This document shows positions 1 to 64,000 of a stretch of DNA of 64,000 nucleotides, one piece after another (positions within the stretch are counted from its first letter, which is position 1; every line of letters begins with the position of its first letter). The DNA comes from Antechinus flavipes (lineage: Eukaryota). The stretch is taken from contig NC_067402.1 in NCBI RefSeq assembly GCF_016432865.1, positions 223,510,001 to 223,574,000 of the forward strand, in the 5' to 3' direction. The translations under genes were made by a program, and so were the position numbers. The notes below the pieces were generated by a model. That model was not told the DNA's origin. It saw nothing but the letters and a program-made list of their open reading frames with translations, and ran no database searches.

Positions 1-262
1 AGCAAATCTCTCAGTTTATGAAAAAAGTCCTCCCTGTGCAACAAGAGAACTGTTAATTCTGCAAACATTGTATCTAGGATATACTGTAACATATCTAACA
101 TATATAGGACTGCTTGCCCTCTAGAGGAGGGGGTGGAGGGAGGGAGGGGAAAAATCGGAGCAGAAATGAGTGCAAGGGATAATGTTGTAAAAAAATTACC
201 CTGGCATGGATTCTGTCAATATAAAGTTATTATTAAATAAAATAAAATATTAAAAAAAATCA
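1..262 (+). mobile_element. 3' end of a LINE-1-like element (G-rich tract, then A-rich tail), intronic in ATF7
   Basis: gaggaggggtggagggagggaggggaaaaa tract followed by attaaataaaataaaatattaaaaaaaa; resembles marsupial L1 3' ends as I recall them; family not confirmed. Confidence 0.55.
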
Positions 263-347
263 ATTGAATGCCACAATTTTACCTATTTAAAAAAAAAAAA
301 GAAAAAAGCCCTTTACTATTGGGGAAGGAATGATCTGAGACATTTTT

Positions 348-378
<31 letters not shown>

Positions 379-437
379 GAAAAACACCAGAAAGGGCCAA
401 CTTCTTTTTCAGCAGCATGTCTCTTCTTGGGCAACAG

Positions 438-635
438 GTCTCCCCAGCTCAGCCCACCCCTAGCACTGGGGGTCGGAGGCGACGCACAGTAGATGAGGAT
501 CCTGATGAGCGACGACAGCGTTTCCTTGAACGCAATCGTGCAGCAGCCTCTCGGTGCCGGCAGAAGCGCAAACTCTGGGTGTCCTCCTTGGAGAAGAAGG
601 CAGAGGAACTCACGTCCCAGAATATCCAACTGAGT
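438..635 (+). CDS. ATF7: ATF7 coding exon, bZIP basic region and start of zipper
   Basis: cag|GTC acceptor, AGT|gtaagt donor, 198 nt; VSPAQPTPSTGGRRRRTVDEDPDERRQRFLERNRAAASRCRQKRKLWVSSLEKKAEELTSQNIQLS matches ATF7. Confidence 0.97.
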
Positions 636-1323
636 GTAAGTGTACTCAGATAATGATTGAGTCTGGAGACTAGGAAATTGAGTTAGGGAAATATTGTGCA
701 GAGGATAATAATTTATTCCATAAGTAGAGAATAAATGATTTAAAATACAGCTAGAGAGATTTACAGCATATGCTAAGCCACAAGTTGAGTGACATGTTCT
801 TTGCTGTTAGTAAAAAACTTCCTCCACACCAACCTATGGATTTACAACAGTCTGATCTGTACAAGGAACCAGATTAGATGGAATCATTAAACCAGCAAAA
901 TATGATTCTTTCATTTTGTAATCAGTAGCATCTTAGCTGTAAATATAGAGCAAAAAAGTTTTCTGCCACTACTATATAATGAAAATTGCAATATTTTCAT
1001 TAGTCTCAGCGACCATTGCTAATGAAAGTGGTCTCTCTTGCTTACTGCTAATTTTTCACATTCTTTAGTTATATTTTTTATCCCCAAAACTACTGAATGT
1101 TACTATAAGCTTATTCTTCCTTCAGATTTACTGTGATTACCTGGGTTGCTGAAAGACATTGCTGGCTTTATAAAGTTTTTCCCATTAAAGGAGAAATGTG
1201 CCTTCCACAGGTGTATTTCCCTGGGTCCATTTGCACAATAGCTCCCACTCCCAGTGTTCATAATTCCAAAAGTGCAGAGGTGGGGTTCTCCATGATGTAA
1301 TCTCTTCTTCCCTCTGCATCCAG

Positions 1324-1432
1324 AATGAAGTCACATTACTGCGCAATGAGGTAGCCCAGTTGAAACAGCTGCTGTTAGCACATAAAGATTGCCCTGTCAC
1401 TGCACTACAAAAGAAGACCCAAGGGTACCTTG
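1324..1432 (+). CDS. ATF7: ATF7 coding exon, leucine zipper end
   Basis: cag|AAT acceptor, G|gtgagt donor, 109 nt; NEVTLLRNEVAQLKQLLLAHKDCPVTALQKKTQGYL. Confidence 0.97.
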
Positions 1433-2659
1433 GTGAGTAGACAAGGCCTACAGCTTCCCCATGCAGAGAAGGTCAGTAAATCATACATGCTAATTGTGGG
1501 AGGAAGACTGGACAGACTGCTGAAGAAGGGGGAAAAACATTTAAAATTTCCCTTTATAATCCCTATATACAGAGATAGGATCTGCATGAAAAAGACTTAG
1601 CATTCATTTGAATTTTGCTTCTCTATAAGAATGAGACTCCCACTTACAACTGTGCTCTGGTGTCCCATACAGCTGGGTAGTGGTGTCTGTAGGTTGTTTG
1701 AGGCTATGCCAGCAGCAAAATTGAGGCAGATCCCATCAATCTGGAAAGAAATTTAGGCCTGCCATCTAAGAAATAGCCCCTAGCTGGGTGTGGAAAAGCT
1801 CTTCCCTAGAAGGTTGGCCACCGGGCATCTGAGGAAAGAGGGGAGAGACAGGGAGTGAGGTATAGTAGTTAATGAAAAAGAACCCTCAAAAGTCTTGGTA
1901 AGGAAACAGCGATCTCCACGAATGGATGGAGAGCCCAGCATCAGATCCTTGCAAATGGAAAGGTGGAAGGAAATCCTGGAGAGGAGGTGTTCACGACCCC
2001 AATATGGTAACTCATAACTCAATGTGGGGATCACAGAATTAAGATTTATTATTAACAACTGTTTGATTTGTACACCTATCTTATATGCCTATATACCTGG
2101 GATAGTGTAAAAATTTCTCGGTCAGAAAGGGAGTTGCAAAGAAAACAAGTTTCAGAAGCCCTGGCTGATGTAGACTGTTTGAGGTGTCGAGAAGAAAGGC
2201 ATAGGTATTTGCAAATCTTTGTGATGTCAGTATATATGCTCTGCCTTCCTCTTTGTTTTGCTTAGGCTAATATTAAAATTAATATGTGGCCCATGAATAT
2301 ATCCTTTCTTTATCCAGATAAACCAGTTTGATAAAGGAGGTGGTTTGGAAGCATATGTAAGACAGAAAGAAATCAGTCTGAGCTTTAAAATATATATTGG
2401 ATAACCAGAACTAAATTGAAGAAGCACATATGAATACATGTTTATCTCACTTTATTCAACTTGATACATTCTGGAAAAGTTGAATAAAACTTTGATGTGT
2501 TGAATTTTCTTTTCTGATTAACTTCCTTCGAATTTTTCAGATATATTCCCCCAGAAAATTACTAGCATCAAAGTATAATAAAAGTCTTTTTTGCTTTAAG
2601 TTTTAACGTTTTTCATTGTGAACTTAACTGTTATCAACAAACAGACATTTCACAAGATC

Positions 2660-2780
2660 ATGGTCAAAAGGTGGATAGAACCTCAGGCCATCTAATCCAA
2701 ACCCCTCTTTTTACAGTTGAGGAAACTAAGGCCCAGCAAGTTTAAATCATTTGCCCAAGATACAAAAAATGAATCTGAAT
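2660..2780 (-). mobile_element. MIR-family SINE fragment
   Basis: Core motif ttttacagttgaggaaactaaggcccag...catttgcccaagat. Confidence 0.7.
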
Positions 2781-3291
2781 CTCCAGTATATACATTTTAG
2801 GTTTTTAAGTGTATCTTACTATTTAACAAAATAATAAATTGCCCTGTTTGTCTATATCCCTTTCTGAACTTGTTTTTGTTTTCTTCTGTGTGCTTTTCCA
2901 GTTCCCTTGCTCTTTTCTGTCTTTTTTTTTTCCCTCTGTCACTGTCCACTAACTCACTCCTTCTCTAAATAAAAACGCTGTCATCTAACAAACATAGTTG
3001 AGCAAAACAGATCAGCATTGGCCAAGTCTGAAAATGGATAGCTGATTCTGCACATCTCCATCACTTCTCTGCCAAGAGGCTGAGAGACTTACTTCATCAT
3101 TAGTCTCCTGAGGTCCGGACGGCTCAGAACTTTGAAGAAGTTCAGAGCTGTTTTCTTTTCCTTTACTGTGTTTATTGTGTTTTTTGTCTTCCTGGTCCTA
3201 TTTAATAAAACCAAGGAATAGTTTGCCTTTGTCACTGTCCTGCCTTGATACTTGATACACAAACCCTGTAAGAGCTATCCAACAGGCCATC

Positions 3292-3378
3292 CATATGACC
3301 TTACATAATATACCATCTTTTCAAATATACATCACATATGACCTTACATAATATACCATCTTTTCAAATATACATCAC
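3292..3378. repeat. Perfect tandem duplication of a 43-bp unit
   Basis: catatgaccttacataatataccatcttttcaaatatacatca at 3292-3334 and 3335-3377. Confidence 0.95.
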
Positions 3379-4419
3379 AATTCCTATGGCATTGGCTATC
3401 ACAATTATTTATCTGAATTCTCTGCCCACAAGAACCATGTTTAAATCTTTTTTTTTAAGTTTTATCCATAATTAACTTAAAATTCAATATTAAACTTCAA
3501 CACAACCAACTATTTACATTGAAATTAATTGTAGCACATAAAACCTAACTTCTTGTCATTCCCTCCAAATCCCTATCAGGATTTTTTGGTTTTTCTCATT
3601 TATCTTTCCTCATATGACTGGAATTACATGAAGAGGCAGCGTAGTTGAGTGGCCTTGGACCAGGAAGTTTACAATCTGGTCCTCCCACTGACCAAGAGAC
3701 ACTGGGCAAGTCATTTCACTTTTCATGGAAAGACTCAAAGTTACAAAAAGGTTTCAAGCTTTTCTGGAAGGAAGAAGTTATCGAGCCAGGTCCCATCCCA
3801 CAAGTGTTGTTAGGATGGATTCCATTCTTTTGGTTTCGATTCTCCTCCCCACCCCCCCACTGCCACCCCCTTCCTGTTTGCATCATTCCATAAAGGTCTT
3901 TCCAAATTTCTTTGTATTCATTCTCCCTTATTGTTGGGCTTCAGAGTATATACAGCTTTTTGCACTTAACATAGAATCCTGCTGTGAAAATCCCTGGACA
4001 GGTGAGGGAAACTATGAATCATCTGTGCTTTATCTTAAAGCATAAAACGTTAACCCTGTAAGTAGAGGGCCTCAAGTAGGTAAGCAGTGTTTAGCTTTAG
4101 TGAATGACTAATTAATGAGAAGATCTTAAAAGACCTTTTCTTCTTGTTTGCCACCTTGACTGCTTCTTGAGTAGGAGCTTCCTCTTTTTTCCCCCAAGCA
4201 AATACTTGTGGTCAAGTGATTTATCAGGTTTACTTTTGCTTGAGTGTACACTTGAGTGTTCAAAGAACATATGAAGGAAAGAGGTGGTCAGGGGACAAGC
4301 TCTACCTGGTCATCAAAAATTTCCTGAAGAAGGTGTTTGTTTTAAATGCTTTTTGAGACTGGGGCATGTATAGAAGGAGTAGGTATAGCACAGCTAGGGG
4401 TTACAGCAGACACATAGCT

Positions 4420-4603
4420 CTTTGACGAAACACTTTATCTCCTTTGAGCCCCATAGCAACCCTGGGAGGTAGATGTTATCCCCATTTTATAGATGAAAAA
4501 ACTGAGGCAAACAGGGTGAAGTGAGTTGGTCATGGTCTCAGAGGTCATAAGTGAACTCAGGTTTTCTTGGCTCCAGGCCCAGCGCACTCTCCACTGCCCC
4601 AGC
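4420..4603 (-). mobile_element. MIR-family SINE
   Basis: aaccctgggaggtagatgttatccccattttatagatgaaaaaactgaggc core plus ctccaggcccagcgcactctccactg tRNA-derived head. Confidence 0.8.
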
Positions 4604-4895
4604 CAGCTGCTTGGTTGGTTGTAGAGATTAGATGAGCCTAACAAGAACAGAGCGTCCTTGTTGGTTTATCTCTCATTTATATTTTCCAACAGAGACCCAA
4701 TGGAGAAGTGAGGTTTAGATGTTAAGAATCACCCTCGGGCGGTAGGATATTTGTCTCTCCCTATTAGACTTTTCATTTTCTCTGGCCTCTTTGGGCAGAC
4801 AGGAGAGGCTGGCTCTGTCTGTCTTGCCAGTCTCTGTGCTAACTTCAGTTCTTTTCTTTCCCCCTGCCCCCCACTCTCTCCTTTGCTCCCAGCAG

Positions 4896-5113
4896 AAAGC
4901 CCCAAGGAGAGCTCAGAACCAACGGGTTCCCCAGCTCCAGTGATCCAGCACAGCTCAGCAACAGCTGCTAGCAATGGCCTCAGCGTCCGCTCCGCCGCCG
5001 AAGCCGTTGCCACGTCAGTCCTCACTCAGATGGCCAGCCAAAGGACAGAACTGAACATGCCCATACAGTCGCATGTGATCATGACCCCACAGTCCCAGTC
5101 TGCGGGCAGATGA
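4896..5113 (+). CDS. ATF7: ATF7 terminal coding exon
   Basis: cccagcag| tandem acceptor; (E)SPKESSEPTGSPAPVIQHSS...VIMTPQSQSAGR* with TGA at 5111-5113; phase matches the previous exon. Confidence 0.96.
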
Positions 5114-8100
5114 TGCCTCCCCCAACGGAGAGGTCCCTGGCCAGAGCTCGCCCACCCAAAACCTGAGAGAGACATCATCCCTTCTCCTCCTACCTGCCTT
5201 GCACATGGGATGGCAGCAGGGAAATTGTGTTTTAAGTGAGTAAAGGACAGTTATGGAGCTATTCTGTTCATCTGCATGGGTCATACACATCTGGCCTATG
5301 TATTCTAAGGGGCTTCTAGCCCCAAGCATCCAGTCACTCCCACCTAACACCCCAAGGTGGTTTCTCATCCTTTTGCAAAAAGTCTTCCTCAGTGGTGGAA
5401 ATAACACCTCTCCAAGCCCCGTGTAGTGTTCACATGCCCATCTGTTTAACACTAACCTGTCTGCCACCAGATTGGGAGATCCCTTCTACCCACCCAGCTG
5501 TAGCAGTCACTCTTTCAAGCCTGAGCAGCATGCAGACGTCAGGCTGCCTGGAGAACAAGGGGAGGGCCCAACTGGAGCACATTGTCCCATCCAGCTCCTT
5601 TCCTGAGCTCATGGCATCTCTGGACCAAGAGCCCAGCTTGGTCCCCCAAAACCACCAGCGTCTTCCTTCTCCCATCACTACCAGTTCAAACATTTCTCTG
5701 TTAAGAGTCTTGGGGTTGCCCAAGTGGGCTTTCCTTTTCATCTCCTCACTAAGCCCTGGCACCCTCATTTTGTGGCCTTAAATTGTTGTCTTACCTTGCA
5801 ATGGGAAGGGAGAGGATTCTAGAGCTAATTTCTTGTTTTCCCCCCATACTTCAGCTCGAATTGTTGGAACATGATGGAGCCATATATGTCTGCAGAAGAT
5901 GCAATTTAAAACTTCTTCCACAAAGTCCTTAAGATATTAGCTTCTCTATCTTTTGCAGCAGCCAACTGGCCAATTTGCATGTGCCTGTCTGCATCTCTGC
6001 TGATTCCTCCCCCTCTCACTTCATTCATGTCCACATGATTCTCTCTAATTCTCCTCCCATAAAAAGCAGCCCAACTCCATGTTTACAGAAAGCTGTGTTT
6101 TCTAAATTGTTTCTCGTCCTTCCCCATTTTTCAGCCTCACTTATCCTCTGAAATACCCACCATACTCAGTTTCTACCTTCTGATTCCATCATCATCTGCC
6201 CAGGCCAGCTTCCTTCCCAGTCATTGCCCAGCTCTGTCTGCCTTCCCTTCTCAGGGGCCCAGAGAAGCCGGGGCTGCTGTAGTTGCCTTGAGTACAGTAC
6301 AGTGTTGTCCCAAGAGGGTACCGGCTGCTTAGGAAACCTCCTCCTTTCCCAGGTAGGATTAGATTGAGAGGAGGAATCCCCTCCTTCCTCTGAGCCTCTT
6401 GTGTGACTTCTAGTCTTCCCTGCACTAACTATGCAATACTGCCTTGGGGCCAAAGGCAGCCCAGCAGCCGCCGCCTGCCGGCTTGGAACCCACTCACCTT
6501 GTCTTCAGAAGCAGCGGCTATGGAGAGCCAGGAAGATACTTGACACTTTCTTCTCAGATAACACACAAACCAGGCCTCCATTCAGGGGCCACAATCTGCT
6601 CCTTTTTTGAACTTGCCCAGAAATTTTTCAGGCCCATAGCGGAGAAAGCCAACCCGCAGTATGGAGAGGAAGAAGAGGAAAGCACCTTTCTCCTTTTCTC
6701 ATGGTCCTGGGGCCAAGGACCCTACCAGGACAATGGCTGTGGGAGTCAGTGGCAGCCTCGGGCTCCTCATCTCTCCTGACTCGGCCTTCGGCACAGCTCA
6801 CCTGCACCGGCCCTTCAGCAAGGGCCTTTGAGGCCCTTTTTTCTACTTTGGGATTTTGTTTTGTTTTTCTTCTTTCAGCTTAGCACTGACAGCCATGGCT
6901 GCCTTTTATGGCTCCTAAGGAGCTCCATAGACCCTGTATGGCTCCCCTTGAAAAATGTTTTTAAAATTGAGGATTTTACCAAAGAAGAGGGAGTAGCTCC
7001 TTTCCTATCTCCATTTTGGAAGTTTGGAGGTAGAACATTACTAGCCTTTCCCTCCCCCTAGGCTCATCCCCAAATTCTGGCATCTGTACTTTATCAGCTC
7101 AAGAAAAGCACATGCAGAGTAGGGAACACCGAGGCCCCTCACAGCCTTCTGGTTCTTTCTGCTTCTTACCCTTCTCCCAGCAACCACCCCAGAATTGGGG
7201 AGTGGGGAGCAGGAGTGGCTGCTTATCCCAAAGCTTTCCCCTTAGCCTGTGGGAATGCATTTTGCCATTGCAATTGCTGTCATCATCTTAGCAAGAGGAC
7301 CTGAGATTGCCCCAAGTTTCCATGACCATCCAGGACAGGACCCCCACCCCAGACACCTGCCCCAGAAAAGGGCCACAGCACAACGGGTCACCAGAACTCA
7401 TTCCTGACACTTCAAAAATCATAGTGTATGGAGCACTGGAGCCTTCCTTGCCCCACAAGAGGAGGAGAGCCTGGAGAGCAGTCCAAAGCAGGAGGGGCAC
7501 CCTCGGACTGGGTCGCCAAGACAAGTCAGGCCTTAATGTTTGCAACGGGAATAGATTCTGAGTGTCTGTATCTCCAAAGGCTCTCCTAGCTCTTCCCACC
7601 AACCCCCCAGCACCTCCATCACCAACACGTAACCTTTAACCCTTCAGCTCTAACAACAGCTTCACCCGGCATTGGGGCGGCCAGCTGCTTCCACCTCCTC
7701 CCATGCTAGTCTGTGTGACCTCTCCCTCTGGAATTCTCCTCCCAGCATTCCCCACCACCCAGCTCTATGCCTGCCTTCTCTGCAAAGCAGCTGGCTGCTA
7801 GGAGTGACCCTTCCTCACGACCTCACCCGGGCTCTCTAGACAGACTTCAGTTCCCTACTTAGGACCTGTACTCCAGGGACTTAATGAGGGTCTTCTTCAT
7901 ACTCTTCTCTCCCTCCCCCCACCCTCCACACCCCCCCCCCAGTTCGAGACTGAGAGGCTCCCTAAAAAAAAACCAAAACAGCCTCCCAGGAAGCAACCTT
8001 ATTTGGGACTGCCTCTGACCCCACTCCCTCTACCCCAATCTTACAATGATTTTCTATTAATATTGTATATTGTATACACCGGACGGAAATGTTATCTTTG

Positions 8101-9270
8101 TTAACCTCATAACCTGATTGTTTAGAATTCAGGCTTCTGTATTGCATACATATGCCTTTGTTGATGTGCTTGCTGCTTTCTTTGGATATCATTTGTATCC
8201 AAGAAAATGTGGGGGAATGGGATGAGAAGCTAGGGCAGACTAGGACTGGTTTCTTTTTTGGGGGGGGGATTATTTTTGAGATAATCTTCCCTAGCTCCTC
8301 TGCTTTCTCCCCAACAGAAGCCAGGAAGTTCAGTGCGTGTCTGCCAGCCCCCATTTCTACCTTGAGTCACTCAGTTCAGGCTTTTTGTTGAAGATCCTAA
8401 TCCCAGAGTAGTGGAGAGGTGGCCTTGGTAGCTGGGGGGAGCGGGGAAGGGTGCTGCCCTGGTGCCTTCTTTAGTTGATTGCTATGAAAGCAAATTTTAA
8501 AGCTCCAGTGAGTGGAATGGCCAGCGGCCACACGAGACTTAATTGACATTAGCATGAGGGAAATTTGACTTCTTTTTTGGTTTGTTAAAACTATTCCTAA
8601 TTCCTCAAACCCCTAACACTGTGATATTTTCACTCTAAAAGAACGTCAAGGTAGAAGATTATTCCCTTCCCCTCCCTTCAGCAGTGTTTAGTTAGGATCA
8701 GGTGGGCTGTTCTGCATCTCCCCAGAACACACAGAAAACAGCCTTTCAGGCTGAGGGACAAGGTAGAAAATTGGGGAGTTTTAGTGCCTGTCTTGGAGGA
8801 AAGAAATTGCAGTGTCCCATTGTTGGATCTCTCTGAAAGGAAACAGCGCATATCTAAAGACTATATCTCCATACATCTATATATCTTTGACATATAACCA
8901 TTTTTTCCCATCTAACCCCTTCTTCCCTAGACAAGGGGCTCTTCTCTGTTTCCAAGTTTCCCCTACCCTCAAAAGTGAGCTGCCAGGGGGGTGGGCTGTG
9001 CTGCCAGCTATTTTATTACAAAGAGATTTCTTCCCTTCACCCTCCCCTCCTTAAATCTGCATGACAGAAATACCCTGTGAGCAGGCTCTCACAAACTCCC
9101 AGGACGGGGACTGGGCAAAGACTTCACTCTGCTCCCCCCCCCCCAAATTTCCTCTCCTTTGCCTCCTAGCTGTTTCCTCCTAGCCATTGTTCCTCCCCCT
9201 CCTCCTCCCACATATATTGTGCCTTATTTAATGCTGCAAATATAACATTAAACTATTAACAAGAGAAATC
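5114..9270 (+). other. ATF7: ATF7 3'UTR (end uncertain)
   Basis: Follows the stop codon; candidate poly(A) signals ATTAAA 9247-9252, AATAAA 10043-10048, AATAAA 11245-11250. Confidence 0.55.
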
Positions 9271-9814
9271 ATTGTGTTTGTTCTACTGCTGCTTTAATAA
9301 GATAGATAAAATCATTCTCATGTCCATCATGCTTTTCTATCACTGGAAAGCACATGGCATCTATGTTCTCTCACATCCTATCCCTGAGGGAAGGAGAAGG
9401 GATTTGTTCCTCAGTTTCCAGATCAGGAAACAAGAGTCCAGAGGAGGTAACGTATTTATGCACCAAAGAAACAGGTCCTCTTTTTAGGCAGTGTCTGAAC
9501 CACTGAGGAAAAACTGCCTAAGGAGAAGTGGGTATTTAGGGCCCATTCTTTAACCGATACCACTACCCCTCAATCCCCCCAGAGCCTCACCTCCGGTGTT
9601 GGCTTGGTGAAGGTGATGAGTACCGGCACAAGTACAGCCAGAGAAAAGGGCTTGCAAAGCTTTAATGCTCATCAAAATAATATTTAATAGGTATCTTTCA
9701 CAGAGCACTTGGCCGAGTGCTGGGGAAACAACTATCCTTGCTCTCCAAGAGAAGTTTTAGGAGAAAGAAGAGGGGCATATGTAGGTATATATGGAACATT
9801 TCCAAATACAAAAG

Positions 9815-9965
9815 GAGGGTGGGGCAGTGTTGAATGTACTCTGTACTTGTGTGACCTTGGACAAGTGACTGATTATTGGACCTCAGGTTCTTTTATCTGT
9901 AAGTGAAAAGATTACACTAAAAGATCTAGGATATTCCTTCCGGTTCTAAGAAATTGATTCAGCTT
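9815..9965 (+). mobile_element. MIR/MIR3 SINE
   Basis: tgtgtgaccttggacaagtgact...cctcaggttctttatctgtaagtg...ccttccggttctaag. Confidence 0.7.
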
Positions 9966-11421
9966 GTCACAGCAGGACTGAGATGCTTTTAGTGCCCAGA
10001 AAAAAAGAGCTGCTTTTGCTTTCTCCTTTCACCAAAGACCAGAATAAAAAGGAATGAACTTTAAAATGTGGCAGGCAGGATTGAGGCACGATGCAAGAAC
10101 CTATTTGGGATTTTAGGGACAAAGGAGTGCTTCTTCAGGAATAAGACAATCTCCAATTCCCATGTTTGAGCAAAACGAAGTTCATGCCTTAATCAGAACT
10201 TCGGAGCCAAGGACAGCCCCCTGGAAGTTCTGCTCCATTCACCAAGTGTTAAGAGTTCTAAAAGTCTTGGAAAAGAAAGAAAGGTCCAGCTTTCACATCT
10301 ATCCTTCAGTCCTCCCTCCCCCTGGGTTAAAATACTATGTAAAGTGACCCAATGGGCAATGGAAAGAAGTATTGTGAGACCAGATGTAGACCATTCAGCT
10401 AGCAAGAATAGGGATTAATAGATGGATGTTGTTTTTTTTTTTTAAACGCAGGAGGGAACAGAAAAAGCTCCAGGACTTTGGGTGCATGGGCAGGAAGGAC
10501 AGGAAGCAAAAAAGCAGTAATACCCACAGCAAAGAGTTGTTTGAGCAAGGATCCATGGCTTGCAATGAGCATCAGCCACCACTGGGTGGCAGCAGCACTC
10601 CACCTTACACACTAGTGTGTCAGGAAGATCATCCTCAGAATTCTAAAAGGGTTCCCGTACAACAGCAATCCCCTAAACGTGGACGTCTCCTAAACTCTAC
10701 TTTCCCATCACTGCAGATCCCAAAGCACTACATTTGCTTAAGGGTGGCACTTGGTCAGTAATCCTGTCTTCTTGACTCCCAGCTACAGTCCAGATTTTCA
10801 GTCTGCTTCCAACCCCAAGCCAGAAGGGGATACAAGAGGTGGGAGGAGTAGGGAAGAAGCTTCCATAGGGGAAGCCTAGGGCTCGATTTTCCTTACCTTT
10901 AACCTTTCCTTCTTGTCTCCTCACGTGAATCTGAGTGATTTAGGAGTCTCCAGAAATAACCAGGTTATTAAATTCAGCCCACCTTTAACCCAAATGGAAG
11001 GTCTCCCCACCATCCGTGGGTTAGAGCTGCTCCCTCTTCCAAATCATATCCCTTCCATTCCAATGCAGGGCATCCTTCCTCCCCCAGATTTTCCCCAAAT
11101 GCCTTTTGGAGGAGTGCTACAGGGGGTGCGGAACAAAACAACCAGTCAGAAGTTTCCAACCTGTTGTTGAGGAATAGCCAGACTTTGACAAAATGCCTGC
11201 AATTAATGAGTTTCTTAAACTCAGGAGACAAGATTTAAGTGTTTAATAAAGTCAAGAACGCCAGGCTTTGGGGCTGAGGGCCTGGGGCTGAGAGCTAGGA
11301 GTCCCAGGAGTGCCATGGGAGGGGATCCCAGGCGGCCGTTAATGGGCCTGAGCGTTTCCGTTGCCAGCTCAGCCCCCACGCTCCCACCTCCTCTTCGGGG
11401 GGGTGGGGGGAGGACAGCAGG

Positions 11422-11428
11422 TATAAGA
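11422..11428 (+). promoter_or_regulatory. NPFF: NPFF TATA box
   Basis: TATAAGA 50 nt upstream of the ATG, after G-rich Sp1-like boxes. Confidence 0.7.
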
Positions 11429-11471
11429 GGCGGGTGTGGCAGACAGGCAGGCAAGAGACAGAGAAGGCAAT

Positions 11472-11579
11472 ATGGACGCTAGAAGCGTGGCTGTGCTGCT
11501 GTTGCTGGTGACGGTGGGCAGAGGCCAAGCTGAAGGACCAGGGGCTACCAAGGAGGGCGTTGGGGACCATATGCTCATG
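11472..11579 (+). CDS. NPFF: NPFF exon 1, signal peptide
   Basis: MDARSVAVLLLLVTVGRGQAEGPGATKEGVGDHMLM; hydrophobic signal core; ATG|gtaagt donor, phase 0. Confidence 0.9.
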
Positions 11580-11840
11580 GTAAGTGAACATCCATCGTTC
11601 CAATTTCTCCCCATCAACTGGGTGAAAGCAGGAGCAAGGGACTCTGAATTCCAATCTTGCACTTTGCTAGTTCTCCTGGGGGTTTGGCAGGGAGGGCATT
11701 CTCCTCGACATCACCTAGCTCCAGACCCATGTCCGAGGACGATCCTTTAGTACAGCCCTTCCCCGTGAGTCAGCTTTTCTCAGCCCTCCCTCACCCTGCT
11801 CCTTCATCTGTCACAATCCCGGCTGCCCACTGGGCTGTAG

Positions 11841-11962
11841 GAGGAAGACAACGGACCCCCCCCTAGACGGGATGCTCAGACACCCGTGTCTGTCCTGCAG
11901 TCCTTGCTGCAAGCCATGAAGAGACCCGGCCGGAGCCCAGCCTTCCTGTTCCAGCCCCAGAG
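11841..11962 (+). CDS. NPFF: NPFF exon 2, ends in the NPFF peptide
   Basis: tag|GAG acceptor; EEDNGPPPRRDAQTPVSVLQSLLQAMKRPGRSPAFLFQPQ(R); AG|gtgaga donor. Confidence 0.95.
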
Positions 11963-12054
11963 GTGAGAGTCCAAGAGGGACAAATCGAGGGCTGGAGGGG
12001 GCGGGGACAGTAGGGAAGATGAGGCACCTTGCTCAAGGCAAGCTATCTTCACAG

Positions 12055-12166
12055 GTTTGGCCGGGATGCCCGGAGGAGCCCTGGCAGACAGGGGCTGAGT
12101 CTTCAGGCTGGGGAGGCTCCTCTGTTCTGGAGCCTGGCTGCTCCACAACGCTTTGGGAAAAAGTGA
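12055..12166 (+). CDS. NPFF: NPFF exon 3, NPAF/NPSF peptide and stop
   Basis: cag|G acceptor; FGRDARRSPGRQGLSLQAGEAPLFWSLAAPQRFGKK*; spliced total 342 nt = 113 aa with two PQRF-G amidation motifs. Confidence 0.95.
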
Positions 12167-12227
12167 TGATGTTGCACCCAACCAGTACGTTTTTGCATGC
12201 AAAGCCCACATAGATGCCCTTTGTCCT

Positions 12228-12233
12228 AATAAA
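12228..12233 (+). terminator. NPFF: NPFF poly(A) signal
   Basis: AATAAA about 60 nt after the stop, followed by GT-rich sequence. Confidence 0.8.
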
Positions 12234-12541
12234 AGCATCTTATTACCAGCTGTGTCGTCTATGTCTGTGTCTGGCTTCAAGGGGTGGGAAGTGGCCCCTT
12301 CCCCGTTACTGCAGCAATAGCCTCGCTAGAGGTTACTGCCCCTCAGCCATGAGATGGGCTGACAACACCCCCACCCCCCAACTTCTGAAAAGCTGGAGAA
12401 GGAGAAGCGAGGGAAACAAGAACAGGGGAAAGGCAGCAGAGAGGAAAGCATAGGCAAATAGAGGCATCTCCTCCCTCCCACTCGGCACCCTGGGAGAGAT
12501 ACAGACACCACCAGAATTAACAAAGCACTTGGAGAACCAGG

Positions 12542-12547
12542 TTTATT
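12542..12547 (-). terminator. TARBP2: TARBP2 poly(A) signal
   Basis: tttatt on + strand = AATAAA on - strand, about 260 nt past the TARBP2 stop. Confidence 0.75.
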
Positions 12548-12808
12548 GAGAGGAGGGAAGAGGAGGAGCCTCTCCCCAATCACTCAGTTTCCTAAGCAAC
12601 ATGATCAGGAACCCGGGGAAAGGCGCGGGCCTTTGGAGCCCCCATCCCCAGGCTTCAAGGCAGACAGAGTCTGTGTCAGAGGTAGAAGAGGTACCTCTCC
12701 TAGGCACCAGAGCTGGAAGCCCAACTCCTGAATCACAGAGGGCTGAGCCGGCAGTGGGTGCGGGGGGCAGACAGAGCCGACGATGGCCGGGAGTCGGGCC
12801 CTGAGGAC

Positions 12809-12966
12809 TCACTTGCCCCCAGCCATGATCTTGAGGTACTGCAGAGCATGTCGAGCAGCCTCCCCCCGGGCCGCTTCCCGGGTCGGGGCTGAGCCGTGGC
12901 ACACCGTGGCTGGCTGTGTAGACAGTTCCACCAGGCACTGGCAGAGCCCACTTAAACTCAGCTCAT
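12809..12966 (-). CDS. TARBP2: TARBP2 last coding exon (third dsRBD-like/Medipal domain)
   Basis: ctcag|AT acceptor; (D)ELSLSGLCQCLVELSTQPATVCHGSAPTREAARGEAARHALQYLKIMAGGK*; 158 nt. Confidence 0.93.
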
Positions 12967-13074
12967 CTGAGGAAGGAGACAGAGAAGAGAGGCAGGGGGG
13001 CAGCTGCAACCTCCCGTCTCCTCCCGGGCCCCTCTGGGCCTGGCTCGCCCCGCAAGCCGCCCTCCCCATCATAC

Positions 13075-13266
13075 CAATGTCCAGGTAGCTGACATGGAAG
13101 GCCTGCTCCTCAGAAAGCTCACTGAGGACGTTGCAACAGCCGGGGCCCAGGGAGCCCAGGGGCAGCTCCGCAGGGACAGGATCTTCTCTCCGGCTGAGTT
13201 GCGGAGAGAGTCCCAGGTACAGCCTGGGCTGCGGCCCCGAAGGCCGTCCACGCGGGAGCCGAGGCC
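13075..13266 (-). CDS. TARBP2: TARBP2 penultimate coding exon, with an apparent 1-nt deletion
   Basis: ccag|GGC acceptor, G|gtatga donor; GLGSRVDGLRGRSPGCTWDSLRNSAGEKILSLRSCP, after which homology continues in a different frame (LGSLGPGCCNVLSELSEEQAFHVSYLDI); 192 nt where 193 are needed. Confidence 0.9.
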
Positions 13267-13713
13267 CTGGTGGGAGAGGGCAGAGGATCACCGCAGAGGC
13301 CTGGCCCACACTCACCACCCCCCCTCACTCTTAGCCCCCGGATCCCCAACTGCGAGGGCCTCCGAGCGGACCCTCACCAGCCGGAGGCAGAAATGCTCAG
13401 GCTCCTTTTAACCCAAAGAACATCCCACTGTTATAAGGCCTAGAGCCCCAGGACACGGGTTTGAGGGTAGGCTGCAGCCCTTATAAGCAAGCCTTAGAAT
13501 GGGGGCAGCTCCATCTGCACTACCCAGTGTGAGGAGAGGGCACTGAAAGGAGGAGGGTGGCCCACGGACACAAGTCAAGAATCAAAAGGGCAACGGGGTG
13601 CTTGCCAAAAAGGTCAGGAGAGGCCAATCTCCTCACAGGGAAACCAAGGGGAAAAGGCTGAAGGTGAGAGAGAGGCACAGAGAGGGCCGGGGCTGCAGGA
13701 GGCAGACACTCAC

Positions 13714-13841
13714 GATGGAGAAGTGGTCATCGTCCGGCTCGGCCTCAGGCCCGTCCCTGGGGTCCAGGGGCACAGTGTGCACCCTCAGGAGCATCTTGGC
13801 AGCCGCATTACGCTTGGCCAGTTTCTTGGAGGTGCCGCTGC
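13714..13841 (-). CDS. TARBP2: TARBP2 coding exon, end of dsRBD2
   Basis: (G)SGTSKKLAKRNAAAKMLLRVHTVPLDPRDGPEAEPDDDHFSI; cag/gtgagt sites; 128 nt. Confidence 0.96.
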
Positions 13842-14308
13842 CTGGGGCACAGAGAAAAGACTGGCGTCCTGGACCTCTGTCCCCGGTCCTCCCAACACGG
13901 CCCACCCATGGGGTGCTGAGCGATAGTGGGGATACCAGGACACCTCACACTGGGACCCCCTTTCCTCCAAGATGGGCTGGAATATTGCTAGGAGTTGAAA
14001 ATGAAGGGGCTGGAGCAGGGAGGGGAGGGGAGGGAAGGGCTAGCATCAAACCCATTGGCTCTCTAACCTCAGGGCCCGGAGGCCCAGAAACCAAGAAAAT
14101 GGGAAGGAGATCTGGGAAAGAAACATGGGCGCTGAAGAAGCTGGGAGAAAACTGCTGGGACAGGTGAAAAAAGGAACGAACGGAACAATATCTGAGTTGG
14201 GGCTCGGGGGAAGCCCCAAGAGGAAGGAGGGTGGCGATGGGTAAGAGGGCAGAGAAGTCAGAGATGGGGTCCTGAGAAGCATGAGGCTGTCCCAGCCCCC
14301 CGAATCAC

Positions 14309-14426
14309 CGATCTCGATGAAACGCTCCACCCGGCAGGTCATGGTGAACTCCTTTCGATGCGCTGGGCCCGACTCCTGGGTCACGGTGTACTCGGGCAGC
14401 CTCCAGCCTTTCTGCACCACCAGCTC
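14309..14426 (-). CDS. TARBP2: TARBP2 coding exon, dsRBD2
   Basis: [39 protein letters not shown]; 118 nt. Confidence 0.97.
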
Positions 14427-14692
14427 CTGGTGTGGGTAGGGAGAGATGAAAGGGATACAGTGGGATGATACGGCTGCCCTGCCCCTCTCACGGGTACTGA
14501 TGTGCCCTATGTCACCCTCCCCAAAAGCTTGGGGTTCTGGGCAGGAAGGGAACCCCCCCCAGACTCCCCCCCAATCAGAGCCTAACAGCCATGAAGCACC
14601 AAAGTAAGGGAAATGACCACCCCAATCCCAGTATCACCAGAAAGGAACTAGATGAGACCCAGAGGAGAACAAAGGAAAGGAAAAGAATCTAC

Positions 14693-14765
14693 CTGTAAAG
14701 CCCCCACAGGGTTACACTCAGACTGCTGAGGAGAAACTGGGGCCTTGACCTCCACTGGGGGGCTC
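14693..14765 (-). CDS. TARBP2: TARBP2 coding exon, linker and start of dsRBD2
   Basis: cttag|G acceptor; (R)SPPVEVKAPVSPQQSECNPVGALQ; CAG|gtagat donor; 73 nt. Confidence 0.93.
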
Positions 14766-15952
14766 CTAAGAGAGATGCAAGTGGAGCTCAAGTCCGAGTA
14801 AAGGCCCCCTGGAATCTCAGGGACGGAGTGGTCCTCCAGAGCCAGACCAACCCAAGGGGCCCTGAGCAAGAAGTGCTCCTCAGCCCCAGCCCCAAGGCAG
14901 CCTGTTCCTCTTCCGAAGGTTTTCCCTTCCAAACCAGAAATCTGTCTCTGCCATTTCCACCCGGGGGGCAGGCACCTCTGGACCAAGTGCAGCAGTGATA
15001 ACCTCCATTTTCCAGGTTAAATATCCTGGGGTCTTTCAGCTACGTCATCTGCCAGTCTCTAGTCCCTACTCCAAGACTCAATATCATCTGGCCTCTTTCC
15101 TCACATCTCCTCTATAAATTCCCTCTGCCAACCCTGATGGGCAAGAAGCCCCCAAAATATCAGCCTTGGTCCCTGCCACAGAAAACAGACTGAGAAAAAG
15201 GGCCTCCTGTCCCCACCAGGAGTGAAGACTCCTCCATCTTGTGTCTGGGAAAATGGCTATGTTTAAGATCTGTGGACTTTCCTTTTGAGAACATGCAACG
15301 TATTCTGAGCCAAAAAGAGGGAGTTCTATGTATTAAGATTCACAGGCACCATCTGTCCTGGGTCAGGCATGGGTCTCTCACCCCAAAGGGGCAGGTCCAG
15401 AAATAACTCATCTCTAGGGGACATGAGGGAACTTCCACTTGCTGCTATCAATTCCACCACTCCTGTCCCCCGGTCTCCTGCCAACACCATCTGCACATCG
15501 CTATTGGAAAAGGATCAACAGAATGGCTTCTGGGTTTTAGCCTGGAAAAAGGACTGCCCCAAGAGAGGGGGAGGAACCCTACGCCCTACCTTTCCTGCTT
15601 TCACCCAGAGCCAGGCCTGCTGCAGTGGCAAGGCACAACAGGGACCTCCACAGGGATTCTAAGGAAAGAGAACTTCTCCAGAGGTGGGGGGCATTTAGCC
15701 ACATCCTGCATTGTCTTCTCACCTCTTAGGAGGAACCCCAAATTTCTTTCCAGCCCACAAGAACACAAAGCCAATGGCCACTCAATGGAAGAGGAAAGCT
15801 TTTCTATCCAAAGTGCCAAAAGGAGGTAGTTAAAATTTTGGAGGTATTTAGGATTTTGCATTTTTAAGAGGCATTTAGACTGACAGAAGAGGGAACTTCT
15901 TCCCTCTGGAACCTCCTCAAACAATTACCCCGTCTAAGGGCCTAGAGTCACG

Positions 15953-16157
15953 AGCACTCATCTACCTGAATTCAGATCCTGTTTTACACACTAACTAGTT
16001 GTGTGACCTTGGGTTCCACCACCCTGTGTGCCTCAGTTTTCCCATCTGTAAAATGAGCAAGAGAAGGGAATGGCAAACCACTGCAGTACCTTTGCCAAGA
16101 AAACCCCAAATGGAGTCACGAAGAGTCGGACAGGACTGAAAAATGATTAAAACAACA
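15953..16157 (+). mobile_element. Mar1-type marsupial CORE-SINE
   Basis: MIR core (tgtgtgaccttggg...cctcagttttcccatctgtaaaatg) joined to RTE/Bov-B-like tail (aatggcaaaccactgcagtacctttgccaagaaaaccccaaatggagtcacgaagagtcggacaggactgaa). Confidence 0.85.
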
Positions 16158-16480
16158 CAGACCCCTTCCTAGGGGCACGGCTCAGCCAATATGAATGACC
16201 ATCATTCTAAAACTCCTTCACTGTCTAAATAGGAAAAAAAGGGATTACCTTGGAGGTTATCCCCCACTAGACTAAGACCTCAAGTTTCCAAAGCTAAATT
16301 GGGGTCTGAACACAAGAGGAGTGATCCTTGGAGGAGCTGCTAAACAGCTAGTCATGCCACCGGAACAGGGTGAGCTTCATTTGTTAGCAAATGGTGGGAA
16401 AGCTCCAAGAGCATGTTATTAGCTCAAGGAGTCACCAGCACTCCAATGGGTGGGGCTCAAACTGCTTGGCCACCACTCAC

Positions 16481-16583
16481 CTTCCATCCTCCAGAAATGG
16501 ATCCAACATGTTTCCTCCCTTCAAGTGTTTGAGGGCCACCTCGGCTGCTTTGTGCTTGGCAGCTTTCTTGCTGGGGCCCTGAC
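16481..16583 (-). CDS. TARBP2: TARBP2 coding exon, end of dsRBD1
   Basis: (G)QGPSKKAAKHKAAEVALKHLKGGNMLDPFLEDG; 103 nt; cag/gtgagt. Confidence 0.96.
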
Positions 16584-17146
16584 CTGAAAGAGGGGGTGCA
16601 GGTTACACAAGGGCTGAAGGAACCTGTACCCTCATCCCCAATCCCACCCACCATGCAGGACTACAATCAAACCATCCCACATGACACTGCCTTATAAGTG
16701 TCTCTTAGGCTACTCTAGTATCTCACAATCTACTCTCAATCCTTCATATCAATCTTGAAAAACATTTTTTGATGCTTTTAAAAACCCAATCACTTTCCAG
16801 AGCCCTTCCACTTAAAGAACACTTTCTCCTTCCAAAGGAAGTGTACTTGGGGGACTGCAGACCACTTCCAAGGGGAAGGAGGTCTCTGTTGGTGAATAAC
16901 TCTTTCTCCTCCCTATATCTAACTCCCACTTGCTCCCCTCTGATCCTCAAGAGAAACAAAGCTCGGCTGATCCTCAGAATCCCCTGCCCAACCCCCTCTC
17001 TTGCAACCAAAGAGTTCTAGTTCCCTGCCCCTTTCTAGAATGTACCCCCAGCCTTGGAGGAAAGTAAAAGCCCATCCCCCCAAGGTGAAGACCTGGGAGG
17101 TCCTGAGAACACGCACCCCTGGCCAGGGCACCCGACGCCCCCTCAC

Positions 17147-17316
17147 CAGTGCAGCTGGTGTCACCGACGGTGACTCGGAAGGTGAAATTGGGCTGGTGGG
17201 CTTGGCCCTCGGCTTTGAGGAGGTCGTACACAGGAGTCTTCCCTATTCTGGTCCCATACTCCTGCAGAAGGCTGATTGGGGTCTTGCCAGGACTGGCCGC
17301 CAGCATTTGCTCTATA
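17147..17316 (-). CDS. TARBP2: TARBP2 coding exon, dsRBD1
   Basis: (S)IEQMLAASPGKTPISLLQEYGTRIGKTPVYDLLKAEGQAHQPNFTFRVTVGDTSCT; 170 nt. Confidence 0.97.
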
Positions 17317-17926
17317 CTAGGGGGAGGCACACACACCTGCATCACGGTTCCTCTCGGCCCCCTGCTGATGGGCACTGCCAGCTGAGACCCAGGGGGACAA
17401 GGGGTGCAGCTAAGGGGGGCCAGTGATATTGGGCTGGTCAGTCCCTGCCTTGGTCCAGAGGCTGGGAGGGGCATGGTGGCCTCAACCTCTGGGAGGGAAG
17501 AATGAAAAGGGGGGGGCCTTATGACCAATGCATCGGAGTTCAGCATCCTCGGTGTCCTCTGATCATGTGCATGTTGGGAAACTCAGTGACCACAACCCTG
17601 GGGCATGCAGGGAACAAAGGGGGCCACTGTCTCGGTGCATTCTGGGAATCAAGCAAACATTGAAAGCTGGGTATCTTCTACCCAAGTGCATGATGGGGCG
17701 GTTATAGCCCCCACCGTGGTGCATGGTGGGAACAAAGCATCCAGTGCCGCGGTGGCTGCTGGGAATACCCCCATCCCGTTCCGAATCTGGGCTAACCACC
17801 CCTCCTCACCCCCAACCCCCAGTCCTAGCCTTCCAAAACCCGGTGCATGCTGGGTCTCCGCGCTCCGCCTCCCTCCCGCATTGCGGCCTCCACCCTGCAG
17901 GGGTCAGTGTGAGTCGACCAACTCAC

Positions 17927-17979
17927 CTGGGGAGTCCGTAGCCTGTGATGATCCCGGAACCCTGCTCCTCCTCACTCAT
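17927..17979 (-). CDS. TARBP2: TARBP2 first coding exon
   Basis: ATG at 17979; MSEEEQGSGIITGYGLP; AG|gtgagt donor; 53 nt. Confidence 0.92.
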
Positions 17980-20099
17980 TCCCTCCTCCGTTCCTGCGGG
18001 CGCCACCGTGACTGCAGGCTCCACGCGCCCCGAGCCGCCGCCGCCGCCACCAACGAGCATGGGCTGGGGCCGGGGCCGGAGCCGGGGCCGGGGGAAGAAG
18101 GTGGGGGACGTCGCGGGGCATGTCGGAACACGTAGTCCTTAATCTTCCCCCTTCCATTGGCCTCCAAGTGAAACGAGGCTACCCGCCCCACAATCCTCCG
18201 GGGGAGTTATCCCACCCGGGTCGCAGTGGCTTCTGGGAAGTTTTTTCCCTCTTTCCCCAAATCCGCTCAGCATATCGCCCTCCTCCGTGGGCGAGAATGA
18301 TTCGTTGAGCATGCGTGATAAAAGATGACGGGCGGAGCGGAACCTGAAGAACTACAAAATCCAGAAGACATCTCTCCACTGAGCGTTTTCCACTTGAAGG
18401 GGTGGTGCCCCGGCACGCGCCACGGGTGCCGCCACGTCGATTGGCTCCTCCTGCCAACTCCCTCCGAGCCAGCTGCCTGCGATTGGCCCGCTCGCGGCCG
18501 AAGGGAAAAGGGAGAGGATCAGGGACTTGGGGAGTGGGGTTGGGGCACAGCGGAACATTGGGCGCTGTGGACTCTTTCCCCGGAGACCTGTGATTGGCTG
18601 AGGGCCCGGTCCCTCGTGGGGAGCCGGCAGAAGCCAGCAAAAGCCGGCAGTACCCTGCAGTGTGTCAGGGAGTCGAGGCCTCCCGCTGGAAACGTGAGGG
18701 GAGCGGGGGGGGGGCAGTGAACGCTCCTGGGAATTCCCTCCGCCCCCTCAGTTTACAGAGTCTGCACCCCACTTTTGCTTCGTTGTCCTGGTCCCCAACC
18801 CTTATTTTCCCTGCCCCAGGTCCTTCACTTGGCCCTGCCTGGAAAAACTCCCGAGCCCCAGGCGCTTCCGAGATCTTTGCACGATGTCGCTCTGTCTCTC
18901 CCATGGACCACCAAATTCCTCGTGTTTCCTTTGTCCCCAGAAGTCTGAAACAGAGCTGTCAACAGAGCGAGAGAGATGTTCTGTTCTTTCTCCAGTTCCC
19001 CTTCATCCATCTTGAGGAGCCAGTATACTGGGGGTGCAGGATTGCAATGGCAGCAGAATGGGAATGGGCAAGAACACTAATTAGAGAAAGGTGGAAGGAA
19101 ATTCACCCGAATTCTTGGTGAAGTTGGGGTAGAGATATTGGGGAGGAGTGTGGACTGGGACAAATCTTCTCCCCAACTAATTCCAACCGCCCTTCAGTAT
19201 AGGAGTTGGACATCTTAGGGTCCCAAGCTATTACGGGTCCAACACAACTCTACAGGTCATTGCCAATTGGCCCAGGCCGCATTTGGCCCATTTCCTCCAA
19301 AAGCTTCCTTTGTTGAGCTCTAGGATGACGGTGATCTTGGTGAAAAAAGATCACTAAAAGAAGGGACTATAGGGAAGAAAGAGGGAACAATAGCTTTTAT
19401 TTTAATCTGTATATCGGGCAAACAGAAGTTGCAAAGGATGTTACCCGAGGTATCCTGAGAGGGATGAAGCAAGACTGCAGTTTGGAGAAAGGAGAGAGAA
19501 CGTGGGAAGCCTTGGAGGGGACACGGCCTGGAATCGAGGAGTGGGGTGCAGTTAAATAAGCTCGGAGAGTTATAGGGCAAGGAGGTGCTAGTGAAGCAGA
19601 GAACCCTGTACTAGGGCACTGTATATCTAGGGCACTAATTTTTAATCTTGGAAGGGAGGAGGTTGAACAAGGGAGATCCCAAGGCCTGGGGAAGCAACTT
19701 AAGGGTCGCGGTTGGGGGCGGGGGTGGGGGGGAGGGGGGCGCTGAGATCTGCGCGCTCTGGGGAAAACCATAGCGGGAGCCAATACCAGAGTTGCTGGGG
19801 GAGTTGGGGGAGGGGGCGGGGAGGGGTCTCAGCTCCAGGAGCTGGGGGATGAGCTAAAAGCTGGGCCGGGGAGGGAGCAGCGGGCTCCTTTAAGAAGCCG
19901 GCGGCTCCCGGCGCATCTCCCCCGCTCAGGGCGTGTCCGTCCCGGAGGGCCAGGGGCGGGGGCCTAGGAAGGAGCCCAGCTCGAGCCGAGTCGGGCTGGA
20001 GCCAGGCCGGCAAGGGGGTGGGGGTCAGGGGAAGGAGCCGCGAGCGCTGACAGCCGCGGCCCTGGACGCGCGGGCAGGAGCATCGCCCGTGACACCGCC

Positions 20100-20242
20100 C
20101 CGGGTCCGGTCAGGGGCAGCGGGCGGGGGCGGAGGGAGGAGGAGGAGGAGGGAGGGGTGGAGGCGAGGAGCCGAGAGCAGCATCCGGAGCAGAGCCGCAG
20201 CAGCGCCGCCTTTTGTGCTGAGGCCGCCGCCAAGCCCCCCAG
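20100..20242 (+). other. MAP3K12: MAP3K12 non-coding first exon (start approximate)
   Basis: gcagcatccggagcagagccgcagcagcgccgccttttgtgctg resembles the human MAP3K12 5'UTR as recalled; CAG|gtgaga donor at 20243. Confidence 0.75.
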
Positions 20243-21189
20243 GTGAGAGCTGATCGGGAGGGGGGTGGGGGTAGCGAGGGGAGAACGGAGGGGGGATGGA
20301 GGCGGGAATGGGGGGTCCCGGGGTCTGACGGGGGATGGGGACTGGAGGGGCGGGGCGCGGCGGGATGGGGCTGCGGGTGAGGGGGGCGGGCTCTGGGAGC
20401 TTCTGGGGATGATGAGGATGGGAGAATGGAAGACCCAGGGTCATGGGGATAGGGATGGGGATAGAGATGGGAGAGCTGGAAATCGGAAGGAGGATGCTTG
20501 GGAAGGCACCGGAGGCTGATGGAGAAGATACGGGCGGCGGGTGGGGGTGGGAAGCTAGGACGGAATGGGGGTGAGGGGGAAGACCGGCACAAGGATCGTC
20601 CTCGGGACCTAATCTCACTTAGACAGGACCAAGTGCTGATGGAGGAAGAGGAAGGGATGCATCTCCTCCCACCCCCCACCCCCCACCCCCCAACGCAGAG
20701 AGAGGGGAAGGGCAGGGCAAGGCCTGGTGCACCTGGAGACTGCAGGACCAAAGGCACCTGCCCCTGGATGCCTAGACCTTGGGCCCCTTGACATCCCACT
20801 GCTATGCTGCCCCCATCCCACTTCTAGCAGAATAGCTCTCCTCCGTCCAGCTGTTGCATCCCCTCCCCTCAATGTGACATTCATTCTCTTGCTTTCTCTT
20901 TCTCCTGGCTTTGGCCTAGGGTTCAAAGAAGACAGGAGTATAGAGGAAAGGGGAAAGGCTCATCAATAGGAGGAAGTAGGACATTAGGGTCTGAAGGAGC
21001 TGGATTTATGAAGTGCAGGAAAGGGTTCTCACCCATTGTAGCAGAGATGCAGTTATTCCCAGGGAAAATAAGCCAATCCCTGAATAGATTGGCCATTGGA
21101 GTTCTCTCTGACCCTCCGTACCTGTTTTCCCAGTGGGAAGGAAAATCCAACTAAATTTTCTCCAGCAACCTAGTTTGCTCTCAGGCTAC

Positions 21190-24100
21190 AAATAATAGCT
21201 GGCATTTATATAGCACTTTAAGCTTTACAAAGTGTTGTACATCTTACTTGTATCTTTAGTTGCTCTTTACAACAGCCTTGGGAGGTATGTACTATAATTA
21301 TGCCCTATTTTACATGTGAGGAAACTAAGGCTGAGAGAGGCCACAGTGCTACCAGATGTCTGGGCCAGATTCAAACCAGGTTCATCCTTTTCCACTAGCT
21401 GCTGTAGTGAAGGGTTTTTCTCCCAACCACTATCAGATATAGCCACCTTCCTTGATTCCAGGTTTGAGAACTGTTAATTTTGAATTAAATTCTGTTATGG
21501 GCCTCTAAGCACATGGGGTTTTAGCCAGATTGGTCACACAGCTGGATTAATGAGAGAATGAAAATGACAAAACTAGGTTCCATTGCCAAGCGCTATCAGT
21601 CTTTCCTGTAAAGAGGTCTACCTAGAGGCACTCAGGTAACCCAGTAGATAACACATGGACCTACATTGCAGGTAATCCAAGTTGAAATCCAATCTCACAC
21701 ACTATCTGTGTGACTAAATCATTTAATCTCAGTCTGCTTCAGTTTCTTCAATTTTAAAGAGGAAAAATTTCTTAATTTATATAGCTCCTATTATATGCCA
21801 AGAACTTTATAAATATTATCTTATTTGATCTTTACAGCAATCTTGGAAGGTAGATGCTATCATTATCCCCATTATACAGTTGAAGAAACTGAGGCAAATG
21901 TTCAGTGATTTGCCCAGGATCACAAGTAGTGAGTATCTGAGGTGAAATACAGGCCTACTGTTCAGTTCCCTGTGCTATAAAGCTGCCTGTTATGTTAGGG
22001 ATAATAACACCTAATTCCCATGAAAGTGAAATCATGATTATGAAAATCAAATGAAATATTTGTAAAGTGTAAAGTATAATATCCAACCATGCTAGATGCC
22101 ACTACTACAATAGTAAATGCTGATTTCCTTTCAAGCTCCCTTCCATCTTGCATGTAGCAGAGCCATATCTGTCTCTCTCAGCCCATCCAGGGGCAGGAGT
22201 TAGGAGTTAGGAGAGGCAGACATTCACTACCACAGTTGGCCCCCTCCCATGACTTACACAATGCCTTCCCCCAATTAACACACTATGATCTGCTGAAAGA
22301 AAGCAAGGAAATTGAATAAGTGCTTAGAGATCCTTAGGGGAGCAGCTCATTTTTTAAAAAGAATTTGTCATTAATGGAAGACAGGCAGTAGATGTAACTA
22401 CTGGTGTAACAGAAAGAATAATGTACCAGTCAGGAGATCCTGGCCTGTTGCTAACTAGCCATATTTAATCTCTGTAAGCCTCAATGTCCTTATTTGTAAA
22501 GTGATGAGATTGGACTAAATAGTTTCTAACCCTCTCTCCTTAGCATTTCCCAACTGAATTATAAATCTCAGATTCCTGGTCCTTAGTAGCCTTGGCTTTC
22601 CTCAAAAACCATTCTGTTCTTTCCTTCTTTGGTCCAGGGAGACTAAGGTAGTGCAGGGGATCTATCTGACTCCTGAAAAACGAATATGGCCAACAAGATC
22701 CTTGGCTCTTCTCCACTCTATTCACAATCATCCTCTGCCGCCCCTGCAATTTAGGGTCATTCCTGGAGGCCCAGCCTCCATCTGTTTCATGAGCCCCTTT
22801 GGGAGATGAGGGGGGGAGGGGAGAGTCTCCTATAATGATTCAAGAAGAGTTAATTTAGAAGAAAGAACCATCAGATTCCTTTTGAGATTTCCATTCTTCT
22901 CTTTTTCTTTTTCCTATCCTTATTCTTTCCCACCTCCTGCATCTTCCCTCCTTTTTGCCTATTTCTATGGGGAAGCATCACTTCATCTATAGTTGTTGTG
23001 CTATATTGAGCTTTTAGGAGAACTCACAGCAAAAAATCCCAGGGAAAATAGGATTTTTCCTAGTACTGAATGAAAGAGAAATGGAGGTACAAAGCAAGAA
23101 TGGCAAGAACAGACCCCAAAACTGAGACTGGTTAGTCCTGAATTCTGTCAAAACAACTGTCCCATCACAGATTTTTCTGAATTTGGCACTAAGATCCCCA
23201 AGATATCCCATAAAAGACAGAGGGGTGAGAAAGACAGAGAAATTGGTAAAGTTTCAACTGTTCCAATGTAGGATAAGATCATCGGTTGAAATATACCGTT
23301 AGAGGATGTTAGACTTTGAGTCAGAAAGACTTGAAATGAACTTGGACTCCTGGTACTTCTATGTGGTGTGATCCAGAGAAGTCTTGTAAACTTACTACGT
23401 TACAGTCTTGTATTCTGCCTTTTTGTGCACAAGAAATCAATCTGAGCATACCAGAAGGCTTGTGGAAATGAGAACTGTGGAAGAGACTCTTCAAAGAAAA
23501 ACTGATGGGCTCCTAGATTCTAAGCTTTTTGAGGGCAGGGACAGTACCATACTCATCTCCCAAAGTACCATAGTAGTCACTCAGTGTTCATATTTTTCCA
23601 TTTACAAAATGGAAGAGTGAGTGAGAAAAGCTGGTAAGAAGGCAAAATAGGAGGAAAGGAATTGGGGATGGAAAATAAATCAGCATGCTGTATTGAAGTG
23701 GAAAGACCTGGGTGTGAGTTTGGCCACCTGTGAGTTTGGCAAGTCGTTGACCCATCTCTTAGATTGTTTTCTTCTCCATCTGATCTTCATGTTGCTTAGA
23801 GGAATACCTGTAAGGAAAGTGCTCTGTATACTCAAAAACTTCCTTCTCTCCACCCTGTACCCCATGCCTCAAGAAAACCCTGTTCCCTTCTCCCCTAGAT
23901 CCTCCCACTATACCTCAGTAGTAGAGATTTCACCCTTAATAAACCACCAGATCTTTTTTGAAGTAAAGAAAAGGGGATTCAAGTAGATGCTTCCCCTGCA
24001 GTACGTAAGCCTCCTCCTGGCCTGTCTGCTGCATTGCTCCAACATGGAAGCTAAGAAGTATCTCAGGCCCTAAGCATTGTGAATCTGGACTTGTAGGCTA

Positions 24101-24500
24101 CCCCTGATTCTCCAAGGTGTCTGAAACTGGATGTATTCAGATCTTCTTGACTCCCGCCTCAGCACTGTACTAGCCAGCCAGCTACCTCCAGTCAAGGGGA
24201 TTTTCCTCTCCACGAAGAGACACTCAAAGTCTTATAGGTCCTAAGTGGCAGACTCAGGATTTGAATCTGGGTCCTCTGGCTAGAAATCAGGAAAGCAACC
24301 ATTCAACTCTACTTCTTGCATTTAGAAAAGATCCAGCATCCCCACAAGAATTTCACTCAGTGTCCTCAAACGCCTTTGGGATTTGGGGAAACGAGGGATG
24401 CGTATTTATGGATCTCTTCTTTGTTACTTTTCCTTTATTTATTTATTTATTTTGCAAGGTAATTAGGGTGAAGTGATTTGCCCAGGGTCACAGTAATATA
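21190..24500. mobile_element. Cluster of MIR/MIR3/Mar-type SINE fragments in MAP3K12 intron 1
   Basis: Repeated core motifs in both orientations (attttacatgtgaggaaactaagg, cagttgaagaaactgaggc, ctctgtaagcctcaatgtccttatttgtaaa, gtgatttgcccagggtcacag). Confidence 0.7.
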
Positions 24501-27289
24501 TAGGGGAAGTTAGATAGCACAGTAGATATAACTGTGCCACTTACAACTGAGGGATGTTATACTAGTCTCTGCTTCTCTCTGGGGCTTTTATATAGCCTCA
24601 AATATAAAATTGAAATTTGACCCCATAATTACCAAGGTCCCTTTCAGAGTGACAAGGCAAGAGGGCACATCGAGGCCCATGGAAAAAGAAAATACAGAGT
24701 CCAAAATCCGAACTAGATGTCCTGGGCTTTTCACCTAAAATCTCAAGGCAAGCAATTGGGTTGGATTGGAGTTGGGTTCCAATGATCATAATTAGCCCCC
24801 AAAGGAACCCTAAAAGTCATCTTATCCAAGCTTATCAAGAAGTAGCAAAGAAATGATGAGAGATGGATTCAGTAGCCTAGAAAGGAAGTGACAGAATTAG
24901 AATTCAAAGTTAGCTCTTTAAATTCTACATCAGGCTTCCAGAACCAAGCCTGGAGAGAGAGGCAAAGAATATTCTTAGGATCCAGACTGATAGGGATTCC
25001 AGATATAAATTTATATGCAGAAATAAGAAAAGAGCTCTTCATCTTTCTGCTTATTTCATTCCTAATCTGCCCATCCAACAGGGATTGAGGGATTTTAGAT
25101 TAAGGGATGGAATGAAAATATCTGATGTTCTATTGATAGTGTGATTGACATGGGTTGTTTTTTGTTTTTTTTTTTTTTTCAAATTATTGCTTTTGAAGAC
25201 TGCTCCATTAGCCCTGGAAAGGGGGAAAATAAATAACCCATGTGTCTCTAATGACTTAAATCTGATGAGTACCTTGTGGCGTAGGCAGTGCAAGCATTAT
25301 TATCCACACTGTGCTTTGAGGAAAAATAAGGCTAAAGTGATCTTCCAGGGTCACACAGCTAACTGGTGGAGAGGGTCGATTTGAACTCAAATCATCTAAT
25401 TCAGTTCACTGGGGAGGTAAAGCCAGCAAAGCAGAGATGCTCCCTCACAGAATGTCTCTCTGCCTTTAATATTAAACTGGGAATTCCTGGGGAACAGGGG
25501 CTAATTTTACCTTATTTTGAATTTCAAAGTTTAGCATAGTGACTGGCACATGGTAGGTGCTTAATTTCTGGTGGACTAAGTTCAACATTTAGGTCCAGTA
25601 AATCTTTAGCAGAGGCAAGATGACATAAGTGGAAAGAGATCCAGGCTCCAAACCCTGTTCGAATCTTTTACCCCCCTCTATGTGCTGGGCAACACCCTAA
25701 GCTGGAAGTTTCAGAGAGGGTGCCTGACTGCATTGATGGAGGGAATATCCTCATCTAGGAGTTCTCTATACCAGTGAAATCACAAGTGTCCAGTCCCTGT
25801 CCCCGGATTTTCATTACCTCCTGTGTGCAATATTTCCTGTGCTAACCCATCCCTAAGGACTATGCACACAGATAGGTATTACACAAAGTGGGCAGAGAAG
25901 ACAAAAGGGAGATCCAGGCAAACATCTCTGGAAACAAAGCGGGAGGGATGAAGGGGTATCAGTAATATCTGAGTAAGGCTAGAGCCAGGGGATTATCAGG
26001 GCTGGATTCTCTGAAGACCTGGTGCCTCAGTTGACTTTGGAAAGAAAGAAATGAGTGCATTTCCCACTGTGGAGGGGGTGAGACCCCAATTTGCATATGT
26101 CTGGGTGCTTTTCACCTAAAAGAGGAATGCTTTAAGTAGCTTGGAGACTGCTCAGAAACCTCGTGAATGGTACAAAATTCAGCAAACAGTCAATGAATGT
26201 TGACAACAAAATACCCAACAGTGACCTCCTCAAGCTGTTCTGCGGGACCCTTACTCTCTAAATAATTGATGAGCTAGGAAGTAGCCCCTCCCTTTCCTGG
26301 AGTGACAATGTCTTGTGCTGGGGAGTTTCCTCCATCCCCTCCCCATTGGCGCTTATTCCAAAGTCTCCCTGTGGGCAATAAGGCACTTGGACTCAGCTGG
26401 CAGAGCAGAACAGGCGAAAGGAGGAGCTTTTAGTGGGAATGAGGAGGTGGGGTGGGGAAAGGATGGAAAAGGGTTTCCTAAGTCTGGTTCGACCCTATTT
26501 CCTTCGATCCCTTACCTGGACACCCTGTGTGTTTAGTCTGGGACAAGACTGAAAAGCCTAATTACAGTTGCAAACTCCCAGGGGCAGGATCCGAACCTGA
26601 TTTCCATCAGGAGTCCCCAGCCCACCCTATTCCCTTCCAAGGCCACAGTTAAGTCCCTCGCTCTACCCCCCCCCCCCTTTAAGCTGCTACACAAACAAGC
26701 AGGTGGAATAGCTTCCCTCCTTTCCTCCCTCCCCAGCCACAGAGCCCTGGATACAGAGAGAGGCCCTGGGGAGAGGGCCTGAGCATTAGGGAGGTTTGGT
26801 TTTCTGAGTGTCTCGCCATATCTGAATGCACCTCGCTGTGCGACGGGGAGGAAATGAGAGGGACCAGCCGCCTTTGGCTGGGCCGTGACGATGCCAGGTG
26901 GACATGAGGATTGAAAAAATCTGGCAAACTCAGACACTGGGTTAATTTTTTTAAATGGGGGTGGTCCCTGGCTCCCCACCTTTCATTATTGCTGTCAGGC
27001 TCGCCCTGCTCCCTAAACCCAAAAAGCGAGAATGCATTTCTCTAATAAAGTTTCCTCTTCACCCTTTAATGCAAGTATGCAGTGTTAGGATGATCATCAT
27101 CCCACCCAAGAGAGATTTGCACACGGTCATCCAGTTGGTAGGAATCTGAGGTGGGATTCCAACCAGGTCTCTCCTGGCTCCAGGCTTCCCGGCCCAACCC
27201 AGATCCTGTCGTAGAAGACACAGGGCACAGAGGGGATAGGGAGCGGGGGAATTGGGAAGGGGCAGACTAGGATCTGGAAAGAGACGGAT

Positions 27290-28330
27290 CCACAAACGCG
27301 AGAGAGGACCGAAAACGCGAGAGAGGTTTAGGGCCAGTGCTCTCCGCTCCCAACTAGGCTGGAAAGGGGCGGGTGCAGAAGCTAGACTCCGCCCTCAACT
27401 AGGGTGGCCGTTCACGTGACCCTTGGTCTAATCTTGTCCCGGTGACTTCACGCGCCGCCTCTGGCCCCGTCGCCATAGTTACCCAGCAGCACCCCAGGCG
27501 TTTTGCGTTTTCCCCAATCTGTTTCCCTCCCCCCGCCCCATCAGGCACAACCAACCTTAGCTTCTCCCCTCCCCCACGTGCCCTGGGTAACCACGTGACT
27601 GGTGAGACCCGCTACCCCTGGGACCCCGACAGTACCTTCGGAGGAGAGCTTGCAGGAACCCCAGGGACGGGACTGGTTCACGTCACCTTTTCTCATGCCT
27701 CAGTTATTCCTTACTAATAACCTTTTCTCTTGACTCCTCTCCAAGCGTCCCCAAGTGCCCTGGAAGGTTCCTCTAGTCTGGCTTCCAGGAACCCCCGGAA
27801 GGGAACTGGAGTTAAGAGGCGGGTGGAGATGGGATTGCCGAAGGCCCTAGCCCCCATTCTTACAAGCTATATGTTCACATAGCTTTGCACATGTCTTCAT
27901 AGATGGTTCTCAAGCCAACAAGCATTAAGTGCCAACTATGACCAGGCTTTTTGCTAAATGGTGCGGATACGGAGTCAAAAAACAATCTTTGCCCTTAGGC
28001 TAATGAGGGGAGACAAAGGATTGGGATGAGGGGTGTGGGTCAGGAAGTGAGATCTGAGATGAAATTCATTCCCGACCGTCGCGACAGCTGGTGTAAACGC
28101 GCAGAGTCCAGAGACTTGTAGGAGCGAGGCGGCCGCATTAGGTTCTGCATCTGTATCCCAGGAGTCAGGAGGACCGCTTTCAAATCCTGCGCGCATTACT
28201 TCCCGACTCTGCGACCCGAGCGAGTCTCAGTCCTAAAGCTCCCGGCACCTCCCTCACAGCCTCCACTTCTCGCCGGAGCTTTCTCAACTTGTTCCACCCG
28301 CAGCCTTTTTACACGACCTCAGTTATACAG
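27290..28330 (+). promoter_or_regulatory. Intronic CpG island, candidate alternative MAP3K12 promoter
   Basis: CpG-rich; CACGTG at 27413-27418, 27575-27580, 27592-27597; RFX-like GTCGCCATAGTTAC 27469-27482; CTG|gtgaga donor at 27602. Confidence 0.6.
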
Positions 28331-29039
28331 GCATATGAAATAGGTATCCAGGTCATTTATTGATAATGTATTGTAAGTTTACTGCCCCCACATTCAATTA
28401 CACTTTTCCATGTAATAAGTTTTTAATCTAAAGGACCCTCGAATTGCACTGAGTCAGTAAACCCAAGTGCAGATAAAAATAGCCAACAAATGTTTGTGTG
28501 ACTTGGGGCAGATCACTATTAATAAAGTTACGATTTTAATAATATGATATTTAGTAATTCAGGGGCTGAGATGAAAGGAGAGGAAGGGATTGGATCCTAG
28601 GAAAAGAGCTAGTGAGGAAGGGATTCCGGAAGCTAAGCCCTAGAGTGTTTTTGTAGATAAGACCCATTCAAGGCAGTAAGTCTGTGCCCAAGGACACGGT
28701 CATAGTATTAAAAGTGGGATCCTGAGATCTTCTGGAAGGAACTCTCCCAGAAGACTAAGGAGGGGAAATGGGTCCAGGAGTTTTATAAAGGATTGGAGAC
28801 CAAGAGAATGGGCATAAAATGAGGATGTAGACAATGGGGGAATCTCCCACCTCCATCACCACAAGTGTACACACATGTCCTGAGCTTTGAGGAGTGCAGG
28901 AAGAACGAAACATACCCCTCTCTTCTTTACCTTTCCCCTCCCTTATACTGAGCCTCCAGTCTAAAGAGTGATACAGAGAACATCCCAAGGCACAACTCAT
29001 CCTGCCTATGATATATATGCATATGTATGGATTGTGTAT

Positions 29040-29145
29040 TTTCAGTCCTGTCCTATGACGTATTGTATAGTCAGTTCTGTCCCAACTCTGTGGACGGGTT
29101 TTCTTGGCAAAAGTACTGGGATAGTTTGCCATTTCCTTCAACAGC
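29040..29145 (-). mobile_element. Mar1/RTE-like SINE tail fragment
   Basis: gggttttcttggcaaaagtactgggatagtttgccatttcctt is the reverse complement of the tail seen at about 16070-16110. Confidence 0.7.
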
Positions 29146-30352
29146 TAAGTCTACTGCTCCACCTTAGCTGACATATATGTATTGTATGTACATGTATATA
29201 TCAATCACATCTATACAATTTGCAAAGCACTTTACATTTTATCTTATTTAATCCTCACAACCACCTAGTAGTTACTATTAGTCCCATTTTTCTGATTCTG
29301 TGATCCCATAAACTTGAGTGCTGAAGTCCATATGACTAGCTCTTACATTTATGCTTCCCCCTCCCCCTCCCCCCCCCCCCCCCCCTATAATCCTAAGAGG
29401 TCTGAAATCTGTATTACTGCCATCCCCATTTTATAGATGAGAAAACTAAGATGGTGGGGGTGAGTACTGTGTCTAAGTTGTAGAATTTGAATGGAAATGG
29501 AGGCAAAGAAACTGATTCTAGGGTTGTGTTCTTCCCTCTTTCAGTGCTTGGTGACTGTCTTTTAAAGCAACATATCTACTGAGTCACAGACGATAGCAAT
29601 CTCTGTACCAAATCTCTTATTAACTTTACCAAAGAAGCATCCCAGATACAAGTGTTCCAACTATCGACACTGTATTTAAGCAGCTACTCTGTGCCATGTT
29701 CTAGGAATACAGAAATGGCACAATCCCTGCTTTCAAGGACCTTAGACTCAGACAGTTGGGGGGAAAGGGTGTCCAAATGAGAGGCAGCCTACACAAAACT
29801 TTCACCACCACAGAAGCTCCTCTAAGTTTCAAGTCTATGTATTTAAGTTGTCTGGCAGGTATGCACTTAAAAAGAAGCATGATTATTAGTTCCCTAAAGG
29901 AGGAGGAAGTATAGTTATTAGTCATATTTACATGAAAAATAGAGTACAGAGGTGGCAACTGAATGGTCCAAGAGCAAGGCATGATGTTACCTATATCTTT
30001 TGAAGGAAATTTGGACTGGAGTTACCTGAGACTGGTGTAGCGACTATTTTAACCCATCATCCCCTAGTGAGATTAGAAGCACAAGGCATGTTATCTGGAT
30101 AGCTATAGTGCCTTCAGGTACTCTTCCTCCTAAGTGTAGCCCAGTTCCTCAAAGCGACAGCTACAAGAAACTCTAATTTAGCCAATATCTACATTCAAAG
30201 TAGCTGACCATCGAAGTTTGGTGCTATTAGGTATTTCTACCTTTAGTTGTGAGTAAATAGTCCTCTAGATATGAGTTATCTTTCCTGCCAATTCTGATAG
30301 TTCTTATCCCCCACAGGGCAGCCTCTTCTCCTTCCCTTCCTCCACTCAAGCG

Positions 30353-30797
30353 ATGGCCTGCCTCCACGAGACTCGAACACCCTCACCCTCCTTTGGGGGT
30401 TTCATGGCAGCCCTAAGTGAGGCCTCCGTTCGAAAACTTGATCCAGATACTTCGGACTGCACTCCAGAGAAAGACCTGACCCCTACCCAGTGTGTGTTGA
30501 GAGATGTGGTGCCCCTAGGTGGGCAAGGGGGGAGTGGGCATAGTCCTTCCCCAGGTGGGGAAGCCCCCACAGAGGCCTTTGCCAACAGTGTCCTGCAATT
30601 GCATGAGCAGGAAGCTGGGGGCCCAGGAGGGGCTGCAGGGCCCACCGAAGGCCGGACACCCCGGTTCCGAGCTGATGAAGTCAGGCTGCAGTGCCAGAGT
30701 GGCAGTGGCTTCCTGGAGGGCCTCTTTGGCTGCCTTCGTCCAGTCTGGACCATGATTGGCAAAGCTTATTCCACAGAGCACAAGCAGCAACAGGAAG
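30353..30797 (+). CDS. MAP3K12: MAP3K12 (DLK) first coding exon
   Basis: cag| acceptor before 30317; [16 protein letters not shown]...[29 protein letters not shown]; 445 nt; G|gtaggt. Confidence 0.97.
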
Positions 30798-31288
30798 GTA
30801 GGTTGAATGCTTGGTTTCTCCTTCCTTGTTCTGAGATAATGATCTTTCCTCTTCCCTGTTCTCTGTTCAGCAGGGTTCTAGCCACCCAATTCCTTCCTGC
30901 AGTTGGCTTTTATTCCCTTTTAGCCTATGCAATATTCTGGGTTTCTGGTTCTTCCCTCTGAAGCCCTTTCTGGATAGAAAATGGTCTCAGAGAGCTGTAT
31001 CAGAGGCCCTGAGGCTTTGAGAAATTAAGGGGAAATGATACCCAAGTTTCACTCTTCTATAATCTCCTAAAGTTCCCCATCTGATAAAGACACTTGCTGA
31101 TTTATTACCCATCTGTGGTACCTCAAAATCTGTGCTCTACTTGGTAGGTACTAAAGAGTTAGACATATCTAATTGATTTTCCTCTCAAGCAGCTTAAAAC
31201 CTTCAAGTTTCAGGGTAATTTTCAAGTCTCCCTTACCCCCAATACCTCAGTCCCATGTTTTTTCTGATCCAATTTCCTTCTCCTATAG

Positions 31289-31472
31289 ACCTATGGGAGG
31301 TACCCTTTGAGGAGATCTTGGACCTGCAGTGGGTGGGCTCTGGAGCCCAAGGTGCTGTATTCTTGGGGCGTTTCCATGGGGAAGAGGTAGCTGTGAAGAA
31401 GGTTCGAGACCTGAAGGAGACTGACATCAAACACCTTCGTAAACTCAAACATCCCAACATCATCACCTTCAA
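31289..31472 (+). CDS. MAP3K12: MAP3K12 kinase exon
   Basis: (D)[26 protein letters not shown]...[28 protein letters not shown]; 184 nt. Confidence 0.97.
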
Positions 31473-31686
31473 GTAAGGAGAAAACCCTGACTTAAGTGGG
31501 GGACCCAATGGCATTACAGGTGGGAGTGGATCACCAGATAAGAAACATTTCAAGAGAAGAGGGGGAAATTGTTCCTAGGAGAACAGGTTTCCAATATGAT
31601 CTTTCTCAAACCAGGAAAAAGGAGCCTCCCTTTGTAGTCTTGAGGTAGGGCACTGACCCACTAGACTCTCCTGGATCCTTTTTCAG

Positions 31687-31878
31687 GGGTGTATGCACCC
31701 AGGCTCCCTGCTACTGTATCCTGATGGAGTTCTGCGCCCAGGGCCAATTATATGAGGTATTGCGGGCAGGACGTCCTGTCACCCCATCCCTGTTGGTTGA
31801 CTGGTCTATGGGAATTGCTGGAGGGATGAACTACCTGCATTTGCACAAGATCATCCACCGAGACCTCAAATCCCCAAA
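31687..31878 (+). CDS. MAP3K12: MAP3K12 kinase exon
   Basis: [28 protein letters not shown]...[12 protein letters not shown]; 192 nt. Confidence 0.97.
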
Positions 31879-32021
31879 GTAAGTAAAGGACTAAGAGATA
31901 ACCAATCCCTTTCCCAATTTCTGTAATTGCCTGACTTAGGCCCTACTACCTTAAGTAATGACGGCCCTCATCTCTGTCCCTCTGGACTCTTCCTGAAGTG
32001 ACTGACCCCTTTCCCTGCTAG

Positions 32022-32180
32022 CATGTTGATCACTTATGACGACGTGGTCAAGATCTCAGACTTCGGAACATCCAAGGAGCTCAGCGACAAAAGCACTAAG
32101 ATGTCATTTGCAGGGACAGTGGCTTGGATGGCCCCAGAGGTGATCCGGAACGAACCTGTATCTGAGAAGGTGGACATTTG
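32022..32180 (+). CDS. MAP3K12: MAP3K12 kinase exon (DFG, APE)
   Basis: [52 protein letters not shown]; 159 nt. Confidence 0.97.
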
Positions 32181-32575
32181 GTGAGGGCCAGGTGGGGGTG
32201 GGAGCCAGAAAATGAACAGCATGTCTAACCACAGGGGAATAAAAGAGAGGGGGAGCCTAGAAATGAGCAAGGAGAGGCAAGCTTGATGAGCTTCTGTCAC
32301 TACCTACTCCACCAGAGGTGGAACAAGGGGAAATGCACTAGTATTGCCCTGAACAGCTTGGGCTGAGAAACGTGGCTTTTCCTCAGATGGTGGGGCAGGG
32401 ACAGGATGGGGAAGAGGAGGAGAGAGCTCATGTTCAGTCACTTACCTGGAAGTGGGAAGGTGAAAGTAGTAAAACAACTTTTCCTGAGCAGGAAAGGGGA
32501 GAGAAAAAATGTTCTGTGGGACATGGACCTGGAGTCTGAAGGTTCCCTCCCTAAGGCTTCCTTTCCCTGGGCCAG

Positions 32576-32734
32576 GTCATTTGGAGTGGTGCTATGGGAG
32601 CTGCTGACTGGTGAAATCCCCTACAAAGATGTGGACTCATCCGCTATCATCTGGGGTGTGGGCAGTAATAGTCTTCATTTGCCTGTGCCATCCAGTTGCC
32701 CTGACGGTTTCAAGATCCTTCTCCGCCAGTGCTG
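32576..32734 (+). CDS. MAP3K12: MAP3K12 kinase exon
   Basis: [52 protein letters not shown]; 159 nt. Confidence 0.97.
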
Positions 32735-33895
32735 GTGAGACCAAGGTTCAGACCTCAGCAGTAAGATTGTAGGAACCCACAGGGTATGAAATCTTAAGGG
32801 TGAGGAGCTGGAAACAAGAAAAACTGGAGGAGATTGAGAAGGAGCAATAAAGGGTGAATGGATCTGGAACCTAAAGTGGAGGATATGGGCACAGACATTA
32901 CTCATCAAGAACTGGGGTGCTGGACCTAAAAGGCAATGCAGGATAGAAATCTCTATTCTCCTGGGCTTGGGAAAGTGAAACTGGAAATCAAATCTAGTTC
33001 TTGAGGAACTAGAGACGATAAAGAAAAAATGGAAAACATTCGAGACAGCAGAGGTAAGAGCCAGAATTAAGAGGAAATCAGAATGACATTTGCTTAGAGA
33101 CCACAATTATTCACAGGACTTAGAACTAGAAGGGCCCTTAGAAACTGCCTAGTCTCTTATATTGGAGAGATGTAAACTACATAAGGAGAAATTTCAAAGT
33201 TGTGGATCACTCAGACATCCAGCAAATATTAAACACACATACGGGGCTGTATAAACTATATTAACTGCAAACTGGCACTCCTTTTAATCATCCAGTCTTC
33301 TAGTGGAGACACATACACCACTAAGCCAAACTAGAATATAGAGAACAGAGGGGAATGTTTGGAAGGCAAGGAGGCGGCAGAGAAGGCTTTCCATGGTGCT
33401 TAAGCTAGACTGGCCAGAATGGAGATCTTCAAGAGGAAAGGAAGGCTGGGTGGTACAGTGGAGAGAGGAGGTGGAGTCAAGAGTTGCGAGTTCAAATTGG
33501 ACAACGCATCTCACCTCAGTTTCATCTGTAATATGAGTTAAATGGCAAACTTTCCTAGTATCACTGCAGAGAAAGCCCAACTTGGGGCCATGAAGTTGTT
33601 CGCAACTAAAAAAAACTAAACAAGTATGGGCAGGCCATGCTGGTAAAAGACCAACTTGATGACCATGGGATGAATCAGAGCCTTAGAGACGAGATGAAGG
33701 TGGTGATACTAGTTCAGGCCCAAAGTCAGTGGGAACTTGCTTACAATAAGGTAATAATCCTGAGGACAGATGCCAGAACCCAGATGGAATTTGGAGTGCA
33801 ATGGGGACCGATTTCTTACCTTGTCGAGGTCTTTGCAATGCCTGTCCTGCAAGGGTTTTCCTTTGTGTACCTTCCATGTTTCTTTTACCTTCCAG

Positions 33896-34004
33896 GAATA
33901 GCAAACCCAGGAACCGGCCTTCATTTAGACAGATCCTACTGCACCTGGACATTGCCTCAGCTGATGTGCTCTCCACACCTCAAGAAACTTACTTTAAATC
34001 CCAG
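33896..34004 (+). CDS. MAP3K12: MAP3K12 exon, end of kinase domain
   Basis: [36 protein letters not shown]; 109 nt. Confidence 0.96.
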
Positions 34005-34682
34005 GTGGGTTGGGATACACCAAATTACTCATCTGCTCTCCCTGTTTCCTTCCAAGAACTGACAGCCAAGTTCTGAGTCAAGACATTTCTGGGGCCATTA
34101 TGACTTGGGACAGAGAGCTGTATTTTTAAGTCCTTCCTAGCTCTTAACTCATACTTTAGTGACTTCAAAGAAAAATCATTGGGTGGTGGCTTCCTTTGAT
34201 TTACATTATGCAGCTGTTTTGTAACCACATCTGACTTGGAGTAATGAAATGAACTAAGGACTGGACTTGGCATCGGGGAGTCTCGACTCAGTATCCAGAT
34301 TACAAATTAACTGTGGCATGTTTCCCCATTTGTCAAATGGGGTGAATACTTGCAGTGTCTGCTTCATGAGGCATTGTATCATAGTATGCAGAGAACTGGA
34401 ATTAAGAGTATCATTGTTCCCACTTTTTCTCAAGACATATTGGTCATGTTCAGGACAAGTCAGGTCTTTTTATTACTCCAGAAGGGACTTGCTACAAGGA
34501 GCAAGTAATTATCTGCACTGGTACCTGTGCCATTACCTTGCATGACATCTTTCTGCAGTCCAAGGCTGTCCTGTCCCTGCAAACATCCTTCTGCCCAGTA
34601 AGTTCAAAGGACAGACTTCCTTTTGGGGGCTGTTCAAGGAAACTCACAGGGCTTCTCTCTCTCACCACCTTCTCCCCCTCAG

Positions 34683-34792
34683 GCAGAGTGGAGGGAAGAA
34701 GTGAAGCTGCATTTTGAAAAGATCAAATCTGAAGGCACCTGTCTACACCGGCTAGAGGAAGAGCTGGTGACTCGGAGGAGGGAAGAGCTCAG
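34683..34792 (+). CDS. MAP3K12: MAP3K12 exon, leucine zipper 1
   Basis: [36 protein letters not shown]; 110 nt. Confidence 0.96.
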
Positions 34793-34932
34793 GTATGGAG
34801 ACAAATCAGGAGTACCACCCACAGAAGGGGAAGGCCCGCTCAGTCCCAGCCCTTTAAGTATTGACCAAGAAATGTTGGGACAGGGTAGGAAACAGGAGCA
34901 GTTTTAAGATGATCCCTGTACACTCTGATTAG

Positions 34933-35049
34933 ACATGCCTTGGACATCCGGGAACACTATGAAAGGAAGCTGGAACGTGCCAACAATTTGTACATGGAAT
35001 TGAATGCACTGATGCTGCAGCTGGAACTCAAGGAGAGGGAGCTGCTGAG
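34933..35049 (+). CDS. MAP3K12: MAP3K12 exon, leucine zipper 2
   Basis: [38 protein letters not shown]; 117 nt. Confidence 0.96.
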
Positions 35050-35222
35050 GTAACCCACAAGAAGGCCCTTAGCCCACCCTACCTGTGCCCTCACCCCTCT
35101 ACCAAACCCGACTCTGGCATAAACTTCTTGGCTACCCTGTTGCCCCAACCCTTAGTCCCCTATGGGTCCCTGCTGAGCCCATGTTCTCATGTGCCTAGCT
35201 GAGTGGGTGCCTGGATTCTTAG

Positions 35223-35360
35223 GCGGGAGCAGGCCTTGGAACGGAGATGCCCAGGGTTCCTGAAACCACACCCTCCCCGAGGCCTCCTGCATGGCAACAC
35301 TGTGGAGAAGCTCATCAAGAAGAGGAATGTTCCCCAGAAGCTGTCACCTCACAGCAAGAG
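35223..35360 (+). CDS. MAP3K12: MAP3K12 exon
   Basis: [45 protein letters not shown]; 138 nt. Confidence 0.95.
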
Positions 35361-35553
35361 GTGGGGTCTGAAGAATGGAGGCGGGGGATGAGGGTTGGGA
35401 AAGCTTCCCTGGTCGAGGGCAGGGGCCAGGAAAATGAGAATCCTCAACACAGGATGTGGTTGACGATGCTGGAGGTAACCAAGTTGCTGACTATCTTAGA
35501 AATGGTTTTTAACCCTCTTCTCTCCTTTCCCTTCCCCATCTTCTCTCCCTCAG

Positions 35554-36175
35554 GCCAGATATCCTCAAAACAGAATCCTTGCTTCCTAAGTTAGATGCAG
35601 CCTTGAATAGTGTTGGCCTCCCTGGATGCCCTAAGGGGCCACCCTCTCCAGGACGGAGCCGTCGGGGGAAAACCCGTCACCGAAAGGCCAGCTCCAAGGG
35701 CAGCTGTGGTGACCTGCTTGGTTTTCGGGCCTCTGTACCTAATGCTGAACCTGGGGGGCCAGGAAACCCAGGGAATTTAGGAGGGGGACCCTCAGCTTGG
35801 GAGGTCTGCCCACCTGCCCTTCGGGGCCTCCATCATGACCTACTCCTCAGAAAGATGTCATCTTCTTCCCCTGATCTACTATCAGCTGCATTGGGAGCCA
35901 GAGGCCGAGGGGCAGGAGGGGGAGCCATGGAGCCCAGCTCTCCCCCTCCAGCCCAGGAAGACACCCCTCCCAGTGAGGGATCAGCTCCTGGTTCCACCAG
36001 TCCAGATTCACCTGGAGGAGCCAAAGGGGAGCCCCCCCCAGCTGGGGGACAAGGAGAAGGTTCAGGACTGCTGGCTTCTAGCAGAGAAGGGACTGCTGGA
36101 AGAGGAAACAGGGCTGGAAGCCAGCACCTGACCCCAGCTGCACTGTTGTACCGAGCTGCGGTCACTAGAAGCCAG
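35554..36175 (+). CDS. MAP3K12: MAP3K12 long Gly/Pro/Ser-rich exon
   Basis: [17 protein letters not shown]...[17 protein letters not shown]...[11 protein letters not shown]; 622 nt; CAG|gtgagg. Confidence 0.95.
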
Positions 36176-36385
36176 GTGAGGTTTGGGCAGAGGTCTGGAG
36201 CAACCACTTTCCATTACCCTTCACCCCACTTGTTCACATGCTTCCTGATCCAAGTCCCAGGGGGGACCAAGTTCCACGTCTTCCTTTCCCTTTTATTGCC
36301 CTTCCCCAACCAGGATACCCTCCCAAGTTTAGAGACTCCCATGTCAGTCCAAATCTTCAACTGAGTACTTTCTCCTCCCCCAAAG

Positions 36386-36456
36386 AAACGTGGAGTATCC
36401 TCAGAGGAAGAAGAAGGAGAAGTAGATAGTGAAGTGGAATTGCCCACAAGACAGAG
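36386..36456 (+). CDS. MAP3K12: MAP3K12 exon
   Basis: [23 protein letters not shown]; 71 nt; AG|gtgagt. Confidence 0.94.
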
Positions 36457-36560
36457 GTGAGTGTGAAGTATAAGAGAGCAAGGACAATCTGGTTAATGAG
36501 TGAACTACACAATTACACTTTCAATCCAACCCCAACCCACCCTCGTCTTTTGGCTCGTAG

Positions 36561-36846
36561 GTGGCCACAAGGCATGAACAAACGGCAGTCACTATCCACC
36601 TTCAGCTCAGAAAACTTGTCTGATGCAGAGGAAGGTACAGCTAGTGAGCCATCGCCCAGTGGCACACCCGAGGTGGGCAGTACCAACACGGATGAACGGC
36701 CTGATGAACGGTCAGATGACATGTGCTCTCAGGGCTCTGAGATCCCACTGGACCCACCTGCTCCAGATGGAGCCCTGGGGCATGAACTGGGCTCCCAGCC
36801 CAATCCACAGGAGGTGCAAAACCAACCCCTACTCACAAGGGAACAG
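36561..36846 (+). CDS. MAP3K12: MAP3K12 penultimate exon
   Basis: [18 protein letters not shown]...[14 protein letters not shown]...LLTREQ; CAG|gtggga donor (alternative in-frame donor at 36813). Confidence 0.85.
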
Positions 36847-37200
36847 GTGGGATGTGAACAGGGGAATATACAGGAAAGGGGAGTGAATGGTTTAGGAGCA
36901 CCCTGAAGAATCAAGAGTTATTAACAGAATTGAGTAGTCTTAGTAGATGGGATCAGATGGCATTAACAGGAGCTTGAGGAACAGAAATAAAGAGAAGATG
37001 GAGTATTTGGAAAATAGACAGGGATGAGAAAATAGAAGCAGCACAAGAGGGTAGTAAATCTAAATCAAGGCTATAGACACTAGGATGCATGTCAGATTAC
37101 AGATGCTGATGTGATGCCAACCATAAAAAATAAGGTCTCAAGTCTCAGGCTTCTCTTTGAACAGTGAAACTCATTACCTTTTAATTCTCCTCTCTCCCAG

Positions 37201-37299
37201 GGCATCCTCAACTCTGAGGACTCAGACTTCGATAGCACGGAACTGGATAACTCAGGCAGTGCTGATGCCCTGCAGCCTCCTGCCTCCCTCCCTCCATGA
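37201..37299 (+). CDS. MAP3K12: MAP3K12 last coding exon
   Basis: cccag|GGC; [32 protein letters not shown]; spliced CDS 2691 nt = 896 aa. Confidence 0.95.
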
Positions 37300-38859
37300 A
37301 TGCCACCCTTGCCCAATGTATAGAGAAATATTTATATAAATTATATATATTCGACACATATTCAACAGAAAAAAAACAGGGCTGCTCCAGCCTGACATCA
37401 GGATTGTGGTTGCTTCCCCCCAACATCCATCTGGACTTGGGGAAGACTGGTATCTACGGGGATAGGCTCAGCCTAGGAACCTACGTACCCATTTCCATGG
37501 TCAGCTGGCTGTCTCTGGGGTAGAAAAATAAGAAAACCTGTTATTCCCCCCTCTTCAGCCTCACCCTATCTTAAAAGTCTTGGGGGTAGGGGCAGGGCAA
37601 CTGCCTAACACTGCACTTTTTTTTGTTTATTACCCTGTTTACAAATTTTGCACTTGGGAGGAGAGAGGCCAGGACTGAGTCCTCTCCTCTGAGGCTTCTC
37701 AGGTGATTATTCACCCTCCCTCCCTTTTTTTAAAGCTCCCCACCCACCCTAATGGCTAAAGGACTCAGGAGGAAGGAGAAGCAGTAAAGAGCATGTGATG
37801 ATGGCTCAGGCCAGGATGAAATTATGTGGACCTCTGTACCCAGTCCAACTGCCTTTTGGGGGTGGAACTGTCACTGTTGTAACTCCTGTAAGATACCTTG
37901 AAATATAATCAATCCATGCAGGCTCAGCTGTTGAGTTTTCTTGTCAAGTGGGAGAACTACAGAGTAAGGGAGTAAAGAACTGGAGGTGGGGGGTTAAATA
38001 TGATTGTCTTGCAGAAAATGTTAAAAGTCGAAAACAGAAGAACTTGAAAAACTTCCCCCTAATCCATCAATTGCAAGCAAATCTGAATTAGATTTGCCTG
38101 TATTTCATATCACCCCTTTTCAAGAGGTATCATGGAAAAATCCTACAGAAGCTAAAATAGTTATCTTTACAATCAGGCTTCCTCACTTGGTAAGACTCTA
38201 TGGCAGTCTGAGGAAGGGGTGAGAAGGGAAAGGGGACTTTAATTAACACATGTTGAATGAACCGTATTCTGGCTATGTCAGTCCCACTATTCAGGTACTC
38301 ATGCCCAAGCACTTAGAACATTTTGTCTCACCTCCCCCTCCCCCACCTCCCAGTTAATATTTTCATTGGAGAAGATCGAAAAGGTGGAATCAGCTGCTTC
38401 CCAGTGACTCAAATGAATACTAGATATTACTCCCTTTTTACTCCAAGTTCCATTTTCCCTCTTATTATTAGGTCTAGTTCTCAAACTAGATCTCTGGCAT
38501 AAGAGGCTTAACCAAGGAGCCAATGATGGCCAACTATGTATGGTGGGTCTCATAACTTTTCTTAGGGAATGAAATAAACAGGCTTCCTTTCCCACTATCA
38601 AATGGAAAAATAACTATGACTGAGGTTACATAGGAAGATCAAGAATCCTGATCAATCAGCTTTGGAGACTTAAGTCTGAGGCAAAACAGAAGAGATGAAG
38701 GCAACATTTTTAGTTGGGGAAGGGCTCTATATTCCAATCCTCAATGACTGGGATTCCGGATCCCACAGTGATTCAGGTGAGAGGGACACAGACAGAAGGG
38801 AGTTTAACAGGAATAAAACCCACATGAAGCACCGTGGCATCCAGTTTCTATTCACAAGG

Positions 38860-39033
38860 AAAAAGCTCCAGTCCATCTTTTAATTTTTTTTTGAAAAATT
38901 CCTGACATTACAGAACTAAACTGAAATGTATTAATATTCCACTCTTACATTTCAATGACAAAAACAGAAAAAAAAATTCATGAGCCCAAAAAAAAAAAAA
39001 AACCAAAAACAAAAAAAAAAAAAAAACCAAAAA

Positions 39034-39065
<32 letters not shown>

Positions 39066-39291
39066 AGGGAGAAGCTTATAAAACTAAATATGGTNNNNNN
39101 NNNNNNNNNNNNNNNNNNNNNNNNNNNNNNNNNNNNNNNNNNNNNNNNNNNNNNNNNNNNNNNNNNNNNNNNNNNNNNNNNNNNNNNNNNNNNNNNNNNN
39201 NNNNNNNNNNNNNNNNNNNNNNNNNNNNNNNNNNNNNNNNNNNNNNNNNNNNNNNNNNNNNNAAGGGGGTTATGGGTGAGTCTGCATTGTT
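38860..39291 (-). other. PCBP2: PCBP2 canonical 3'UTR, proximal part (interrupted by a gap)
   Basis: Follows the TAG; catatttagttttataagcttctccctg, a long U-rich tract (38986-39064) and gtggaatattaatacatttcag resemble the human UTR as recalled; ATTAAA on - strand at 38878-38883. Confidence 0.8.
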
Positions 39292-39328
39292 CTAGCTGCT
39301 CCCCATGCCACCCGTCTCCGAGGAAAGC
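39292..39328 (-). CDS. PCBP2: PCBP2 canonical last coding exon
   Basis: ttgcag|G acceptor; (R)LSSETGGMGSS*. Confidence 0.95.
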
Positions 39329-42300
39329 CTGCAACACAGAAATAGACAAAGCTTATAATCAGTTTTTCCTTTTAATCCAATAACACCCACCTTTCCCCAA
39401 AAATCTTCCTGGGGCACATGTATATAATTGTTTTTAAAGTAATGAAGTCAAAGGAAAAAAGTCCTGCCATCTAATTAGCTCAGAATTGATAGTGAGGTTA
39501 TATTCTCCTGAATTTTTTTATGCAAACTCAAATTACTTAAATAATACCTGTCTTTTGGATAAGAGAACCCTAAGGGGCTGGTGATCTTGAAAAAATCTTA
39601 AACTTTTGATTTCCAGAATATAAATTTCTGTACCCAAAGCACTATGTAGAGAAGAACCAATTGGATTGATGAGGAATAGAACTTGAAATCAAGAATTATC
39701 AGTAGCTATTATCTTCTAGGTTTCGATATTAAGGTATAAAACAGTACTGATCAAAAGAATATGATCCAATTAGCTTTTTCATTGAGGCTGGATTCCAAGT
39801 CCCAGTTATGATTACTCCTCTCTCAAACACAACCTCACATTGCTGCAAAAGAGATTTAATACTTATTCGTAGTCACATTGGCAGTTTATAATTAACTAAT
39901 ATGCCACTCTAGGGATTAATTAGTAAGAAAACTCAATTTAAGGAATTGGTAACATGCAGAATTATAATGCAACTTAGGGAAGGTGTGAATTGATTGGGAG
40001 TCTGACTAAAACTATCCTGCTTTGGATATTCAACATAAATCAGGTTAGGAAAGAAGTGTTACACTGAAAAAATAAAAGCAAAGGGCTTTGGATCCACAAA
40101 TCTCTTGCATAAAAATTGGCCATATTCTAATTCAAAAAGGGCAAGGGAAGACAAAAAAAATGGGGGAGGAGTGGAGGAAGCAGGGGATTTGGAGCAATTG
40201 AGGTCAGTCAAAACTGCTAGAGAAGGATGAAAGCAGGGGTTCCTGAGGAAGGAACTGTCGGATGTGGCCTGGATCCAAGGCAGAAGAGAGGCTATTGGAG
40301 GAGAATAGATGGAAGTATGAGAGCAACATTGGTCCCAAGGTCCCAGCAGGGTGAGCTGGGCCACTGGCCCAAGCCCCTACAGAGCCCAAGCTGTCCCCTT
40401 CTTACAGTAGGGGTGAGGATGTAAGGGAAAGCAGCCATAATCCAACAGAGCCTTTTAAGTTATCTGCCAATACTAAAGTGTAGAAAGTGTCACTATTAGA
40501 GTGGCCACGTGAGGGCGCCCCAAGCCTCTAATTTCTATATGAAAAACTAGACATCATCTCTCCAATTTCCTTTAACTTTCTTAGATCCCTCAAGTATCTA
40601 AAAGTCCCACTCAATAAATAAGCAGATTAAAAATAGAAATAGAAGCAGAGGTAGGGGCCAGAGTAGAGGAAAGTAGTGGTATTGGAATGCCACAGCACCA
40701 ATAACAATATATTTAGAAAACGGGACTATCAAGAAATCCACCCCTCTGTTAAACATTTTAAAAAGTATCTTCAACCTGGGAACTGGAATAGATAAATTTT
40801 ATGGTTGTGCCCAAGGACCCACCCCTTCTCCCTCCCTAGGCCAGATCCATTCAGGCATATAATCCGGAATAATAGATACTATGTAAAATAGCAGACTAGA
40901 AAAAATGGCCAACAGGATTAGACAATAAATAAATTAAATATGAACCAAAACTGGAAAGGGACGTCAATCTGTTCTTTCTCAAGCTTCACACTCTCTAATG
41001 CAAGAGAGGCCCACTATTCAAACTCTCCCATTATCTTTTGAAGCTAACCACACATTTCCATTAGTGGTCAACTATCTTGGGAGCATGAATGGTGCCATAA
41101 ACTAAAATTCCCCAGACTATCTTGCTGTTTGCTTCTAAGAGATAAAATTGGATCATCAGTTTCTAGACTAAATCAACCCAAAATGAGTGAATACTAAAAA
41201 ATAAAAAGTGAGACAGAATTTTTAAGAATCAAATTATATAGTCTAATTATCCCTAACTTACCCTCATTTTCTATTCATTTAATTTTCCTAGTTCCAGTGT
41301 TGACAGATCACATATGGATCTCACCTGTTTCCATAGGGTTTCGCTCAGTATGATAAAGGGGTTTAAAATAGATCACTGAGGTCTTTTTGTTTTAATTTCC
41401 AACAAATCTCCATGGGTAATTTCCCTTCAAGTTTTTTTGTTCTTGTTTGAGGGAAGAGGGGAGTGTCACAGTGGAACATCCAATGTGAATTTACATTAGG
41501 ACACTATATACCAAGAGACTACTATGCTCAAAGAAATCTGAAATTATGGGAAGCCACAGGGCACTCAACAAAAATATACATCATAGAATGCTCACCATCC
41601 CTGCTATAACAAAATAATTTAATCTAAATCAGCATTTTTATCAATTTTAAGAGGGACAGATAAAAGAGGCTCTGACCACACTTAGAGGGAATAAGAATAA
41701 AAACTGCCACAGGACAACCCCTCCTACTTCAAATCCCACTATGGATATTATAGTATGAAATCAGGCAACAAAAAAAGGAGGCTTGGTAGTAAATACACAC
41801 ACCTAATTTTCAGGTAAACATAAAGACCCTCCCCACCCTTTACCCTTTGGAATATCACATTGATAACTAACACAATTCTCACTGTGCCAATTTTATTATA
41901 GCTACACAAAGTTATTTCCAGCCAAGAGGCCTGCTAAGCAACTTAAAACTAAGAAAGAATTTAAAAAAAAAAAAGTTTAACGGAGTAGCCTTTATTCATT
42001 AAACACAGACCCTAACACATTGTCATATTGCAAGGCAAAAAAAGCTACAGAAGGGGGGAGAAAAAGGGAAGGAGAGAGGGAGAGAAGAATTGGGGGAGGG
42101 GAAGGAAAAGGGAAGAAGCAACAGCTACGGCTCTAGATAAGGAATTCAACAAATCACAGACTCTGAAACAGGCAAACACTCAGCTCAACTGCCTGGACCT
42201 AAGCAAGGATCTCCCCCCACCCCCTTCCCCCACAAAAGCACCAAGGAAGGTCACAAGCTCACAATTATTTGGTTTTCACCAATGTTAACACAAAGGAAAA

Positions 42301-42350
42301 AAAAATAAAGCCCAGAAACACTTTTGAAGGGATGCCCCAGAAATCTGCCA

Positions 42351-42435
42351 TCAGTAGGGAGAAAATCTCTGTTTCTCAGCTTTCAGTTTGTTAGTTACGC
42401 ATGGCACGGCAGAGGTGGTGGTGGTGGCAGCCGAA
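42351..42435 (-). CDS. PCBP2: Visible 3' part of an alternative PCBP2 terminal exon (remainder in gap 42436-42730)
   Basis: SAATTTTSAVPCVTNKLKAEKQRFSPY*; resembles the PCBP4 C-terminus (..KKAERQKFSPY); branch-point-like and polypyrimidine sequence on the other side of the gap; AATAAA on - strand at 41991-41996. Confidence 0.75.
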
Positions 42436-45400
42436 NNNNNNNNNNNNNNNNNNNNNNNNNNNNNNNNNNNNNNNNNNNNNNNNNNNNNNNNNNNNNNNNN
42501 NNNNNNNNNNNNNNNNNNNNNNNNNNNNNNNNNNNNNNNNNNNNNNNNNNNNNNNNNNNNNNNNNNNNNNNNNNNNNNNNNNNNNNNNNNNNNNNNNNNN
42601 NNNNNNNNNNNNNNNNNNNNNNNNNNNNNNNNNNNNNNNNNNNNNNNNNNNNNNNNNNNNNNNNNNNNNNNNNNNNNNNNNNNNNNNNNNNNNNNNNNNN
42701 NNNNNNNNNNNNNNNNNNNNNNNNNNNNNNAAAAAACCGGGTGGGTGGACGGGAAGACCACAAAAAAAAAAAAAAAAAAGTACAGGACAACGGCTTCAGT
42801 CATCAGTAAGTGCCTCTGGCTGTCAAACAGGAGGGTCTCAAACCAGCAGTTTTGCTAACTACATCTTACTTGTAGCCCGATCTCCCCACCCCCACCCCCC
42901 ACCCCCATCATTATTGTCTTAAGATTTTGAGCTTCTAATGTTGTCTAAAACTTCTACCTCAAATGTGGCAAACTAGAAGTGTAACACAATCTAATGACTA
43001 TTGTACCCCACCCCGATCCCAAATAGCAAGGGATCACCTAAAAAGGAGTTAGATATTCTGAGGTCATCATCCCTCCCATTCAAAGCATCAATGTCCTGAG
43101 TCCTTTAAGAATCAACTCAAAACAATCACATCAATATAGAGAAACAAATTTTTGGTTCATTTTTAAATCAATCTGGGTTTAGAAATTATTATTTATTCCC
43201 TTACCTATTTTCTTAATTGTAGAGTCATTTAAACACACATACACACAAGTATGAGGCTATTTTCACTTATCTAAATAGCAGATTTTCAAAAACTCAGCCC
43301 AGCCCACTGTTTTGCTCATAAGGTACTAAACAGAGTGTTTCCCAAATTCCCAAATTCTGTAAGGAGAGTAGCACCTTGGAACAAAGTGTTAAGGAGTATT
43401 ATCAGAATTTGCTTAAGTGGAAGCAAGAAGAAAAACAGCAAGATTAAGAAAAGGCTTATTATTGCTTCTACTGATACAAGCCTGAAGCCCTGCAGCTGAG
43501 AACTAAATTGCATGGTATCAGATCCTTGACTGTGTACTGGAGAAGCTCATCTCCAAAACAAAGACTTTCTATAAACTAACTCCACTGGCTGATGGACCCT
43601 GGCTGCAGCAGCTGCCACCACCTCCTCTGCCACCTTCCCCAGTCAAAACCAAAGTTAAGCATCTGAGTACAAGAGAACCCAGGACTTCTACTACCTGGAA
43701 TTGTTAATTTCAAAGGAAAATAAATGGTGGAAGAAAAGAAGGTATATTCTTAAGTAATTGCTCTCAAATAACTAAGGTAAAATTAAGGTAAGAAGTTTAA
43801 GCTTTTTGGGATACACTGTCTCCAAAATTGAGGGTACAATACCATTTATTTAACAGGATGACCTAATTTGGGGTTATCACAGAGAAAAATAGGTATTATA
43901 AAAATGTGCCACTCTGTCCAGTAAGAACCAGCAAGAGCAAGCAGTTGAATACTTGCAACTGCAAGCTTGCTCAAGACAAAATAATGCAGGTACTTTATTT
44001 AAATTTCATAATCAAAAATAAACCTCTAACTTAGTAAGCAGCCTCTTTTCAGTGAATTAAATAAGGACAAATTTGAATACTCAAGACCCTATGATTTTCA
44101 AACTATCCTTTCTACACACATCAAGGTATGCTAACTCTTAAAGAGCCCAATTTTCTATCCAAAAATGCCTTATATTGCCTACCAGCATAAAAAAAAAAAG
44201 TGAGCAGGGACAGGTGACAGAAAATAACTTACAATCATCGTAAGTAATGAATTCAGGAAAAATAATAAATATTTCAGCTGGCCACAGGATTTGTCATCAA
44301 ATCCAGATCATAGTGTCAGATCCCTTGACCTTGGGTTAATTGTCAACAAGGGTAAAGCCCTATGTCCAGTCCCTTCTGTTTCTGGGGCTTGGGGGGAAAG
44401 GGAGTGAATAGGAAATGGATATTTAAAAACTAAGGATTTCCATATCCCTGGGGAAATAGAAGATGGAGGCAGAACAAATAAAAGTGTAAGGCATTGAGAC
44501 AAATATCTATGCTACAGATCACTTCAGAACACTAGGCTAAATATGGAAAGGGAAAAAAATTTGTATTCTCAATGTCCCATGTTGTTCAGGAAACCGAGGC
44601 GGTTACCCTCTAAGGCACCCTTCTGCCTCTATCATTCAGGCATGTCTTTGTCACAGGCATCTGCTTATCTCCAGTCTAAACTATGTTCCACATGCTTTAA
44701 GTAACCTGTTTAATACTAAAATATTTGGTGGTCTTTATAATGGCTCCATGAAAGGGAACTATGGGTGATTTAAAGTCTTAATCATGAGCCTAAAAATCAA
44801 CACGTAAAAGAATAGAAAATGGAAATTGCTTATTATTATTGCTATATAGGATCTACATATATTTTAGGAGCCACAAAAGCTATAGCACAGTAGCATTATT
44901 TGATTCCAATAAAAGCGAGAAAAAAATCAATGGCACATCACTAGATGGAATAGTTTATATATTTTTAAAAATTAATCTTACATCATCCCTGTCCAAGTTC
45001 CTTACCTGAAGCAATGGAACATACTTGTATTATCTCACACTAATATTAAATGTCTTTGAGCTTCAGTCCTCAACCAACAGATGCTTTTCATGCAGTTCTG
45101 CCTGCCATATTTCACTATTCTCCTTAACTCAATTAGAGAATAAAGTTTGTAAACTTCATTCTCCCAATTACATTATTTGAAGAAAGAAACTACAAACAGC
45201 AATCTTATTAGGGGCTGTGATGGCTAGTCTTATCAATATGACTATGAGGGCATGTTCATTCTGACCAAGCTATCATAATTAGCAAAGAATAAAGTGGGAA
45301 TCTTAGAGAACAAATATATTAATCCTCTCCCTGGCTTGGTCCCATAAATGAGCTAATACGTGTCTTTGTTGAAAATACCAAGATCCAATCTATTTTTCCT

Positions 45401-45630
45401 CTTTTTTTCCTCATACAACTCACATTCTGGTCAGACCAATCCATTTAATAGATGAGTAAGAGAGGAAAGAAGCTAAGCAACACATCCAAAGAGACAAAAA
45501 CATGGCTTTAGTTTAGGACTAGGGTAGTAGCCTCCTGCTTTCTTGTCCCTCAAAACACCCCCAAAGATAATATGCAGAGATACAACACCCTACCCTCACC
45601 CCATAAATCATCAAATTAGGAGAACCCTTA

Positions 45631-45855
<225 letters not shown>

Positions 45856-46594
45856 TTAAGAATAGCTCTATGCCTATCCTAGGAAATCCTATCCTATTCC
45901 CAATTTACCCAACATAACACCTGGGAACAGAGTAGGTGCTTCCTGAAGATAAGTTGGGGGGTGGAGGGGTAGGTAGTGGGAAAAGGGAAGATTTATCCAC
46001 ATACTTTTATTCTGAGGTTCTGAACATTTCTATCATAGGTGTATGGGCGCGTATGTACAGATTTCACTACAAAGCTAGATCCAAAACTATTTATTAGCTG
46101 TATCTAAGCTGATAATTAAATCATGAGTTCTAAAGACCAAATGGGACAAAGAAAGGCAAAATGCTCATATATCCACCTGGATAAGGCAAACTTAATTTAG
46201 GACCAAGACCCCCTCCCAATGTTTCAAATATATAATAACCCCATATACTAGGGTTAATCCCTTTCTGGGAGCCTCAGGTCTTTTGTTAACAGCTCAAAAC
46301 ACAAATGTATCTGCTGGAAGCACAAAAGAGAAAAAAATTCTACCTAGTGTCAATCAGGTTAATTAAAAAATAAATTCTTAAAAAAAAAAGTGCTACTAGG
46401 TGCCAGACAAAAGATACTATATATCTGCCCCATTTATTCAAAAATGACCTTTTCCTTATTTGATGAGGAGCATACGAATTCTACTTAGGATCCATTTAGC
46501 GTACAAATTTTCTACTTTGAAATGAGGCTTATGGCTCATTCTATCTTATTCCCAAGTCATCTAGTGACTCCCATTATATACCAAATAAACTTAC

Positions 46595-46650
46595 GTCATT
46601 TGGAATGGTGAGTTCATGAGAAGTAGTCTGAGCAGATGCATCCAAACCTG
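46595..46650 (-). CDS. PCBP2: PCBP2 exon, start of KH3 (NAGNAG acceptor, 56 or 53 nt)
   Basis: ttttag|cag|GT; (A)GLDASAQTTSHELTIPND. Confidence 0.95.
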
Positions 46651-48102
46651 CTAAAAGACAGAAGAGACCAGGGAAAATTTAATGCACAATAGAGCAGGCT
46701 CCCATTGTGTAGCATATTAACCTTAATAGGAAACAGAACAGACCACAAAACCCAGCATTGACTGTTGGAATTCATGACTACCTTGGTGAGGTTCCCAAGG
46801 AGGAAGAAAAGGTAGATAATGCTGTTAAGTGCTTCCTCCACACGAACCCTTCCCCTCAAAGAGGTCGCCTCATATATCACCTTCCTTTCAAACCAGGCCT
46901 GCAGCTTAGAGAGGGTGCAGGGGACCCTCACACAGGACCATTATTAACACCAGACTTTGTTAGCTGAAGCTACCCTCCCACCCGATCAGCAACCACAGTT
47001 GGTGTGTTCCAACTCTGCCAATCTTACCGGATGCCTACTGACACCAGTACCAAGAACACCAGGCTAGCTATCACAAGAAGCCAGGGTTCTGTTTTGCTAG
47101 GCACACATGCAGAGTTGTGCTTTAAATACAACCACACCAGCTAACATACCCAGTTTACCCTAGACAAGCTCAAAAGGATAAAAACTGGCAAATAAGGGGA
47201 ATTAAGGCAGGGATTTCTCTAGATGTCCCCCTTATAAAATGGTCAGCAATTTCTTTTCTTCTTTCTTTTCCTTAAATGCCAAGTTTTCCGCCCCCAGCAT
47301 GAATCCCATTCCCCAGCAATTTCAGAAAGGAGCAGAGGACCTGGATTAAACAAACCAGACCAACTGATTAACCCTTCCAGCCCCATTCTGCTCTCAGCTG
47401 TGGCTGCTTGTCTCTACATGTTTTAAAAGGGGGAGGGGCCAGATCCATCAAGGGACCTCATCAGGCCCACACCAATGCTCTCTCAGCTCCTTTGCCATGT
47501 GAAGGTCGCTGGTATGGTTTGTGGGCAGCGAAACAAANNNNNNNNNNNNNNNNNNNNNNNNNNNNNNNNNNNNNNNNNNNNNNNNNNNNNNNNNNNNNNN
47601 NNNNNNNNNNNNNNNNNNNNNNNNNNNNNNNNNNNNNNNNNNNNNNNNNNNNNNNNNNNNNNNNNNNNNNNNNNNNNNNNNNNNNNNNAGGGACAATTCA
47701 TCCTTATTATAAAAAACTCTACACAATTTGGCACAATGGATAGTCTCTACCCAGGTCTAGGAATAGCTGGTGGAGAGAAAGGGGGTGCCAGTCAGATCCA
47801 GGAGGCAGCAATCAGAATGGGTGAGAAGAAATATAGTCAGCCTACCCTGGGCCTGACAAGCACTCCCAGCCCTCCCCCCCAACCTTCCAGGGCCATTTTA
47901 AAACAACTCACCCCAAAAGAAAACCATGTTTAAAAAGAGAGACATTACCTCCTGGGGTCTAGGCACACTAGACAGGCTTTAAAAACAGCAGGATGCCTGG
48001 TATCGCAGTTTTTGTTTTTGATTACAGAGACAAGCTGGGGCCTTGGGGCCTGGCCTCTGGCTTGCATTATACCTTACAGAACAAATACTGAGGTATCCAT
48101 AC

Positions 48103-48175
48103 CACTGAATCCGGTGTTGCCATGCGTCATGGGAAAGTGAGACTGTTGCATTGCCAACTGGTGCAGCTTGGTCAA
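48103..48175 (-). CDS. PCBP2: PCBP2 linker exon
   Basis: LTKLHQLAMQQSHFPMTHGNTGFS; 73 nt. Confidence 0.96.
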
Positions 48176-49459
48176 CTGCAGAAGGAAGGAGAAAAATAAC
48201 AGGCTAAGAAAAGTAACAGCCCAAGATTCAAATCATAGAGGACTTAAATTTAAGAAATGAAGGAATACCAAACCCATTGTCAAATCTCCCCAACCACAAT
48301 ACATCGCGGAAAAACGAGAAGATTAAATAATTCCTGGGGATGGGTACTCTCTTGGGACAGGAAAAGGGAGGATTTGAAAAAGGGCATCAAATTGTATAAG
48401 CAAGAACACCCACCCCACACCCACTTTTTGAATGCTATTCCATGGAGGCCTCTGCAACCAGTGCAACAGTTGCCCCAGGGACAAGCTACACATAAAAGAG
48501 GAGGAAAACAAACTGCAGTTGGGTACTAGGGAAAACACACCATGCAGGATTCTGTCAGTACTGGGAAGAAGGGAGGGAAGTTAAGAAGGCAGGGAAACTG
48601 TAAGGAGGGGAGAGATTAAGAACCCAAATTATGTTTGGCATTAGCCCACCCACTTCTCAAGAACATTTATAAAAAGCTACTTCCCTCTTCTACATCAAAC
48701 TGCCCTGCTTCTGATGCAAACAGTTCCTCCATATCTACTTTCCCATCTCAGGGATTCCCACTAAAGGGATACCAAATTCTCAATTCCCCAAGGCTAATTA
48801 ATATTCAGCCCCTAAAGGATTATTAGTAAGGGCGAAGGAAGAACATAGGGGGAAATGCCCAAATCTGAACACTATAATCTTAGTAGAATAGAACATTTTC
48901 TTTTCCCAATTTAATGGAGGAACTGAATTAGAAAATTTCAGGGTTCTAGTCCCATCCCTATCAATAACTCACCTTCCCAAGATTCTGGGAATATTCCAAT
49001 GCCACCCCCTCAACCCCCCCCACCAGAAATAGAAAGAGGGCTACATGCAGAAGAAATTGTCAAGGAAAGAAAGAAGAGGGGATCCCAGACCATTTTATCA
49101 ATCAAAATTTGCTGTGCCCTGAGAGAACAATGACAATTTATCATGATCTATTTGCTTTGTTTTCTCTTAACAGAGGGCACTAGAACCAGATGGGGTTAAG
49201 TACAATTTGTGCATCTTTGGGCTGCACCTTTCAGGTGGGTACAAATGCCAACAGGGAAAAGGATGTAGCATAATGCCCTGATGTGATTATTTATCTGTCA
49301 CAGAGTTAAGTCATGGAATAGTATTTTAAGGAAAACAACTTGCTTGAAATCACATCTGATTTTAAAACCCAGCTCACTTCCGGCTACTTGGATGGGAGAA
49401 AGCACTCAGAAAATTTGATGGGAGAAAATTTCAAAACAAGAAGTGAAAACAAAACTTAC

Positions 49460-49501
49460 ATCTGGCTGTGGAATGGCATACTGTCCTTGAATGGTATAGG
49501 C
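49460..49501 (-). CDS. PCBP2: PCBP2 linker exon
   Basis: AYTIQGQYAIPQPD; 42 nt. Confidence 0.96.
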
Positions 49502-50420
49502 CTACAAAAGGAGGAAAACAGTCCTATTAAAAACCAATCGTGGACAGCCACCCAATGGGGGGAAAAAAGACAAAGATTTCAACTAGCCAGGAAGCCAGAG
49601 AGCTGAACTGGAGGAACAGGGGAGCCAGGGATTCAGGCGGTAGATAAGTATCTCCTACACATGAATGGGCCTGCAAGTTGGCCTTGCATGGACACTGAGC
49701 ACGACCTGTTTATTCTGGGGAGTCTGAGGGAAAGGGACTGCAGTTTCTGCAAATATGAAGTGTATATAGATCTGTTTTCTCAATGGAAATGTAAGAGGTG
49801 ATATAGGAAATCATGTCCTGACTGACCAACCCTCCTCTTCCTCCTCCCTGAGTATACAACATCCTTGGAGAGAGGGAAGACTTATCACTCTTTTTCTCAA
49901 TCCCCCAAACCCTGTAATTATCCCTTCTCTGGGTGAAATGAATGACTTGTGTCTATGTGATGTCTTGAGTCACTACCCTGTCCCTATCCCTCTGCTTGTT
50001 CTATAGTCTTCTAAAAGAACTTTGTTGCACTGGAAAGATTGCTGGACCCGAGATTGGAAACTACCCAGATGAGTGGAGTTATTCCTGTACTCAAACCTTA
50101 CTTTCTACCCCCTCCCTCCACAGTAGCCACTTGTAGCATCCACTATCCCTCTTCCCCCCACCACCACATCCTCCCCAACAAGTTAGCTGGGCCTTTGGGG
50201 CAGTGGGGTAGGGGTCAAGAAGGGAAGGAAGAGTTGGGAAGTGAGGGAGGGAGATGGAAGTGGCTGGTTAAGAAGATGTTCTGAAGCATCTCAAGCTTCT
50301 CCCATCAGCTGCCAGTTCCCAAGTGCACCCAGGTAGGGGTGGGAGGAGGGTGGAGATGGGGTAGAAGGAAGTGGGAATGGGTGGGGAAAGGGGTTGAACA
50401 ACAACAAAAAAAGAGTTGGT

Positions 50421-50457
50421 GTTACCATCTGATGGGCTACGCGGCCTGTGTGAAATG
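50421..50457 (+). mobile_element. Visible edge of an LF-SINE, antisense to PCBP2; the rest is presumed to lie in gap 50458-50796
   Basis: gttaccatctgatgggctacgcggcctgtgtgaaatg matches my recall of the LF-SINE consensus (TTACCATCTGATGGC...GGCCTATGTGAAATG); position fits the LF-SINE-derived 31-aa cassette exon, which is not visible elsewhere. Confidence 0.7.
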
Positions 50458-52025
50458 NNNNNNNNNNNNNNNNNNNNNNNNNNNNNNNNNNNNNNNNNNN
50501 NNNNNNNNNNNNNNNNNNNNNNNNNNNNNNNNNNNNNNNNNNNNNNNNNNNNNNNNNNNNNNNNNNNNNNNNNNNNNNNNNNNNNNNNNNNNNNNNNNNN
50601 NNNNNNNNNNNNNNNNNNNNNNNNNNNNNNNNNNNNNNNNNNNNNNNNNNNNNNNNNNNNNNNNNNNNNNNNNNNNNNNNNNNNNNNNNNNNNNNNNNNN
50701 NNNNNNNNNNNNNNNNNNNNNNNNNNNNNNNNNNNNNNNNNNNNNNNNNNNNNNNNNNNNNNNNNNNNNNNNNNNNNNNNNNNNNNNNNNNNNNNNTTTT
50801 TCCTTTTTCCTTTAAAAGGAGCTCACAACATGATTTGAAACGAGCCGCAGTGTTTTGTTTTTTTTTTTTCTTTCTTTCTTTTTTTAAAAAAAGTTACCTA
50901 GTGGCAGATTTCACGCCGCGCGCTTGGGCTGTTTTTCAACAAAGGGATAGGGATGGAAGAGCTTAAGGAACCAGACCTAGGGCAGTTCCAGGGATTATTT
51001 AGGGAGTAAAATGACCCTGGAGTCTACTCCACCACAAAGGAGCAAAAGGGACACATGTCCACTTGTGGGCAGACTGGAAGCTGGTCCAAACAAAAAGGCC
51101 ACTGAGAAGATGCTCCAGGGCTGGGCCACTCACGGAAGAAGCTGCAAGCCTTTTAGAGGGTGGTCAACTGAAAGGGAATTGCCAAGGGAAAGGGAGGGGA
51201 GGAAAAAGAGGTATGAAGGGGAAGGTGGTAGGTTGGGGAACGGAAAGGAACTGAAAGCAGGACATGTAAATGGACCGCAACAATTGCTGCCCTATAGCCT
51301 GGAACTAGTGCAAGTCCCAAACCAGGATTGGAAAATCCAGGAGTAGTAACCTGGACCTCCAGCTTAGAATAGAAAGTCCTTAGCCTACCCCTCCTCACTG
51401 TACTGACTGGGTCTCTGTTCATCCCACCTATCTGCCCCTGTCTCTCAAACCCAGTTTTCCATAGTGGTGCATGAATGCTAACAGTGAGTGTACTGTGTAC
51501 CTACTGAATGAACCAGAGGTATGTGATTTGCCTTTAGGGCCCTGTGAAAAGTCCAAGTCAGCCTAAATATTGTGCCAATTCTCTGAAAATGTGAATGAGA
51601 TAGACCTCAGGACTATGATGTTCTGATCCCAGGCCCCTCTGGTATCCCCTTTATATCTGGTCCCAGGTCAAATGGAAACAAGGTAGAACTGGTAAGCAGA
51701 GATAGAAAACAGGTCATGCTCGGGGTGGAAAAGGGCTCAGCTCCATCCACTTGCCCCAGCCAGCTACCAAAGTAACAAGTTATGTTTCAAGTTGAACCCC
51801 AATGCTCCCATACTAGCCTACCTATTATTACTTAAAATCCTAATGCAATGGTGCTGGCCAATTCCTCTGTGATTATCACAAGCACGGCCTGAGTTTAAAC
51901 CACTTTGCAGGAAGCAAATTTAAAGGAGTATCGGGATAAAGGGGGTGTTTTGGTGTCCTCCAAGATTCTAATACCAAGGACAACAATCTTTCTTCAATGC
52001 TTATTAATACATTGCCCTAGCTGAG

Positions 52026-52092
52026 TCATATATATGTATATATATATATGTGCATATATATGTATATATATATGTATACACACATACATATC
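52026..52092. repeat. Degenerate (TA)n/(CA)n microsatellite
   Basis: catatatatgtatatatatatatgtgcatatatatgtatatatatatgtatacacacatacata. Confidence 0.9.
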
Positions 52093-52701
52093 TACCATGT
52101 GGGTTCAGAACCAGTGCATAGGGAGGTTAAGAGCCTGGGAGACAACACACTGGAGTTTGGGGGTAAGGGGATAGGAGCAGGGGAGGTGAGGTGGGGGGGG
52201 AGGGGAAGTTTGTAGGACACTCAAGTTCAGGACCCTTGATTTGACAGACCACCGAATAGATGATAACCTTCCTCAGAGGTCTAGTCCTTTAAGACCCCCA
52301 AGAAGACTTCTAGATCATCCCATTTTAATCAGAATATGAATGGGGTGTGAGGGGAGAGGGGAAGAAGGGCAGTGACAGATTATTTAACCCTCTCTCTGCT
52401 AATCCATCCTCCCCCTAGTTTCCCTTTCCAATTATAAATACCTCTTCAGAGTGCCTACAGAACTTCCAATATCTGCTGAAAATTAAATAGGGGCTCAACA
52501 TTAGCTTGCTCTAAGAGGAAAAAAATGTTTAACTTTGTTTTAACTCAAAAAAAAAAAAATACAAAAAGCAGACAAAGGTCACGTGGTGACCTGAGTACAG
52601 CAAACATGCAGAGTGGTCTGGTGTGTCGCTGGTAAAGTTGGCAGCTGAATATAACTTGCCCACCCTTACCCAACAATGCCCACAAAAATCAAGTTTCTTA
52701 C

Positions 52702-52776
52702 CTGACCACCTGCAAAGATGACTGGAGAGCTGGACGGCTTGGGCCGGTACGGGATGGTCACGCCCTTCGGGGGAGA
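52702..52776 (-). CDS. PCBP2: PCBP2 exon after KH2 (75 nt, or 87 nt with the upstream TG acceptor)
   Basis: [TLSQ]SPPKGVTIPYRPKPSSSPVIFAGGQ; CAG|gtaaga donor. Confidence 0.95.
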
Positions 52777-54526
52777 CTGGGAGAGAGTCAGAGGGGAAAA
52801 AAAACAAAAAGAGATAAGGTTTCAAAGCTGTTTCAGCTGTGTGGCTAATGCTCACACAGGTCACAATAAAAACAAAGTAACCTACCCAATCTTCCACCTA
52901 AGTGCATTCTGCCTAACCTTAAATAATTTGTGCAACATACAATAGCACTGGGCTAGTTCTGGCTATACAAAAAAACTTGGGCAGAGAACTCAAACCAAAA
53001 TGGTCTCCAAAAAGTTCTTAAGCTATGCTGAAAATGACTTTTCTAAGTTTATTCACTGCAAGAAAATCGGAGTATGACTTGCTTTTCTTTAACACATGTT
53101 AAAGATGTTTTTATGTGCCAGGCCATCTAAATCAGAAAATTAAATAAAAGCCAGAATTTTGTTTCTGGCTTGATTATCAGAGAAAGAAGTAGCATAGCCT
53201 GGATATTTTATACCAAACATCGCTTCTTAATCTTTGATCTGATTATATTTCCTTTTCTTTTCAATAAAACTAAACCCAATTTTATAACCTAAAATTGTTT
53301 CTTCTTCGGAACAGTTATTGTCTATTTGGGAATCAGATCAATAGCATGTTGCTAAGACTTCATTAAACCTGGATTTTAAGTTAACACCTTGTCCTGTGAA
53401 TCTGATCTAGCACATTTCTGCCATCCACCATACCCAATTAATGACCTCCTTCCTCTCCTTTTTGAAGTTCAATGGGTAGAGATCATTATCACTCACTAGT
53501 TTCTATTTTAGTGCTCTGGATTTTATAAAGCCAAGGGGAAAGAAAGCATAAATCCAAATGCACAACATAATTCTAGCCTATATAAATTTAATTTAGGTGT
53601 GTTGCCCCCCTCCCNNNNNNNNNNNNNNNNNNNNNNNNNNNNNNNNNNNNNNNNNNNNNNNNNNNNNNNNNNNNNNNNNNNNNNNNNNNNNNNNNNNNNN
53701 NNNNNNNNNNNNNNNNNNNNNNNNNNNNNNNNNNNNNNNNNNNNNNNNNNNNNNNNNNNNNNNNNNNNNNNNNNNNNNNNNNNNNNNNNNNNNNNNNNNN
53801 NNNNNNNNNNNNNNNNGCACACCTCATTGTATTATCAATAAGTAGGAAGGTATGTGCCCCAGTAGTGCCTTATTCCCAGCAAGCAATACCCTTCCCTTCC
53901 CCCTTCAGCACTCTCTACCTACTACTCTTCCCCCATTCCATCTGAAATGGTTTAATCCAAGCTGAAAATAAGTCAGGCTCCAAAAGCTGGGGGCTGAGTA
54001 ACAGACTAAATTTAACCTGATCCCAAGAAAAGGTTCCTTCAAGACTATGCCTCTAAGCTAATGACCTGCCTAGTTTTTTGCCTTTCCTGGTCAAAGGAAA
54101 AAAGACACCAAGAAAGAATGGTTTTCTATAAGGTTCAGTTATTTCTCCAGAACAAAAGTTTTTCTCACAGAAAAGAGGGCAGTACTCTTCTAGGACCCAT
54201 ACAAATTTTATTAGCATTCAAACTCACCTCCCACCAGAATGAGAGAAATTTGTTTTTCTATAATCCATTAAGATAGAATTCTACCTCAAAACCTAGGGCT
54301 TCTATTTCCCCATCACACAAGTCTTGATCAAGAAATAACTTATTTCTCCCAATTTTCCATCTCTCACCCCCCCCCAATTACCACAATTCCCTTAACGCTA
54401 AAATTCCCAGAGACCCTCTTTCACAAAGATCTAAGAATCAAACTAGTGATGGCCTTTATCCCTTTAACTATCCTCAAGTAACTCCAATAAAATTGAAACA
54501 GGACCAATTCTAAAAGTCAAAAGTTA

Positions 54527-54805
<279 letters not shown>

Positions 54806-56223
54806 TTAGTGCTTGGCATTCCATGCTAGACTTATTACTGTAGGGCACTTTTCTCTGAGAAATCATCTCAGATAATATGTTCCATCTATTAGTTGCTTTC
54901 TCCAAGCTCCTGTCCTCTCTCTCCTATGGAAAGAGGCAAAATTATTTAGAGGTACTAGGTAGAGGGAAGGTTTAAGCCCTTGGAATAGAAGCCACCAATA
55001 GTCAATGAAATCAGCTCTCTGGAATAATTTGTGTTTTAGACAAAGGAAAAAAAGGCAACTGAAAGAACCAGGGACTGGAGTCCCATTGTTCCAAAGTACC
55101 CAATACATTACACTACTCAACTACTACAAACTCATCCTATTTAGCACTTAAAGAAAAAAAAAAAACCAAAGTATCCACTTTTCAGCAAATGATTTGACTT
55201 TTGAAATGGGAACACCTGTAACAGATGGCTCATCGCACCTCATTAAGAATGATAAGACTAGCATTATCAGTAGATTGGGAATAAAGAGTTCCTACCACAC
55301 AACCCTTTCAGTCTCTAGAATTCCAAGTCACTGAGAGCAGCCCCCCAGTTCAACTTTGTAATACTGTGTTCCTAGGAATCAGTAAAATTGACCCAGGAAG
55401 CAGCAGGAAATCAGGCAGTGAAAGCTAAGAGGTCTCATGCTTGATAAAAGTAAGACATTTTGTCCTTAAAGTGGGGGGAGGGGGCTGGAGGTGGAGAAAA
55501 AAGAAGTTGGGGAAAATACTGAAATAATGTACACCAGCATTGAAATTTAGCTGGATTCCTGCTGATTTAAAGGAAGAGCTTCTGAGCCTTCAAAGGATAA
55601 GGTTTCAGGTACCATTAAGCACTGACCACAACTCCAAAGCAGCAGCCGGATGAAACCTTTGCCTGTGGTATCAATTGCACAATTGGTTGCAGTACAGAAA
55701 GGTGAGGAGACTGAGGACAGGACAACTGATGCATGTTTGTAGTACAGGCATTCATATTTTAGACCAAAAAATGTAACTGCTAATGGTAAACCATGACACA
55801 CAGGGCATTGGATAGGGAGTAAAATGTGGGCTCAAATTATGTCTCACATAGTTTTTAGATGCGTAAACTTAAGTCACAAGCCCTGAGCTTTGGTTTCCTC
55901 ATCTCTAAAATTAATTTGCAGCCAGTCAGAAAACTTTTATTAATCCCACTTTTTCAAGTTTTTGCTTTTTGCATAAAACCACAAAGTTAAAGACATTACT
56001 TAACAGGATTACTGGAGTTATGTTTTATAAATACTGAGCACTATGTTTTCCAATATGGAGAAGACTAGATGAACTTATTTTTGGTGTGATGGCCAAAACA
56101 ATATTAAATTTTAGACCACGAAGGTGTTTTGGTATTTTTATTGGGATTTTGGGAGAAGAGATTAAGTTGGTATATAGACTAGAAAAGATCTTTACATCCA
56201 GATTTACAGATGATGAAAGCCTA

Positions 56224-56661
<438 letters not shown>

Positions 56662-56915
56662 TTAGCTTTCCTTCTTCAGACTACAGCAGCCATCTTAGGT
56701 GCTAGATCCAGGCTTACACTGGCCAGAACTACATTTCCCAGCATTCCTTTCTACCACATCAGAATTATCATTTGCTGCCAGAACAAGCTCAAGTAAACAA
56801 GCTAGTAATACCAGTTTCTAATATCTCCTATTGGGACCCTCCTCCCACCTATGCCTAATTTCTAATTCCTTGTAGGTTTTTACCCACTTTTCTAGCACCC
56901 AGGCCTTAGACTTAC

Positions 56916-56948
56916 CTCTTCACGCATCTTCTTGACCGATTCTCCTTT
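56916..56948 (-). CDS. PCBP2: PCBP2 33-nt KH1 exon
   Basis: KGESVKKMREE; gcag/gtaagt. Confidence 0.95.
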
Positions 56949-57040
56949 CTGCAACCCAAGGAAAAGAGAAAAGTAAACTCCAATTGCTTCACAACCCTAA
57001 TTGGCTAAACAGTAACTAAGATGAAGCAAACCTGTCTTAC

Positions 57041-57064
57041 CTTTCCAATAATGCTTCCAACTTC
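57041..57064 (-). CDS. PCBP2: PCBP2 24-nt KH1 microexon
   Basis: EVGSIIGK; ttgcag/gtaaga. Confidence 0.94.
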
Positions 57065-58238
57065 CTGCAATTAGGAAAATAATTATCAATAAATAGAAAT
57101 ACTAAAGAATCAGTGAAATGGAAATGGTCATATCTGTGTCCAACTACTCCACTGCTCTTTGGATTTCAGTTATCAAAGACAAACAGTAACATTGTGTTGA
57201 TGCTAGGCAATATGGACTCAATGGGAAGTTACAGAAATCCCAATGATTACAGAATTGGGTACCTTTGGGGACAATGAATTCCTTTTCAAAAGGCAGAAAT
57301 GACTATGGGAAGGGAGGAAAGAGATGAGAGATAATAACTATTAGGTCGACTAAAGGTCCTTCTCATATCCCCCTTTTAACTCTTAATTCTGCAACTGCAT
57401 TCCCTCTTTTGCCTCTTAAACCTTTTCATGTTTGTTTTTTTTGTTTTTTTTTTTTTAACATTCCTATCCAGTAAATTTAATTCAACAAATTATATGTTTT
57501 TGAATAGAAAGCAGTGGTCCTATGATTTGTTAAAATCTTGGTAAAGAATTTCCCTCTCCACCAAGGCTAGCCAGTGACTTGCATTGAGAATTTATGACTT
57601 AGTATCCAGGGTAATACATCCTGTTAGTATCCCCAAGGTAGGATTTGAACTAAGGTCTTCTAAGACCATCACCAAGTACTTATCAACTAGCTCAGAAAGA
57701 TTCAATGTTTAGCAAGCATGGAAGAAATTAAGCTAATTAGTAGTTTTGCTGAATTGCCCATCAGCCTTATTTAGCACATTTATTGTTATGTGCTTACTTA
57801 AGATTGCTGTCCACAAGTATGTTTGGGGAAGAATTAATTCTCTAATACTAGAGCTTTTCAAGAAAAGATAGACTAATACTTGTGAGTCCAATTTAGAAAA
57901 TAATCTCACCCTTCATTTGGGGTTCTAGTGATATATTTTTCTTTTTAAAGACAATGGTATTTAGAGTCTCCAATGTTGTGCAGGTCTCTATCCCTAGTCA
58001 TTGGGATATAGACCTACACCTTATCTAAAAAACACATCCAACCTTTCCTGACAATAGTGAAATCTGAATAGAAAAAAATGCTTGCCCTCCCCTTCTTCCC
58101 ATTTCTTTCTGCTAATAGTGAGAAAGAGTATTATAGCAAGGCATCCTGCTATGCTAATCTCAAGAACTCCAAAATAGGCACTCCCCCCACCCACCCTGAA
58201 CTCCTCCCCTAATATTTACTATGACCCAATTTACCAAG

Positions 58239-58402
58239 NNNNNNNNNNNNNNNNNNNNNNNNNNNNNNNNNNNNNNNNNNNNNNNNNNNNNNNNNNNNNN
58301 NNNNNNNNNNNNNNNNNNNNNNNNNNNNNNNNNNNNNNNNNNNNNNNNNNNNNNNNNNNNNNNNNNNNNNNNNNNNNNNNNNNNNNNNNNNNNNNNNAAA
58401 AA
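58239..58402 (-). other. PCBP2: PCBP2 ATG-containing exon, almost entirely hidden in a gap
   Basis: Acceptor ccattccag|TTTTT at 58402 abuts the 159-nt gap; MDTGVIEGGLNVTLTIRLLMHGK is not found elsewhere; inference. Confidence 0.65.
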
Positions 58403-60439
58403 CTGGAATGGCAAACATTTTCTTCTGTTAAGATAGTAAAAACTTATAAAAGAAAAACTTTTTTGCAACCTGGCCTACTTTATTCTTGATAACAGAATCT
58501 CCAAATTAATGCTTTTACTTTTTCATCTTCTACAATTAAATAAACCACATCTTTGAAAAAAATTAATTGCTACCTCTAAGGAGAATTTATTCACAGGCCT
58601 GTGAAGTAAATTTCATGGTAGTAATTGTTTTTGCATTTAGTTGGCAGAACTGCTAAAGATTATCCTTAGAGATATCTTTCAATAAAACATTTTAGTAATA
58701 CATGGTCATCCTCCTCTATAGACATCGTCATATAATCCTAATTCCATCTCTTTCCAAAACATCTTCAATCTTACCAGTCTTGTTTCCTTAAACCTGAAAG
58801 CCCCAAGGTTTTCCCCTCTCCCAAATTTGTAGTTTATTAAGTCGAGTCCTTCTAGATCAAGAGATTGTAGTTATGTCCAGAGAGTTCCTACTTATAGTAA
58901 TACATCAACTTTTGCTAGGTGATGATAAAACCCCAAACTCGCTAATAAGCTATTTTCAATTCAAACTCCACCTATTTTCATTAGGTAGTGAATTTTATCA
59001 CTAGGGTTCCCTTTACAGACTATCAAGATTTTCACATATATTACTTGATGCGTCTCACAAGATAATAATACTAAATAGGAGTATTTGCTTTACAATGAAA
59101 CTATGAGAGTTCAATGACTTCAAGGTCCCAAAATTCTAGTGGTCTTATTAGGGGATCCAAACCTAGGATTTCAACATTTTACAAAAAAAAAAGTACAGTG
59201 TTCTTTCTTAATACTCCTTCTCAAGCGGAGCCGACAATAAAGCAAAAATACAATGTCCCACCTATTATATTCATTGATTCTAATTTCCCCACCTCCCACA
59301 TTACTAGAAAGACTCAAAATCAGATTTAATTTTTTTCTTCTATCTTAGAACATGATTTAAAATTGTTACCCCCACATTTTTTCTTTAGGGGGACAGTACT
59401 TTTACAATCTTGGCACTATTTAGTCACAGCAATTACTTTAAGACGTAAGCTTTTCTGCAACCTAACACAAAATGTCCTCTCATGCTTCTATTTTCCCAAT
59501 GACTTTTCAAACAAACCCCCCTTTATGTCTCAGTGACACAGACCTCAGGGACCTCACTACCTCCTCAAAGTCACAGTTATCCTCTCCTGAAAGCACCAGA
59601 TTTACTACCTCTCTATTTTACTTTAAAATAAAAAAGCAAGATCAAACAATTTTGAAAAGTCTTAAAATTATTACTGCCTTACTCTCATCCCACCTAAAGT
59701 GGCACATCACCCCTTAGCTACCAAGAATCTATCAGAGAATAAACTGCGAATCTAAAAGAAGCCCTTAGTAAGCTATAGCCAACCACCCAGACATGAACAC
59801 ATGAAAGGTGAAGAAAGATAAATGAATTAAGGAATCATCCATCTATCATCTGCAGAGTGGTTTGTGGCCTTTTCTTTCCTTTAAAAGTTTAAGATCGCTA
59901 ACATCAAGATTCACTGTCTCAATTTTAGAAACAAAAAAAAAAATGATGCTCAACAAAGTTTGAAAGGCCAAGATAAATTTCTCTCGATTTTAAACTACGA
60001 AATGAATTTTTACCAACACGATTTTCTGCTTTTCGGAAAGCTCGCTTTTAAGCGTCTTTCACCCCACCCCCTCTCCCTATTAACCTGGGGGAGGTAGGAG
60101 GCTGCATTTTTTAACCCCAACACTGCCGATTTTCCTGCCACCTCGGAATGTAAGTAGGAACGGATGTTAAGCGTATCAATTAAAGGGGCCTACCAACCTC
60201 CCATAAATATCTCGGTGGAGAACTCAAATGAGGATGATGTTAAATCTTTCCTAAGTGTTAGCCAGTTAAGAAAATATCCCATATAACCTTTTGACTGGAG
60301 GGAGAGAGGGGGGAGATAAGTGTGCAGTCTACCCTTTCTCCATCGATCCTGACACTCCGTCACTTCTCATCCGGGCATTTCCCACTTTTAAAAAATTCCT
60401 CCACCACCACTATCCCCCCCCCAAAAAAAAGGGGGGAAA

Positions 60440-61450
60440 GAAAAAAAAATAAACGGCTCGGACGGGGGAGGGCGCTGCGGTCCGGGGGGAGGGGCCGGAC
60501 CAGCGGCGCCTCCTCGTGTGGCTGCGCCAGCAGCCGCCCCCCGCGGGGAGCCGCGCTCACCCGCCCGGCCAGCCGGCCATCGCCTCACCCCCGCCCCCCG
60601 TCAACCAACAAACCCGCCGCCCCCCCCCAACCTGCCGCGCGCGCGCCCTCCCAGACTCTTGCGCAGCCGCCGGAGAGTGGGGGGGGGAGTGAGAAAGGGC
60701 CTTGCGCGCGGCCTACTAGGCCGCGCCGAAGCCAGGACCTCGCGTGAGCCACCGAGCGGGCGGGGTGAGGGGGAAAGCGGTCACGCGGTGTTACGCGAGG
60801 CCGGGGCTCGTGACGGGGCCTAGGGCCGACTAACAGGTAAGTGGGGGAGGGGAATAAGAAATAAAGTTAGAGGCGGAGGGGGAGTTCTGAGGCTTACCTT
60901 CGGGCGCGAGGCGAGTGAAGGGAAAAGGGGGAGCGGGCGGGAAAGGGAAGGGCGGGAGGCCGGGGGCGGAACAATAGGGGCGGGCGGGAAGGCGAGGGGG
61001 CACCCACGGGCGGGCGGAGGAGGAAGGGGGGGGTGGAGGAGGAAGGGGGGAGAGCGACCCCGGGGCGGGGTGGAGGGCGGCGGAGGGCGGGCGGGCGGAG
61101 GGCGGGCGGGCGGGCGGGAGAGGGCGCGGGCTGCGGCTGCTCCGGCTGCTGCCTCTGCTGGTCTGGGAGGGGGACGGGGCGGAGCGGCCCGCTTTCAACC
61201 CCGCGCACCCTCCGACCCCGGAAGCGCTAACCGCCCCGGGGGCCGGCGAGGCGAAGGCAGCGCCCAAACCTCCCCCACGCACAGCGGACGGCCTCCTTTC
61301 AGCCTAGAGCGGCCCCATGTGCAACGTCGGTATCAACGAGACGAAGGCTGACAGCCGATTAAGGTCTTAAGCTAGAGCGGCACGCTGGGGGGGCTAAGAG
61401 GAAAGCCGCGACACCTAGTGGGCAACGTGGGAAGGGCGGCACTATTGGTG
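60440..61450. promoter_or_regulatory. PCBP2: PCBP2 promoter CpG island
   Basis: Very high GC/CpG; tandem GGGCGG boxes at about 61075-61130; CCGGAAG ETS-like site at about 61217. Confidence 0.9.
60898..61150 (-). other. PCBP2: PCBP2 non-coding first exon (TSS approximate)
   Basis: C-rich leader ending cgcctcgcgcccgaag|gtaagc. Confidence 0.75.
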
Positions 61451-61849
61451 AGTGAGCAGAAGAGCAACTAGAACAGACAAGGATAGAAGGGGGTGAGGGC
61501 AGAAGAGGGCGAAGGGTGTGTGGTGGGGGGCGGGGTGGACGAAAGAGAAGGACAGAATTGCCAGGACTTAATAGAAGGACAAGGTGAGCCAACAAATGGA
61601 GGATTCTGAATAAGCTCTATTCCAGGGACAGGGGACACTTTTTGAATTCCCCTGTCTCAGGTCCCAGTGTCTGTCTGTCTCTGTGCAAGGGAAATGTATT
61701 AGTCAGAAGGTAGTTTAACCCGTGTGGCCTTCCTTAAGGATAACTCCAAGAGATGATCAGATTTTTTTATGGAGGAATCTTGACAAGGTCTGAGTAGTCA
61801 AGGCCTCGATGAATTGGAATAGGAATAGCTAGTATTTTATATAACCCTT

Positions 61850-62300
61850 AAGGTTTACAAAGATATACAAAATATCCGTTATCTCTGGCATTCCTCAGAT
61901 TGAGGTATACATGGCAGATGATTTTCATCCCCATTTTATAGATGAGAAAACTGAGGCTCATAGAGAGTAATAGTCACACTGCTGTTAGAAGTCCAGGGCA
62001 ATTATAAGGCAGATCTCCCTGTTTCAAGGCCACTTTCTACCATAACCATGGCTCTTTCTACCATAACAATAGCTGCTTCCCCAAACACCAAAGTTTGTTT
62101 CTCTAAAACATCCAGAAAAGACACTGTGCTTCATTTCCACAAAAATTGATGGAAGTTATCTAAGAAGTGATCTAAAAAATTACCATATTTGACACATTGT
62201 GCAAGTGAAGAAACTGAAGCTAGAGAGTGAGGTGTCATGTCCAAGGTCACTCAGGGAGTAGTGAAGTAGCAGAGCCCAGGTCCTCTGGCTCTAAAAAAGG
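61850..62300 (-). mobile_element. MIR-family SINE fragments
   Basis: ccccattttatagatgagaaaactgaggctc and aagaaactgaagc...gtccaaggtcactcag cores. Confidence 0.75.
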
Positions 62301-62979
62301 CACATGATACTGAGCATATTCCCTACCTGGAACCTTGAGACTGAGCTATGCAATCTATGCTGACTGCATAAATCAATGCCGATCTAACAGCCATCTTTCT
62401 CCTGCTCTAGGTAGTCATCCAAGTCCCTTCCCATTTATAAATGGATATATTTATACCTTATAAAAACTTTGTTTCCCTAATCTCTCTCATCCACTTTAAA
62501 CTCAAACCTTTCCCTATCTTAGCCACTTCTGACAAACCTTTCCCCAGCCGCCTCCCCCTCCATATTGGTTTTTAAATGATCAGTCAACAAATTTCTCTTT
62601 ATCATCTAGCCCTTCATTTGATATTTCAGCCTCCCAGCACTTAAGTGTAGTTACAAAGAAAGTACTTTTTAAAGTCTTGAGCATCATAAAAATATTCACA
62701 ATTAACTCAAGTTTCTTAATTACTAATCATCTTCTACAATACTTCCGCTCTGTAATATATATCACATTACCTGCTAGACTTAGAGATCCTTGCTGGATAA
62801 CATAATAATATAACATGTTTGTGCCACAAATGAAAATATATTCTCTGAGCTTAATCATTATCTGATGGCCTCCAGGACTATTGCCTCTTTCACCTTCCTT
62901 AACAAATTTAGCATTTTAAAAAATCTCTTCAACTAATCTCTTGGAGTCTAAGTCAAAGTATTCCCTTTGGTGACAGAGC

Positions 62980-64000
62980 TCTGACACTGGTCTCTCAGTA
63001 ACTTCATCTCCTCAAAATTTCTATTTGCATTCTACTTGTGCTACTTAGAGAGTTGGTCATATGTAGATTCATCATCTACAATATGGTAGATCTTATATTC
63101 CTGAATTCCCCAAATTCTTCATTCCTGTTCTGACTTCACTTCCCTACTTGACTTCCTCAACTTTACTTCCATATCATCCTTGATTTGCCCTTCTCCTAAT
63201 TTGCCTGTTTTTTGTTGCATCTCTCAAAGGCTTCCAAACCGATATGTCATCCTTGAATCACCACTCTTTCCTAGCAATCTAATCAGGTGCTCAGTCCTAT
63301 CAATTCTATCTTTGTAATATCACTAGGATATGGCCCATTTTCTACATTGCCCTCCTCACTTTGTGCCTATACTATTTCAAGAGCTTTCTGGCCAGATATC
63401 AAACTGGTCTTTCTAAATGCGGATCCAACAATGTCCTCTCCAGGGTAGAATATAAAATCCTTTATTTAGGACTTAAAGCTGTAAAGTATGGGCTAGCTCC
63501 CTGGAGGGCTTCAGGGTCAGCCAAAGGTCTTTAGGGGAAGAAGTGAAGAGTATATGCAAGCTTGCCAAAGATTTCTCCTGCATTCTGGAGTCCAGAATCA
63601 CCAGCCTCTCTCCTCTTCCTGCTGCCCAGTGACTCTGCCTCTCTTCTTCCACCCTCTAATCCTTGCCTCTCCTTATCTTACCACCAAACATTCAGCAAGC
63701 ACCAATTGTGAGAAGAGTCATTTATCCAAATATATACTAATTGAGTCATTGTCTCACATTGAATAGGTAATTAGCCTTAAGTGCTCCGTTGTCTGATTCA
63801 AGTTTACCTTTTTGGAGTTTCAGCCCTCAATATAAAGCTATTCCTCTGCAACCTTGCCCCTTCATTCCCTTCCAGTCTCCTTGTACCTTCTTCTTCTCTA
63901 AGAATTCTCTGATCCAGTCTCACTGGACTCCTGGATGTTTCTTAAACATGATAAACTTATTTCCCAACCTGGTGTTTCACTGGCTTGTCCTCCTTCCAGA
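62980..64000 (+). mobile_element. Degenerate LINE-2-like fragments
   Basis: C/T-rich decayed sequence with L2-like motifs (tcatccttgaatcaccactctttcc, aagtcctatcaattctatct, tataaaatcctttatttaggac); recall-based. Confidence 0.45.

Follow-up and report, generated by a model that had tools for sequence, protein, structure and literature searches.

The window, a stretch of 64,000 nucleotides from Antechinus flavipes, carries on its minus strand exons of PCBP2, a much-studied regulator of mRNA stability, translation, splicing, iron delivery and viral replication on which, to our knowledge, nearly all work has been done with the short-ended protein. The protein encoded by the KH3 exon is 100% identical to PCBP2 KH3 from many species. 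The last intron, 3′ of the KH3 exon, holds a candidate second last exon, whose own polyadenylation signal sits upstream of the canonical last exon. In the direction of transcription, the features are:

45632 to 45801, minus strand: PCBP2 KH3 exon, with donor ...GTCAG/gtaagg at 45632/45631; ends with two codon bases (phase 2)
42796 to 42809, minus strand: branch-point-like heptamers TTACTGA (42809-42803) and TGACTGA (42802-42796), aligning upstream of the fox acceptor
42731 to 42795, minus strand: polypyrimidine tract leading into the N-run, with an 18-T run (42779-42762) and a C-rich patch, CCCGTCCACCCACCC (42753-42739)
42436 to 42730, no strand: run of 295 N, left unfilled, adjoining the open frame
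42354 to 42435, minus strand: readable part of the alternative coding exon (its last 27 codons), with the C-terminal ...EKQRFSPY that PCBP2 long-isoform models also have
42351 to 42353, minus strand: TGA stop codon, read in the window sequence
41975 to 42350, minus strand: alternative 3′UTR, about 375 nt long; a T-rich downstream element comes after its AATAAA at 41996-41991
41892 to 41897, minus strand: second AATAAA, about 100 nt further downstream, which fox also keeps
39295 to 39330, minus strand: canonical last coding exon, (..R)LSSETGGMGSS and stop (39297-39295), with acceptor ...ttgcag/G at 39330

Translation of the window letters gives an open frame at 42434-42354 that runs to the C-terminal ...EKQRFSPY and the stop codon. 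A first-pass annotation of this DNA had described such a frame and stop at the edge of a 295-nt gap, and the letters bear it out; the span it assigned, 42435-42351, is right at its end and one base too long at its start, as 42435 is the third base of a cut codon whose remainder lies inside the N-run. Its other landmarks were located as well: the ttactga/tgactga heptamers at 42809-42796, the U/C tract at 42795-42731 (pyrimidines make up 76% of the last 70 readable bases before the N-run), the downstream AATAAA at 41991-41996, which is conserved in fox, and the phase-2 end of the KH3 exon at 45632, where the donor leaves two codon bases.

The N-run would mask the predicted acceptor together with some three quarters of the coding sequence, where two motifs discussed below, SLE.AK and LLGMKP.PLLAL, would fall. 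Both window flanks of the N-run are colinear with the fox locus in alignment, and the anchor-to-anchor spacing across it is 304 nt in the window versus 301 nt in fox. This agreement to within 3 nt indicates that the N-run is a mask of true length and frame-compatible. Three other N-runs in the window fall exactly on the expected positions of constitutive PCBP2 exons, indicating that they too are true-length masks rather than assembly gaps. The orthologous fox sequence continues for 23-33 nt to a ...TTACAG/ acceptor. By homology, about 28-33 nt of the N-run would be intron, its AG included, and about 268 nt would be coding, which fits an uninterrupted exon in frame. The acceptor AG is predicted at about 42700-42705, inside the N-run and close to the position of about 42710 that had been suggested for it.

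The loci of four amniotes (fox, penguin, lizard and a passerine) were compared. All four have the KH3 exon followed by one alternative exon, with near-identical acceptors (...CCTCTGTTACAG/TTTAGAAA is common to all) and the same splice phase, in which AG+T forms a Ser codon and the frame is in phase with the KH3 exon. The orthologous tails comprise 109-117 residues, are Ser/Thr/Pro-rich and end in a C-terminal basic-R-x-x-PY. Polyadenylation hexamers follow the alternative exon in fox, lizard and passerine, with the canonical last exon further on; at the penguin locus these hexamers and the canonical last exon lie in gaps or were not found. Fox AATAAA hexamers occur at +317 and +412 from the stop, and the fox alignment extends over UTR blocks and the entire polyadenylation-signal neighbourhood of the window. 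A C-rich patch similar to that of the window occurs in the fox and lizard pyrimidine tracts; in penguin a gap leaves just the final CCCACCC readable, and in the passerine the 60 nt preceding the acceptor are T-rich and without the patch.

Comparison of these orthologues shows that amniotes conserve the exon in phase and that purifying selection of the coding type acts on it. The dN/dS ratio ranges from 0.06 to 0.28 in six pairs (P from 3e-3 to 2e-12), changes concentrate at third codon positions (for example 4/1/27 at positions 1/2/3), every indel is a multiple of three and removes or adds whole codons, and the other two frames contain 4-5 stops in fox and penguin. Synonymous divergence of the exon is 2-3 times below that of the KH3 exon in fox-versus-sauropsid pairs (P 0.002-0.03), indicating that conservation partly acts at the RNA or DNA level and not on the protein.

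The exon is not a discovery: annotation pipelines already place it in many vertebrates, with predictions in hundreds of species. A search with the tail returned 1133 database matches; those listed are PCBP2 "isoform X" entries from RefSeq and gene models of like kind, among them PCBP2 isoform models of birds, reptiles and bats. Since these matches are existing gene models, the exon is annotated already, though seemingly uncharacterised in function, in keeping with the first-pass annotation's mention of similar predicted isoforms. Further PCBP2 long-tail models, from shrew, mole-rat, fox, penguin and amphibians, join KH3 to the alternative exon. Predicted isoforms include X17/X18 of Sorex araneus, X19 of Heterocephalus glaber, X1/X2 of Vulpes lagopus, X9-X13 of Saccopteryx leptura, X1 of Haliaeetus albicilla and XP_015155819-26 of Gallus gallus, and many bird models titled 'PCBP2 protein, partial' carry the long tail. 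All use the corresponding exon, with a junction after ...QYLINV, a tail of 109-117 residues and the ending that is read in the window. These isoforms are computer predictions in other species, whereas the window exon is read only at its unmasked end.

The eight terminal residues of the window frame, EKQRFSPY, recur unchanged at the C-termini of PCBP2 long-isoform models, a match beyond chance. Its terminal 12-mer recurs in 109 fetched proteins and is the commonest 12-residue ending; 264 of 491 fetched proteins end in PY with the same kind of basic plus [FY]-x-P-Y ending, and the window frame likewise has a basic stretch with [FY]-x-P-Y last. Three features are conserved among orthologues: SLE[NS]AK, continuing the final helix of KH3; the hydrophobic motif LLGMKP[IV]PLLAL; and the basic C-terminal ...K.EKQRFSPY-COOH. 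The first two are present in every orthologue examined, and PY stands at the end of 30 of 30 sequences, invertebrate ones among them. The remainder of the tail is disordered and Ser/Thr/Pro-rich, consistent with the Ser/Thr-rich tail of roughly 110-120 residues that had been anticipated, and no Pfam family covers the tail. In an AlphaFold2 model of the fox isoform (30-sequence alignment), KH3 is confident and its helix extends into the first tail residues; between residues ~100 and ~200 the blockwise mean pLDDT stays under about 50, and for the last eight residues it is about 65. Over their last 30 residues, 13 representatives carry a net charge of +3 to +7.

Homologues of the tail occur as constitutive C-termini in PCBP3-like and PCBP4-like genes of fish, amphibians and sauropsids and in invertebrate PCBPs. 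Tails of PCBP4 (alphaCP-4/MCG10), non-mammalian 'PCBP3-like' proteins and invertebrate PCBPs share with the PCBP2 tail the motif order S[LM]E..K, (L)LG.K..P.L.L, a basic stretch and a terminal [FY]-x-PY; the middle is not alignable between paralogues. Those proteins end constitutively, or mainly, in the tail, whereas in PCBP2 it is one of two alternatives. The PCBP2 tail end was likened to that of human PCBP4, whose exact ending we take to be ..KKAERQKFSPY. Sequence comparison shows tail homology to span bilaterian PCBPs and supports the tail as the putative ancestral C-terminus of the family, extending beyond PCBP4 the ancestry that the first-pass annotation had proposed.

We consider it very likely that PCBP2 has here an alternative last exon (ALE), placed after the KH3 exon and before the canonical end, and the comparisons support this structural reading of the first-pass annotation. 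The KH3 donor at 45632 would be joined to the predicted acceptor in the N-run and the transcript cleaved past the AATAAA at 41996-41991. In the product a tail of about 117 residues would replace the 11-residue LSSETGGMGSS end of PCBP2, and a short private 3′UTR would replace the canonical one. PCBPs bind C-rich tracts and enhance acceptors (PMC4797308); the C-rich patch of the window resembles such PCBP-bound acceptor tracts, which by analogy points to a possible role of PCBPs themselves in promoting splicing at this site.

The terminal basic-R-x-x-PY, in its disordered basic context, would be a candidate PY-type site for transportin-1 (karyopherin beta2), so that ALE choice would act on import or chaperoning and, alongside, on regulation through the UTR. 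We prefer this mechanism, tentatively. PY-NLS function is plausible from the residues themselves: R-F-S-P-Y follows K.K.EK at the extreme C-terminus in a positively charged setting, and disorder is predicted for the fox orthologue. The candidate thus resembles known PY-NLS signals (hnRNP A1 M9 and the FUS, EWS and TAF15 C-termini) in being a disordered, positive, terminal R-x-x-P-Y of an hnRNP-type protein. Unlike transportin-1 cargoes, to which the PCBP2 tail is likened by sequence, PCBP paralogues with such an ending are reported as cytoplasmic; a passage in a review citing Chkheidze and Liebhaber 2003 gives PCBP3 and PCBP4 as restricted to the cytoplasm (PMC9701828). That PCBP4 has such an ending yet is reported cytoplasmic argues against a strong autonomous import signal, and our literature search found no paper connecting PCBPs with a PY-NLS.

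The tail could also be translated with its terminal motif serving another partner, such as a cytoplasmic anchoring or turnover factor, or acting as a Tyr/Ser-Pro phosphorylation-dependent site, a reading we regard as a real possibility short of probable. It fits the cytoplasmic description of PCBP3 and PCBP4 in that review passage, the looseness of the R-x(2-5)-PY consensus and the variation around it (the residue preceding PY alternates between Ser and Ala, and basic residues vary among homologues), and the two conserved motifs further upstream suggest a composite interaction surface. Against it, the ending agrees with every testable PY-NLS sequence rule (disorder, charge, R/K-x2-5-PY and FUS-like C-terminal position), and PY is invariant throughout bilaterians.

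The transportin-1 reading can be set within a wider scheme, which we hold to be rather doubtful as a whole. The 11-residue end of PCBP1/2/3, treated in the literature as 'the' C-terminus, would have arisen in vertebrates, and the bilaterian tail would persist as a strongly selected PCBP2 ALE with a transportin-1 site; the choice of last exon, possibly PCBP-promoted via the C-rich tract, would switch both import or chaperoning modes and 3′UTRs. The comparisons show for PCBP2 a second deeply conserved C-terminus, with purifying selection, three short conserved motifs and a different 3′UTR. If the long form is appreciably made, knock-downs, antibodies and constructs that ignore it may miss PCBP2 biology, and the tail would offer a simple handle on how PCBP localisation is set.

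Self-regulatory, highly conserved alternative exons are common among genes of RNA-binding proteins. The PCBP2 ALE resembles such exons, including the 31-residue PCBP2 cassette (uc.338/TUC338), in its very low synonymous divergence, conserved flanking intron and predicted alternative use, but differs in being a terminal coding exon that has a polyadenylation signal to itself rather than an internal cassette or 'poison' exon, and in lying elsewhere in the gene than the 31-residue exon. The ultraconserved PCBP2 exon of Bejerano and colleagues (2006) is reportedly this 31-residue cassette, which would presumably fall in a different N-run, at 50458-50796; TUC338 therefore probably maps there. The ALE might be chiefly a regulatory device, in which splicing and polyadenylation divert PCBP2 pre-mRNA from the canonical mRNA and 3′UTR, possibly as PCBP1/2 feedback, with the tail secondary. 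We think this unlikely as the main role, though it is compatible with the exon also coding. It would account for the reduced synonymous divergence relative to the KH3 exon, for 60-nt stretches of the exon that are identical between fox and penguin, for the acceptor region that is identical across amniotes and for the C-rich patch kept in fox and lizard, given that PCBPs enhance such acceptors. The coding signature is nonetheless clear, with whole-codon indels and dN/dS well below 1, and the tail is constitutive in paralogues and invertebrate homologues, which argues that the peptide itself is selected.

A non-coding transcript or decayed pseudo-exon in Antechinus flavipes, its frame a relic or part of an independent lncRNA overlapping PCBP2, is very improbable. 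In its favour, the N-run hides most of the frame along with the predicted acceptor, and the human literature names a same-strand overlapping transcript, PCBP2-OT1 (PMC9877250), and an independently transcribed 590-nt RNA within PCBP2, TUC338 (PMC9829027). Against it, the 27 readable codons are intact and match orthologues, flanks, polyadenylation signal and spacing are conserved with fox, and the protein is under purifying selection in four amniotes.

A hint of expression comes from 31-mers sampled from 41975-42435, of which 77-100% are present in the contigs of 18 small runs, these being only presumed RNA and open in principle to a pre-mRNA origin.

The proposed alternative last exon of PCBP2 lies on the minus strand between the KH3 exon and the canonical last exon, and would replace the 11-residue LSSETGGMGSS end of the protein with a Ser/Thr/Pro-rich tail of about 117 residues. 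A run of 295 N covers its predicted acceptor and most of its tail codons. The relevant features are as follows:

45801-45632, minus strand: PCBP2 KH3 exon, ending ...GTCAG/gtaagg with two codon bases left over
42809-42796, minus strand: TTACTGA and TGACTGA, on the far side of the N-run
42739-42753 (patch), minus strand: 18-T run and C-rich patch CCCGTCCACCCACCC, the pyrimidine tract ahead of the masked acceptor
42436-42730: run of 295 N
42434-42354, minus strand: visible tail codons, ending ...EKQRFSPY and directly adjoining the N-run
42353-42351, minus strand: TGA stop of the alternative frame
41996-41991, minus strand: AATAAA of the alternative exon
41897-41892, minus strand: second AATAAA, about 100 nt past the first and kept with its surroundings in fox
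Start 39330 (after ...ttgcag), stop 39297-39295, minus strand: PCBP2 canonical last coding exon
58239-58397, 53615-53816, 50458-50796, 47538-47688 and 39095-39262: other N-runs in the window

The first-pass annotation had described the open frame and stop beside the N-run, the phase-2 end of the KH3 exon at 45632, the far-side TTACTGA/TGACTGA and pyrimidine tract, and the first AATAAA; all of these are present, and its structural interpretation is supported. Given the second conserved AATAAA, transcripts of the alternative exon may be cleaved at two sites. Between 77 and 100% of sampled 31-mers from 41975-42435 were present in contigs of 18 small sequencing runs, which we guess to be RNA. Within the intron (42731-45631), a local BLAST search turned up no further tail exons, only noise. 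GC-rich frames are also present within 42408-43631.

Interpretation of the exon depends on what the N-runs represent. When a bat PCBP2 protein was placed on the window, every exon mapped except three constitutive pieces, namely the first coding exon, the second KH2 exon and the SPEVKGYW exon, which fall exactly under three of the other N-runs. It follows that the runs mask real sequence rather than being assembly gaps, and those in PCBP2 look like deliberate masks over its most conserved stretches. One further run lies inside the canonical 3′UTR, immediately past the stop. Both flanks of the run at 42436-42730 align colinearly with the Arctic fox (Vulpes lagopus) locus, and the distance from the fixed C of the CCACCCACCC patch to the Ser codon at 42434 is 304 nt in the window versus 301 nt in fox, indicating that the two sides of the run are continuous. 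Its length is correct to within one codon, the 3-nt difference from fox being compatible with, though not proof of, an intact frame. By homology, the window acceptor should lie at about 42700-42705, 25-30 nt into the run and just past the visible pyrimidine tract, in agreement with the position guessed in the first-pass annotation.

Orthologues were sought by two word-indexed searches, with limited regions of other species' database proteins as queries. The first listed RefSeq-model PCBP2 isoforms from shrew, mole-rat, fox, penguin, caecilian and frog; such models carry the tail, in line with the similar predicted isoforms in automated annotations that the first-pass annotation had mentioned. 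The second returned 1133 matches; those listed were PCBP2 isoform models or partial gene models from many birds, reptiles and one bat. In the complete models listed the tail is 108-122 residues long; truncation or a frameshift affects a few of the models. The motif order runs from SLE[NS]AKPSS... through a Ser/Thr/Pro-rich middle and ...SSLLGMKP[IV]PLLALNVV... to ...NKLK.EKQRFSPY. Exact look-up of whole database proteins of other species located four orthologous loci (fox, penguin, horned lizard and a passerine). In all four the tail is a single exon, the acceptor ...CCTCTGTTACAG/T TTA GAA is identical, and AG+T encodes Ser at the junction in the phase that the KH3 donor requires. Further downstream, the fox, lizard and passerine loci contain the canonical SSETGGMG exon, and blocks of the fox 3′UTR and its AATAAA neighbourhood match the window. 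The exon and its isoform are already widely represented in public annotation. The exon itself is of low novelty and the biology to which it points of moderate novelty; we found no functional study of the long-tail PCBP2 isoform in the literature.

We compared the alternative exon among amniotes to assess coding constraint. In six pairwise comparisons dN/dS was 0.06-0.28, and changes were concentrated at third codon positions (for example, 4/1/27 at positions 1/2/3 for lizard versus passerine). Fisher P for synonymous versus non-synonymous change ranged over the pairs from 3e-3 to 2e-12. Length differences were all whole codons, and the other two frames contain four or five stops in fox and penguin. 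These sequence patterns indicate that the exon is coding in amniotes. Relative to the KH3 exon, synonymous divergence was lower by a factor of 2-3 in fox-versus-sauropsid pairs (P 0.002-0.03), and fox and penguin have identical 60-nt stretches of the exon in common, so an extra constraint acts at the nucleotide level. Such constraint is common in regulated alternative exons of genes for RNA-binding proteins.

Similar tails are also found outside PCBP2. Searching 1.84 billion representatives by phmmer, with the KH3 exon as query, recovered many vertebrate and invertebrate PCBP-family proteins whose C-terminus consists of a basic stretch and then [FY]-x-PY. We aligned 30 KH3-plus-tail sequences from whole database proteins of other species, comprising PCBP2 of mammals, birds, lizard, amphibians, shark and fish, PCBP3-like and PCBP4-like genes, and invertebrate homologues. 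The motif order is constant throughout, the Ser following KH3 is nearly invariant and the terminal PY is invariant. In the paralogues and invertebrate homologues the tail is the constitutive end. The constant order together with this constitutive use elsewhere therefore gives good support to the earlier proposal that the tail is an ancestral module, now alternative in PCBP2. The short LSSETGGMGSS-type end appears to be derived.

The exon is probably a classical alternative last exon, in which splicing to it and cleavage at its own polyA site would swap the protein end and the 3′UTR together. In an AlphaFold2 model of the fox isoform, run with the 30-sequence alignment, KH3 is confidently folded and its last helix is predicted to extend through the first tail residues; the remaining tail is modelled as disordered (pLDDT mostly under 50), with no docking on KH3. 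No Pfam family covers the tail. Given this disorder and the lack of a family, the most fitting view of the tail is that it carries short linear motifs. Its terminal motif is a candidate PY-NLS, fitting every checkable sequence rule (disorder, net charge of +3 to +7, R-x-x-PY and a position at the extreme C-terminus, where the PY motif of FUS also lies). Binding of transportin-1 by this motif is a tentative prediction, to which we give slightly less than even weight. According to a review that cites Chkheidze and Liebhaber 2003, PCBP3 and PCBP4 are restricted to the cytoplasm (PMC9701828), which counts against a strong import function. We found no link between PCBPs and PY-NLSs in the literature.

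The window, fox and lizard each show a C-rich patch ahead of the acceptor; in penguin just the end of it can be seen. PCBP1/2 enhance splice acceptors through C-rich tracts, and the patch at 42739-42753 resembles the tracts of such acceptors (PMC4797308). It looks like a putative PCBP binding site, which suggests, as a reasonable idea, that PCBPs could regulate the choice of their own last exon.

Other PCBP2 ends were also encountered. In a Camelus ferus model (P0029), KH3 is joined to an AG inside the alternative exon, giving a 51-residue tail; this was ruled out as the full tail because later matches and the four loci show 109-117 residues. Fox and penguin both have this internal AG, and their identical pyrimidine-rich ...CCCCTTGTGTCTCCAG/T (fox locus L001, 15630-15700; penguin locus L002, 27709-27779) would, if used as an acceptor, yield this tail in frame with Ser at the junction. 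This shorter tail may represent either a minor variant or an artefact of the model. In a Camelus dromedarius model (P0291), the first 37 nt of the alternative exon form a mini-exon, which is joined out of frame to the canonical last exon, and the Macaca testis cDNA QtsA-17141 (P0294, P0296), a real cDNA, has another end after ...QYLINVS (CLPVLLPAYL...). Several alternative 3′ ends appear to lie within the last intron of PCBP2.

An identity of the alternative exon with the 'non-coding' TUC338/uc.338/PCBP2-OT1 transcript, for which the literature found gives no coordinates, was dropped because the PCBP2 exon that Bejerano 2006 found to be ultraconserved is reportedly a 31-residue alternative cassette, which is expected elsewhere, under the N-run at 50458-50796. 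Downstream of PCBP2, window positions 32001-32166 (minus strand) show 65-76% protein identity to the tail of P0032, a protein from another species in which KH3 is followed by RYRFIADHLGG..., with an in-frame stop in the window; the P0032 tail would appear to be an additional 3′ exon, either alternative or read-through.
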